The notes under the pieces are model-generated. The model did no database searches and was not told where the DNA came from. It saw nothing but the letters and a program-made list of their open reading frames with translations. From Octopus vulgaris (taxonomy: Eukaryota), in the NCBI GenBank assembly GCA_951406725.2, contig OX597827.1, positions 42,718,001 to 42,782,000 on the forward strand: 64,000 bases of DNA, written 5' to 3'. How positions within the stretch are numbered: position 1 is the stretch's first letter; the number at the start of each line of letters is the position of its first letter. This document shows positions 1 to 64,000 of the stretch, in pieces. The translations under genes and the position numbers were made by a program.

Positions 1-37
1 ACATACGCAAAGTACAAATTCACACGTAAACACAGTC

Positions 38-361
<324 letters not shown>

Positions 362-629
362 TCATATATATACTTGAATATATGTGTGAGTGTATGTGTG
401 TGTGAGTGTACGTGTGTGTGAGTGTATGTGTGTGTGTGTGTTGTGTAGAAAGATAAATAAATACACAAATACATTCACATAGATTTATTCAAAGAATTTT
501 TTCAAAAGTATACATACGGGTACACACACACACCTATACCTACACATACACACACATATATATACACATATATTCATATAACATAATATCACACACACAT
601 ATATATACGTACGTATTGTGTGTTTAATA

Positions 630-860
630 TATGTATGTATGTATATCCGTATGCATGTATTGTATGTATGTATGTATGTATTCTATGTATGTATGTATGT
701 ATGTATGTATGTATGTATGTATGTATGTATTGTATGTATGTATGTATGTATGTATGTATGTATGTATGTATGTATGTACTCTATGTATGTATATATGTAT
801 GTATGTATGTTGTATGTATGTATGTATGTATTGTATGTATGTATGTATTGTATGTATGTA
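630..860. repeat. (TATG)n microsatellite
   Basis: Directly visible. Confidence 0.95.
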
Positions 861-1140
861 TACCTAAATTCAGGGAAATTTTTTCCAAACTATAAAACCC
901 AATACATAACTCTAAAACTTATTTCTTTGACACAACTTCACAAATAGTTTTGAAGATAATTCTCCGAGTTGTGCGAAATACGATAACGCGATCATGTGAG
1001 TCTAGAAACGATAAGAAAATGAGCAACACGACAACTCTCCATACCTTCAACTATTAAATCCTACAGTCTATGATCTCTATCGATGGTTAATACAAACATT
1101 GGGAAATAAATTGTCCTGTTTATTAGCGACGCATCGTACA

Positions 1141-1250
1141 AGGCGGTGAGCTGGCAAAGTTGTTATCGTATCGGGCAAAAATTGTTAGCAGCCATTTTTT
1201 TTTTCTGGTCTTTTACGTTCGGAGCTAAAAGCCCGCCGAAGTCAACACTT
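1141..1250 (+). mobile_element. SINE family C, degenerate 5' fragment
   Basis: AGGCGGTGAGCTGGCA...TACGTTCGGAG...CCGCCGAAGTCAAC resembles the family C head at 3231. Confidence 0.6.
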
Positions 1251-1345
1251 CTTTTTTTTTTTGACAAGAAGGTAATATTTCGTACGCAGTACAGCCGTGA
1301 AGGCAGCAGAAAGATTGGGTATTATTACCCTTATAGAGTAATAAT

Positions 1346-1762
1346 AGGCGTATGAGTGGCTGCGTAGTAATTAGCTTGCTTACGAACCACATGGTTCCGG
1401 GTTCAGACCCACTGTGTGGCACCTTGGGCAAGTGTCTTCTACTATTGCCTCGGGCCGACCAAAGCTTTGTGAGTGGATTTGATAGAAGGAAACTGAAAGA
1501 AGCCTGTCGTATATATGTATGTATATATATGTGTGTGTATGTTGGTGTGCATATGTTTGTGTGACTGTGTCTGTCCCCTCAACATCGCTTGACAACCGAT
1601 GCTTGTGTGTATACGTCCTCGTAACTTAGCTGTTCAGCAAAGAGACTGATAGAATAAGTACTAGGCTTACAAAGAATAAATCCTGGGGCCGATTTGCTCG
1701 ACTAAAGGCGCTGCTCCCGCATGGCCACAGTCAAATGACTGAAACAAGTAAAAGAATAAAGG
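1346..1762 (+). mobile_element. SINE family A (tRNA-like head, CORE-like ACCTTGGGCAAGT segment, internal microsatellite)
   Basis: Same layout as copies at 11846, 21327, 36756, 48640 and 60455; B-box-like GGTTCAGACCC; tail CAGTCAAATGACTGAAACAAGTAAAAG. Confidence 0.9.
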
Positions 1763-1890
1763 AGTTATAAAACGGAAAAACGTTGTCAGCAGAGAGCCAC
1801 GGGGCCACGGGGCCCATCCAATCTTTCTGCTGTTTTTACAGCTATACTACGTTCGAAATATTACGTTCTTGTCTGTATAATACAATATAC

Positions 1891-2276
1891 GTGGAGGCGC
1901 AATGGCCCAGTGGTTAGGGCAGCGGACTCGCGGTCATAGGATCGCGGTTTCGATTCCCAGACCGGGCGTTGTGAGTGTTTATTGAGCGAAAACACCTAAA
2001 ACTCCACGAGGCTCCGGCAGGGGATGGTAGTGATCCCTGCTGTACTCTTTCACCACAACTTTCTCTCACTCTTACTTTCTGTTTCTGTTGTGCCTGTATT
2101 TCAAAAGGCCGGCCTTGTCACTCTCTGTGTCACGCTGAATATCCCCGAGAACTACGTTAAGGGTACACGAGTCTGTGGAGTGCTCAGCCACTTACACGTT
2201 AATTTCACGAGCAGGCTGTTCCGTTGATTCGGATCAAGCGGAACCCTCATCGTCGTAACCGACGGAGTCCTTCCAC
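1891..2276 (+). mobile_element. SINE family B, full length (tRNA-derived head)
   Basis: A box TGGCCCAGTGG, B box GTTTCGATTCC; 12-bp TSD AATACAATATAC (1879-1890 and 2277-2288); near-identical copies at 7001, 10708 and 52542. Confidence 0.92.
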
Positions 2277-2464
2277 AATACAATATACTTTCGACGCTTC
2301 TGAAAACAAAGTAAAGCTTTGTCTACATATGTTGTTATTGCATCTCCTTTTATCGTTTCGCAGTCATAAAATAAAGAAACCGTCAGGTGCTGGTTTCGAT
2401 TCAATGGAATTGGCTAACCGCTTCCCTTCAAAAATGCTGGCCTTGTGTCAAAATTAGTTACAAT

Positions 2465-4118
2465 GTGGTGAACTAGCAGAAGCGTTAGAAGGCCGGTGAA
2501 AATGCTTTGCATTATTTCTTCCGTTTTTTTTATATTTCGTATTCAAATATTGCGGAGGTCAACTTTAAATTTCATTCATTCGAAATCGAAAGTACTAGTC
2601 AATTATTGTCGCCGATCTAATCAACTAACCCCATCCTGGTTTTTATACTAAAATCTGAAACACTGACAAAGAGCACTTGTGAAAATGCTTTGCAATATTC
2701 CTTACGGCTAAAGTGGTCTTGTTGCCTAGAGTAGAGAAGAAAATAAAGGGCGGCAAGCTGGCAGAATCGTTAGCACACCGGGCGAAATATTTAGCGGTAT
2801 TTCGTCTGTCTTCACGTTCTGAGTTCAAATTCCGCCGAGGTCGACTTTGCCTTTCATCTTTTCGGGATCGATAAATTAAGTACCAGTTGTGTACTGGGGT
2901 CGATCTAATTGACTGGTCCCCTCCCCCCAAAATTTCGGGCCTTGTGCTTAGAGCAGTAAAGAATATTTCTTACAGTTAATGTGGCGAACTGGCAGACTCG
3001 TTAGCACGCCGGGCGAAATGCTTAGCGGTATTTCGTCTACCGCTACGTTCTGAGTTCAAATTCCTCCGAGGTCGACTTTGCTTTTCATCCTTTCGGAGTC
3101 GATTAAATAAGTACCAGTTACGCACTGGGTCGATGTAATCGACTTAGTCCCTTTGTCTGTCCTTGTTCGTCCCCTCCAGGTTTAGCCCCCTGTGGACAAT
3201 AACGAAATATATATTTTGATTATATTTTAAGGCGGCAAGCTGGCAGAAACGTTAGCACGCCGGGCGAAATGCTTGGTGGTATTTCGTCCGCCGCTGCCTT
3301 CTGAGTTCAAATTCCGCCGAGGTCGACTTTGCCTTTCATCCTTTCGGGGTCGATTAAATAAGTACCAGTTACGCACTGGAGTCGATATAATCGACTTAAT
3401 CTGTTTGTCTGTCCTTGTTTGTCCTCTCTCTGTTTAGCCCCTTCTGGGTAGTAAAGAAATAGGTATTTCGTTTGTCTTTACGTTCTGAGTTCAAATTCCG
3501 CCGAGGTCGACTCTGCCTTTCATTCTTTCGGGGTTTATAAATGTAGTACCTGTTGCGTACTGGGTCGATCTAAATGACTGGCCCCCATATTTCTTATGGC
3601 TCTTTACATTTTGAGTTCAAATCCTGCCAAGATCAACTTCGTATTTCATTCTTTCAGGGTGGATAAAATAAAGTACCTGTTAAATATTGACGTTAATAAT
3701 ATCGACTGACCCCTCCCCCTCAAAACTGCTGGATTTGTTCCACAGCTAGTGATAGAGTAGTGATCTGGCCGAATCGTTAGAGAGTCAAAAATATTTTGTG
3801 TCTTTTTTTTCTTCTGTTTCTTTAAATTTCGATTTCAAATCCTGCCTAGTTCTTTCATCCTTTTCGTGTCGATGAAACAAATGCCATATTTGAGCACTGG
3901 CATTGAAGTAATCGTCTGCCCTTCCCCTGACCCTAAAATTGCTGGCCTTGTACCAATATTTGAAACCATTGTTACAATGTACATGGCTGCGAGATGACAG
4001 CATTCTTAGAGAGCCGGGAAAAACCTTTGCAGTATTTCCTTTGGCACTTTTCGTTCTGAGTCTAAATACTGCGGACGTCAACTTTGCTTTTCGTCTTTAC
4101 AGAATCGATAAAAATAAA
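2465..4118 (+). mobile_element. Head-to-tail cluster of about 8 SINE family C copies of different ages
   Basis: Repeated GGCGGCAAGCTGGCAGAA..GTTAGCACGCCGGGCGAAAT..GAGTTCAAATTCCGCCGAGGTCGACTTTGCCTTTCATCCTTTCGGGGTCGAT at about 2749, 2980, 3231 and 3462; decayed copies at about 2465, 3590, 3765 and 3985. Confidence 0.88.
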
Positions 4119-5320
4119 TGACCGTTTTGGCTGTTAATCGGAGCAGTGGATTAGCAAAGGTTCTTAGCATATTGGAAGAAAGAGATTTTCTTTTTACCTC
4201 TTACTTCAATTAACAGCCATGATAAAACAAATAAAATTTTATATCTCTTCACACCTGGTAATAAACTGAAGGAAGTCTACAACATGCGGTTAGGGGTTTC
4301 AAATATTTGAATTGACAGATGTCAAAGTCAAGCTCATATTCTGTAGGAATGCGAAGGTGAGATAGAGTTTATTGCAGGATTCAGCTGTTCTGAAGAAAAA
4401 ACAATTTCTGCGAGAAATTTGAAACGTGTCTGAGATTTGAAAGAAGTGTGGATGAGATTTTCTAAATTTAGTAAATTCTCAGGTTTCTAATGGTAAACTC
4501 CCGGACTGGTGGGGCCAATGAATGAAGCTGAATGGAACACCGTTCATAGAAAAAACAGTTGAAATGGGTCAAATTTACAACATTCCATCAATAACAAAGA
4601 AGTTTGAGTAACAAAGAGAGACCATCTCCACATAGGTTGCGTATTCAATTCTGTATTCTATCAAGACGAAACAGAACATTGGAATAAATCCATCCAAAAT
4701 ATGCGAACTTTTATGCGGTATTGGAAAATAAAGCAGTATTAGATTAAAATAGTCATCTATGTATCATACTTAATGTATATACATTAAGTATGATACATAG
4801 GTGGCTAGTTTTGTGAGAGCATTGTTCTGTTTTGGTTCTTGTAGAGATACAGTAAGGCTTCAAGTTTAGAAACTTTTCTTTTTTGAACGATGAAACGAGT
4901 CCATCATTTTTAGCTCTTAGGTAGTAGTCGATTTGTAAGAGTTCCATTTCAAATTAGGCATAAATTTAAGACCCAAGCGTCTATGCAAGCAAGGAGTATC
5001 TTCTTCAAAGTAGTCCCATCAATCAAAACAGGTGAGAGCAAGAATTTCACGATGGTAGAAGGAAAATGCAGAGCTGATTCTAGAAGCATTAAACGTACCG
5101 TGCCATATGTTTCGCATTGCACGATTCCAAGAACTGAAAATATATACTACTAGGTCCACTTTTAATGTTCTTAGAAAAGAGTAATGTCATCAGAAAATAT
5201 GCCAATACGCTATTATTATTGTTATATTTCGGGGCGGTCATTTTTTCTTGCCAAATAAACACACGCACTATATAATCGTTCTTCACTGCAGATTTAATAT
5301 TGTTCTTATTTATGTCCATT

Positions 5321-5364
5321 GTCTGGAAATCTTTCGTCACACGTCCTGTGACCTCTTCAGCGAC
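5321..5364 (-). ncRNA. Minimal type I hammerhead ribozyme-like motif
   Basis: Minus strand GTCG-CTGAAGA-G-GTCACA-ggacg-TGTGAC-GAAA-GATT-TC-C(A)GAC: canonical core, perfect 6-bp stem II, short bulged stem I, minimal stem III. Confidence 0.65.
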
Positions 5365-5636
5365 TCTCCATCCCACGTGCCTCCTCCTGTTCTGTTTAGT
5401 TCATGGACGAACGTGGGATGTGTGTCGAAAGATTTTCAGACAAAGGACATAAAATAAGAACAATAATAAATCTGAAGCGAAAAACGAATATATAGTGCGT
5501 GTGTTTATTTGGCAAAAAAATGACCGTCCCGAAATATAACAAAAAAGTAATAAAGTCCTTTATTGTCATATTTTCTGATGACATGACGCTTTTCTAAGAA
5601 CATTAACAGTGGATCTAGTTACACGTAGAATGGAGA

Positions 5637-5680
5637 GTCGCTGAAGAGGTCACAGGACGTGCGTCGAAAGACTTCCAGGT
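5637..5680 (+). ncRNA. Second copy of the hammerhead-like motif (stem II mutated)
   Basis: GTCG CTGAAGA GGTCACAGGACGTGCGTC GAAA GACTTC. Confidence 0.5.
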
Positions 5681-6704
5681 GAAGGACATAAAATAAGAAC
5701 AATGATGAAATAAATCTGAAGTGCCAGTGTTTATTTAGCAAAAAAGAATTTTAAAAAAGGCCATCATGAAATATAACAATACCTGTTTCAATACGCGATT
5801 TCACATCAGTAATCTTGCATAACAAATTCATAAACTTAACGACTTGACTATTTTTGTCAGGAAAATCGGCGATAAAGAGCAGGAAGAGCGTAGGTCTTAG
5901 GACAGATACTCCTGGTCTATCATCCTCATATATTTCATGAATATATATCTGAGTTGCCACTGGTGGCAGCTTTCAAACGTATTTCTCCGTTGGGAACACT
6001 CAGATGGCGAGTGGGAAAAGATTCTACCAGATAAACCACGACTGGTTTGTTTATGAAGCAGGCCACAAGCACCATACCTTCTCAAATTCTTTGGAGATGT
6101 CGAAGGCCAAAAAGATAAGCATAAAAGCTGCTTTCTGGTATGCTGCTGCTGCTTCTGTGAGTGGTGCTGTATCGTATGAGCAGTGAATCTGGAAGACTGA
6201 AAACCGCAACGCTTGTCGTTAAAAACTTGACTCTCTTCAAGTGGTTAATGACGTGCTTCTAAAAGATAGAATCAAACGGCTAACTTTGCATACTTAATAG
6301 GCTAATTGGTCTATATTAAGGAAGAGAGGAGGGACAGAGAGAGAGGGAAGGAAAGAGAGAGGGTGAGAGAGAGAATTATTGAGAAGGAGGGCGTGCGAGG
6401 GTGAGGGGGAAAGAGGGAGGAAGAGAAAGACAGAAAGAGAAAGAGAGGGAAAGGAAGAGAAAAATGGCTGAAAAGGTTATCAGACAACAAGGATCACTCA
6501 AAATTTGAAAATGGAGTTAAATTCTTTTCTAATCACTGAGTGGAACCTGTCAAATGTATGAAGTCTGAGTTTTAGGTGAAATCCAGCGAATATTCGTATT
6601 CAACAACAACAAATCTCTACTGACATGGTATTTCTGAACCCGTTAGACATACCTGGATCCCACCTCAACAGCTTCAGAGGTTGTAGCAATGTAAGCTCAA
6701 ATCA

Positions 6705-6840
6705 AATTCCGCCGAGGTTGACTTTGCCTTTCATCCTTTCGGGATCGATAAATCAAGTACCTGTTGCGTACTGGGGTCAATATAATCAACTGGTCCCCTC
6801 CCCAAAGATTTCAAGCCTTGTGCCAAGAGTAGAAAAAGAA
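6705..6840 (+). mobile_element. SINE family C, 3' part (short-tail type)
   Basis: AATTCCGCCGAGGTTGACTTTGCCTTTCATCCTTTCGGGATCG...CCTTGTGCCAAGAGTAGAAAAG. Confidence 0.8.
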
Positions 6841-7000
6841 ATGTAAGTTCAATGGTAGTTGAGGTTTGATCCGATGCGATACGAGTTTTCGCTCAGAATA
6901 TTTTTCCTGACTTCATACTGTATCTATCTATCTGTCGATCTAACTAGATAGATAGATAGATAAATAGATAGTTTTTATAATAATAAGCATTTGTATATTT

Positions 7001-7369
7001 GGAAGCACTCCGTAGGTTACGACGACGAGGGTTCCGGTTGATCCGAATCAACGGAACAGCCTGCTCGTGAAATTAACGTGCAAGTGGCTGAGCACTCCAC
7101 AGACACGTGTACCCCTAACGTAGTTCTCGGGGATATTCAGCGTGACACAGAGAGTGACAAGGCCGGCCCTTTGAAATACAGGTACAACAGAAACAGGAAA
7201 GTTGTGGTGAAAGAGTACAGCAGGGATCACCACCATCCCCTACCGGAGCCTCGTGGAGCTTTAGGTGTTTTCGCTCAATAAACACTCACAACGCCCGGTC
7301 TGGGAATCGAAACCGCGATCCTATGACCGCGAGTCCGCTGCCCTAATCACTGGGCCATTGCGCCTCCAC
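7001..7369 (-). mobile_element. SINE family B
   Basis: Reverse complement of the 1891 copy; 12-bp TSD ATTTGTATATTT (6989-7000 and 7370-7381). Confidence 0.92.
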
Positions 7370-7797
7370 ATTTGTATATTTATTTATATAATGTATACAT
7401 ATTTATTATATATCTTCGTATATAATATATATGTGTGTGTGTGTGTACTTTGATACTTTGATAGGTTTCTGCCAGTATTGGCCCAGGCCATGTCTAACAT
7501 AATAGCACCACGTGGCGAAGTCATTTAAATCAGGAATCGAGCAACATGGCCCACTCAAGTAGAGAATTATTATTTTAGGGAGACATATCCGGGTGTAGGA
7601 GGTTTATCCGAGATTTTTTGAAGGAATTTGTCCAAATTTGAACTTTATGGGGTCTGTTTCTGCTTTATTGTGTTTTGTTGTAACGTTAAAGAGGGCGGGG
7701 TCAAATGATGTGAAATAATTGCGCCGTATTGTTGTTAGGAAATGCGAGTGTGATTTACGTTGTGGGGCGGATAGCATGAGGCCCAAGTCTGGTATAT

Positions 7798-7925
7798 ATC
7801 ATCATCATCATCATTGTTCGACCGTGGTCGAGACAATGGAATTTACCATGCTACGCCAGACTTCACGGTCCATCATGGCAGGAGGTTGCTGGAGGTTGCC
7901 TGTATCCCTGGAGATTACATCAGGT
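7798..7925 (-). mobile_element. RTE-type LINE extreme 3' end
   Basis: Minus-strand PDVISRDTG...AMMDREVWRSMV...* followed by a (TGA)n tail, typical of RTE ORF termini. Confidence 0.55.
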
Positions 7926-7949
7926 AGGAGAGTGGTATATATATGTATA

Positions 7950-8005
<56 letters not shown>

Positions 8006-8382
8006 AGAGCATATATTCATATATATGTATCTAACTATGCACACATTTATATGCGTGTGTGTGTGTGTATATGTAAGCATGTATGCGAAGTAGATTTTGA
8101 AAAAGGATATATGAACAAGGAGCACGTAGTTTGAGCGCCTCGTGTTTATATGTTTAACACTAGGTGTTCCTGCTGAGGACGATTTCACCTGGCGAGTGTA
8201 TATGTTATTCATTCACTTGCTAAACTAAAATCAGAAACCAATTGGTCCAGGAAACTAGATGGTAGAATGTTTTTATTTTTCCTTTCGTTCTTGTCGAATT
8301 TTATCCCTAATTTTGTGGTTATAGAATCTAGCTGTTCTTTCTAGCGTGTTGAATCCTATGAGTGGATTCTTCATGTGTTTAA

Positions 8383-8436
<54 letters not shown>

Positions 8437-8475
8437 GCATAGAGAGAGAGGGAGAGGGTGAGGCAAACAGATAGA

Positions 8476-8519
<44 letters not shown>

Positions 8520-8601
8520 TAGATAGACAGAAAGATAGACAGACACACAGACAGACAGATAGACAGACAGACAGACAGACAGACAGTCAGATAGATAGAT
8601 A

Positions 8602-8647
<46 letters not shown>

Positions 8648-8989
8648 TTGCTTTTGTATATCTACGGGGATTTATATACGTATAGAAATGTCTCTACCTA
8701 GCTAGGGCACATCTGTGTGTGTTCATTTATACACACACACACACACACACACACCACCACCACCACCACCACCACCACCATTGCCATTACCATTCAGACA
8801 TGAACACGCGCCAGTTTCATGTATATATATATACATAAATGTTATTAAATTTTTAACGAGAAAAATATGTGGCACATCCGGTACACCGGGAACTCACCAA
8901 GGTGTACTAGCTTCTGCATTGATATAGGATGGCAGAGAGACCTTTTTTTTTTGGGACTGTTTGTGATGGTGAGGGAGATAGTAGTACGT

Positions 8990-10200
8990 AGTGGTAGTGT
9001 TGCTAGTTGCGGTGGTGGTGGTGGTGGTGGTGGTAGTGGCGGTGGTGGCTGCGGCGGCGGTGGTGGTGGTGGTGGTGGTGGTGATGGTGGTGGTGTGGTG
9101 GGTGGTGGTGGTGGTGGTCGGTGATGGTGGTGGTGGTGGTTGTGGTGGTGGTGGTGAGTGTGGAGATGGCTTGATAGTGTTGAAGATTATGGCGGTGATG
9201 GTGCTGGTGTTGCTGGTAGTTAATTCTCCTTGGTGGTGATGGTCGTGGCGGTGGTGGTTGCAGTGGTGGTGGTGGTGGTGGTGGTGGTGGTGGTGGTGAT
9301 AGCAATACGGTTGTAGTCGTTGTTGTTGATGTCGCTGCCGGTGGTGGTGGTGGTGTATAAGCGTGCCGGAGTATTGATACGTGGAAGAGGAAGAGAAGTG
9401 TGTGTGTGTGAATATGTGTGTATGTGTGCGTGTGTGCGTGTGTGCGTGTGTGTGTGTGTGTGTGTGAGTGAGTGTTATGTTCGAGTGAACGTTTCAGAGT
9501 AAAACGGAGAAGAGGTGATGGAGATATGTTCTGGAGGCGAACCAGTCGGGTTTCATGTTTTGTAAGAGGTGGCGAATACTCAGCTGTGTATGTGTGTGTA
9601 TGCGTGCGTCTGCGTAAGGGTATGTGTGTGTGCATATCTGTGGGTACATACGTGTGTGTGTGTGTGCATATGTTTGTGTGTGCGTGTGCGTAAGGTTGTG
9701 TGTGTGTGAATGTGTGTGTATGCGTGTGCGTGAGAGTGTGTATGTGTGCATGTGTGTGTCTATATGCACGTACGTGAGGGTGTGTGTGTATATGTGTGTA
9801 TATTTGTGTGTGTAAGGGTGTGTATGCGTGCATGTGTGTGTGTGTATGCGTGTACTTCAGATTGTGCAGATTGTGTGTATGTGCGCATGTGTGTGTATGT
9901 GTGCATAATTGTGTGTGCGTGCGTGAGGGTGTGTACGTGTGTGTGTGCATATATGTGTGTGTGTGTGTGTGTGCGTGTGCCTGAGGGCGTGTGTGTGCGC
10001 ATATGTGTGTGTATGCGTGTGCGAGAGAGTGTTTGTGTACATATGTGCGTATGCATGTGCGTGAGTGTGTGTCCATATGTGTGTGTGTGTGTGTATGCGT
10101 GAGCGTATGTGTGCGCGCATATGTGTGTAAGCGTGTGCGTGAGATTGTGTGTGTGTGTGTGTGTGTGCATATGTGTGAGTATGTTTGTGTGTGTGTGTGT
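8990..10200. repeat. (GGT)n-rich then cryptic (TG)n low-complexity tract
   Basis: Directly visible; source of His/Thr and Val/Cys pseudo-ORFs. Confidence 0.9.
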
Positions 10201-10400
10201 TCGAAGATTTGATGAGGCTGATGAAGAGACAATGTACAGAGGACTGGGCGGTTGTATCATAGTAATAATTGTTGTTGTTGTTATTGTTGTTGCTGTGGTG
10301 GTGGTGGTGGTGGTGGCGGCTGTAGTAGTGGTGGCGGCAGCGGTGGTGGTGCTATTGGAGGTGAAGTTGGAATCGCGAGTGCATAAGATGTTTTTTTTCT

Positions 10401-10449
<49 letters not shown>

Positions 10450-10707
10450 GTATGTGCCTGTGTGCGAAGGTGGTGATGAAATATCTGGAAATTAAGGGCT
10501 GGAGATTCTGTGCGCATGTGCATATATGTGCATGTGTATGTACGCAGCATAATATATGCGTGAATGAGTGCGCGACACGCGTGTGTGAGTTTATATTCTG
10601 TAGAAAGAACGAGGGATGAACAGGGAAGGGATATTTTTAGCTGTAGAGGAAGGATGTGGTATTTGTATATTTCTTGCTATTGTTGCTGTTGTTGTTGTTG
10701 TTATCGT

Positions 10708-11098
10708 GTGGAGGCGCAATGGGCCAGTGGTTAGGGCAGCGGGCCCGCAGTTATAGGATCACGGTTTCGATTCCCAGACCGGGCGTTGTGTGTGTTTATT
10801 GAGCGAAAAAATCCTAAAGCTCCACGAGGCTCCGGCAGCGGGTGGTGGTGAACCCTGCTATATTCTTTCACCACAACTGTCTCTCACTCTTTCTTCCTGT
10901 TTCTGTTGTAGCTGTATTTCAAAGGGGCCAGCCTTTTCACACTCTCTGTCACGCTGAATCTCCCCGAGAACTACGTTAAGGTTACGCGTGTCCGTGGAAT
11001 GCTCAGCCACTTGCACGTTAATTTCACGAGCAAACTGTTCCATTGATCGGATCAACTAGAACCCTCGTCGTCGTAACTGACGGAGTGCCACGAAAAAA
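10708..11098 (+). mobile_element. SINE family B
   Basis: Full head and tail; 12-bp TSD TGTTGTTATCGT (10696-10707 and 11099-11110). Confidence 0.9.
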
Positions 11099-11109
11099 TG
11101 TTGTTATCG

Positions 11110-11357
11110 TGGTGGTGGTGGTGGTGGTGGTGGTGGTGGTGGTGGTGGTGGTGGTGGTGTGGTAGTGGAGTGAGCATGTTGCTATTGTTGTTCTTATTGT
11201 TGTTGGTGGTGGTAGTGGTTGTGGAGCCAGTTGATACGTCACTATTGTCTTCTTCTCCTTCGCCTTCTTCTTCTTCTTCTTCTTCTTCTTCTTCTTCTTC
11301 TCCTTCTTCTTCTTCTTCTTCTTCTTCTTCTTCTTCTTCTTCTTCTTCTTCTTCTTC
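11110..11357. repeat. (GGT)n and (TTC)n microsatellites
   Basis: Directly visible. Confidence 0.9.
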
Positions 11358-11462
11358 CAATCAGGACTCACGCCATTAGCCACAAAGAATAATCTCTAAT
11401 TCGAGCCTACTCTAAGCTGCTAAGAATGCATGTGGAAACATGAAGATCCACCCACCACACGT

Positions 11463-11545
11463 GGCTACAGTAAAAGACACTTGCCCAAGGTGCCACGCAG
11501 TAGGACTGAACCCGGAATCATGTGGTTGGTAAGCAAGCTACTTAC
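11463..11545 (-). mobile_element. SINE family A, head fragment
   Basis: GACACTTGCCCAAGGTGCCACGCAG..GTAAGCAAGCTACTTAC is the reverse complement of the A head. Confidence 0.8.
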
Positions 11546-11845
11546 ATATGCATATGTAAGTATGTATGCATATATATGTACAGCCAATCCCATATTTTTT
11601 TTAAATACGTTTATTTTTGGATAGGACCTTATGTTTGTTTACCATTTTTTCTTCTTTTTCTTTTGTCAAATTTAACCTGAACACCTTAAAGTCCAAAAGC
11701 CATACATTGCAGGTTATTGTTGAGCAGATGTCTTCAAACACAGCAATCGGTCTACTGTGTCTTGAAGCTGAATCCACCGTTGCCTTTTAGCAAAGAAACG
11801 AAGTCTAACTTCTCTCGCCGAGTGATAACAGCGAAGAAGCTGTAC

Positions 11846-12010
11846 AGGCGCAGGAGTGGCTGTGTGATAAGTAGCTTGCTTACCAGCCACATGATTCCGG
11901 TTTCGTTCCCACTGCGTGGCACCTTGGGCAAGTGTCTTCTACTATAGCCTCGGGCCGACCAAAGCCTTGTGAGTGGATTTGGTAGACGGAAACTGAAAGA
12001 AGCCCCGTCG

Positions 12011-12069
<59 letters not shown>

Positions 12070-12288
12070 TTGTGTGTCTGTGTTTGTCCCCCCAACATCG
12101 CTTGACAACCGATGTTGGTGTGTTTACGTCCGCGTAACCTAGCGGTTCGGCAAAAGAGAGACCGATAGAATAAGTACTAGGCTTACAAAGAATAAGTCGT
12201 GGGGCCGATTTGCTCGACTAAAGGCGGTGCTCCAGCATGGCCGCTGTCACATGACTGAAACAAGTAAAAGAGTAAGGAGAGTAAAGAA
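11846..12288 (+). mobile_element. SINE family A, full length
   Basis: Complete head, internal (TA)/(TG) tract and tail. Confidence 0.92.
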
Positions 12289-12723
12289 AGTTGAAGACGT
12301 GGTAACTTTGGAGGACACAGTTCTTCCTCCAATGTCTTAACCATTTCTATACTAAGTGAATTACTTATAATTACTTAGAATAATATGTATTTTTTCCTTT
12401 GTTTCTTCCTTGCTTTCATTCTTTTTTTCTTTCGTTCTATTTTTCTTTCTTCTTTTTTTTTTTATGTATTTATTTTGAATATCAGCATCATAATTAATGT
12501 GATCTAATTGGCTATTATGCAAACATATGTTAATAATTATGTAATTAGGAAATGACATAACGATTGATATCCATCTTTGTTGGTGTATATGTAACTGTGT
12601 GTTTGTAGACGCGTGTATAAATATATATATATACACATGCACACAACATACAACACACACACACATACACATGTATATACACATACAAATTTAGCGATAT
12701 ATATGTGAATTTCGTATGCAAAC

Positions 12724-12784
<61 letters not shown>

Positions 12785-13289
12785 CATATGTAAGTATGTA
12801 TGCATATATATGTACATACATGCATATATTTCAATAGATGTACATATATACGCATATGTGTCTGCTTGTGTGTATGTATGTATTATGTATGTATGTGTGT
12901 GTAGTGCATCTTCCATACATGCCTATGTGTGTGTGTATGTATGTATGTATGCATGTATGTATGTGTGTGTGTGTATGTAGTGCATCTTCCATATATGTGT
13001 ATGTATATGTGTGTGTGTTTACGTATGTGTGTATGAATGTGTATTACAGTATTATACTGTGATACATTTATATGTTATTGAATGTTGTTATTGCATGGTG
13101 TGTGCATATGTATTGTGTGCGGAAGCACATCGTACAAACACATCCTCGAAACAATCACACACACACACACACACTCCAACCTTTATATTAAATTTCGCCA
13201 CTATCTGCGTTTTAGGGTGGGGTTCTTTGTACTTGGGTATTACTGTTACAACAGCATAACAAGTGTGTTCTTTCGCAGCTAAGGTTGTA

Positions 13290-13641
<352 letters not shown>

Positions 13642-13938
13642 CACATGCATACACACTCACATGCAAAGTAAACTTTACCCATTCCCCACATCAACTCCTG
13701 CACAGTCGCATATACACGTGAGTGGCGTATATATAAATATGGTAGTGTTGTCGGATGTCAGATGAATATGTTTACACAGTATTATCAGGATATTATAGTT
13801 GCCAAATGTATTTCTTATTAGGATGTGGGACAAGGGAAAACTTTCGTTGTGCCGTTGTCTGAACTGGAATGAAGTAAACGTTTCCTGAAGAGCGCCCATA
13901 TCTTCTCTGAAACGTTATCACGCTAATAGACATTGAAT

Positions 13939-14240
<302 letters not shown>

Positions 14241-14733
14241 GGACATCATATCAAAGATTGACTATCATACCAACGAAGGATCCTCTATATGGTCGTTAAT
14301 TCTGTTAGAAATCGCAGAAAAATCTCTTTCAATTTGCACCAAATATAGGACGTATTTTTAAGTGAATATGATTTCAAAAATATACGTTGGTTGTACAGCA
14401 AGTATTTATATTTTAGCTTTCTTTAAATCATCAATACATAAACCGCAATTTTTTCAAATGTGATTTTTATTTGGTAAATTCTGACAATTTATTTCAGGAA
14501 TGTAAGTGTAAATATTCCAAGACATTCAGGTTTATGGCCGAGACCCAAATTGCAGGTAACCTTTCAACTTTCTCTGGAACGAGACACCAAAACGCAGCTG
14601 CGTTGGATGCCGTGGGAGGCAGTCGCAAACGATTGTCATGGAAACCTAAATGCACGTGCATCTCGTGGAGGTTATGGGTATAAAGATCAACTTGAACCGC
14701 GTTCCTGGCATTCATAATTCGGACGCATCAGGT

Positions 14734-15375
14734 ATGACCCGATTGTCAGCATCGCAGAGAGGACAAGCTTTCGGCCGACTGCAAACAGGGCAGCGTGCCC
14801 TGGTTCTTGCGAAAGCTTACGATATCCATGTCAGTACCATCTATCGCCTGCAACAGCGATACAGCAACACTAAAAGCATTGCAGAACGTACCCACAGAGG
14901 GCGCCCCGGGTGACCACGCCCAGGCAGGACCGCTTCATCCACCTGTAACACATCCGTGATCAATTGAGACCAGTCGGCGTAACAGCTCGCGAGAACACTG
15001 GCACTGGTCAGCGACCTATCAGTGACGACACGGTACGATGTCGACTAACCGCCAGCAACCTGCGTTCCAAAATGTTGGTGCAGGCAGAGGGAATGACATC
15101 ACAGCGCAGCGCTACGGTGACCAGATCCTAAGATCTCACATCGTGCCCTTCTTTGCGCATCACCATAGCTACGTGTTCGAGCAGGACAATACTCCCTCCC
15201 AAACGGCCAGGGTCACCATGGACTTCCTGCGTCAGCACAACATCAGAAGCATGCCGTGGTCGGCTCTCAGCTCAGATTTGAACCCAATTGAACACCTGTG
15301 GGATGAAATCCTGAGACTGCTAAACCAGGTGGTCCCAAGGCCGGCAGCTCGTGTGGAACTGGATGTAGTTGCCTC
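14734..15375 (+). pseudogene. Tc1-family transposase pseudogene with internal deletion
   Basis: N-terminal HTH-like MTRLSASQRGQAFG..STIYRL..RGRP; C-terminal VFEQDNTPSQ and WSALSSDLNPIEHLW (Tc1 DD34E region); frameshift, stop, and the first catalytic D region missing. Confidence 0.85.
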
Positions 15376-15439
15376 AGGGTGTGAGAACAGGTGCCAATGG
15401 CATATTTATAAAATTTGGCATATTTATAAAAGTTTTTAA

Positions 15440-16391
15440 GTGAAAAAACTTGAAAAATACAGTAAATATTTCGTAAATGAGCCATTTCACACTTCAGTGT
15501 GAAATAATTTTTTCCATAGGTTTTTTTCCGGGTGCATTCAACGTATCACACCTCCAAAGATTTGGCTTCTATTTCTAGCACGTCCCGCTACCACATAACA
15601 GCTATTTGTGATAACGAATCCGAAATAGCTGTTTCGTGGTAGCAGAGCGTGCAAGAAATAGCTGCCAAATCTTTCCTTTTCTGGGGAAACGAGCCGTTTA
15701 TGCGTGATTCCGATGTCACATTCGTTGAAAGCATCAGAAATAACCCGGAAAAGAAAAAAGACCCACGAAACAAAACTCCGTTGGTGGAAAACTCCGAGGT
15801 CCCCATCACCCACCCACCATTCTTTTCTGGAATAAAGTGGCTTTTGGTCGGTGTGGAGGTGAGATACGTTGAATGCACTCGAAAAAACCTGTGGAAAAAT
15901 TATTTCACACTGGAGAACGAACGAGTGCTTTACGTAATATTTACCCAAGACCGGAACAGGCATGCGTATAGAAGGATCGCTGAAACTGATAAAGCAAGGG
16001 CTGAACGTCTGGCGGAACAGAGGGACATAAACAGAAGCAGGGGAGATCAGGAATTGGACGCACGGACAGCTGGGCGTCTGGCGAAACAGAGGGAAAGAAA
16101 CAAAAACAGGAGACGTCATGAATCGATACTAATGTGAATACAAACGGAATAAAACAAATTTCACGTAAATCGGACCACGGGTTACCGAGATACGCGTTTT
16201 TTTCGGGTACCTTTATAAATAGCCAAAACGGCGTATAATGGGAGAAATGTTTTGAAAGTAAGGTACCATTGAAATGTGACTACTCACGGAATAACAGAAG
16301 TTTCGCGTAAATCGGACCACGGATTCCCAAGATACGCAGTTTTTCGGGTACCTGGAACTATTGGTGACCCAACAGGTCACGGGTAGTCTAG
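15440..16391 (+). mobile_element. Non-autonomous Helitron (3' end clear, 5' end uncertain)
   Basis: Hairpin GTGACC-caaca-GGTCAC (16364-16380) followed 8 nt later by terminal CTAG (16388-16391) and then T; internal ~55-bp duplication (about 16157 and 16298); charged AETDKARAERLAEQR segment reminiscent of Helitron ORF N-termini. Confidence 0.65.
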
Positions 16392-16400
16392 TATATATAT

Positions 16401-16500
16401 ATTAATACAATTGTTTGTTTGTATTCCACCTGCCTTCGTCTTTTGTTTATTTCCGTAAACCTGCCTTCGTCTTTTGTCTATTTTCATAAAGCTTCCCGTT
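16401..16500 (+). mobile_element. Family E short element, 3' fragment
   Basis: Matches about 27425-27492; flanked by the direct repeat TAGTCTAGTATATATAT (16384-16400 and 16512-16528). Confidence 0.7.
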
Positions 16501-16518
16501 ATATATATATATAGTCTA

Positions 16519-16561
<43 letters not shown>

Positions 16562-16599
16562 CCTACTCACACCCACTAACCAACATTCACTTTACACCA

Positions 16600-17400
16600 A
16601 TTCTTACCCCTACCACCAATTTCACCCATTACATCTTGCTTACTCGTGTATGCTATCTTATCTCTGCCAACCCTTCATTCTTACCACTAATTCTACCCAT
16701 CACTTCAAACCTACCCGTAAAATGCTAGCCATTCACTCCTATCATCAATTCTCTCCATCACATCACATCTACCCGTACTTGCTACCCTTTTACACTTTAT
16801 ATTACCTCTACTAACCATTCACTCCTACTTATGACATTACACTTACCCGTATTCACTACTCTCTTATTCTTTATCTTACTTCTACCAATCCTTCGTCCTT
16901 ACCGCCAATTCCACCCATCACATCATACATACCCGTAAATGCTACCCTCTTACACCTGATCATACCTCTGCTAGCCATTCACTCCAACCATCAATTCTCT
17001 CTACCACATCACATCACGTCTACCCGTACATGCTAACCTTTTACTCTTTATCCAACCTCTACTAGTCATTCACTATTCATCACATCATACATACCCGTAT
17101 TCGTACCCTCTTACATTTTATCATACCTCTGCTAGCCATTCACTCCTACCATCAATTCTCTCCATCACATCACATCCACCCGTACATGCTACCCTTTTAC
17201 ACTTTATCCAACCTCTACTAGTCATTCACTATTCATCACATCATACATACCCGTATTCGTACCCTCTTACACCTGATCATACCTCTGCTAGCCATTCACT
17301 CCTACCATCAATTCTCTCCATCACATCACATCTACCCGTACATGCTACCCTTTTACACTTTATCTTATCTCTGCCAACCCTTCGGTCCTACACCTAATTC
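16600..17400. repeat. Degenerate C-rich minisatellite with 156-bp period
   Basis: ACCCGTACATGCTA recurs at about 17022, 17178 and 17334; related ~80-bp subunits upstream. Confidence 0.8.
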
Positions 17401-18106
17401 CACTCATCACGTATTCCTACCCACTTAAGCAAAACCGCTAATCCACTTAGAGTTAACCCATCCCTACCCTTTCCAGACTTCTACGTCATAGCCCACCAGT
17501 ACATACCCCTATCAAACCATATACCTTCCCCTTCTCTCTAACTTCATCTTTCAGACGTAGCTCCAATTCCACCCGGAAAACGTTTCCATAACCACAAACC
17601 CTACAAACACTTCACCCCACATTCCCTCAACCCTATTCCCAACCTCATCCATCACGACCTACCCACGGATACCCCATCACCCCATCAATTACTCACACTT
17701 TACCTCTTCTCTATCCATCCTTTCCACCGATTGCACCGCAAAAACAGACAAGCTCTCTCATACACACTTTATCATAATACAGCCAATCTTCCCTATTACC
17801 TCCTTTCCAAGTATTACACCCTACCCAGAGACAACACCCCACCACCCGTAACTGTTCACACTTTACCACCATTCTGCTTGTCACTCGTCTTAACCCCTTA
17901 CCTCCATACCGTACCCTACCTGTTTACCTACTTCCCCCCAATAATCCCTAATTCACCAGCATTTTTACATCACCTCTGCCTATCTCTCACCCCGAACCTC
18001 CATTTTTATCCTCTTCACAAACACACACGTTAATGCACTTCCCTACCTACCTACCTACCTTCATGCAGTCCCTAACTCACTTATATTTTTCATTACCTCT
18101 ACTTCC

Positions 18107-18137
<31 letters not shown>

Positions 18138-18318
18138 CCCAATTCCAGTTCTATCTACCAAACACGCACGCACACGCGCACACACATATACACACACGCG
18201 CGCGCATGCAAGCTATCCTACCAACCTACCTACTTTTCATAACTACCCACAGCCTCTAATTCAATTACATTTTTATATTACCTCTGCCTATTCTTCACTC
18301 ACACTTCCAGCTCAATCC

Positions 18319-18370
<52 letters not shown>

Positions 18371-18630
18371 CTATTCTTCAGCGTTACTAAATCCTTCAGC
18401 TATAAAACCATGTTGACCTTTTCCACAAGCGATTTCCATGAGGTTACATCATGCTGCTTTTCGACGCGTAAATTACATAATTTCATCAAATATGGCGTCT
18501 AAATTAAAGGACAAACGTTGTGCAATGCTATCAAGTCGTGCATGTGTGTGTGTGTCTATATATGTGTGTGAGTCTGTTTATATGTGTGTATGCCTGTATG
18601 TGTGTGTTCGGTGGGGGCTATCTAAGCATC

Positions 18631-18694
<64 letters not shown>

Positions 18695-18945
18695 GGAATG
18701 ATTATATATATATGTATGTATATGTATGTGTGTATATGCATGTGTATATATAAGTATATGCATATATGTATGTGTGTCTATAGATACGAATATATAGAAT
18801 TACCATCAAAAAGTTACATATGTACATGCAAATGCACACACATATATATGTGTATATAAACATATATATATATACACATGCATATATATATGTATATATA
18901 TATATATGTGTGTGTATGTGTGTGTGTGTGTGTGTGTATACATGC

Positions 18946-18986
<41 letters not shown>

Positions 18987-19093
18987 GCACATATACACAC
19001 GTGCATACATGTATTTGGATGTGTTGTGCGTATAAAGCTAAATTCATAGAGGCATTCTAGTACACTCTCATATGTTCTGCATATGTACACACA

Positions 19094-19146
<53 letters not shown>

Positions 19147-19882
19147 TGTGTGTGTGTGTGTGTGCGTTTGAGAATATACACATATTCATTTCTGTATGTA
19201 TGTATGTATGTATGTATGTATGTATGTATCTATGTATCTATGTATGTATGTACGTATGTATGTATATACATATATGTGTCTGTGTATGATTGCATGCATA
19301 CATGTATGTACACGGGCATACGCACGCACAAGCACACGCGCACGCACACGCACACATACACATATATAGTTGTTCTTTAATTTCTTTTGTAACCGACACG
19401 GCTGGAGCAACGCTTATAATTCAGGTTTTATGTAGAAACTAACACTCTGTGCCTCAAGCCAACACCATCACCACCATCATCACCACCATCACCGTCACCA
19501 TCACCACCACCACCACCACTACCACCACCACCACCACCAAGAGCACTACTACCATCATTGCCGCCAAAACGCCCCACCACTACCACCAACACCGCCAACA
19601 CCAACACCAACACAACCATTACCAGCACCAGCACCAGCACGACCACGCCGCTACCACCGCCACCACCACTATTACTACCACTGTTAACTCAATATTGTCA
19701 CCATGATCCCCATCATTAACCATCAGCAGCATCATCGCGATAGTGAGCTGAAGGAATAAGGAAAAATATGCATTGATGACGACATTGGCACCGCCAAAGT
19801 GAATGCCATTTGGCCTTTACATGGTTACGCTGTTTACTAGAAATAGCAACCAGATCCCTTAGAACTTATACTCTTCAGCTCC

Positions 19883-19966
<84 letters not shown>

Positions 19967-20026
19967 GTGTGTGTATAAGTATGTATGTATATATATATAT
20001 ATATATATATACATACATATATTCGT

Positions 20027-20233
20027 TTATTCTTTTACTTGTTTCAGTCATCTGATTGCGGCCAATCTGGAGCACCACCTTTAGCCGAAGAAATCGTCCC
20101 CAGGACGTTTTCTTTGTGAGCCTAGTACTTATTCTATCGGTCTCTTTTGCCGAACTGCTAAGTTACGGGGATATAAACACACAAACATCGGTTGTTAAAG
20201 CGACGGTAAGGGAACAAACACCGACACACAAAC
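20027..20233 (-). mobile_element. SINE family A, 3' half
   Basis: Reverse complement of the A tail. Confidence 0.85.
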
Positions 20234-20381
<148 letters not shown>

Positions 20382-20749
20382 CAGGGAGGGGTTGGACAAA
20401 ATAATGGAAACATCTTAAGATTTCAAACAAATTTATCTTAATATGGGGTAGGACACCTTCGGCAGTAATTATGGCTTGAATTCTGCGAGGTATTGACTCG
20501 TACAAAGTTTGAATTGTTTCCAAAGGAATTTTTGTCCATTCTTCAGCTAAAACGGTCTCCAGTTCTTGCAGTAGTGATGGTGGAAGATATCGACTCCTTA
20601 CTTGTTTTTCTAAAATGCTCCATAAATGTTCAATAATACTGAGATCTGGGGACTGGGGTGGCCAGATAAGATGTTCAACTTCACTAGAATGTTCCTCGTG
20701 CCATTCAGTAAGAACTTTAGCTGTTTGAATTGGTGCATTATCATCCTGG
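20382..20749 (-). pseudogene. Tc1-like transposon 3' end (transposase C-terminus plus TIR)
   Basis: Minus strand [38 protein letters not shown]; end TA-CAG..GGTTGGACAAAATAATGGAAAC abutting (TA)n. Confidence 0.85.
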
Positions 20750-20896
20750 GGTTTCTATGGTACTAAATTTATCGACCCCGAAAAGGTGTTAGGCAAAGTT
20801 GACCTCGGCGAAATTTGAACTCAGAACGTAAAGGCAGACGAAATGCCGCTAAGTATATTGTCTGGTGTGCTAACGATTCTGCCAGCTCACCGCCTT
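20750..20896 (-). mobile_element. SINE family C, abutting the truncated Tc1 relic
   Basis: Reverse complement of the C head and body. Confidence 0.8.
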
Positions 20897-21151
20897 CTTA
20901 AGCCGTGATAATGGAGAAATATCGTTATCTGGCACATTTGGGTTCGATCCCCGGCAAGTTTTCTTGCCTGGTGTATGACTTTCATGTGTGTTAACAATCA
21001 GTGTTATTAGGGAGCATACCTAAACGCTATCTCACAGCATATTCGGGGAATAAACAAAACACATAAACACATACATTGTGTATAAGCGATCGATAATGTT
21101 TACATAATTAGCGCTGCTCTTAATTCGTAATTTAATGTTTTAATATACATG

Positions 21152-21208
<57 letters not shown>

Positions 21209-21326
21209 CGCAACAAAACTTCTACATGTTACTTTTTTGACAATCTTTTTCCAAAGAGTGAAGCCGGTAAAGTAAATAATCATCTTTTAAATTGCATTTT
21301 CAAACCTTCTTTCGTATATATATATT

Positions 21327-21720
21327 AGGCGTAGGAGTGGCTGTGTGGTAAGTAGCTTGCTTACAAACCACATGGTTCCGAGTTAAGTCACACTGCGTGC
21401 CACCTTGGGCAAGTGTCTTCTACTGAAGCCTCGGGCCGACCAAAGCCTTGTCAGTGGATTTGGTAGACGGAAACTGAATGGCCCATCGTATATATGTGAA
21501 TTTATATATATATATATATATGTAGCTATGTGTGTGTATACGTTTATGTGTCTGTGTCCCTCCCCCACCAACATCGTCCCCGTAACTTTGCGGTTCGGCA
21601 AAAAAGACCGATAGAATAAGTACCAGGCTTACAAAGAATAAATCCTGGTGTCGATTTGCTCGACTAAAGGCGGTGCTCCAGTATGGCCACAGTCAAATGA
21701 CTGAAACAAGTAAAAGAGTA
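21327..21720 (+). mobile_element. SINE family A
   Basis: Complete layout with a small internal deletion. Confidence 0.9.
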
Positions 21721-21747
21721 TATATAGCTGTGTGTGTGTGCGTGTAT

Positions 21748-21965
21748 GTAGAAGTGACGAAAAGTTTCTGGCTTTGGGTAAATGAAACTACAAAAGAATC
21801 AGTTAATTATGATTTTATTCAAAATATTCCCTTCTCAGATTCACACACTTAATGCGATGGTCCTTCAGTTTTTCTAAGTCCTATGAAAAAAACTTGGAAG
21901 TTTGGGCCTCCAGCCAAGCCTTTTACGATATCATTAACGCCAGGGACTTTTCAGCACCCCTCGTA
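21748..21965. mobile_element. Mariner-type MITE (~215 bp)
   Basis: Right end ACTTTTCAGCACCCCTCGTA (mariner-like TIR TACGAGGGGTGCTGAAAAGT); homologous copy at about 48568-49164. Confidence 0.7.
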
Positions 21966-22070
21966 TGTATGTGTGTGTGTGTTGCTGTGTGTGTATATAT
22001 ATATATTTATATACGCTTGTACATACATACAAACATACGTACGTACATACATACAGTAGTAGTAGTAGTT

Positions 22071-22178
<108 letters not shown>

Positions 22179-22180
22179 AC

Positions 22181-22793
22181 GGCACTCCGTCGGTTACGAC
22201 GACGAGGGTTCCAGTGAGCTGGCAGAATCGTTTGCACGCCGGGCGAAATGCTTAGCAGTATTTCGTCTGACGTTACATTCTGAGTTCAAATTCCGCCGAG
22301 GCCGACTTTGCCTTTCATCCTTTCGGGGTCGATAAATTAAGTACCATTTACGCACTGGGGTCGATATAATCGACTTAATCCCTTTGTCTGTCCTTGTTTG
22401 TCCCCTCTGTGTTTAGCCCCTTGTGGGTAGTAAAGAAATAGATTCCAGTTGATCTGATCAACGGAACAGCCTGCTCATGAAATTAACAATCAAGTGGCTG
22501 AGCGCTCTGCAGACACGTGTACTCTTAAAGAAATCCTCGTGGAGTTTCAGCGTGACAAAGAGTGTGAGAAGGCTGGCCCCTTTGAAATACAGGTACAAAA
22601 GAAACAGGGAAAAAGAGTGAAAGTTGTGGTGAAAGAGTACAGTAAGGTTCGCCACCCCCACCCCCTACTGGAGCCTCGTGGATCTTTAGGTGTTTTCGCT
22701 CAATAAACACTCACAACGCCCGGCCTGGGAATTGAAACTGCTATCCTACGACCGCGAATTTGCTGCCCTAGCTACTGGGCCATCAGGCCTCCA
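22181..22793 (-). mobile_element. SINE family B interrupted by a SINE C insertion
   Basis: B tail at about 22181-22213 and remainder at 22441-22793. Confidence 0.88.
22214..22440 (+). mobile_element. SINE family C (long-tail type) nested in SINE B
   Basis: Near full copy; TTCCAGT is duplicated at both junctions. Confidence 0.88.
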
Positions 22794-22808
22794 TACATAT
22801 ATGTTTAC

Positions 22809-22854
<46 letters not shown>

Positions 22855-23109
22855 ATGTATGTATATATGTGTGTATGTATGTATGTATGTATGTATGTAT
22901 GTATGTATGTATGTATGTTTGTATGCATGTATGTATGTGAGTGTATGTGTTTATGTATGTATGTTTGTATGAATTATGAATGTATTATGTACATATATAC
23001 CCATGTGTGTGCATGTATGTATGCATGTAGGCATGCAAATCTGGTGTATGTGCGTGTATGATTGTATACTGTCCAAATTACATGTAACTAATAACTATAT
23101 AACTGCATA

Positions 23110-23450
23110 ACCATATTCTTCATGCATGAAGAAACCTTGTGTCAGGTCATGGGTGAATGGAACTTTGCTTGAACTTTCTGAGATCAAGTCTGGAGGCGTG
23201 CTGCAAGGAAGCGTACTGTCTCCTCTGCGTTTAGAATCGTTGATCGATTAAGCGACGATATAAGCTACACAGCGAAGATTTTGCTAAATACAATGGACGG
23301 ACAATAATATACTTGATGCTGTAGATTACGTTGATGACCTGATGATGTCTACAAGAATAAGAGAAGAAATGCGACTAATATTGGATTGTTTAATGAGAAG
23401 AAGGAAGCAAGTTTGGTCTGGTTATTAAACTGCTCAAAGTTAGAAAGGAA
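23110..23450 (+). pseudogene. RTE-clade reverse transcriptase fragment
   Basis: GVLQGSVLSPL (from 23195) and IQWTDNNILDAVDYVDDL (about 23288-23341; cf. RTE IQWT..LEDLDFADDL). Confidence 0.7.
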
Positions 23451-23813
23451 TGAATATGAATTATAGCAATCCGTCCGATTGTAAGAGAGGAAAAGAAATA
23501 AAAAGCAATGATATTTCATTGGACACACAGATGCAGACATACATCTGCAGTTACGCATACACGAGTATACATACATATAGACACATACGTACCTGCTTTT
23601 ATATATATATATATATATATATACGCATACACACATAGACATATACAAGCATACTTGCATACATATACACACGCATGAACACACATATACGTATATGTAT
23701 GTATATATGAATCTAGACATACAGCTATATGCATACAAATACGCATTTAAATGTATATTTGTCTTTATAAATCTCTCCCTTTCTTTTTGTATCTATCTAT
23801 CACACATATATAA

Positions 23814-23865
<52 letters not shown>

Positions 23866-23891
23866 CATTATTCTTTTACTTTTTTATATAT

Positions 23892-23942
<51 letters not shown>

Positions 23943-24035
23943 TACACATATACATACGTGTGCGTGCGTACACACACGCATATACATGCAGGTATGTGTA
24001 TTTGTATACATACGTACATATGTATATATATATAA

Positions 24036-24086
<51 letters not shown>

Positions 24087-24102
24087 CATATACACACACA
24101 CA

Positions 24103-24148
<46 letters not shown>

Positions 24149-24229
24149 TACATATATATCAATCGAACAAATCTCGGTGCTTTGCACGTAAAAGCCCTAT
24201 AATCACCCACACATACATCCTGTACTTGC

Positions 24230-25735
24230 GTCATCACTGCCACCGCTAACGCCATCTCACCGTTGCCATCTTGATATATACCACCAACACCACCACCACC
24301 ACTACCTCCACCACCTCCAACACCATCAACGCCACCTGCAAGGCCTCCAGTACCGCCTCTGCCACCACCAGAACCATCACCACTGCAACTACCGGCACCA
24401 GCGGCACAACTCCTGCTGATTACGTCTGCACCACCATCAACATCGCGTACGGTACCACCACCCACACCACCACCACCACCACCACCGCCACCGACACTAT
24501 CACCATCACCACCATTACTACAGCCGTCCCATATATCAATACCATTATCATGCCACCGACACTATCACCACCACTAACACCACTGCCACCACTGCTACAG
24601 ACGTCCCATATATCACGAGTAGCATTGCAGCCACGGAGGCCGCCAACATCACCACCACCTGCACCGTTGCTACCACCACCACCACCACCATCACCATCAC
24701 CATTACCACCACAATCACCATTATCATCACTACATGCACCACCACAACCGCAATCGCTAGTATAGTATAACGTCACCAGAGCAACTTTCCACCACCACCA
24801 GCACCGCCACCGCCTTCACCGCCGCTCCATAACTCCAAGATGTCAAGGGCGGCATGACATTTCACATTTACCATTTACTTGGTGCCTGTTAAAAAGACTG
24901 GCACACCACCACCACCACCACCACAACCACACCACCACCATTCCCAGCACCAACACCGCCCCACCACAACTCCACCATCAACACCACCATCACTACCACA
25001 ACCGCACCACCACCACCGCCACCACCACCACCACAGCCATCACACCACCACCACAATCCCACTACAATACAACCACCACCACCATCATCGTCTCACCACC
25101 ACGACCACCATCACCACCACAACCGCACCACCATCACCACCACTACCACTATCACCACCACCACCACCACCACCACCACCACCACCACCACCGCCGCCGC
25201 CGCCACCACCACCGCCACCACCACCGCCATCACCACCACCATCACCAACACCACCACTACCGCCACCGCCGCCGCCGTCGCCGCAACCACCAGCACCACC
25301 AGGTTCGCCATCATTACCATCACTATTATTCACCCTTGCCACCCAACTACCACAGCCTACACTAACACCACTATCAGAACCACTACTATTACCATCGCAA
25401 CAACATATCTCTGCAGAACGAACCAACAACACTGCCAGTGTCTCTGCTAAAACCACCATTCTCACCACGACCACCACCGCTGTCACCTCAACACATCTTG
25501 TACAAAACCGACCATTATTAGAACACATATTACAACCACCACTACCACACCAACTACCACCATACCACTACCACCACTAACACTACCACTACCATAGCCA
25601 CCACTACCACCACTACCATTACCGCTAAATCTACCCCCACCTCCACCCAGCACTGCCAACATTATCACCACCACTATCACCACTGCTACTACTACTACAA
25701 CCAGAACCGCTACACCCCCAGCACCTTCCGACGAC
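24230..25735. repeat. Cryptic (ACC)n low-complexity region
   Basis: Directly visible; the poly-Pro/Thr/His ORFs are artefacts. Confidence 0.85.
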
Positions 25736-25949
25736 GGTTTAACATGTGGGAATTCGAAGTCACTGTCAATGATATACATGTTTAGGCGTTATATCAGTGG
25801 CTTACCGTCGCCAAAAGTGAACGATACCATCGTGAAAGGCGTGAAATTGTTATAATCTTTTGGACGATAACTGACGAGAAATTAGCTACGTCTTCTATGT
25901 GAATTTCCCGTTTGTTGTGTTCCGGTTAAATTTTTGGAACACTGTATAT

Positions 25950-26103
25950 GGGTGTATGGTAAGTAGCTTGCTTCCCAGCCACATGGTTCTGTGTTCAGTC
26001 CCACTGCGTGGCACTTTGGATACGTGTCTTCTACTATAGCCTCAGGCCGACCAAATCCTTGTGAGTGGATTTGGTAGACGGGAACTGAAAGAAGCCCGTC
26101 GAA

Positions 26104-26196
<93 letters not shown>

Positions 26197-26456
26197 GACG
26201 GGCTTCATATATACATATGTATGCATGTATATATATGTATGTATATTTGTGTGTGTATGTGTTTGTCGCCCCGCCATTTCTTGACAACCGATGCTGGTGT
26301 TGACGTCTCCGAAACTTTACGGCTCGGCAAAAGAGACCGATAGAATTACTACTCGGCTTACAAAAAATAAGTCCTGGTGTCGATTTGTTAGACTAAAGGC
26401 GTTGCTCCAGCATGGCCGCAATCAAATGACTGAAACAAGTAAAAGAATAAAAGAAT
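25950..26456 (+). mobile_element. SINE family A
   Basis: Complete layout with expanded internal (TA)n. Confidence 0.88.
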
Positions 26457-26484
26457 ATTCACACACACCCACATACACATGCAT

Positions 26485-26680
26485 ATGACTGTTGGCAATC
26501 TTTTTCCTCCGTCTTCCTTTTTCTCTTGGACTTTCCTCTGTCTCCTGTTTCTAAAGAAGAGCTTTGACTCGAAACGTAAAACACCCTTTCTTTCCTTCTC
26601 TGAGCGTCTTATTAATACCTTGCATGTACCACGTTGTTATTTTTCTTTTTGTTGTCCCGTTTCCTCCTTTGTTTTATCAT
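26485..26680 (+). mobile_element. Divergent family E-related element with decayed hammerhead-like motif
   Basis: TTT-CTAAAGA-AGAGCTTTGACTC-GAAACGTA-AAA at about 26548-26581; CTGAGCG..TAATAC shared with family E. Confidence 0.5.
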
Positions 26681-26689
26681 ATATATATA

Positions 26690-27098
26690 CTCTTTTACTT
26701 ACTTGTTTCAGACATTTGACTGCGGCCATGCTGGAGCACCGCCTTTAGTCGAGCAAATCGACCCCGGGACTTATTCTTTGTAAGCCCAGTACTTATTCTA
26801 TCGGTCTCTTTTGCCAAACCGTTAAGTGACGGGGACGTAAACACACCAGCATCGGTTGTCAAGCAATGGTAGTGGGACAAACACAGACACACAAACACAC
26901 ACACACATACATATAAATATATATATATATATACATATATACGACAGGCTTCTTTCAGTTTCCGTCTACCAGATCCACTCACAAGGCATTGGTCGGCCCG
27001 GGGCTATAGCAGAAGACACTTGCCCAAGATGCCACGCAGTGGGACTGAACCCGGAACCATGTGGTTGGTTAGCAAGCTACTTACCACACAGCCACTCC
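26690..27098 (-). mobile_element. SINE family A
   Basis: Full reverse-complement copy. Confidence 0.92.
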
Positions 27099-27099
27099 A

Positions 27100-27237
27100 T
27101 ATTCTGTGTCCCTTTCTGTAGAAGGGCCTAGGCTCGAAACGTAAAAGACTTTTTCTATTCCTGAGCGATATACTAATACATCTGTTTGTTTTGTACACCA
27201 CCTGTATTCGTCTTTTGTTTTTTTTTTCGTAAACTAT

Positions 27238-27291
<54 letters not shown>

Positions 27292-27492
27292 ATTCGTTAG
27301 TTACTGCACGCATTTTTTTTTCTCTCCTTCTTTCTGTGTTTTTTTTCTCCGTGTATCTTTCTGTTGAAGAGCGTAGGCTCGAAACGTTAAAGACTTGTTT
27401 TATTTATATTTCCTGAGCGCCATACTAATACAATTGTTTGTTTGTTTTCCACCTGCTTTCGTCTTTTGTCTATTTTCATAAAGCTTCCCGTT
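27100..27492 (+). mobile_element. Two tandem family E elements separated by (TA)n, each with a hammerhead-like motif
   Basis: CTTT-CTGTAGA-AGGGCCTAGGCTC-GAAACGTA-AAAG (core at 27116) and TCTTT-CTGTTGA-AGAGCGTAGGCTC-GAAACGTT-AAAGA (core at 27361). Confidence 0.75.
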
Positions 27493-27545
27493 ATATATTT
27501 ATATATATATATAAATATATCTATATATCTATCTATCTATCTATC

Positions 27546-27607
<62 letters not shown>

Positions 27608-27958
27608 GTAAGGGGATTTTAGAGGTTGTCGAGTACTACAGCTGTTTCAAAAATGCATCGAGTGCTTTTGAAACTGTCGTAGTACTTGGTGATCTTTTCC
27701 CTGCCTTTTTTATTAATAGATTTCATTATCACGATATAAGCAGCATTTGTTCCTTTCGGTATGGAACATGTGATCTTATTGGAATTTTCTGTCTAATCTC
27801 GATATGGGATGAATTGTGTTTGATGCTTGGATTAATAAGTTTTATCGATCTATTCCTCAGTCAGATTTATTTCCTATACATATCGTGGTTTATGCAAGAG
27901 ACTTACCAACTGCTTTTTACCTCGCTCACCCGACATATCCTACAACATTGCTAGTGTG

Positions 27959-27999
<41 letters not shown>

Positions 28000-28099
28000 A
28001 GTCAGTGCTGTCTGTCGAAGAAAAGAAACAGTACTTAACACCATAGCAGGAATTAACATATTTTATTTTGGTACCCTGACACACACACATACACACACA

Positions 28100-28138
<39 letters not shown>

Positions 28139-28305
28139 ACACTAACTTACATACACACACATATGCATATATGTATGTGTGCCTTAGGCACCTCGTAATG
28201 GGATTGAACCGGGAACCAAGCTTCTTACCGAACACCTACGCCTGCGACTGTTAGGATATACATATGCATGCATGCGCGTGGGGGTGGATGGAGGTGAGAG
28301 AGAGA

Positions 28306-28347
<42 letters not shown>

Positions 28348-28669
28348 GTGTGTGTAAGGAAACGAACTTGTGTATTTTCGTTCATTCACGAACTGAGATG
28401 AGCCAAATAATGGGATCATTACGTAGACACTGCATATGCTAGCAACCAGCTCACGCACCACTGCTTTTAGAAACAAAAGGACACGTATGTGGTGTAGCGT
28501 AGTCCTAGACATTCAAAATTATTAAGAAAATACAAAAAGACTTGCTTTGAGATGCCTTTGATCATAGGACAGCACAATCAGAGGCTGACCTGGAGCGACA
28601 ACGCGATGATGGCCTACAAACAGCCCTTCAAGCGAATCACTTATAATCAACACTATGAAGTAAGGCCAG

Positions 28670-28839
28670 GGGTGGTGGTAGTCGTGGTGGCGGTCGTGGT
28701 CATGGTCGTCGTCTTCGTCGTGGAAAAGTTGGTGGCAAGGGTGGTGGTGATGTTGGTGGTGCTGTTGACGTTGGTAGTGGTGGTAGTAGTGTCAGTGTTG
28801 TTGTTGTTGGTGGTGGTGGTGATGGTGATGGCGGTGTTG

Positions 28840-28871
<32 letters not shown>

Positions 28872-29460
28872 GGCGTTGCTGTTTTTGTTGGTGATGGTGG
28901 TGATGGCAGTGTTGTTGTTGGTGGTGGTGTTGGTGTTGTTGGTGGTGGTGTTGCTTTTGTTGGTGGTGGTTGTGTTGTCGTTGTTGTTTTTCCTGTTATT
29001 GTTGTTGCTGGTGGTGGAGGTGCTGTAGGTGGCGGTGGAGGTGGTGGTGACGACGGTGTTGTGTTGTTGTTGTTGTTGTTGGTGGTGGTGGTGTTGGTGG
29101 TGGCAGCGGCGGCGGCGGCGGTCTTGTTGTTGGTGGTGATGGTGGTGATTGTGGTGATGGCGGTGGTGGAGGTGGTGGTGATTGTGTTGTCGTCGTTGTT
29201 TTTCCTGTTATTGTTGTTGCTGGTGGTGGTGGTGGTGGAGGTGGAGGTGATGGTGGTGATGGAGGTGGTAGTATTACTGTTGTTGTTGTCGGTTTGTAGC
29301 AGTGGAGCTGCTGTTGGTGATGGTGGTAGTGCTGGGTTTCTCAGTAATGGCGGCGGCGGCGGCGGTGGTTGGCAGCGGTAGTGGTCGGCCCGGTAGAGCT
29401 CTTATTGTTTGCATTGTTATGGATATGATGTAACTGGTGGTGATTGTGCTAATCATTGTG
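28670..29460. repeat. Cryptic (GGT/GTT)n region with an internal duplication
   Basis: Directly visible. Confidence 0.85.
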
Positions 29461-29746
29461 CTATCCTATGGGGTTGTGGTTGTTGTTCTTATTATACATA
29501 TCGTTATTGTCGTTGGCCTTCTTTAGCCCCAGGTCGGTCCTGCTCGGCAATGACTAAGATCAAAAACATTCAAGCGTAACTATTCTCTTTTTTCTTTTAT
29601 TTTAGGTTTTTATTTCACAGTAACCAACCGGTCCGTGTACATCTAAGAAGGTAGGGCTCTGGTCTGACGGAACTTGGTTGCTATTTCTAGCTAACAAAGT
29701 GACCACCCAGCGGCACCCACTTTGGTTTCGATAAATGGATGTGATA

Positions 29747-29800
<54 letters not shown>

Positions 29801-29829
29801 ATAGCGATGACGACGACGATAATGACGAC

Positions 29830-29865
<36 letters not shown>

Positions 29866-30601
29866 ATTTGTCCCAGTGGCGATGGTGGTGGTGTTGGAAA
29901 AGCAGCCAGACCCATTGGAAGAGAAATCGTCCGTTGAAATTCTTAGCGCCAAACTATACGAATTGACAAAAAAAAAAAAAATAAAAATAAAGGAAAAAGA
30001 AATTTAAAAAAGAATTTAGTTGGGGGCAAAAAATTCAAGAACCCAATTTAAAAAAAAAATACCCAAAGGAAAAGAAAAAGAAGCCAGCAAAAAAACATAA
30101 TTATAAAAAAAAGTAAGGAATTAAATATTGAAAGAAAAAGAACAGAAAAAAGGAAAAAGAAGAGAAAAACCACAAACAGTCACGCGCGAAATTGGCGGGA
30201 GGTTAAGTCAGAAGGAGAGGGTGTCGGTGGTGGTGGTGGCGGTGGTGGTGCAGTGAGTTGGAGGAGGGAGGGGAGGAGGGGAAGGGGAAGAGGAAGGGGA
30301 GGAGAAGAAGAGGTGATGTTAGATAAAGGATGAGGTTAGAGGGCGCTTGGTGGGCGGGAGACAGATGGACAGGCGATGAATGTGTGTGTGTGTGTGTGTG
30401 TGGAGAGAGAAAGAGAAAGAGAGAGAGAGAGAGAGAGAAGAGAGAGAGAAGAGAGGAGGAGGAGGAGAGAGATAAAGAGGGACCGGGAGAACGAGATTCA
30501 GCCTGCTAAACAAGAGAAAGACGTGTGGAGGGGAAGAGGGAGAGAAGTGGAAGGGAGATGAAAAAAGAAGAGGTTGGCAAAGAGAGAGAGAGAGAAGGGT
30601 G

Positions 30602-30666
<65 letters not shown>

Positions 30667-30849
30667 GAGGTAAAGGGAGAGAGACAGATAGAGAGAAACA
30701 AACTGAGAGAGAGTGACAGACAGACAGGCAGATAGCCTGACATGCACAATTATTCAACTCACCGCCGCCATCTTACACATATATGAATATATACAATGAC
30801 AGATAAGTAAGCCACATACACACGGACACACGAACACACACACACACAC

Positions 30850-30887
<38 letters not shown>

Positions 30888-31167
30888 GCATAAACACAGG
30901 CACACGTACACACACTCAAGTCCGACAAGCTGGCAGAACTTTTAGACAATGTTTAGCGGCATTTTCGTCCGGCTTTTTACGTTCTGAGCTCAAATAACGA
31001 CGGGATCGACTTATTTACCCTCAAAATTGCTGCCATTGTAGATCTCTCCCTTTCTCCCTCTCTCTCTCACTCTCTCTTTTTCCCTCTTCTCTCCGTCCTT
31101 TCTCTGCAGAAGTTACAGTGACTCTAAGTCCGAGAGTTTCGTCCATTGATATATATCACACACACAC

Positions 31168-31225
<58 letters not shown>

Positions 31226-31226
31226 G

Positions 31227-31283
<57 letters not shown>

Positions 31284-31438
31284 AGTAAACCCTCGTCATA
31301 TTGCGGTTCATATTATACGTCGATTCCTCCGTGGTGTTGTTTAGCATTTATAATAAGATAAATATATGACAATTATGAAAATATATTTTTTATTGCCCAC
31401 AGGGGTTTGGGGAACGTAACACCTGCGATAGTCGAAGG

Positions 31439-31474
<36 letters not shown>

Positions 31475-31510
31475 CGTGTTTGAGTTCTATTTTCCGTTCA
31501 CACACACACA

Positions 31511-31563
<53 letters not shown>

Positions 31564-31564
31564 C

Positions 31565-31711
31565 ATATGGTAAGAGGCTTGTGTCCCAACCACATGGTTC
31601 CGATTTCAGTCCCAGTGCGTAGCACCGTGGGCAAGTATATTTTGCTATAACTTCGGGCCAACCAAAGCTTTGCAAGTGGATTTGGTAGACGGAATTTGAA
31701 AGAAGCCCGTT
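31565..31711 (+). mobile_element. SINE family A, 5' half (diverged)
   Basis: CCAACCACATGGTTCC..GGGCAAGT..GTAGACGGAA..GAAGCCCGT. Confidence 0.75.
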
Positions 31712-31713
31712 AT

Positions 31714-31750
<37 letters not shown>

Positions 31751-31753
<3 letters not shown>

Positions 31754-31930
31754 AGAGTTTACGAAAAAAAAACAAAAGACGAAGACAGGTTGTGTACAAA
31801 ACAAACAGATGAATTAGTATAACGTTCAGGAATAGAAAAAGTCTTTTACGTTTCGAGCCTACGCGCTTCTACTGAAAAAAAACAAGGAGAGAAAAAAATG
31901 TGTGTAGTGGCTAACGATCTATCATGGTGA
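31751..31930 (-). mobile_element. Family E element
   Basis: Reverse complement of about 27100-27240 and 27290-27492, including GGCTCGAAACGTAAAAGAC; (TA)n at its 3' end. Confidence 0.8.
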
Positions 31931-31940
31931 TATATACATG

Positions 31941-31997
<57 letters not shown>

Positions 31998-32044
31998 CTA
32001 TCTGTATGTATGTATGCATACTTGTATGTATGCTTGCATGCCTG

Positions 32045-32078
<34 letters not shown>

Positions 32079-32155
32079 TGTATGTATGTATGTATGTATG
32101 CATGCATGTATGTGTGTGTGTGCGTGTGTGTGTGTATTTGTGTGTGTGTGTGTGT

Positions 32156-33400
32156 TGAGACAGTGCCTCAATAACTCAAATGTGGACGTAATATTCCTTG
32201 AGTTTGCGAAAGCTTTTGATAAAGTGAATCGTAATATATCTCACAAACTGCATGTTCTCGGCATAGCTGGAAAATTTGCTGAATGTTTACATGACTTTCT
32301 GAAAGATAGAAGTCAGGCAGTAGTGGCCAATGGAGCCACCTCAATGAAAACAAAAATAGTGAGCGGTGTTTCACAGGGCACTGTCTTGGGACCACTGCTT
32401 TACATAGTGGCCCTCTCAGATATGCCCTCAGTTGCCTAGATAGTCACCCTTATTAGCTACGCAGACGATACGAAAGTCTCGCATAAAATACAGAACTCCA
32501 GCGATGTTGCACACCTGCCGCAGGAGTTGAACTCAATTTACAGATAGGCCGAGGAAAATAATATGCGGTTTAATGCTGAAAAATGCCAAGCCCCGCGCTA
32601 CTAGCATCTAAAACGAAATATAAAACTTACAGGGTACACTGGTACACAGGGTATTACAATCAGTGAAGGACCTGGGTATCGACATTAGTGATGATACCTC
32701 TTTCCAACGGCGCATTACCAGGATAGCGACAAAGTGCAGACGACTGGCTGGATGAATCCTGAGAACGTTCAGAAAGTGAGAGAAGGAAACCATGATGGTC
32801 CTCTGGAGGACATTCGTTCTCAGCCGCCTGGATTACTGCTCCCAGCTATGGTCACCCAACAGTGTAAAATTAACAGCGGACCTTGAAGCAATCCGGTGAA
32901 GCTTCACAAAGAAGATCGTCTCGTTGCAACAGCTCAGCTGCTGGGAAAGGCTGAAACAGCTAAGACTCTACTCTCTGGAGCGAAGGCGAGAGAGGTAGGC
33001 AGTAATGTACATCTGAAAGATCCTGGAAGAAATTGTGCCAAATTTTGGCATTGAAAGCTGCACCGATGCCAGAACGAGTCGACATTGCACAGAGTTAAAG
33101 ATCCCAGCAATGCCATCATGCTTCAGAACCAGTTACTGCAACAGCCTGGGTTTCAGCGTTTTAATATTCTCCCAAAGAGCCCGAGAGACCGACACCAATT
33201 GGATGTAGGTATTTTCAAATCAAAATTGGACCTCTTCCTGCCGAGAGTCTCATATGAACCTACTTTGTGGCAAGAGGTGCAAATGAGGATAACGACATCA
33301 AACTCCCTTATTCACCAAATTAGGTTAGACTCTCAAATGTAACAGTGTAGGAAAACGGCGGTGCCCCAACACGGTCACAGCTTTGAGCTGAAACTAAAAT

Positions 33401-33405
<5 letters not shown>
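32156..33405 (+). pseudogene. 5'-truncated CR1/L2-group LINE: RT domain to 3' end
   Basis: DVIFLEFAKAFDKV, SGVSQGTVLGPLLY, YADDTKV (from about 32458), SRLDYCSQLWSP, LRLYSLERRRER; several stops; ends GCTGAAACTAAAATAAAAT. Confidence 0.9.
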
Positions 33406-33434
<29 letters not shown>

Positions 33435-33437
<3 letters not shown>

Positions 33438-33622
33438 CCTGTGTTTGTATCCCCACCATCGCTTAACAACCGATGTTGGTGTGTTTACGTCCCCGTATCC
33501 TAGAGGTTCGGTAAAATGAACCGATAGAATAAGTACAAGGCTTACAAAGAATAAGTTCTGGGGGTCGACTTGTTCGGTGCTCCAGCATGGCCGCGGTGAA
33601 ATGACTGAATCAAGTAAAAAAA
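33435..33622 (+). mobile_element. SINE family A, 3' half
   Basis: ACAACCGATGTTGGTGTGTTTACGTCCCCG..CCAGCATGGCCGC. Confidence 0.85.
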
Positions 33623-33626
33623 TACA

Positions 33627-33673
<47 letters not shown>

Positions 33674-33921
33674 TTCACTAGCAGTATATTGGATATATGT
33701 TATCCCATAGAGGGTTGCATTTACAACTCCTATCTCAATTTGTATATATATATATATATATATATATGCATGTATTCATGTATATGTGTGTGTGTGTGTG
33801 TGTATGTGCACGCGCGCGTAAACAACGAGGGAAAAAATGAGAAACAGGACAAGTTAACACAGAGAAGGACCCTTCGTTTGTTGTCGGCTGTCTGTCTACT
33901 CAACATTTCGAGCATTCAACG

Positions 33922-33964
<43 letters not shown>

Positions 33965-33981
33965 TATATATATACACATAC

Positions 33982-34049
<68 letters not shown>

Positions 34050-34222
34050 ATGTACGTATGTATATTTATATAATTACACTAAACGTAAGCAGATACCAAT
34101 GCATATACATCACATTTAATATGTACATATGCAACTACACATAGATACACACAAACACATATGCACACAGACGCGCGCGCGCACCCATTTATACATATAT
34201 ATATACATACACACAACATCTG

Positions 34223-34255
<33 letters not shown>

Positions 34256-34804
34256 TGAGAGAGAGAGGGGGAAAAGTGGTGGTGGGGAGACTGAGAAAGG
34301 CCGAAGCTAAGAGAGTGAAAGAATATATCGCATGTATAGTAACTAATTGTTTGGGGAAGTCTGCAGCTGCCCTTGATCTGGGTGTGATGGTTGGCTACAG
34401 AGGAAGCTGACGGGTGCGGGGGTGCGGTGGGGTGGGTAAATAAAAAAAAATTAACGAGAAAATAAGCAAAAATGTTTTTCGAAAAAATAGGGCCCGCTCC
34501 AAATATGGGCTAAAACAGCTTGGATATCCTTTGGTAGAAACAGTGATAATTCCACGTATGGTTAATCAGTAGTTTGATTTGGTGATCTAAAGTCCTATTT
34601 TAGTGTGCTTAATTAGATTTAAGAATGACATAATTTTATTTCTCCAAATTCTGAAAGTTTATATCTTATTAAAATTTTTTTTTATCTCAGACTTACAGAC
34701 ATACGTACACACATACACCTATGAGTATAAATACATACCTGCATACACACATAAATGTGTATAGATATATATGCAGAGAGAGAGAGAGAGAGTGTGTGTG
34801 TGTG

Positions 34805-34854
<50 letters not shown>

Positions 34855-35091
34855 AATTATATATATTTACATATATATGTTATAAGAGGTAATGGTGTTG
34901 TTGAGACCCAAAGGTGTCAGATAATGCTGAATAAGTGCTATAGACAGACCATAGCTAAGTTCCAGATTCGGTAATAATGCGAATAAAGGGTTCAACGTTG
35001 GTTCTATGTCAGCGTGTGTATATAAGAATTTTTTGCGCAATAAGCTAAAAAACCAAGGCTGTATAGATATTAGAGCATTTATAGAGAGATA

Positions 35092-35118
35092 GATGCGCTA
35101 AGACAGATAGACAGTCAG

Positions 35119-35162
<44 letters not shown>

Positions 35163-35189
35163 CTGACTGTCTATCTGTTTTAGCGCATC
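35092..35189. repeat. Palindrome: 29-bp inverted arms around (AT)20
   Basis: GATGCGCTAAGACAGATAGACAGTCAGTT and AACTGACTGTCTATCTGTTTTAGCGCATC, 1 mismatch. Confidence 0.9.
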
Positions 35190-35204
35190 GGAAAAGGGAC
35201 GGAT

Positions 35205-35326
35205 GGAATAAATACCAGACTTACAAAGAATAAGTCCTGGGGTTAATTTGTTCGACTGAAGGCGGTACTCCAGCATGGCCGCAGTCAAATGACTGAAACA
35301 AGTAAAAGATTAAAAGAATAAAAGAA
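35205..35326 (+). mobile_element. SINE family A, tail fragment
   Basis: CTTACAAAGAATAAGTCCTGGGG..GACTGAAACAAGTAAAAG. Confidence 0.85.
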
Positions 35327-36012
35327 TGTAAATATACACACATATATGTAGCACACATGAACGGACATATACACAAGCGCACACAGGCATATATACACAC
35401 TTACATTTACATGTATGCACTCTCACACATACGCACAAACGAGCAAAACTATTTTGAAACAGTAGCAGCAGCGGATAACAAGACCAACATGTTCACCATC
35501 ATGAACAACAACAACAGCAACAACAGTAGCAGCAGCAACAACAACAACAACAACAGCGACAACAACAACACACATAAGTTCTTTATGAAGAGAGTAATGG
35601 CTGCTTTAAGTAGGCCATGCTTCAAAACATATTTGCGCGCCAAATTCGAATCAACGAAGAGAAAGACAGGCAGAAGACAGAAGATATAAGTAGGGCGTGT
35701 AAGAGGAGAAGGGGGAGGAGGAGGTAGCGGAGGTGGCGGAGGAGGAGGTGGAGAAGGTGGAGGAGGCGGAGGGTGGGAGGAAGGAGTGTAGGGTGTCTGG
35801 TGGGAGGTATAGGGAAGGCGATGGAGGAGGAGGTGGATGTGAAGGAGAAGAGGGACGAAAAAGAAGGAAGGAGAGAAGTAGTAGCGGAAAACAAAGGAGT
35901 AAAATAATAAAAATGAGAAGAATAACTAGTAGTAGTAGTAGTAGTAGTAGTAGTAGCAGTAGTAAAAATTGCAGAGATGGTGGTGCGGTAGAACAACAAT
36001 AACAACGAGACT

Positions 36013-36071
<59 letters not shown>

Positions 36072-36755
36072 AAGAAGAAGAAGGAGGAGGAGGAGGAGGA
36101 GGAGCGGGAGGAGGGGGAGGAGGAAGAGGAGAAGAAGAAGAAGAAGAAGAAGGAGAGGAGGAAGAGGGGGAAGGAAGGAGAAGTAGTACAGGAAGAGAAG
36201 GAGGAGGAGAGAAGGAAATGAGGAAGAAAAAGAGAAAGAAAAAGAAGTAGGAGGAGGAGGGGAGGGCATAACGTTCCAGTGCCACTGTTACCCTGGTGTG
36301 TAAAAGTTAGAGGAAGACCAGAAACAGGGGTGGTTGAGTAGCATTGAAGGACGGTGGCAAACTTGAAAGGTGGCTTCACGACAAAGGAAAGATGGGAAGA
36401 AGGAGGTGTTGGTGGGGGTAGGGGTTGTGGGTAGTGTCTCTCTCTCTTTCTCTCGCTATGTAACTATGGCGTCCCTAGGTCAAAGGTTTTTGATTGATTG
36501 AAGGGTTGATGAAAAGGAAGAAAAACGTGAATAACGTATCAATTACAGCAGCAGCAGCAGCAGTAGCAGTAGCAGCAGCAGCAGCAGTAGCAGCAACTGC
36601 AGCAGCAGCACTGCAGCAGCAGAAAGATAGCTAATGAGTGAATCTCTAGGTTGGTGAATTTCACAGTAGCGGATCCTAAAGTACCCGTAGGGTACTGTAA
36701 ATAAATTCTGGGGGTACTACCCAATTTAGGTGTCATTTAGTAAAATTTAATATAT

Positions 36756-37153
36756 AGGTGCAGGAGTCGCTGTGTGGTAAGTAGCTTGCTTACCGACCTC
36801 ACGGTTCCAGGTTCAGTCCCACTGCATGGCACCTTGGGCAGGTGTTTTCTGCTTTAGCCTCGGGCTGACCAAAGACTTGTGAGTGGATTTGGTCGACAGA
36901 AACTGAAAGAAACCTGTCGTATATATGTATATATATACATGTATGTATATGTTTGTGTCTGTATTTGTCCCCCCAACATCGCTTGACAACCGATGCTGAT
37001 GTGTTTACGTCCCTGTAACTTAGCGGTTCGGCAAAAAACCGATAGAATAAGTACTAGGCTTACAAATAATAAATCCTGGGGTCAGTTTGTTTGACTAAAG
37101 GCGATGCGCCAGCATGGCGGTAGTCAAATCACTGAAACCCATTAAAGAATAAA
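36756..37153 (+). mobile_element. SINE family A
   Basis: Complete layout. Confidence 0.9.
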
Positions 37154-37231
37154 ATATATGTATATATATATATATTTATATATATATGTATGTACATATA
37201 TATATATATATGTATATATGTACATATATAT

Positions 37232-37345
<114 letters not shown>

Positions 37346-37354
37346 GAGGGAGAG

Positions 37355-37543
37355 GGAGAATTCACGAAAAAGACAAAAGACGAAGACAGGTTGTGTAGAA
37401 AACAAACAGATGTATTAGTATAACGCTCAGGAATTGAAAAAGTCTTTTACGTTTCGAGCCTACGCTCTTCCACTGAAAGGAACACAGAAAGAAACAAAGA
37501 GAGAAAAAAATGTGTGTAGTGGCTACCGATCTATCATGGCGAC
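37355..37543 (-). mobile_element. Family E element
   Basis: Near-identical to 31751-31930; minus strand CTTT-CAGTGGA-AGAGCGTAGGCTC-GAAACGTA-AAAG. Confidence 0.8.
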
Positions 37544-37829
37544 TGTATGTATATACTCTCTCTCTCTCTCTTTTTCTCTCTTTCTCTCTCTCTAACACAC
37601 ACACACACAAAATATATGGGCTCCCACTGCATAGTACCTTGGGAAAGTGTCCTCTACCAGACTCCTGAACCGATCGAAGCTTTGTGAGCAGGTTTGGTGG
37701 GTGTGTTATTGTGTGGGAAATTTTTATGGTAGTAAAAAAGGCATTTTAACTATTTCTAAATTCGGTGCGTGGTGAAGCAATTAGCACCCCCCTGATTATA
37801 TTTATGTTTATGATGATAGAACATATATA

Positions 37830-37891
<62 letters not shown>

Positions 37892-37929
37892 AGAAAAGAG
37901 GAAAAAATCTATCAGAAAGGAACTCTATC

Positions 37930-37971
37930 TCTCTTTTGATAAGCATAACAAATGCGCAACCGGTAAAAAGA
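37930..37971 (+). ncRNA. Variant minimal hammerhead-like motif (U3-A8 core)
   Basis: TCTCTT-TTGATAA-GCAT-aacaa-ATGC-GCAA-CCGG-TA-AAAAGA; stem I 5/6, stem II 4/4, palindromic ACCGGT stem III; GAAA changed to GCAA. Confidence 0.4.
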
Positions 37972-38093
37972 ACTTTCACCTTATCAAATTACTTAAATTA
38001 CTTAAATTATTTTGTCAGCATTTTCTTCATTTCCTTTTTTATATTTCACAACTCGTGTTCCACCATCTCCTTTTTTAAATATCTATCTATCTA

Positions 38094-38166
<73 letters not shown>

Positions 38167-38654
38167 GCATATTGCAGTAGACTCGTGCGACTTTTTGGGG
38201 CATGTATTTATGGTTGAATGTTTGTATGTATCTATGTTTGTATGTACATGCATATGTATGTATGTATTACGCATGTATGTATGTATGTATGTATGTATGT
38301 ATGTATGTATGTATGTATGTATGTATGCATTTATGTATGTATGTATGTATGTATGTATGTATGTATGTGTGTGTATGTATGTATGTATGTATGTATGTAT
38401 GTATGTATGTATGTATGCATGTATGTATGTATGTATTACACATGTATATATGTGTGCGTGTCCGTATGTACGCATATGCGTGTTTCTGGTTGTCTTCAGC
38501 TTCCGGTTGATAACTGATATTGGTTAATTAACGTATTCGTAACTTAGCAGTTCGGCAAAAGTCACCAACAGATTAAGTACCAGGCTTAAAAAGTAAGTAC
38601 CTATCTCGATTTGTCCGACTAAAGCCTTCAAAGCGATGTCCCAGCATACCACCA

Positions 38655-38990
38655 ACATGCTTATCATTTCCAACCACTTATCAATTTTTTTGCTCACTGT
38701 ACCCAGAACAGCAACAGTTATTGGTGCAATGTACACCTTTTTCCATTCGCAAAAGCTTTTGGAATTTCGTTCTTCAGAGTTTCATATCTCGTCAATTTTT
38801 TTTTTATATTTTCGGCAAATCTGCATGCAGTCTCTTGGACACCTAATATCTATGATCATGCCTGATTTTTGATCAGCACAAAATCAAATTTCCAATGTAC
38901 GATTCCATCATTACATTAGATCATGATGTCACAAAGTGCCGTTGTTCTGGAATTTTCTGTCACACACTTTCGTTCAAATTCATACCATTT
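38655..38990 (-). pseudogene. R4/Dong-like RLE non-LTR element, C-terminal fragment
   Basis: Minus strand MIIDIRCP and WKKVYIAPITVAVLGTVSKKIDKWLE, matching RLE-domain ends (IIDIACP..VPVVIGALG). Confidence 0.6.
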
Positions 38991-39004
38991 TTCTTACCTT
39001 TTCT

Positions 39005-40005
39005 GCAGATGAAAGGATGAGAGTATATGAGCGAAAGACCATGCATGGATATGTTAGTAGAAAGCTCCGAGATGATAGTAACATTGATGGACCAACAAAC
39101 GGATTACTACCTCCCACTTTGAAGAGGATGCGATTGAAATCCAGAAACAGGAAATATCAACCAAATTACTGATGCACAAAAGGGATAAAGATGCAGAAAA
39201 AGCAGTAAAATGTGACAACCTATGCAGACTTTGTGGAGTAAACACACTCACATCATAAGCAGTTGTCCGAAAATATCATCACAGTATTATTTGCCGATGG
39301 GACATGATGTTGTAGCTAGGACACTGTATAACGTGATCCGTCGAAAGGATAACCCCGAGAACAAAGAAATAAGAACCCACAGTATGGTGAAAGACATAGC
39401 GACTCATAACAAAAGTACTTGTGGAATGTCCCAGTGAAAACCTCAGTAAAATGTAAACACAATAGACCCGATACAATGATTTGGAATAAAGAAGAGAAAA
39501 TGTGTACAATTGTGGAAATCAGCTGCCCAGCAGATGTTAAGATAAAGCGAAAGATCAGCGAAAGAGAAAATACGTACGCTGAACTATTGAGAAATCTGCA
39601 GTTACTCTATCCAGATTACGAGTTCAGGTATATACCTGTTATTATTGGGGCACTGGGATATCTAACGCACTGCTTAAATACTAATCTTGAGAAATTAGGC
39701 TTCTCAAAACCAGAAAGAAGAAAGCTGATTCAAAGATTTCAGGTCCAGTCTATCACTGGAACTGGAAAACTCTGTAGAACTTTCCAGAAGTTTATCATTT
39801 AAGTATATATGCGCATGTCTAGACATGAAAATCTATGCATGAGAATACATACATACGACAAAACATATAAATCTGCACATGTACATACATATATACAAAA
39901 ATACCCTGTTGGTGTTGTTTAAATTCCAGTGAAGGAGACTTGGATCTAGGTTAGAAACCGGCTCTTTCTCTATTGGCGAGAAATCTTGAATTAAAACTGA
40001 ATAAT
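39005..40005 (+). pseudogene. R4/Dong-like RLE non-LTR retrotransposon, 3' part plus UTR
   Basis: KTMHGYV, CRLCG..HIISSC (CCHC), GHDVVA (cf. RHD), HNRPD..VEISCP (PD-D/E nuclease), IPVIIGALG; frameshifts; 3' end joins (CATA)n. Confidence 0.85.
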
Positions 40006-40009
40006 GACA

Positions 40010-41609
40010 TACATACATGCATGCATACATACATACATACATACATGCATACATGCATATATGAATACATACATGCATACATACATGCATGCATACATAC
40101 ATACATACATACATACATACATACATACATGCATACATGCATACATGAATACATACATACATACATATACATACATGAATACATACATACATACATACGT
40201 ACATACATACATGCATACAAAAATACATACACACACATACATACATACATACATACATACATACATACATACATACATACATACATACATACATACATAC
40301 ATACATACATACATACATACATACATACATACATACATGTTTAATAATTATACTCAGCTGCTGTGTGATCGTAGGCTGCGTAGCAACGTCATGGTAACCC
40401 ACCACTACTTCCCTCTCCGTCGACACCACTACCACCGCCGCCGCCACCCCAACCGCCATTACCACCACCGCCACCACCACCACCATCACCACTGCCGCTG
40501 CCGCCGCTTCCACCACCACCACCGCCACCACCACCACCAGTAACAGCGACAACTGCTCCTCCACTATTCACACAATCGGTTGCTTTTGTCTGTCCACCAC
40601 CCGTCACCGCCAGACAAGCAGTCATTGACATTATAAAACAAAAGAAAATTTATAAAAAAAAAAAAAGACAAATACCATCGCCTTCCACTACCACAACCAC
40701 CACCACTACCACCAGTACTACCATCATCACTGATATTTAACACTATCACCAACAGAAATACCATTGCTATTACCATTGGAACCAGTCATACCAACACCAA
40801 CACCAACACCAGCTGCAAGTACTACCTCCGCCACTACCTGCACCACCACCATCCTCAGCATTACCATCACCATTATCACTACAGACCCATCAAATCTCTA
40901 GCAACCACCAACATCACAGCTCCTACCACCGCCACCACAACCACAACCGCCACCAACAACATCACCTCTGTCACCAGCACCGCAACCACCACCACCACCA
41001 CCACGGCATCCACGCCACCACTACATCAACGCCATCAAAACACCCACATTACTACTGCACAACCACTGCCATCACCCTCACCATCACTACTACAACCAAC
41101 ACCACCACCCTTATCATCTCCATCATCATCATCATCACAACTATCACATCTATCACATCATAACAACAAGATCAACAAGATGAAGAAAAGAAAGAAAGAA
41201 AGAAAGAAAGAAAAGAAGAAGAAGAAGAAGAAGAAGAAGAAGAAGAAGAAGAAGAAGAAAAACAAGATCAACAATAACAACAAGATCAATGAGAAAAAGA
41301 TGGAGACGAGGAAGAAGCAGAAGAAGAGTAGCAACAACAACGACAACAACAACAACAAGATCAACAAGAAGAAAAAGATGGAGGACGACCGCCACCAACA
41401 CCATCACCACTGTCACCAACACCGCAACCACCACCACCACCACCATCGTTGTTATTGTCGTCATGATCATCATTATAACCACTGCCACGACCATCACCAC
41501 GAGAACACTAACAACAACATCACTCAAACTACTACTGTACAACCACCACCACCATCATCATCATCATCACCATCACAACCACCATCACTACTGCTACCAC
41601 CACCTTTAT

Positions 41610-41654
<45 letters not shown>

Positions 41655-42009
41655 CAGCATCATCATCAGCATCATCATCATCATCATTATTATCATCATC
41701 ATCATCACGGCCATTATCACCACTAATAACAACCGCCCCGCTGTTATCACCATCAGCATCACCATCATATTACTACATCCACCCGTAACATCATCATCAT
41801 CATCAGCAGCAGCAGCAGTAGCACCACCACCACCACCACCACAACCACCACATCTTGACATTAATATCAACCACTGTCACAACTATAACAACGGGTATCT
41901 TAGCAAATTCCAGCCGCCATCAGCAGCAACAAGGATTCCGCACCCCGTCCATTCCTATTACCATCGTAAGAACCCCCTACCATCGTCATCGTCGTTGTCA
42001 TCATCATCG

Positions 42010-42060
<51 letters not shown>

Positions 42061-42494
42061 ACGTTGCCCGTCGTGGTCGTCGTGGTCATCATCATGGATC
42101 GTCGACGTGGTCGTCGTCGTCACCACAAGCACCCGCCACGCAAAAAAAAAACATTACTACTGCTACAACTACAACTACTACTACTATTACGACTACTACT
42201 ACGACTACTACTACTACTACTATAAAAACACCACCATAACAAGATCAACAAGAACAACAACAACAACAATAACAAGATCAAGAAAAAGAAAAAGAAAAAG
42301 AAAAAGATGAAGAAGAAGAAAACAACAAGATCAACAAGAAGAAAAAGATGAAGAAGAATAAGAATGAGAACAACAACAACAACAAGATCAACAAGAACAC
42401 ACAGATGATGATGATGATGATGATGATGATGAAGAAGAAGAAGAAGAAGAAGAAGAAGAAGAAGAAGAAGAAGAAGAAGAAGAAGAAGAAGAAG

Positions 42495-42548
<54 letters not shown>

Positions 42549-42610
42549 AACCACAACAACAACAACAATAACAACGACGGCAACAACCACAGCGACGACT
42601 ACCAGCGCCA
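40010..42610. repeat. Mosaic of (CATA)n, (ACC)n, (AAG)n, (ATC)n, (AGC)n and (AAC)n tracts
   Basis: Directly visible. Confidence 0.9.
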
Positions 42611-42740
42611 TCTCCATAACTATTTCCACTTTTCACATTTCAATGATTTCCTATTTCTACAAATTTGCACGTTCTGAACAACTTTCACGTTTCATGTGTA
42701 TCTCTAGGAATCTTGTGTATGGAGTTACACACATACACAC

Positions 42741-42790
<50 letters not shown>

Positions 42791-42879
42791 TACGTATATA
42801 TACATGCACACATACACACATGCACACGCACACAGATACACATATGTGTGTGCGTGTGCATTTATATATATATATATAT

Positions 42880-42941
<62 letters not shown>

Positions 42942-43040
42942 ATATATATATATATATATATGTACGCATGTATGTGTATGTATATGTATACATATGATTA
43001 TGCATATATAAATATACGCATATCTGGATGTGTGTGTGTT

Positions 43041-43080
<40 letters not shown>

Positions 43081-43399
43081 AACACACACATATATATATA
43101 TATGTTTGCATATACATATAGTGTGTGTCTATCTTGTGTTTATGTGCGTGTGTATCTGTATGTATATGCATGTGTATGGGTAACTCAAATTTATAATGGC
43201 GCTTGTATTAATTTTCCTCTTTCTTTTAATCTTTATATTCACTTCTAATTTATTTTATGTTTTGTTTTATTGTTTTCCTCTCCCTCCATTCTGTCTGTGT
43301 GTTCGTCTGCTTACGTATCTGTCGTCCTCCCTTTCTCTCTCTCCCTCTCTACCGTCCTGGCTGTTCGACTGTTTGTCTGTGTGGTTGCTAATCTGCTTG

Positions 43400-43465
<66 letters not shown>

Positions 43466-43489
43466 AATCTATCTATCTATTTATCTTTT

Positions 43490-43790
43490 TTCATTGACCG
43501 AGGTTACCGTGGTCTTTTCCGTGGGCTTTTCTTTCCACGGGTAAACCTCACCTGTCCTCCCCTTTACACTTTATATTTAACATTTCTGTGATAACGATCC
43601 CTGTTGATCGATTTTTTCTTTTTCTTTTTATTCTCCCCATCCCCTTATTTTTGCTTTCCTCTCTTCTTTCCTTTTACGATCCCTTTTGATCGAAAACCAA
43701 CCACCCCTCTTTTTTTATCCTCAAAAAGAAAAGCTCTACCTTGTAATTTGTCCCGTCTGTGTGCTGCCCTGTGTGGCTAATAAAGAAACA
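43490..43790 (+). mobile_element. Tx1-clade LINE 3' UTR, copy 1, within (TCTA)n
   Basis: Highly similar to about 44405-44707; ends AATAAAGAAACA followed by (TATC)n. Confidence 0.85.
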
Positions 43791-43793
43791 TAT

Positions 43794-43825
<32 letters not shown>

Positions 43826-43827
<2 letters not shown>

Positions 43828-44707
43828 GGACAACTTCCAGAGATCCCTGGCCTGGCGGTGCTACCGAGAAGCGCTACCCGTTCGGGATAAGCTCTATAGG
43901 CATGGCTCGAGAAACACGGGGCCGACCTGCCTGAGATGCGGGCAGAGCGACGAAACCGCTCTGCACGTAATCGTGCAGTGTCCAGCAATTTCCGACCTGT
44001 GGACTTATGTCGAACGACTGCTGTCACGTGTGGGACGAGTCGGTTTATCAGCCGATTCTATCGTTAATATCGTCACGCCTCCTTCCTTCAAACGGGAAGG
44101 AAGAGCTATTTTTATCATACTTGTGGCTATGGCGAAAGAATGTATCTGGTGGACGCGCCTGAAAGGATTAGAGACAAACACTTTCCTCTCTGGTCAATCT
44201 CTCATCAACTTCTTCAAGTATCACTTGAAGAAAAAAGTGAGTAGAGAGGCAGGTTTTGTCTAGTGAATGTTTTAAAAAAGATGGGTGAATGTAGCAAGGA
44301 TGGCACGTATGAATGACGAAGCCACCTTGACTATGAACCGTAAAAATTAATACAGAGAGTTGCTTATTTGCAAAAAAAAAAAAAAAAGAAATATAACATG
44401 TGACTTCATTGACCGAGGTTACCGTGGTCTTTTCTGTAGGCTTTTCTTTCCACGGGTAAACCTCACCTGTCCTCCCCTTTACACTTCATATTGACATTTC
44501 TGTGATAATGATCCCTATTATTAATTTTTTTTTTGCTCTCCCCCCACCTTTTTTTTAACCCCTCCCTTTTTTTGTCCTCTTTCTTTCCTTTTACGATCCC
44601 TTTTGATCGAAAACCAACCACCCCTCTTTTTTTATCCCCAAAAAGAAAAGCTCTACCTTGTAATTTGTCCCGTCTGTGTGCTGCCCTCTGTGGCTAATAA
44701 AGAAACA
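43826..44707 (+). mobile_element. 5'-truncated Tx1/L1-clade LINE (ORF2 C-terminal zinc finger plus 3' UTR), within (TCTA)n
   Basis: Open frame from 43826 to the stop at 44263: LDNFQRSLAWRCYREALPVRDKLYRHG..TCLRCGQSDETALHVIVQCP..LW..AKECIWWTR (zf-RVT-type CCHC). Confidence 0.85.
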
Positions 44708-45375
<668 letters not shown>

Positions 45376-46306
45376 CTGCCTTATTGCATATCTCTCGCTT
45401 CTCCCCGTTTCTCTTATCTCTCTTTCGCTCTTCTCTTTCTCCCTCTTCCTCTCTCTCTCTCACTCTTCCCCCTCTCTCTTTCCCTCTACCCCTCTCCTGC
45501 TTGATAAGCTTGTATTCCCTCTCCCCAATTTCTGCCCTCTTATTACTAACACATCCACACAACTGCATTTATAATCACAATGGCATGCACGCACAATCAC
45601 ACACGAGCACACTTTCTCACACACAAAACCACACACACACACACACGTACGCATACTTATGCGTGTGCTCTTGGCACATGCATACACATTCTTACATATT
45701 TTGCGTGCGCATGTATGTATATATGTCTGTGGGTGTTTTTATGATTACGGTAAATGTGTGTATGCGCGTGTGTGCATATATGCATAAATGTATGTATATA
45801 TGTATGCGTGAACGTATGTATTGTATGTGTGTATATTCCTTCATTCGTTTATGTTTCAGCTGTAAGGCTGTGAGCATATATATATATATATATATAATAA
45901 TAAGAGTAAATAATTTCTATAAAGGCTTTTAAAAAAACCCCAATTATTTACTGGTAGAATTCGGTATGTAAATATAGCCGATTACCGGCAGGAACTTCTG
46001 TAAAGTTCAGTATATATATTGTATATAAGAAAAAGGGACAGGCAACAGGTTGCTTGACCGCATACCGAAAAAATAGAAATAGCAGTCAAGAATGCTTATT
46101 TCTATCAAAGTTGGACTCCGGGCACGACAAACCCTGTAATTCACATATGCAAAACAGAAGGAATAGATAACGAAAACGAAGTCTGGTGGTTATCTGTGAA
46201 CATCATGTTTCTGGATTATAAACATATTGAATATATATTTCATATATATTTTTGATATATATTTCATATACATTGCATATATATTTCACATCCTTCTTCA
46301 GCACAG

Positions 46307-46388
<82 letters not shown>

Positions 46389-46844
46389 CATATATATATA
46401 TATATATATACATTCACACACACACATATATATATACATACACACACACACACATATACATATATATATATATATGCGTGTATACATGCATACACACATA
46501 TATATATATATGCGTGTATACATGCATACACACACGCGCATATATACACCTAAATTCACCAGAATCTACATCACACGTCTTTCGTCTTTCTCTGTGCATG
46601 TGTATATACATACATACATACATACATACATACATACATGTAGACGCTCCCTGATTCTGTTGTTTAACCCTCTGCAGGTCAGCCATGCTTGATCTGTTCA
46701 GTATCACGTAGGCCAGTCGTTGTGCCATCCATGTAAAAGATTACGACAACAGATAAACCTTGTTTGTTCTTTCATGATTTAGCCTCTGCTCCCCATCCAG
46801 CACTCAGCAGATATATCTGTTATCGTTTTATCTTTCGTGTTCTG

Positions 46845-47067
46845 CCTGTTTCGGTCATTAGACTGCGGCTATGCTGGGACACCCCATCACCAAGATTTTA
46901 AGTCGAGCAAATCTACCCCGTTACTTATATTTCGAGCTGGGTGCTCATTTCATCAGTCTCTCTTTTTATATTTTGCGTGAACTACTAGGTTATCGGGACG
47001 TAAATAAACCAACACTGGTTGTCACGCGCTGGTGGAGGTGGCTTGGTGGGTGAAACACAAATACAAA

Positions 47068-47070
<3 letters not shown>
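46845..47070 (-). mobile_element. Old SINE family A, 3' half
   Basis: Diverged reverse complement of the A tail. Confidence 0.6.
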
Positions 47071-47123
<53 letters not shown>

Positions 47124-47124
47124 A

Positions 47125-47437
47125 AGGAGCACTCAATCAGTTACGACGATGAGGGTCCCAGCTGATACACTCAACGGTACAACTTGCTTGGGAAATTAAC
47201 GTGCAATTGGCTGAGCACTCCACAGACACGTGTACCCATAACGTAGTTCTCAAGGAATTCAGCATGAGAAGGCTCGCCCTTTGGAATACAGATGCTACTC
47301 ATTTTTGCCAGCTGAGTGGACTGGAGCAACGTGAAATAAAGTGTTTGGCTCAAGGACACAACGAATCACCATGAATTGAACTCACGACTTTACGATCGTG
47401 AGCCGGATGCTATAACCACTAAACCACACGCCTTCAC
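47125..47437 (-). mobile_element. SINE variant: different tRNA head/body with a family B tail
   Basis: Minus-strand head GTGAAGGCGTGTGGTTTAGTGGTT..GAGTTCAATTC, body GTGTCCTTGAGCC..CCAGTCCACTCAGCTGG, then B tail CGTGTCTGTGGAGTGCTCAGCC..CCCTCATCGTCGTAAC. Confidence 0.75.
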
Positions 47438-47799
47438 ACACACATAGATATATATACCGAACACTGATACGGTAAAGTGCAAGATCACATAATGTTTCTA
47501 GAATTGTTACGTAATTATTACGGCATTTTGCTTAAACGCGTGTATCCCCTATAAATCTTTGACAACCACACCTATTCTATTTAGATTTTCATTGTTTCTA
47601 TAACACACAAACATATACATGGATGCATACATATAAATGTGATACACATGCACACACACATATATATGAATATAAATATATAAGAATATTTATAAATCTA
47701 TGTATGTATGTGTATATATATACATATATATACACACACATACATACATATCTATATATACATACATACATACATACGAACATATATGTGCACATATAT

Positions 47800-47830
<31 letters not shown>

Positions 47831-47982
47831 CACATACACACATATATATATATATTCATTTACTTATATATACACATATATATATTCACATATATATACA
47901 TATATATATATAATATAAATAATATATAAATATATGCATATATACATACATACATACATACATACATACATACATACATACA

Positions 47983-48015
<33 letters not shown>

Positions 48016-48114
48016 GTACACTCCTACATATATATGTATATATACATGCATATATGGGTACAGGACATAAAAAAACGAGACAGAATGAGAAACGAGAACA
48101 TAAAAAATAAAAAA

Positions 48115-48366
48115 GCACGGAATCTGAAAGAAGCCCGTCGTATATATGTATGTGTGTGTGTGTATTTGTGTGTTTGTGTTTGTTCCTCCAACACCGTTTG
48201 ACAACCGATGCTGGTGTGTTTACGTCCCCGTAACTTATCGGTTCGGCAAAAGAGACTGATAGAATAAGTACTAGGCTTACAAAGAAAAAGTCCTGGTGTC
48301 GATTTGCTCGACTAAAGGTGGAGCTCCAGCATGGCCACAGTCAAGTGACTGAAAGAAGTAAAAGAG
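48115..48366 (+). mobile_element. SINE family A, 3' two-thirds
   Basis: GAAAGAAGCCCGTCG through the tail. Confidence 0.85.
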
Positions 48367-48567
48367 TGCAATTCTTTAAATACTAAATAAAAAAAAAAAA
48401 TTCATCTAATTCTAGCCTAGATTATCCTCCCACCTTTTTATTCAATATCTACGAACTATGATCCCCTCTAAACCCTGCAGTTCCCATCACAGGGAGCAAG
48501 AGCAAGGCTTTTGTTGCTACAGCGATCTTGAAGAGAGCGAAGTTGAAACCTGTAAATACGCAGCTGG

Positions 48568-49164
48568 TTGGCGTTGCTGAGAAGATCCGGGCTTTGAATA
48601 AAAGAAAATGCGGGAGGATCAGTTAATTATGATTTTATTGGACGTGGCTGTGTGGTAAGTAGCTTGCTAACCAACAACGGGGTTCCTGGTTCAGTCCCAC
48701 TGCGTGGCATCTTGGGCAAGTGTCTTCTGCTATAGCCCCGGGCCGACCAATGCCTTGTGAGTGGATTTGGTAGACGGAAACTGAAAGAAGACTGTCGTAT
48801 ATATGTGTGTGTGTGTGTGTGTGTTTGTCCCCCTAGCATTGCTTGACAACCGATGCTGGTGTGTTTACGTCCCCGTAACTTAGCGGTTCGGCAAAAAGAG
48901 ACCGATAGAATAAGTACTGGGCTTACAAAGAATAAGTCCTGGGGGTCGATTTGCTCGACTAAAGGCGGTGCTCCAGCATGGCCGCAGTCAAATGACTGAA
49001 ACAAGTAAAAGAGTAAAAGAGAGTATTTCCCTTTCTGATTCACACACTTATTGCAGCAGTCCTTCAGTTTTTATTAAACCCCGTAAAAGAACTCGGAAGG
49101 TTAAGCCCTCAACCAAACCTTTCCCATACCCTTAAAACCAGGAACTTTTCAGCAACCCTTCGTA
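48568..49164. mobile_element. Mariner-type MITE interrupted by SINE A
   Basis: Two halves homologous to 21748-21965 flank the SINE. Confidence 0.7.
48640..49023 (+). mobile_element. SINE family A nested in the MITE
   Basis: Near full copy. Confidence 0.92.
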
Positions 49165-49289
49165 TTTGACGGGTCTGCTACCAAAATGAGAAATAGTTAT
49201 AATAATTATTTCAAATTTTGGCACAAGTCTTGCAAAACACCTATGTATAAACTCCTTTCATCTTTTGATTTTCTGTTCAGTGATTTCTT

Positions 49290-49755
49290 ATTTCTTTATT
49301 GCCCACAAGGGGCTAAACATAGAGGAGACAAAAAAGGACAGACAAACGGATTAAGTCCGGTGCATAACTGGTACTTAATTTATCGACCCCAAAAGGGATG
49401 AAAGGCAAAGTCGACCTCGGCGGAATTTGAACTCAGAACGTAGCGGCAGATGAAATACCTATTTCTTTACTACCCACAAGGGGCTAAACACAGAGAGGAC
49501 AAACAAGGACAGACAAACGGATTAAGTCGATTTACTACCCACAGAGAGGACAGACACACGGATTAAGTCGATTATATCGACCCCCCCCACCACCACCACC
49601 ACCACCAGTGCGTAACTGGTACTTATTTAATCGACGCCGAAAGGATGAAAGGCAAAGTCGACCTCGGCGGAATTTGAACTCAGAACGTAGCGGCAGACGA
49701 AATACCGCTAAGCATTTCGCCCGGCGTGCTAACGTTTCTGCCAGCTCGCCGCCTT
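49290..49755 (-). mobile_element. Tandem or rearranged SINE family C copies (long tail)
   Basis: Reverse complement of C; two tails and two bodies. Confidence 0.85.
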
Positions 49756-50434
49756 ATTTCAGTTCAGTGATTTCTTGTCAGATAGTGACACCGTAGCATG
49801 TACCAACATTTTGACCTACATTCTACGAACTCTGCCATACGTCAGGTTTCGGTTTTATCCCTGACACGGTCCCTTCTATACATACATCAGCGCCCTGTTT
49901 GCTATCATCTTCCACAACGTCCATTCTCACGCAGGTGTTATAACGCTTCGTTTCTTCGAAACATTCTGCATACAGATGTCATCCATAAGCAACCTAGACA
50001 TCTTAATCCAAATCTGCGCCGATTCCATGAACAAGGACCCCAGAAAGATCTTCCAGAAGGGCCATATCAATCTTCGCCTTTTCAGGTTCACAAAGACAGT
50101 TCTTATACTTATAGAAAAAATATCGTACACCATTTAACATAAGGAGGTACTACGTACCAGTTAAATACTGGGGTCGATATAATCGACTCATCCCCTCTCC
50201 CAAAATGGCTACACTTTTGACAAAATTTGAAAGATTATTATTATTATTATTATTATAATTATTATTATTATTATTATTGGCACCGACCTACATATGTTTA
50301 AACTGAGCTTCAAACCAGCCATGGCAATATTTTTTTTTTCTTAACTAGCAGTGAGTGTCACGAGATATTGTTAATCTTAAACTGGGTTACACCGCCAAAA
50401 GAATACGCAAACAAGCATCGTATATAGCATATAG

Positions 50435-50480
<46 letters not shown>

Positions 50481-50550
50481 AATATACACATATATATATA
50501 TACATATATATATATCTATCTAGATATATATATATATATATATATATATC

Positions 50551-50635
<85 letters not shown>

Positions 50636-51033
50636 GAAGAGAGCGAAAACCATATACATTACACGAAGGAAATCATAAGAAATATGTGAGAGAAAGCATG
50701 TGGGTGAGGTGGGGAAAGAAAAGAAAGAAACAAAATTGTTCAAATTAATAAAAACCGACTGAAAGCTTATGTTACAAAATGTTAGTAGAATTCTGGGCCG
50801 TAGAAAATGAAAGAACGGATCCCTTGCGATCTAAGTGCCGTATGAACTCCGTGCTCGCATTAAAGAGTAATACCACTAACATTGTTTAGCCTGTGTAAGT
50901 GATACTAACCTAGCACGGGATGTCCATCTTTTCTGTGTTTCTCACACCTTCAAGACGCGTTGTTAACGTTCATTTATAAGTTCTTAAGTTGCTGTCGTAT
51001 TGTATCGTCTGCCTGCAACGCAATAATGACACT

Positions 51034-51348
51034 GTGTGGAGACACATAGCCTAGTGGTTAGAGCAGCGGACTCGCGGTCGAGGGATCGCGGGTTCGAATC
51101 TCAGACCGGACGATGTGTGTGTGTTTCTGAGCGAAACACCTAAGCTCCACGCGGCTCCGGCAGAAGGTAATGGCGAAACTTCTGCTGACTCTTTCGCCAC
51201 AACTTTCTCTCACTCTTTCCTCCTGCATCTTACAGCTCACCTGCGACGGACCGTCGTCCCGTCCAGGCGATGAACCTATACGCCAAGAAACCGGGAAACC
51301 GGCCCTTATGAGCTAGGCATGGCTCGAGAAGGAACAAAAAAAAAAAAA
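51034..51348 (+). mobile_element. SINE variant: family B head with a different body/tail and poly(A)
   Basis: B-like tRNA head; CCTGCGACGGACCGTCGTCCCGTCCAGG segment; A-tail; 13-bp TSD CAATAATGACACT / CAATGATGACACT (51021-51033 and 51349-51361). Confidence 0.85.
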
Positions 51349-51364
51349 CAATGATGACACTACT

Positions 51365-51570
51365 ATAAAAGTCTTCTCAATGAAGCGCAAGTTCCCCAAC
51401 TGTCCGTCTTATCATTGTTGTTCTGCAAGCTCGTGATATTGTCCATCCATTGCGTTCTTTGCCTGCCATTCTACCCTTCCTTCCATCATTAATATTTTCC
51501 AAATTTCAGCTTCTTCGCATATGGCCGTAATACAAGAGTTTTTGTTTTTTCACAATGTTCATAAGTTATC
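51365..51570 (-). pseudogene. RTE (BovB-like) ORF C-terminal fragment
   Basis: Minus strand KLLYYGHMRR..LENI..GRQRTQWMDNIT (cf. KLQYFGHLMRR..GRQR.RWLDGIT). Confidence 0.65.
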
Positions 51571-51670
51571 GTCTTTCTTGTTGTGAAGGTGAAAGAAGGT
51601 GAAAGTTCATACGTATATGTATGCATATGTCTGTGTGTGTGTGAGTGTGCATATATATATGAGGTATGTA

Positions 51671-51716
<46 letters not shown>

Positions 51717-51756
51717 TGATATTTATAAACAAATAACAACAGGTGGATTGAGCCTC

Positions 51757-51845
51757 ATTCACTACAGCTGTTTCAGACGTCTTTTTTATTGATGTATAGT
51801 GTTATTACATAATGTGAAAGAAAAATAGCTTTTCATCAGGTGAAT
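51757..51845 (-). ncRNA. Type I hammerhead ribozyme-like motif with a long stem II region
   Basis: Minus strand ATTCAC-CTGATGA-[58 nt]-GAAACAGCTGTA-GTGAAT: perfect 6-bp stem I, canonical core, palindromic stem III, GUA site. Confidence 0.65.
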
Positions 51846-51973
51846 ATATGCACGAATTAAACATTTCAAAGCATGTTAAAAAATCCAACTATGTACCATT
51901 TCATGATTCTCAGGCGAACTTTGGCCACAGACCTTTTTAGAATGTTTCAAAATGTTTAATTCGTGCATATTTT

Positions 51974-52064
51974 CACCTGATGAAACAGTTTTATTTTTCA
52001 TATGATGTAATAATTCTATTCATCACTAAAGACAAAAAAACACACGCTTGAAACAGCTGTAGTG
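51974..52064 (+). ncRNA. Inverted partner hammerhead-like motif
   Basis: CAC-CTGATGA(51977-51983)-[66 nt]-GAAACAGCTGTA(52050-52061)-GTG. Confidence 0.55.
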
Positions 52065-52541
52065 TATATACATATATATATGTATGTATATATATATATA
52101 TATTTACATTTATATTTATATATATATAAGAAATTAACTGTGTAAAAGTTAATACAAAGAGTATTCCATCCAATGAGAGCTCAATATCAGTAAATGTTTC
52201 AACTACTTGTACAATCATGCTACTAATAGTTTCCCCGTACATGCGTGCGTTCATCAGGCGCCTATCACCTTTGTTTGTTTTTTTTTTCTTTTTCTTCCCA
52301 AACCATTCTTTATACCAGTCGCTCAACATTCTCTAGCAGCCTTCTAAACTATAGCTGCTTAGATGGTATGGGTATGTTTGTAGTGGAATAGTCGATATAA
52401 GTCCATATTTGCGTGAAACTTGATTGAGTCTTTTAAGAGTGTCTCTCTTATCCTGTATTCCTTAACAAACTTGAATGAGTCGTTGTTGCTTTACTTGTCA
52501 TCATCATCATTGTTGCTGTTGTTGTTGTTTTGTCTCAAGCC

Positions 52542-52935
52542 GTGGAGGCGCAATGGCCCAGTGGTTAGGGCAGCGGACTCGCGGTCATAGGATCGCGGTT
52601 TCGATTCCCGGACCAGGCGTTGTGAGTGTTTATTGAGCGAAAACACCTAAAAGCTCCACGAGGCTCCGGCAGGGGATGGTGGTGATCCCTGCTGTACTCT
52701 TTCACCACAACTTTCTCTCACTCTTACTTCCTGTTTCTGTTGTACCTGTATTTCAAGGGGCCGGCCTTGTCACTCTCTGTGTCACGCTGAATATCATCGG
52801 GAACTACGTTATGGGTGCACGTGTCTGTGGAGTGCTCAGCCACTTACACGTTAATTTCACGAGCAGGCTGTTCCGTTGATTCGGATCAACCGGAACCCTC
52901 ATCGTCGTAACCGACGGAGTGCTTCCATCCATCCA
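52542..52935 (+). mobile_element. SINE family B, full length
   Basis: 13-bp TSD TTTGTCTCAAGCC (52529-52541 and 52936-52948); (TCCA)n tail. Confidence 0.93.
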
Positions 52936-53262
52936 TTTGTCTCAAGCCAGCCCTGATCCAGCTGACCTCTGATCAGATGAATTCCGACCATAGCCTTCCT
53001 GTTTTATATTTAAACATAGAGTAGCTAAGACTGCCTTATCCACCGTGTTCTGTTGTTTTCGGCAACAGCTGCAAAGGTCAGGGGCTTCGGCCCTTCTCTT
53101 CTTCCTGCCTCAGCAAAGAAACAAATAGCTAAAAAGAAAGGGAAAAAAAAAGAAAAAGAAAACGAAAAAAGAGCTGATAAGACGGAAATATCCATCAGCA
53201 CTACTTTTAGAAATCAACTTCATTTTAGGTATCGATCAATCGATCTTCCGATTATTGATTGG

Positions 53263-53296
<34 letters not shown>

Positions 53297-53359
53297 TTTA
53301 AGATTGTACAAGATAAATTGATTCATCTATGTTGAGATGAGTTTTCCGTCCCCTCCTCG

Positions 53360-54535
53360 CTGCCACCGCCTCCACCACCAACAGCAACAACAATAACAAC
53401 ACTGTCACCACCACCACTACCAACACCACCACCAACAACAACACCAACAACAATACTACAAACATCACCTACGCCACCACCAACAGCAATACTACAAATA
53501 CTACCTACGCCTCCACACCCTACCACCACCATCATCAATACTGCCACCATCATCACCTCCACCACTTCCACCAACAACAACAACAACATCACGAACAACA
53601 AAAACAGCACTAACACCAACATCATAGGCACCGCCACCGCAGCCACCACCACCACCGACAACACCAACACCACCATCTTTACCATCAATACCAACACTAC
53701 CACCACCACTCTTACAATCACTTCCACTACAGCAACAACGACAACAATCACTGACACCACTACAACCAATAACACCACCACAACTAGCATCACCACCACA
53801 ACTAGCACCATCACCATAATAACTCTAAAATCACCACCACTACCACCACTACGATCCCAACCACCATTTCAACAACACTAACACTACCACCACAACTACA
53901 TTGCCATCATTGCGACCACTACCACCACCACCACTACCACCACCACCACCATTTCCACCATTATCACCATCATTTCCACCATCGCCACCACCACCACCAC
54001 CACCACCACTACTACCACCAGCACCACTACCACCGCCACCACCACTACCGCAACCACTTCCACCACCACTACCACCACCATTTCCACCATTATCACCATC
54101 ATTTCCACCATCACCACCACCACCACCGCCATCACCGCCATCATCACCACCATCACCACCACTACCACCACTACCACTTCTTCCACCACTATCATCGCCA
54201 CCACCGCCACAACTTCTTCCACCACCACTACCACTATTATCACCACCATTGCCACCACAACCACCACCACCACTACCGCAACCACTTCCACCACCACTAC
54301 CACCACCATTTCCACCATTATCACCATCATTTCCACCATCGCCACCACCACCACCACCACCACCGCCACCATCACCACCATCACCACCACTACCACCACT
54401 ACCACTTCTTCCACCACTATCACCGCCACCACCGCCACAACTTCTTCCACCACCACCACTACCATTTCCATCATCGCCACCACTACCACTATTATCACCA
54501 CCATTGCCACCACCACCACCACCACCAATACCATC
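53360..54535. repeat. Cryptic (ACC)n tract with a higher-order duplication
   Basis: Variant blocks recur about 228 bp apart. Confidence 0.85.
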
Positions 54536-54757
54536 ATTACTTAATTTAAAGCCTCTACCTTTGAACGGTTAAACTGAACGAATGCCGCTGGTGCCACGCT
54601 AAGCTGGAATAAGATAAATATGGACGCTACAACACAAACACAGAGTCACGAGTGGCTAGAAAGTCTTTGATCGGAGCAACAAGACTGCTGAATGTGGAAT
54701 GACCCCCACCAGGGGTTAATCTACTACTACTGCTACCACTACTTTCACAACTCTTGC

Positions 54758-54790
<33 letters not shown>

Positions 54791-55068
54791 GTCTGTTGCT
54801 GTTCTTGTTGCTGCTGCTGTTGTTGTTGTTACTGCTGCATGCGTACGTATGTCGCCACGGAAGCAGAACAAGATATGTCACATAAATATACCGGTCATAG
54901 CTGGCTGAAACATCTTTTTGATCACAAGAGACGGACGTAGGACTTTACGGAATGACAAATGACCCCACCCCTCAACCCCCAGGTGGGAGGTGGTGGTGGT
55001 GGTGGGGGGGCTTTCCAAACTACACCTGCAAGCTGCTACTAATGCCTCGGCTGCTGCAGTGCTATTGC

Positions 55069-55109
<41 letters not shown>

Positions 55110-55194
55110 ATGATGATGCTGTTGCTGTTTCCAAACGTAATGTCGTCACACAACCAGATCAAAATATATGAGAAAGTTTTGTGACATAAATAAA

Positions 55195-55226
<32 letters not shown>

Positions 55227-55332
55227 CATATATATACATATATATACATATATATATATATACATATATATATATACATATATATACATATATATACATA
55301 TATATATATATATATGTATGTATGTACATATA

Positions 55333-55363
<31 letters not shown>

Positions 55364-55740
55364 GCATATATATATATGCATATATATACACATATATATA
55401 TATATGCATATATATATATACATATATATACATATATGTATATATATATATACACACATATATATATACTTTTATATATATACATATATATATATGTATA
55501 TATATATACATATATATATATATATGTATGTATATGTATATATATAGAAATATATTTATATATATACATATATATATATATGTATGTATGTATATATATA
55601 TATATTGGTCATAGCTGGTTGGCTGGAACGATGGAATGAGTTTGATCACAGGACACAGGAACTTCCGTAGTATCAGGAATGACCTGAGGAGGTGAGGAGG
55701 TGGTGGTGGTGGTGGGAGGTACCAGTTGAACTATTACCAC

Positions 55741-55801
<61 letters not shown>

Positions 55802-55907
55802 TAATTTCGCGGCTCTTTGAACCTCTGAAACGAACCGAAACTTATGCTGGTTGACACGTATAAGGATAAGATAAATGTTGTATAAGTTATGACATAAACA
55901 AACAGCA

Positions 55908-56004
<97 letters not shown>

Positions 56005-56275
56005 TAATAATAATAATAATAAACGCTTCTAAAGCAAACTTCGTTTGCTTGTTTACGTTTGTTTACGATGGGTGGATGGATGGGTGGGTGGACGGATAGG
56101 TGAATGGATGGGTGGACGGATGGGTGGATGGATGGGTGGACGGATGGGTGGATGGACTGATGAATGGACGGATGGGTGGATGGAAGGGTGGATGGGTGGA
56201 CGATGGATGGACGGATGGGTGGACGGATGGGTGGATGGGTGGATGGATGGATGGATGGTCAGATGGATTGGTAGA
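55195..56275. repeat. (TA)n, (TAG)n, (TAA)n and (GGAT)n tracts
   Basis: Directly visible. Confidence 0.9.
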
Positions 56276-56519
56276 ATCGGTCGGTAGAGCATCGGACATC
56301 TTTGTTCTGGTAATTTAGGATCGCAATACCCATCTCGAGCTGACCAATTTGGCCATTTGTATGTCCGAGGTGGATAATGTAAAGGAATGCAATTTCAATT
56401 CATTGATGCCCTCGACTTTTGTGCCTCGACGTCTCCAAGAAGTTGCAGACTGGTTGCTTGGTTGTACAGGCGTTGTGTGAAGACTGCTATATATGTTTCG
56501 AACTGATCTCCATCCTCTA

Positions 56520-56870
56520 TTCCTGTAAGAATCATAGCAGTAGAATCTTCTGGCCCCTTCTCCAAAGGGTCCTATCAGAAGCAACCGTTATGATACATTC
56601 CGATTGGATTCTCAAGCGTGACCAACTGGAACTAGGGATATTATCCAAATATCTCGTTCTTGGTCTAATCTTAGCCCTACTCCCACCCCCACCCCACCGC
56701 CGGTTGGCTTGGCTCGAAGAATCTGTCGAGCAGTTCTAGAGAGAATTTCCTGCGAGATTCTAATCATAGTTCCATAGAACGGAAGCTGCTGTGAGCTCTC
56801 AATGCGGAGAAACAGTGGTTCGAATACAACAGAAGTCGAAAACAAACAGCGGGACGAATACAGATACCTG
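56520..56870 (-). pseudogene. RTE (Rex3/Expander-like) ORF C-terminal fragment
   Basis: Minus strand EPLFLRIESSQ..ARQILRAKPTG..RPRTRYLDNI..ASDRTLWR. Confidence 0.65.
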
Positions 56871-56989
56871 CTTGTTAGCTGGTTAAATATGACCCCCCCC
56901 CAAAAAAAAAAACTGCAATATGAAAATGGTTTGGAAGAACAACCCTACAGCATCGTCTGTCGAGCGATTTAGCAAGGGACGCATTCGGA

Positions 56990-57155
56990 TCTTGGTATGT
57001 TTGGTGTGTTTGCGCCACCCGTAACTTAACGGTTCGGAAAAAGACACCGATAGAATAAGTAGTATGTTTACAATGAATAAGTCCTGGGGGTCGATGTGTA
57101 GGACTAAAATGCGGTGCTTCAGCATGGCCGCAGTCAAATGACTGAAACAAATAAA
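56990..57155 (+). mobile_element. SINE family A, 3' half
   Basis: GTAACTTAACGGTTCGG..GACTGAAACAA. Confidence 0.8.
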
Positions 57156-57160
57156 AAACA

Positions 57161-57234
<74 letters not shown>

Positions 57235-57261
57235 GGATGGTATAGATAGATAGATAGATAA

Positions 57262-57420
57262 GTTTCTTTATTGGCCACACAGGGCTGCACACAGATGGGA
57301 CAAGTTACAAGGTAGAGCTTTTCTTTTGGGGGATGAAAAAACAAAACACAAAAAACAAAAGAAACAAAGAAAAGGTGGCGTAGGTTTTCGATCAAAAGGG
57401 ATCGTAAAAGGGGAAAAAAT
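57262..57420 (-). mobile_element. Tx1-clade LINE 3' end, copy 3, within (GATA)n
   Basis: Reverse complement of about 43670-43790; (GATA)n on both sides. Confidence 0.85.
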
Positions 57421-57424
57421 AATA

Positions 57425-57505
<81 letters not shown>

Positions 57506-57842
57506 GACAGGCAGATAGATAGATACATGCATACATACATACATACATACATACATACATACATACATACATGCATAAATAGATAGATAGACTTACAAAT
57601 ATGTATATCTGAAACCATATAGGCGTGATAAGCTGATCTAAAAATAATGTTAATTTGTAGGACAATGCAAAATGCACGTGACACTGCATCAGACCTATTA
57701 AGTTAAATTACCCGAATGAATCACACACGTACAAACACATATGAATACATGGAATTATTGTATTGTTAGGCTTGGTGCAATGTTTGTGTAACATTTCGCT
57801 TAAAGTCCTACAATTAAACCATATTCTTACGTCAGATTCTTA

Positions 57843-57892
<50 letters not shown>

Positions 57893-58021
57893 GTAGTTTT
57901 TATAGCAACACGATGTGTCTCATAATGTCTCGTCTGCAAAAATACAAAAGGGTGTGTCGCTACCACGAGACTGTTCTCTATTTTATCGTTCACTGAATTC
58001 ATGCACGTATGTATATACGAG

Positions 58022-58085
<64 letters not shown>

Positions 58086-58304
58086 GTTGTTGTGTATTGT
58101 TGTTAATTATTATGCCATTGCTTTTGTACGCCTTCTTTCTAAGTATAGTTTGTGGGGAACACGAGGTTATCAAATATGTACTTCCGTACCTGGAAAAAAA
58201 CAGACGTGTAATCAATCAAATACGTTTTAAGTCTGACCGTCCAAATATTTTATGCATTGTGTGCGTATATCTTTATATACATATATACTTTTATATAAAT
58301 ACAC

Positions 58305-58380
<76 letters not shown>

Positions 58381-58434
58381 GTTTACATATATATACGTAT
58401 AAATTTATATATACACAGAGAAAGACATACGTAT

Positions 58435-58482
<48 letters not shown>

Positions 58483-59510
58483 CAAATAAGAAAATGGAGA
58501 AACTATTTAGTTGGTACATCAGCTTTTGGATATTAGAATGTTGACTTATTTATTCATTTAACAAAAATGAGAACCTTAATAACATACATATATACATTAT
58601 AATTCAATACATATAAGATAAGAATATATATACACACATGTGTGTATGTGCACAAACACGCACACATATACACAATATACACACACATACGCACACACAC
58701 ACATAGATACACATGTATGAGGGTATGTATGTATGTTTGTATGTAGGTATGTATATGAGAAATAAGGATAAACACAAGTTTATATTTCTAGTTCCTATGC
58801 GAGTTTCACGATTATGCCTGTATGTAGCCCGGGAATAAATGTCCCAAATGTATTTAGGTGCTCAGCCCACAACGAACCAGCAGGGAACACTTTAATGAAT
58901 TAAGTTACGGATAATTACACACACATGCACATACACACAGGCGCGCGCGCACACATAGTCTTAATGCCGGTTCAAATGCGTTTAAGAAATATTTGAACCA
59001 GTTAACGCTTTTCACTTCAGTTTGACGGAGAGAAAATAATTCTCACTTAAGACAAAAGGATGTCGAAACACCATAATCAGCTTAGAGATCCCTCTATTGG
59101 ATGCATTCCGAATTCTCTTCTGTACCAGATACCAAGGGAAACAACTCTAATCTTATTAAAGCTTCCTTCAATGTAAATCACTAAATGCTATTTTCTTATT
59201 GCACTCATTGACTGAGAGGCCAAATCAAATACGGGAGAGGATGAAGTAATGAACCGGCTCCCAGTATTTCACTGGTACTTGTTAAACTAAGAATAAATGC
59301 TACATTCTTTTACTAAACCACTTGAAATAGCATTTTAACATGGCTGAAATATAAATACCTTTCTTTACTTCCGGTCTATAATATTTCATGAGTGAAATAT
59401 AATAGCAACGAATTATTTTCAAAGGGTTTTTAGAGTGTTTTGGGTGGAATTTGGTAGACGAAACTACTTAGAAGCGCATCGCTTGTGCGATGTGTGTTGT
59501 ATGCCTATGC

Positions 59511-59562
<52 letters not shown>

Positions 59563-60454
59563 ACGCGTATGTGTGAGCGTGCACGAAAGTGAGGCGTGTG
59601 CGTGTGTGTATGTATGTGTGTGTGTGTGTGTGTATGTATGTGTGTCTGTTCATATTTAGTCTAAAACCAGTGTATATTATGGCAGTGGCACCTTTATAGT
59701 GCGCGAACAAGAGTTTCGACAATAGGATCGATAAAATAAGTTTAAATTGTAATAAACTCTCGGTGATGATACCCCAGCGTGGCTGCAATCCATTGAGTGA
59801 AGCCAGTAACAGAATAGACATACTATCAGCATATTTACACTCCGCCTGCTAGAAATATCAACCAAATAACCTACAAATCACACCATAGCATTTTATGAGA
59901 AAACAAGGAAATATTGGATAATGTTGTCCTAGATACATAAGATATTCACGGCTGGGACACTTTTGGTTACAAGTGTATTAAAGAGGACTAACCTTGGGCT
60001 AAACACCAACAATTTATGATGTAAATGTGTAATTTATGCTTTACGCTAGCCAGGAATGTGTTCTCGTATCATATATGTGAAAAGTAGCAAAGGTTGGTCC
60101 CACCTGGAAGCCAATTGATGCACCAGCTTAATATTACATACTAATTTCCTTCTTCAAGTCGACGATGGAACTTCTCCATAAACTAGAAATAGAAGCTAAA
60201 CCCCGTTTTAAAACATATCCTTTTATTATAAAAATGTAATAGCATATTAGATAATGTATTCATTGATGTCTTTTGTCCCCGAAGGACATCTTTGTAAAGA
60301 CTATTCTTCGGTCTGCTCGATAAGGGGCTGAGCTGAATCTAAACAGCTACAACAATAACATAAGGTATTTAGCCCCAGGTCAGCAACAATCGAGAAGAAA
60401 TATAGCGAAAAGAGTGCCCAATATCAACATTCCGTCATTTTTTTCTTCAATCAT

Positions 60455-60626
60455 AGGCGCAGTAGTGGCTGTGTGGTAAGTAGCTTGCTTACCAACCACA
60501 TGGTTATGGGTTCAGTCCCACTGCGTGGAACCTTGGGCAAGTGTCTTTTACTATAGCCTCGGGCCGACCAAAACCTCGAGTGTGGATTTGGTAGACGGAA
60601 ACTGAAAGAAGCCCGTCGTACATATG

Positions 60627-60663
<37 letters not shown>

Positions 60664-60856
60664 ATGTTTGTGTCTGTGTTTGTCCCCTTAGCATCGCTTG
60701 ATAACCGATGCTGGTGTGTTTATGTCTCCGTAACATAGCGGTTTGGCAAAAGAGACCGATAGATTAAGTACTGGGCTTACAAAGAATAAGTCCTGGGGGC
60801 GATTTCCTCGACTAAAGGCGGTGCTCTAGCATGGCCAAAGCCAAATGACTGAAATA
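60455..60856 (+). mobile_element. SINE family A
   Basis: Complete layout. Confidence 0.9.
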
Positions 60857-60861
60857 AGGTG

Positions 60862-60950
60862 TCACTTGCCCAAGATGCCACGTAGTGGGACTGAACCCGG
60901 AACCATATGGTTGGTAAGCAAACTATTTACCACACAGCCACTCTTGCGTC
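60862..60950 (-). mobile_element. SINE family A head in inverted orientation
   Basis: Reverse complement of about 60457-60543. Confidence 0.85.
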
Positions 60951-60957
60951 GTTATAC

Positions 60958-61010
<53 letters not shown>

Positions 61011-61049
61011 CATACATACATACATACATACATACATACATACATACAT

Positions 61050-61122
<73 letters not shown>

Positions 61123-61169
61123 AATCTTTCTTTCTTTTTTTCTTTCTTTTTCCAATCAACTCCAAGAAA

Positions 61170-61280
61170 ACGAAAAGTAAAGTCGACCTCAGCAAGGTCC
61201 GAACTGAGAGCATAGAGAATCAGTGCAGCTGCCGCTTGGTATTCTTTCCGACGCTCTAGCGACTCGGCTAATTTCGCCTT
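61170..61280 (-). mobile_element. Old SINE family C fragment
   Basis: AAAGTCGACCTC..GAACTGAGA..GCTAATTTCGCCTT. Confidence 0.45.
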
Positions 61281-61794
61281 TAATAGAACGAACAGCAACT
61301 TAAAGCCACCCCACCTCTCCTTGTTATATATATATATAAATATAAAATGAGTGACATTGTGATGCATGTGATTTATGTAATTTTATGGGATAGTTCGAGG
61401 TTTTGGTGGTTGTTTTAAGGTTGGGTGTTGCTATTATATACGCGAGTAAGAAGTCCATAGTGACGTTATCTGGCACATTAGCAAATAATTATTAAACATC
61501 TCGAGAAGGAGACCTTGCCTTGGTTTTTTAAATGTTTTTCAGAATGTCAATAAATTCAGCCATTGTGTTTATAATAAAACTATTGAAGTATGGGTAATTT
61601 ATTGCCAAATACACTCACACACGCGCGCACACACATACACATACACGCACGCATACACACACGCAAAAAAAAAACAAATAAGTAACTATAAAACACTGAC
61701 ATATGTATGTATAAATATATTCGTATGTATGGATGTATATGAATATGTATATATATATATATATATATATATGCACATCTGTATATATATATAT

Positions 61795-61838
<44 letters not shown>

Positions 61839-62063
61839 ATATACATATGTATATATATATATATATACATATGCACATATATATACATATACATATATAC
61901 ACACACATATATATATACACAGACACACACACATATATATATGTACATACACATATACATACATTTATATCATATATGGTACATATACATACGCACCCAA
62001 CCATTTATGTTTATTCATTAATCGATTTTACATATATCATATGTGAAGGTGTGTGTGTGTGTG

Positions 62064-62099
<36 letters not shown>

Positions 62100-63134
62100 T
62101 GTATGTGTATGTGTCTGTGTGTGTGAAAGTTGAGAGGGAGAGAGCGTGCGCCATGTCTGCATAGAGAGTGATGCTTACAAGGAACATGTCTGCCTTGTTT
62201 TTGCTACTATCCTGTCCAGCGCGTGAATGCTTGCATATTTAGTGCACCCATTAATATACATGTGTATGTGTGTGTTTGTGTATACACGTAGTACACTTAT
62301 GGCTTAGTGGTTAAAAAGTTAGCTTCGAAACCATGAGGTCTAGGATTTCGATGCCGCAAAATGATATGTTGGCCAATTACTTTTTATAGTAGCCAAAATT
62401 CAGTGAATATAAGAAAGCGGAAACTACGGGGAAGCCTGTCTGATGGACTCTGCCGTCGCTTCGTTGAATGAGAGTTCAGTAAGACTCAGAAAATTGTGGA
62501 AAATGACCACTACCCTATGGCCGTAGTGTGCAGAGTCAAAACTGAAGAGTCCCTCTTTCTCTTCCACGTCGCTTCTTTGCTTGCTGGGAAAGTCGTATTG
62601 GACTTCTAAAGAAAGTGTGATGGCGTTGGTGTTTTGGTTTACTGATCAACCTATACCATAAATATTATTACAGTTGCGTGGTTTGTACTGAGCTAGTCCT
62701 ACTTTCTGATTGTTCAAATTTGTATTGGTGCAACAAGTACCGCGAAAACAATAGCTTTCGGGATGCAGGATATCGAATGGAGTTACTCTCTCCTTAAATG
62801 CGCAGCTAAAGTGCTGGAGGCTCTCATCTGTCCGTAGTAGAAAACTTGGCTGGTGCAAATACACGGGGTCAGAATAACATCTCCTAGAATCCCTCGAATT
62901 TTCGGACCGGAGCCGCACTACTGGATGTCATTGAAGTCATACCAATAGATTGTACTTGCAATTCAAATGTACAAAGTTGTCACAGTGTGTCACAAAGACT
63001 CTCTCTCAGAATTATGCTATGGGTAGACTTAGCTGCCGAACACTCAGCCATTTCGCACGCTCCCCCGATGACTGGGTCGTCCAGTTCATTGAACACATGG
63101 GCTTTCATACGCCTAAACCGGCGGAAGAATCCAT

Positions 63135-63204
<70 letters not shown>

Positions 63205-64000
63205 GCACGGGATTTTGTCAGTGAACAGGTTGCGGTCTCAAAGCGACGAAAATATTTCGACAAATTAAATTTAAATGTTGAAGTGAATCTAACGGTTTTG
63301 TGTGTTTCTTAAATGGCTTATAAACACCTTCCACGCTGCAATTGTTTTCGTTCCTGCGCACGATTTCAGATCAGGTCGCTTGCTATGCAAGTACATCTCC
63401 GTAATGAATATATATATATCGAATCATTAGTAATATATTTAAAAGAAAAGGTGTTTCTCTGTATGTCCTGTTACGTATGCGCAGTGATACACATTAACCG
63501 GTTATAGTGTTTTCCAGACCGAAGTACATGTTTATGCGCATGCGCGAAGACAAAAATTATCGTCAACGCTATTTGAAATATTTACTTCGCTGTTCAATCT
63601 TACGATCTCTTCATACAATTTGATTTGCTTTTGTGATAAAAGACATCTAAAAATATTTATTTCATACTGTTTACTCTCCGTTTCTTTAATACTATTTTCT
63701 TTTTATCGTTCCTCCGTAGAAAGAATTGTTTTTATTAAAGCTTATGTTTAGTTGTGTGTTAATTTTTCAGTGAATACATCTTATTAATTCATCATTGTTT
63801 TTTGTTTTTTTAATATTAGATGCACATTCTGTTAATAACTGCTTTGTAATATTTCATTTTCTAGGTCCGTGCTTTAAATGCGTTTTTTTATTATTATTTT
63901 AGACTGATGTATTACCTCCATATATTCGATCAACGTGCTAGAAAAACCAGCCAAATTACCTACTCCTCACACTTTTTGTAGTACTTAAGGACCTCGAATG

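Follow-up and report, generated by a model that had tools for sequence, protein, structure and literature searches.

A SINE of Octopus vulgaris with a tRNA-like head ends in a tail like that of Tx1-like LINEs, a probable source of its reverse transcriptase

Introduction

Which enzyme copies the SINE at positions 22216..22440 of a 64,000-nucleotide stretch of Octopus vulgaris DNA (contig OX597827.1; the whole stretch is called the window here)? The element, SINE C, ends in a segment that resembles the 3' end of a LINE in the same window, and the initial annotation of the locus proposed that a Tx1-type enzyme mobilises it. In the accounts of Ohshima, three SINEs with L1 tails are described among 58 pairs, all of them from plants or an alga, and the stringent L1-clade pairs named there are ZmSINE2/3 with LINE1-1_ZM in maize and sorghum and SINEX-3_CR with L1-1_CR in Chlamydomonas (PMC3472496, PMC3747384). 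The model in which the L1-group ancestor read a specific RNA tail and poly(A) recognition came later (Ohshima, 2012) rests, as presented there, on these three SINEs of plants and an alga. A poly(A)-free case in an animal, where several young families have an intact ORF2 and the variants of the tail form a natural series, makes the ancestral-tail model directly testable.

In the literature we searched, no SINE of an animal has a tail derived from Tx1 or L1; such a pairing may already be recorded in Repbase, SINEBase or supplements. Bivalve SINEs are described as using CR1, CR1-Zenon, L2 and Nimb (PMC11481361), and an octopus annotation describes 13 recently active L1-Tx1 families and SINEs that are mostly unclassified (PMC13282606). 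The octopus CORE-SINEs OR1 and OR2 (Ohshima and Okada, 1994, as mentioned in PMC4824008, PMC4758252 and PMC5804259) are tRNA-headed octopus SINEs, as SINE C probably is. SINE C may be OR1 or OR2, for which the accounts in those three papers give no partner LINE, and could well be a family that is already described.

SINE C and its relatives in the window

The copy at 22216..22440 (plus strand) has the long form of the tail, lacks the first 7 nt of the element and lies inside a minus-strand copy of another SINE. It is flanked by a 9-bp target-site duplication (left 22207..22215, right 22441..22449, 8/9 positions matching), the pieces of the host SINE on its two sides overlap by 7 bp, and it is 88-91% identical to the window copies at 2986-3212 and 3238-3462. 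Its tRNA-like head spans 22220..22294, with an A-box-like motif at 22220-22230 and a B-box-like motif at 22284-22294, both spotted by eye; in the SINE reference copy, the A-box pattern was matched and the B-box pattern was not. ARAGORN found no tRNA in the window, and an Rfam search with a sister copy of SINE C gave no real match. The central part is presumably CORE-like, by its appearance. The LINE-type tail occupies the last ~60 nt (22380..22440) and contains a predicted hairpin (stem 22416-22419/22425-22428, 5-nt loop), followed by an A-rich end without poly(A). SINE C has entered a second abundant SINE family at almost the same position in two independent loci, window 22182-22793 and L090.

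Two more long-tail copies lie at 2983..3212 and 3233..3462 (both plus strand), the latter with a short-tail sister SINE immediately after it that has no head and starts at SINE position 49 (the tandem spans 3233-3586), and on the minus strand 49289..49753 holds a long-tail copy followed by a headless long-tail copy, again from position 49. The short-tail sister, as at 2749..2968 (plus strand), has the head and body of SINE C and another tail with a similar small loop; further stretches of it were seen at 6702-6836 and 20757-20894. Its tail has the same 5-nt loop with a different closing stem and scores 27 in local alignment with the long tail, and the sister may use the same LINE group.

Strength and extent of the tail match

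The window contains three LINE 3' ends of the type in question, all in or between (TCTA)n tracts. The first, at 43490..43790 (plus strand), is a 5'-truncated Tx1-like copy consisting of 3' UTR only and located between (TCTA)n tracts; it contains the 41-mer compared below. The second, at 43828..44707 (plus strand) in (TCTA)n, belongs to a family called A here and is also 5'-truncated, retaining ORF2 residues ~980-1150 with a zf-RVT domain, the 3' UTR and the tail; the UTRs of the two copies are 89% identical. The third (57261..57411, minus strand, in (TCTA)n) belongs to a sister subfamily, B. The decayed 3' part of another LINE lies at ~38700-40000, followed by (CATA)n; we take it to be of R4/Dong type from a motif of such elements.

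The initial annotation had reported 33/41 ungapped identities between the SINE at 22398-22438 and the LINE at 43748-43788, and exactly this figure was recovered. It had also placed both segments at the extreme 3' end and CCTTG in front of both. The segments do end their tails, except that the SINE runs on to 22440, two bases past the quoted end; CCTTG is present in both at different distances, one base before the SINE segment (22392-22396) and four bases before the LINE segment (43739-43743). The similarity is kept at consensus level, with 32/41 identities between the family majorities over the same 41-nt segment.

Within the window, ungapped matches of at least 28 to the LINE 41-mer are confined to the three LINE ends and five SINE ends, the next best being 24, and blastn gives the SINE/LINE tail match an E-value of 2e-6. 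The shared tail is longer than the 41 nt and covers ~58 nt, from the body/tail junction of the SINE to its last base. Homology between LINE and SINE starts no more than 5 nt from the place at which the long- and short-tail SINEs diverge. Real LINE tails reach median local scores of 35-66 against the SINE majority, as opposed to means of 13-16 and maxima of 24-31 for shuffled tails; four stretches from the 3' ends of three other repeats in the window score 10-16 against the SINE tail, and the end of the LINE that we take to be R4/Dong-type is unrelated to it (score 13).

Could chance or convergence have brought together a tract rich in T, a small hairpin and a signal resembling that for polyadenylation? 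The two tails are of low complexity, and T-rich blocks further upstream in the UTR also align modestly: between distant LINE families the tail scores 28-42, only moderately higher than the 14-35 of these blocks. The A-rich end resembles a polyadenylation signal and could be conserved for another reason. Shuffled tails, however, reach at most 31, compared with 66-106 for the real ones, and base composition cannot yield agreements of 57/58 and 44/47, the values found for the closest tails described below, which makes chance scarcely credible as an explanation. The tail of the SINE and the 3' end shared by these Tx1-like LINEs, which belong to the L1 group and have no poly(A), are homologous.

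The LINE group that carries the tail

A genome search with the ORF2 end of family A gave, among the loci listed, 39 besides the window's own, at 98% identity. In 29/29 other family-A loci that were fetched, the tail stands downstream of the ORF2 end, with 31-37/41 matches to the window copy. The possibility that the LINE end is a piece of SINE captured by a few LINE copies, which the initial annotation had named as fatal to its proposal, was rejected, as the tail is found on all 29 of these loci and in every related family examined.

Full-length family-A copies encode ORF1 and a 1152-aa ORF2. In the full-length copy L039, ORF2 contains Exo_endo_phos (27-217), RVT_1 (516-763) and zf-RVT (986-1038) domains, the last of which is present in the ORF2 fragment of the window too. 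Among solved structures, the closest to family A ORF2 is human L1 ORF2p (E 8e-56, residues 10-863); R2 proteins follow at E 1e-21 or weaker, and no CR1, RTE or L2 protein is among the 15 matches listed. An ORF1 with a CCHC zinc knuckle is a feature of LINEs of the Tx1 clade and the L1 group. The zf-CCHC domain is above the Pfam cut-off in family H and in the ORF1-only element L294 (see below) and below it in families A (E 0.004) and I (E 0.001). Part of family A (window 43829-44260; L007, L010, L014) has a 2-nt deletion in common that ends ORF2 ~28 residues early; copies with this deletion have nonetheless spread over many loci.

ORF2 identity to family A is 84% in family C, 81% in I, 71% in F and 62% in H, and F2 and G are older sister families. 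Among named proteins, ORF2 has a single close relative, from Argonauta, with 71% over the RT region. In a quick tree of 19 proteins, which contained no characterised Tx1 or L1, five of the LINE families, the Argonauta protein and P0001 form one clade with an SH-aLRT of 100. The architecture (APE, RT and zinc finger) places these LINEs in the L1 group and fits the description of Tx1 given in PMC4494074; because the tree had no named Tx1, we call the group Tx1-like rather than Tx1.

The tail recurs throughout the group. By a strict end motif, it is present at 27/29 loci in family A, 19/20 in C, 16/17 in I, 28/30 in F, 19/20 in F2, 13/29 in G and 26/30 in H. Because real tails score far above shuffled ones and above other repeat ends, the tail is a general feature of this LINE group. 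It has been kept down to 62% ORF2 identity, and SINE copies are only 3.5-5.2% diverged from their subfamily majority, so it is older in the LINEs than in the SINE.

Each family is associated with one microsatellite: A, B, C and I lie at (TCTA)n and F, F2 and G at (ATT)n, and H is often at (TC)n. TCTA comes directly after 24/27 loci in A, 19/19 in C and 12/16 in I, ATT after 28/28 in F and 18/19 in F2, and TC after 10/26 in H under a strict rule. This recalls the Tx1 families Kibi at (TC)n, Koshi at (TTC)n and the crocodilian families at (TTCC)n or (TTTC)n (PMC4494074), which as described are likewise APE-RT elements with one microsatellite per family, family H matching the (TC)n case. The octopus targets differ from those of Kibi, Koshi and the crocodilian families in that they include (TCTA)n and (ATT)n. 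Young intact elements also occur in head-to-tail arrays with short microsatellite spacers, in family F at C4:93.80-93.83 Mb, C47 and C50 and in families C and I at C1:60.40-60.42 Mb.

Abundance, ends and targets of the SINE

The SINE is 232 nt long. Seventy-one copies with a 3' end were found in 700 kb sampled at 70 round-number positions, which extrapolates to ~280,000 copies or, at ~200 nt each in 2.8 Gb, to a rough estimate of ~2% of the genome. Copies end at one fixed point, which equals the LINE end, without poly(A) or a tandem repeat, and the tail is as conserved as the rest of the element (median 92% to the majority). The tail ends may resemble those of fish Rex1.

Target duplications of 9-20 bp (mode 16) flank 46/69 full-length non-tandem copies, compared with 0-2 in five mismatched controls; duplications of this length suit an L1-group enzyme. 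The 101 unique targets have a purine at position 2 in 97% of cases, T at position 3 in 72% and A at position 4 in 74%. With which bases a target starts varies with the SINE subfamily, mostly GGTA in two of them and an A-rich start in the one called CAA.

Is family A, the (TCTA)n family present in the window, the helper? The initial annotation had noted that SINE C copies lie outside (TCTA)n and had suggested that the true partner might be a related family of different specificity. Both points hold: (TCTA)n follows none of 200 SINE copies, (ATT)n two and (TC)n none, and family A is a weak match in tail (38/50) and in age (0.2% as against 3.5-5.2% divergence), closer tails being found in its relatives. 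Families A, C and F diverge by 0-0.2%, F2 and H by 2.3% and G by 8.6% from their majorities, as opposed to 3.5-5.2% for the SINE, in LINE sets that were taken from best hits and are biased towards young copies. The insertion-site signatures of the SINE and family A are not the same, position 2 of the SINE target being C or T in 0% of the 101 targets, whereas TCTA has C there.

Family A, or its sisters B, C and I, could still be the helper if the microsatellite preference came from read-through RNA that the SINE lacks. Family A is abundant and has an intact ORF2, TA at target positions 3-4 is common to LINE and SINE in the chosen register, and among SINE copies chosen for an end in TC, 5/30 precede (TCTA)n in the orientation of the LINE. 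However, at 0.23% TCTA per strand, the few SINE insertions at TCTA are, by a rough estimate, at chance level; the tail of family A is the weakest match among the close candidates and has a 6-nt loop where the SINE has 5 nt; position 2 of the target speaks against it; and the listed copies of A, C and F are much younger than the SINE. On this sequence evidence, family A is likely not the helper, and the explanation by read-through RNA for A or its sisters is decidedly improbable.

Copies of the SINE also stand in tandem. Headless SINE from position 49 directly follows 65/200 copies, and in the CAA subfamily the headless follower starts at position 16. The second units are mixed (37 long-tail, 20 short-tail, 25 unclear), a mixture more in keeping with repeated insertion into the head of the SINE itself than with a single dimeric master. 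Two loci, L261 and L371, have a duplicated target at SINE position 49. The leftover head fragment expected from ordinary insertion is usually absent at the tandems, and long-tail/headless tandems could arise by homology-guided 5' joining or from dimeric transcripts. Locus L218 was considered as a nested self-insertion and dropped, the inner copy being a short-tail sister without a matching 3' duplication. Among the loci collected, none of 94 headless SINE pieces is preceded by a recognisable LINE tail.

A predicted hairpin in the tail

All tails can be drawn with a 3-4-bp stem and a 4-6-nt loop before the A-rich end. In an alignment of 24 rows, 77% of the cells are paired, compared with 66.5 +/- 2.8 in shuffled alignments (0/500 shuffles as high), the hairpin having been named from the same sequences on which pairing was counted. 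The covariation score is above that of all 500 shuffles. Two pairs have changed on both sides, a number of covarying pairs that is not above shuffles (401/500), and the folding z-scores of the tails are ordinary (-1.04 to +0.98). A hairpin in the tail is plausible as a predicted structure.

The closest tails

Matches to the SINE majority tail are 38/50 in family A, 39/50 in B, 43/55 in C, 40/55 in I, 39/53 in F, 44/58 in F2, 45/56 in G and 48/58 in H, and the families with an intact ORF2 reach only 74-83%. Closer tails were found in two kinds of older element. The first became visible through a motif with LINE-type spacing that has 105 sites genome-wide; 14/30 sites viewed have no SINE body directly upstream, and several of these 14 are elements with ORF1 only. 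At 7/7 extended loci of this kind, ORF1 is matched ~1.5 kb or less from the tail and no ORF2 intervenes; one of the seven has a piece of ORF2 1.7 kb upstream of ORF1. The first such element was found with a motif derived from the SINE, which involves some selection, and the others mainly by similarity in the ORF1 region. The majority tail of the ORF1-only elements, built from 9 rows picked from 30 loci for the long tail form, agrees with the CAA subfamily of the SINE (21 copies) at 57/58 positions and with the overall SINE majority at 55/59. ORF1-only copies are 66-83% alike and by that measure older than the SINE. Copies on different chromosomes (L309, L312, L316, L317, L318, L320, L307 and L373) are flanked by the same sequence on the 3' side, pointing to a specific target within another repeat.

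The second kind is represented by L319 (C20:44024155-44027539). Among 151 ORF2 ends in the fetched loci, the best tails outside inserted SINEs are those of L268 (score 78) and L319 (score 76). In L319, decayed ORF2 residues 581-1152 (47-56% identity to family A) are followed by a UTR of ~190 nt and then by a tail with 44 matches over ~47 nt, which ends in the SINE's own terminus and lies outside any microsatellite. Contigs of four public runs contain tens of L319-type copies at 80-90%, one of which spans the ORF2 end to the tail; these copies look older than the SINE burst. The tails of the ORF1-only elements and L319 have an extra base that families G and H also have and the SINE lacks.

Three motif searches, each of which sees exact motif matches only, found no young intact LINE with the exact tail of the SINE. 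Besides the one already described, a motif for the ORF1-only type of end has 111 sites, 29/30 of those viewed being SINEs, and a motif for a LINE-type hairpin end before SINE position 49 has 40 sites, 8/8 of those viewed being SINEs.

The near-identity of tails raises the question of direction. The LINEs and ORF1-only elements might have gained the tail from the SINE by template switching, given that the SINE is far more numerous and that the ORF1-only elements with the nearly identical tail are themselves non-autonomous. The tail, however, occurs in every family, even at 62% ORF2 identity, and differs between families, the extra base of the ORF1-only, L319, G and H tails is absent from the SINE, and the ORF1-only copies are older than the SINE by their 66-83% likeness, all of which renders the reversed direction highly improbable. 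Because homology starts at the junction of long- and short-tail SINEs and the LINE tails are far more diverse, the tail would have passed from a Tx1-like LINE of this group to a tRNA-headed SINE.

Proposed mobilisation and comparison with known systems

We consider it probable that SINE C is copied in trans by the Tx1-like ORF2 of one member of this group, which would recognise the tail; the Tx1-type enzyme suggested by the initial annotation is supported to that extent, with the tail homology holding at family level. ORF2 would bind a putative polymerase III transcript of the SINE by its tail and the small hairpin in it, the target would be nicked by the APE endonuclease, and reverse transcription would be primed at the fixed end of the tail. 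More speculatively, read-through RNA may pair with the nicked target and help choose the site, which would explain the subfamily-specific target starts. The best candidate for the helper is the L319 lineage or the parent of the ORF1-only elements. If correct, this names the enzyme group behind a repeat that fills ~2% of the genome.

Alternatively, the tail may be a relic of a Tx1-like origin that is no longer read, the SINE being moved loosely by any LINE enzyme, whether of this group, RTE, CR1 or R4/Dong. The fixed SINE end that equals the LINE end, the tail conserved like the rest of the element, the unrelated R4/Dong-type end in the window and the 9-20-bp target duplications all count against loose mobilisation, which we think unlikely. 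It has in its favour the failure of the three motif searches to find a young LINE with the exact tail, the microsatellite targets of young LINE families that the SINE does not share, the unremarkable folding of the tail and the crocodilian SINEU, which is thought to use Tx1 without a common tail (PMC4494074).

SINEU is linked to Tx1-Mar by target only, with no common 3' end in the account of Kojima (2015) (PMC4494074). The octopus SINE resembles this pair in that a SINE thought to be moved by Tx1 prefers a site in another repeat and inserts in tandem, and it resembles known Tx1 families in accumulating at a site within another repeat (PMC4494074). In contrast, SINEU elements are described with snRNA heads, poly(A) and a link by targets, whereas here the link is the tail and the targets of young LINEs are not shared (PMC4494074). 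The plant and algal pairs likewise have an L1-clade 3' end of ~45-60 nt that is common to LINE and tRNA-type SINE; theirs has a hairpin with compensatory changes, which in the octopus tails is a plausible prediction. Unlike them, the octopus pair has an animal host, site-specific Tx1-like LINEs and no poly(A) on either partner, whereas the algal pair, as described, ends in poly(A).

The ORF1-only elements have counterparts in HAL1, HeT-A and Ag-Sponge, non-autonomous LINEs with ORF1 only that are described from L1, Jockey and CR1 (PMC5786205, PMC5753468). As in these, an ORF1 with a zinc knuckle is followed directly by the LINE tail without ORF2; unlike these, the octopus elements are of Tx1-like derivation, and a SINE tail has its closest relative in theirs. 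Elements bearing ORF1 were deemed unsuitable as sources of SINEs in the text of Kojima (2018) (PMC5786205, PMC5753468).

A broader reading is possible rather than probable, and we put it forward tentatively. Within the L1 group, the octopod Tx1-like LINEs would form a stringent branch that has no poly(A) and chooses its RNA by a hairpin tail of ~60 nt, and one lineage would carry passengers at two levels, the ORF1-only half-LINEs and the SINE of ~280,000 copies, with almost identical tails. The site would be set in part by pairing of read-through RNA with the target, which would direct the LINEs to microsatellites and the SINE to the head of its own copies.

One observation concerns the other end of the LINE. 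The 5' UTR of family A contains a perfect 11-bp hairpin (L039:3124-3158, also in L031 and L033), the central 15 nt of which are identical to the hairpin of the SINE CAA tail, and which could offer the same protein another place to bind. L040 has a hairpin with another loop at the same place of the 5' UTR.

Follow-up and report, generated by a model that had tools for sequence, protein, structure and literature searches.

We analysed a 64-kb stretch of contig OX597827.1 from the 2.8-Gb genome of Octopus vulgaris, referred to below as the window, in which two type I hammerhead motifs are arranged divergently. They lie at 51839-51763 on the minus strand and 51977-52061 on the plus strand (two matches, against none in 100 shuffles), and GTA triplets ending at 51763 (minus) and 52061 (plus) mark the predicted cuts, in agreement with the original prediction. 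The features of the locus are as follows.

51650..51720, no strand: (TA)n/(CA)n microsatellite at the left end, the likely target (from sequence; nearly all ends of the family enter such repeats)
51725..~51932, minus strand: left arm, a 5'-truncated family-A pseudo-LTR (nhmmer 51927-51720, E 5e-55)
51757..51845, minus strand: left type I hammerhead motif, with 6-bp stem I, CUGAUGA at 51839-51833, 58-nt stem II and GAAAC-AGCU-GUA; predicted cut after 51763
51785..51790, minus strand: AATAAA within the 3' strand of stem II, 22 nt ahead of the predicted cut (from sequence; missing from the right arm)
51927..51934, no strand: head-to-head junction joining two 5' truncation points, without foreign spacer
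51934..52064, plus strand: right arm, a second pseudo-LTR copy that breaks off 3 nt past the predicted cut (nhmmer 51934-52068, E 2e-32)
51974..52064, plus strand: right type I hammerhead motif, with CUGAUGA at 51977-51983, 66-nt stem II, GAAAC-AGCU-GUA at 52050-52061 and 3-bp stem I
52065..52128, no strand: (TA)n microsatellite at the right end, common to the adjoining hammerhead-bearing repeat of another family
52129..52266, minus strand: element of an unrelated family, its 3' end facing the right arm, with a short-stem-II hammerhead motif at 52257-52223 (40 scored places of 69 candidates, common 3' end)

Two copies of what we take to be a tRNA-like SINE, in the same orientation, flank the region at 51046-51230 and 52553-52738. 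No PLE (Penelope-like element) ORF was found in the 64-kb window, and no gene-sized host ORF was recognised in it.

The inner segments of the two arms, 51831-51866 and 51950-51985, are complementary at 35 of 36 positions, a figure that our recomputation reproduced, and the whole arms are 76% identical with gaps and 85% identical across 104 aligned columns. The core is present in both arms and does not differ between them. On the one hand, the lengths given for the stem II inserts (58 and 66 nt) and the strong folding of an approximately 310-bp element were upheld, with 51722-52066 folding back at -128.7 kcal/mol (z -14.7). On the other hand, the inserts are homologous copies and not independent sequences, and the element is larger than had been proposed. 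Since the left arm extends as far as about 51932 and 51934 is the first position of the right arm, the arms are directly joined; the 83-nt centre of the pair is no spacer, being mostly the additional 5' length of the left arm, which reaches about 170 nt upstream of its predicted cut (about 125 nt in the right arm). The divergence from the family-A majority is 14% for the left arm and 12.5% for the right arm. The left arm ends +38 nt from its predicted cut, and the stem I of the right arm has just 3 bp because this arm stops in (TA)n.

When the window element was searched against the genome, 595 candidates were obtained, of which 40 places were scored (68-90% identity), and a profile built from five family-A searches and the fetched flanks gave 92 distinct arms at 67 sites. 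These arms average 15% from the majority (range 7-26%, 73 arms). The other genomic copies keep the core and stem I (7 bp in the family), as the original prediction expected. At the 67 sampled sites the arms were single at 42, divergent at 23, tandem at 2 and convergent at none; as the first query favoured pairs, it should be added that 6 of the 16 sites sampled by an exact 23-nt motif were pairs. Nearly all family-A ends adjoin (TA)n, (TG)n or (CA)n, and the 3' ends are fixed at two positions (about +38 and about +318 nt, counted from the predicted cut). Of the 92 arms, 43 end at +31..+52, the class of the left window arm, 36 beyond +290, and 13 elsewhere, mostly at other inserted repeats. The approximately 280 nt separating the short and long ends, which we call the tail, hold what looks like an intron (a GT..AG stretch). 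When the ends of the 23 pairs were compared, 18 were short+long, 4 were unclassifiable and none was long+long; the remaining one, the window pair, was scored as short+short only because the aligner ran into (TA)n, its right arm in fact stopping 3 nt past the cut. Eleven of the 18 short+long pairs came from queries without the tail. Identity within pairs exceeded that between pairs only slightly (0.796 vs 0.770; 14 of 21 pairs, p 0.035). At L005 (~1660-1700), the pair is joined within a palindrome that stems from a naturally occurring hairpin. This hairpin lies about 160 nt upstream of the cut, a point at which truncation seems common among the copies.

These arrangements bear on whether the pair could be a MITE with terminal inverted repeats that resemble hammerheads. 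An element of about 310 bp with inverted arms and TA-rich flanks has that appearance, but most family-A arms are single, their lengths vary, their ends differ by 280 nt, no internal spacer is present, and the linked protein is a GIY-YIG endonuclease. The copies do not carry uniform TIRs at both ends, and a TSD is unreadable within the microsatellite flanks. Accordingly, we regard this origin as having a negligible chance, and the asymmetric ends and mostly single arms agree with the original prediction that the pair is not the TIR of a DNA transposon.

The homology upstream of the arm extends for more than 1.5 kb via a low-complexity UTR. At one locus (L142), a GIY-YIG endonuclease remnant, a UTR with inserted repeats and then a family-A arm lie on one strand, and at another (L190) an inverted family-A arm with its tail lies directly upstream of an endonuclease remnant; the two ORF ends are 72% identical. 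The ORF link of family A thus comes from two loci, and in one of them about 6 kb of UTR and other repeats intervene. Weaker arm matches adjoin related ORF ends at three more loci (L183, L186 and L191). The family-A remnant matches Pfam GIY-YIG at E 0.0015, below the curated cut-off, and is 47-50% identical to the endonuclease of a young sister family (family C, below). Among the recovered loci we found neither an intact family-A element nor an RT core linked to family A, only the thumb-end and endonuclease remnants of L142 and L190. They contain YIG, CxCX5C (in L190) and CxH (in L142), with CxxC degraded; the region N-terminal to RT, with DKT and RWK, was not recovered for family A. By the motifs that are present, the element likely belongs to the Hydra clade; a 'Neptune' label was dropped after motif comparison. 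The GIY-YIG ORF of L031 was considered as the family-A partner and rejected, as this ORF is part of a different family that has a UTR and a short-stem-II hammerhead of its own, and none of 29 other hits had a family-A arm within 1.5 kb. Separately, L048 / L031 form a chimera in which a family-B inverted end and endonuclease enter a family-A UTR at a microsatellite.

Family A combines a pseudo-LTR in which a type I hammerhead motif lies close to the 3' end, insertion in (TA)n, an inverted 5' copy (23 divergent and 0 convergent among 67; L190) and a one-sided tail (18 of 18 classifiable pairs). The original prediction that the motifs are Penelope-associated type I hammerheads with a palindromic stem III was upheld. 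We are confident that the pair is a PLE relic, and with only a little less assurance we consider it what decay has left of a single insertion, 5'-truncated and probably of a Hydra-clade element, with its two arms joined head-to-head in (TA)n. Family A could also be a non-autonomous derivative of short length, similar to a retrozyme or a SINE, that a PLE protein mobilises in trans. Most of its copies are only 100-500 nt, queries further upstream find 11-13 places against 595 candidates for the arm, and retrozymes have been reported as PLE derivatives (10.64898/2026.07.22.740005). However, head-to-tail tandem monomers are confined to 2 of the 67 sites, and the ragged 5' ends grade over more than 1.5 kb into the endonuclease remnant, as in ordinary 5' truncation. 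We therefore consider a non-autonomous origin improbable.

The motifs of family A have pairing-neutral variation in stem I, in which G-U, A-U and G-C exchange and the pairing is kept in 65 of 69 and 65 of 66 cases at two positions. Stem II is an imperfect AU-rich hairpin whose insert folds at -10.2 kcal/mol in the majority, -3.2 in the left window arm and -6.1 in the right. At its base the family-A majority has an A-C mismatch (G-C in L168), and the left window motif has two mismatches and a weak fold. In the right motif, the hammerhead-shaped fold is about 11 kcal/mol costlier than the free fold. The stem III palindrome is able to dimerise in computation (-11.1). The long stem II had been called atypical, a view that we abandon, as about ten motif clusters of this genome have one: among 18 clusters in the fetched loci, 10 have a stem II of 46-60 nt. 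In 6 of these 10, AATAAA or ATTAAA lies 17-27 nt ahead of the predicted cut (a raw count in AT-rich sequence), and A[AT]TAAA is retained 21-23 nt from the predicted cut in 10 of 17 intact family-A motifs. Rfam gave no match over the window at the gathering threshold, and at E<=10 it returned only sub-threshold hairpin and miRNA models, none of them a hammerhead. Because Rfam and published descriptors miss them, long-stem-II hammerheads are probably undercounted in this lineage.

Does the pair of intact cores indicate a function at this site? The original prediction suggested that an antisense copy could sequester each ribozyme, and the pair might then be a regulatory cassette under selection, with each ribozyme restrained by the antisense copy of itself. 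A read-through transcript would indeed fold back, as the strong fold of the region indicates, but no special design is needed, since divergent pairs are a routine insertion product and their orientation is set by insertion in at least 3 families. The core is intact in 29 of 74 full-length family-A arms, and in 15 of 44 arms from core-free queries. With about one third of the arms keeping the core, a pair with two intact cores is unremarkable and should occur about once in every eight to ten pairs. The right arm, moreover, is without the tail and most of stem I, and no gene-sized host ORF was recognised in the window. What remains in favour of a cassette, beside the identical cores of the two arms, is that core columns are under-substituted across the family and within pairs. 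Family A has 66 core-column substitutions against 121 expected from a base-matched background; with CpG-prone columns removed, the ratio of core to background is 0.55-0.73 (column permutation p 0.03-0.07), and it is likewise low when the two arms of a pair are compared (0.35-0.67, p 0.008-0.05). Such a deficit would not be expected from pure neutral decay. It likely comes from selection in the source elements and from a profile seeded on intact cores, and the cores may also stay under constraint after insertion. Taken together, we see very little room for a regulatory cassette, and the ribozyme is likely inert in the window copy, with the fold-back as a by-product.

Family C provides younger examples of such insertions. 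It has an intact 842-aa ORF with DKT, YRDD, CxCX5C, YIG, CxxC and CxH, in which RWA replaces RWK; CxxC and CxH lie around the conserved E and N, and a CX2-5CxxC finger is absent; its atlas neighbours are RT/GIY-YIG proteins, and no RT match was obtained in Pfam or PDB. This young Hydra-like family with its intact ORF is found at L180 (2578-5103), L181, L182 and L187, of which L181 contains a 3.1-kb palindrome at 99% and L182 a 172-bp inverted end that is 100% identical. Other Hydra-like ORFs, on the minus strands of L188 (5500-7848) and L189 (3707-6037), have long linkers rich in asparagine, similar to the N-rich inserts described for rotifer Penelopes (PMC3846280).

The family-C motif has 1660 matches genome-wide. 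Among the first 100, all on one contig, the neighbours within 6 kb were divergent in 27 cases, tandem in 1 and convergent in 1, and 15 pairs lay within 700 bp. Every one of the 27 pairs has one short and one tailed end. The arms differ by 0.73 per 92 nt within pairs and 2.6 between pairs (26 pairs, one being left out for an internal deletion), indicating that both arms came from one source. At the junctions, 25 of 27 passed the filter, and the joins were microhomologous in 10 (1-6 nt), blunt in 9 and with small insertions in 6. L253 was then left out as a mapping failure, and in the 24 mapped junctions the tailed arm was longer in 6, the short arm in 6, and the two were equal within 30 nt in 12. 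Partial tandem copies occur in both families, at L019 (family A) and at L202 (family C), the latter reading through the tail.

Short+long pairs with either arm longer favour priming from both target ends, and we lean towards such a twin-priming step, with reservation. In this proposal, the endonuclease would cut (TA)n on both strands, and both cut target ends would prime reverse transcription of the element RNA, with one end using the distal start site and its partner the proximal site. A dimer of the enzyme might act on a single RNA or on two RNAs of one source, and both cDNAs would stop early and be joined bluntly or via 1-6 nt of microhomology. One start site per target end would account for the orientation, for the short+long rule and for either arm being the longer, and equal truncation would arise when both enzymes reach the same RNA 5' end. 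The ribozyme would likely have served the source element in 3'-end processing, either as a dimer via the ACAGCUGU palindrome or with the help of a protein.

The symmetric truncation in 12 of the 24 young pairs, however, could also be explained by fold-back priming, in which the second arm is made by self-priming of one cDNA or of an antisense template and the endonuclease trims one tail. The microhomology at 10 of 25 junctions and the locus-specific variants common to both arms of a pair are consistent with this, and both steps have precedent, as PMC3846280 put forward self-priming with an antisense template, and PMC8557442 tail resolution by the endonuclease. A fold-back of tail-primed cDNA nevertheless predicts that the tailed arm is never the shorter, but in 6 of 24 pairs it is the short-ended arm that is longer, with differences of up to 4.2 kb; nor could a cDNA that started at the proximal site serve as template for the tail. 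These objections bear on the single-cDNA form of fold-back, and the antisense-template form may still hold. Hence, we treat fold-back priming as possible but rather doubtful, and we keep priming from both target ends as the working explanation.

Based on the short+long rule, the right window arm should carry the tail of about 280 nt, and the tail model finds none elsewhere in the window. We considered that the arm stopped where it does through priming at a ribozyme-cleaved end. This was rejected, as copies ending at the predicted ribozyme cut with A/T directly after it number 0 in family C, against 1660 motif matches, and for this reason later tail loss is preferred. We infer that the tail was deleted after insertion, and the adjoining element at 52129..52266 may be linked to this loss.

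Other hammerhead-bearing repeats were found in the window. The family of the element at 52129..52266 has inverted partners at many of its scored places. The original prediction had also noted a second divergent pair from another family, and we recovered it (5332/5641, within 5215-5790) with the same architecture. It belongs to a different large family (4441 candidates), which was short+long in 10 of 10 loci where both opposite arms could be read (20 examined), and the window copy carries an additional partial arm. The motif of this family reads GAAAGATTTC, not GAAAC..GTH, and we treat it as a hammerhead-like candidate. Elsewhere, 8167-8256 (plus strand) has a type I hammerhead motif with a 54-nt stem II and a palindromic ACCAATTGGT stem III, from a family about 90% identical with 1184 candidates. 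A hammerhead-like pattern running from 46301 to about 46200 (minus strand) has a very AT-rich 83-nt stem II and may be a chance product of low complexity.

In summary, the flagged feature is known biology, an inverted Penelope insertion. To this, our study adds a stem II of 46-66 nt in many families, the placement of the poly(A) hexamer, the tail of about 280 nt and the short+long rule. These points concern the origin of PLE inverted ends and one-sided tails, for which the short+long rule with either arm longer is a sharp prediction, and the young family C, with its intact ORF and about 1,660 motif copies, offers a model for PLE insertion. A bolder reading, which we put forward as speculation with the odds against it, joins two-site twin priming by a dimeric enzyme to a poly(A) signal in stem II that switches between polyadenylation and self-cleavage, with cores perhaps still selected post-insertion. 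As stem II carries this signal 17-27 nt ahead of the cut, its folding would, in that reading, switch the fate of the RNA. If true, the Hydra-type elements here would reveal the mechanism of Penelope insertion and a new ribozyme design.

In the open-access literature, we found no report of twin priming in PLEs or of a poly(A) hexamer in PLE hammerheads, and the open-access literature likewise gave no report of octopus hammerheads. A Penelope expansion in Octopus vulgaris at a JC distance of 0.2 is described in PMC13282606, and hammerheads go unmentioned there. The closest known systems are the Hydra-clade PLEs (Craig et al. 2021, PMC8557442; Hydra-1_Obim, Penelope-13_HM), which share with the elements here the C-terminal GIY-YIG, the CxCX5C linker, DKT, CxxC and CxH, (TA)n targets and a type I hammerhead near the 3' end; Penelope-13_HM also has an inverted 5' copy with a hammerhead on both strands (PMC8557442). 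Inverted 5' copies, with the tail often at one end only, are reported in PMC8557442 and PMC3846280. On the other hand, the Hydra hammerheads in PMC8557442 have a stem II of 3-7 bp with loops of 3-10 nt, in contrast to 46-66 nt here, although two spike-moss PLEs in that paper have stem II loops of about 30 nt. The listed Hydra elements are mostly shorter than 3 kb and the described tail is 30-40 bp (PMC8557442), whereas family C measures about 4.4 kb, of which the 3' UTR makes up 1.6 kb, and the tail is about 280 nt in family A and about 70 nt in family C. The Hydra RWK motif is RWA in family C.

The minimal Penelope hammerheads (Cervera and De la Pena 2014, PMC4209133) are, like those here, of type I, in a pseudo-LTR, with a short palindromic helix III and a predicted dimer, and dual opposite-strand hammerheads 100-700 bp apart are reported in the same paper. 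Their helix II has 7-8 bp (PMC4209133), whereas the long imperfect AU-rich hairpin here has, in the majority, an A-U closing pair and often a poly(A) hexamer. Non-LTR retrozymes resemble family A in being short and non-coding and in having a type I hammerhead with a palindromic helix III, but they are head-to-tail arrays, while the copies here occur singly or head-to-head and merge gradually into a PLE ORF. For the insertion step, the nearest counterpart is PAc, the Poseidon element of the green anole (Frangieh et al. 2024, PMC11167929), which has two internal RT start sites, cuts both strands and is predicted to form a dimer; its hammerhead is protein-assisted, and ribozyme cleavage is dispensable for insertion (PMC11167929). 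In both systems two start sites define the tail and the targets are AT-rich (PMC11167929). PAc, however, belongs to another clade, and the start sites here are 70-280 nt apart and, in family C, upstream of the ORF. Finally, PAc showed no difference between strands in vitro (PMC11167929), whereas the octopus genome shows one start site per target end.
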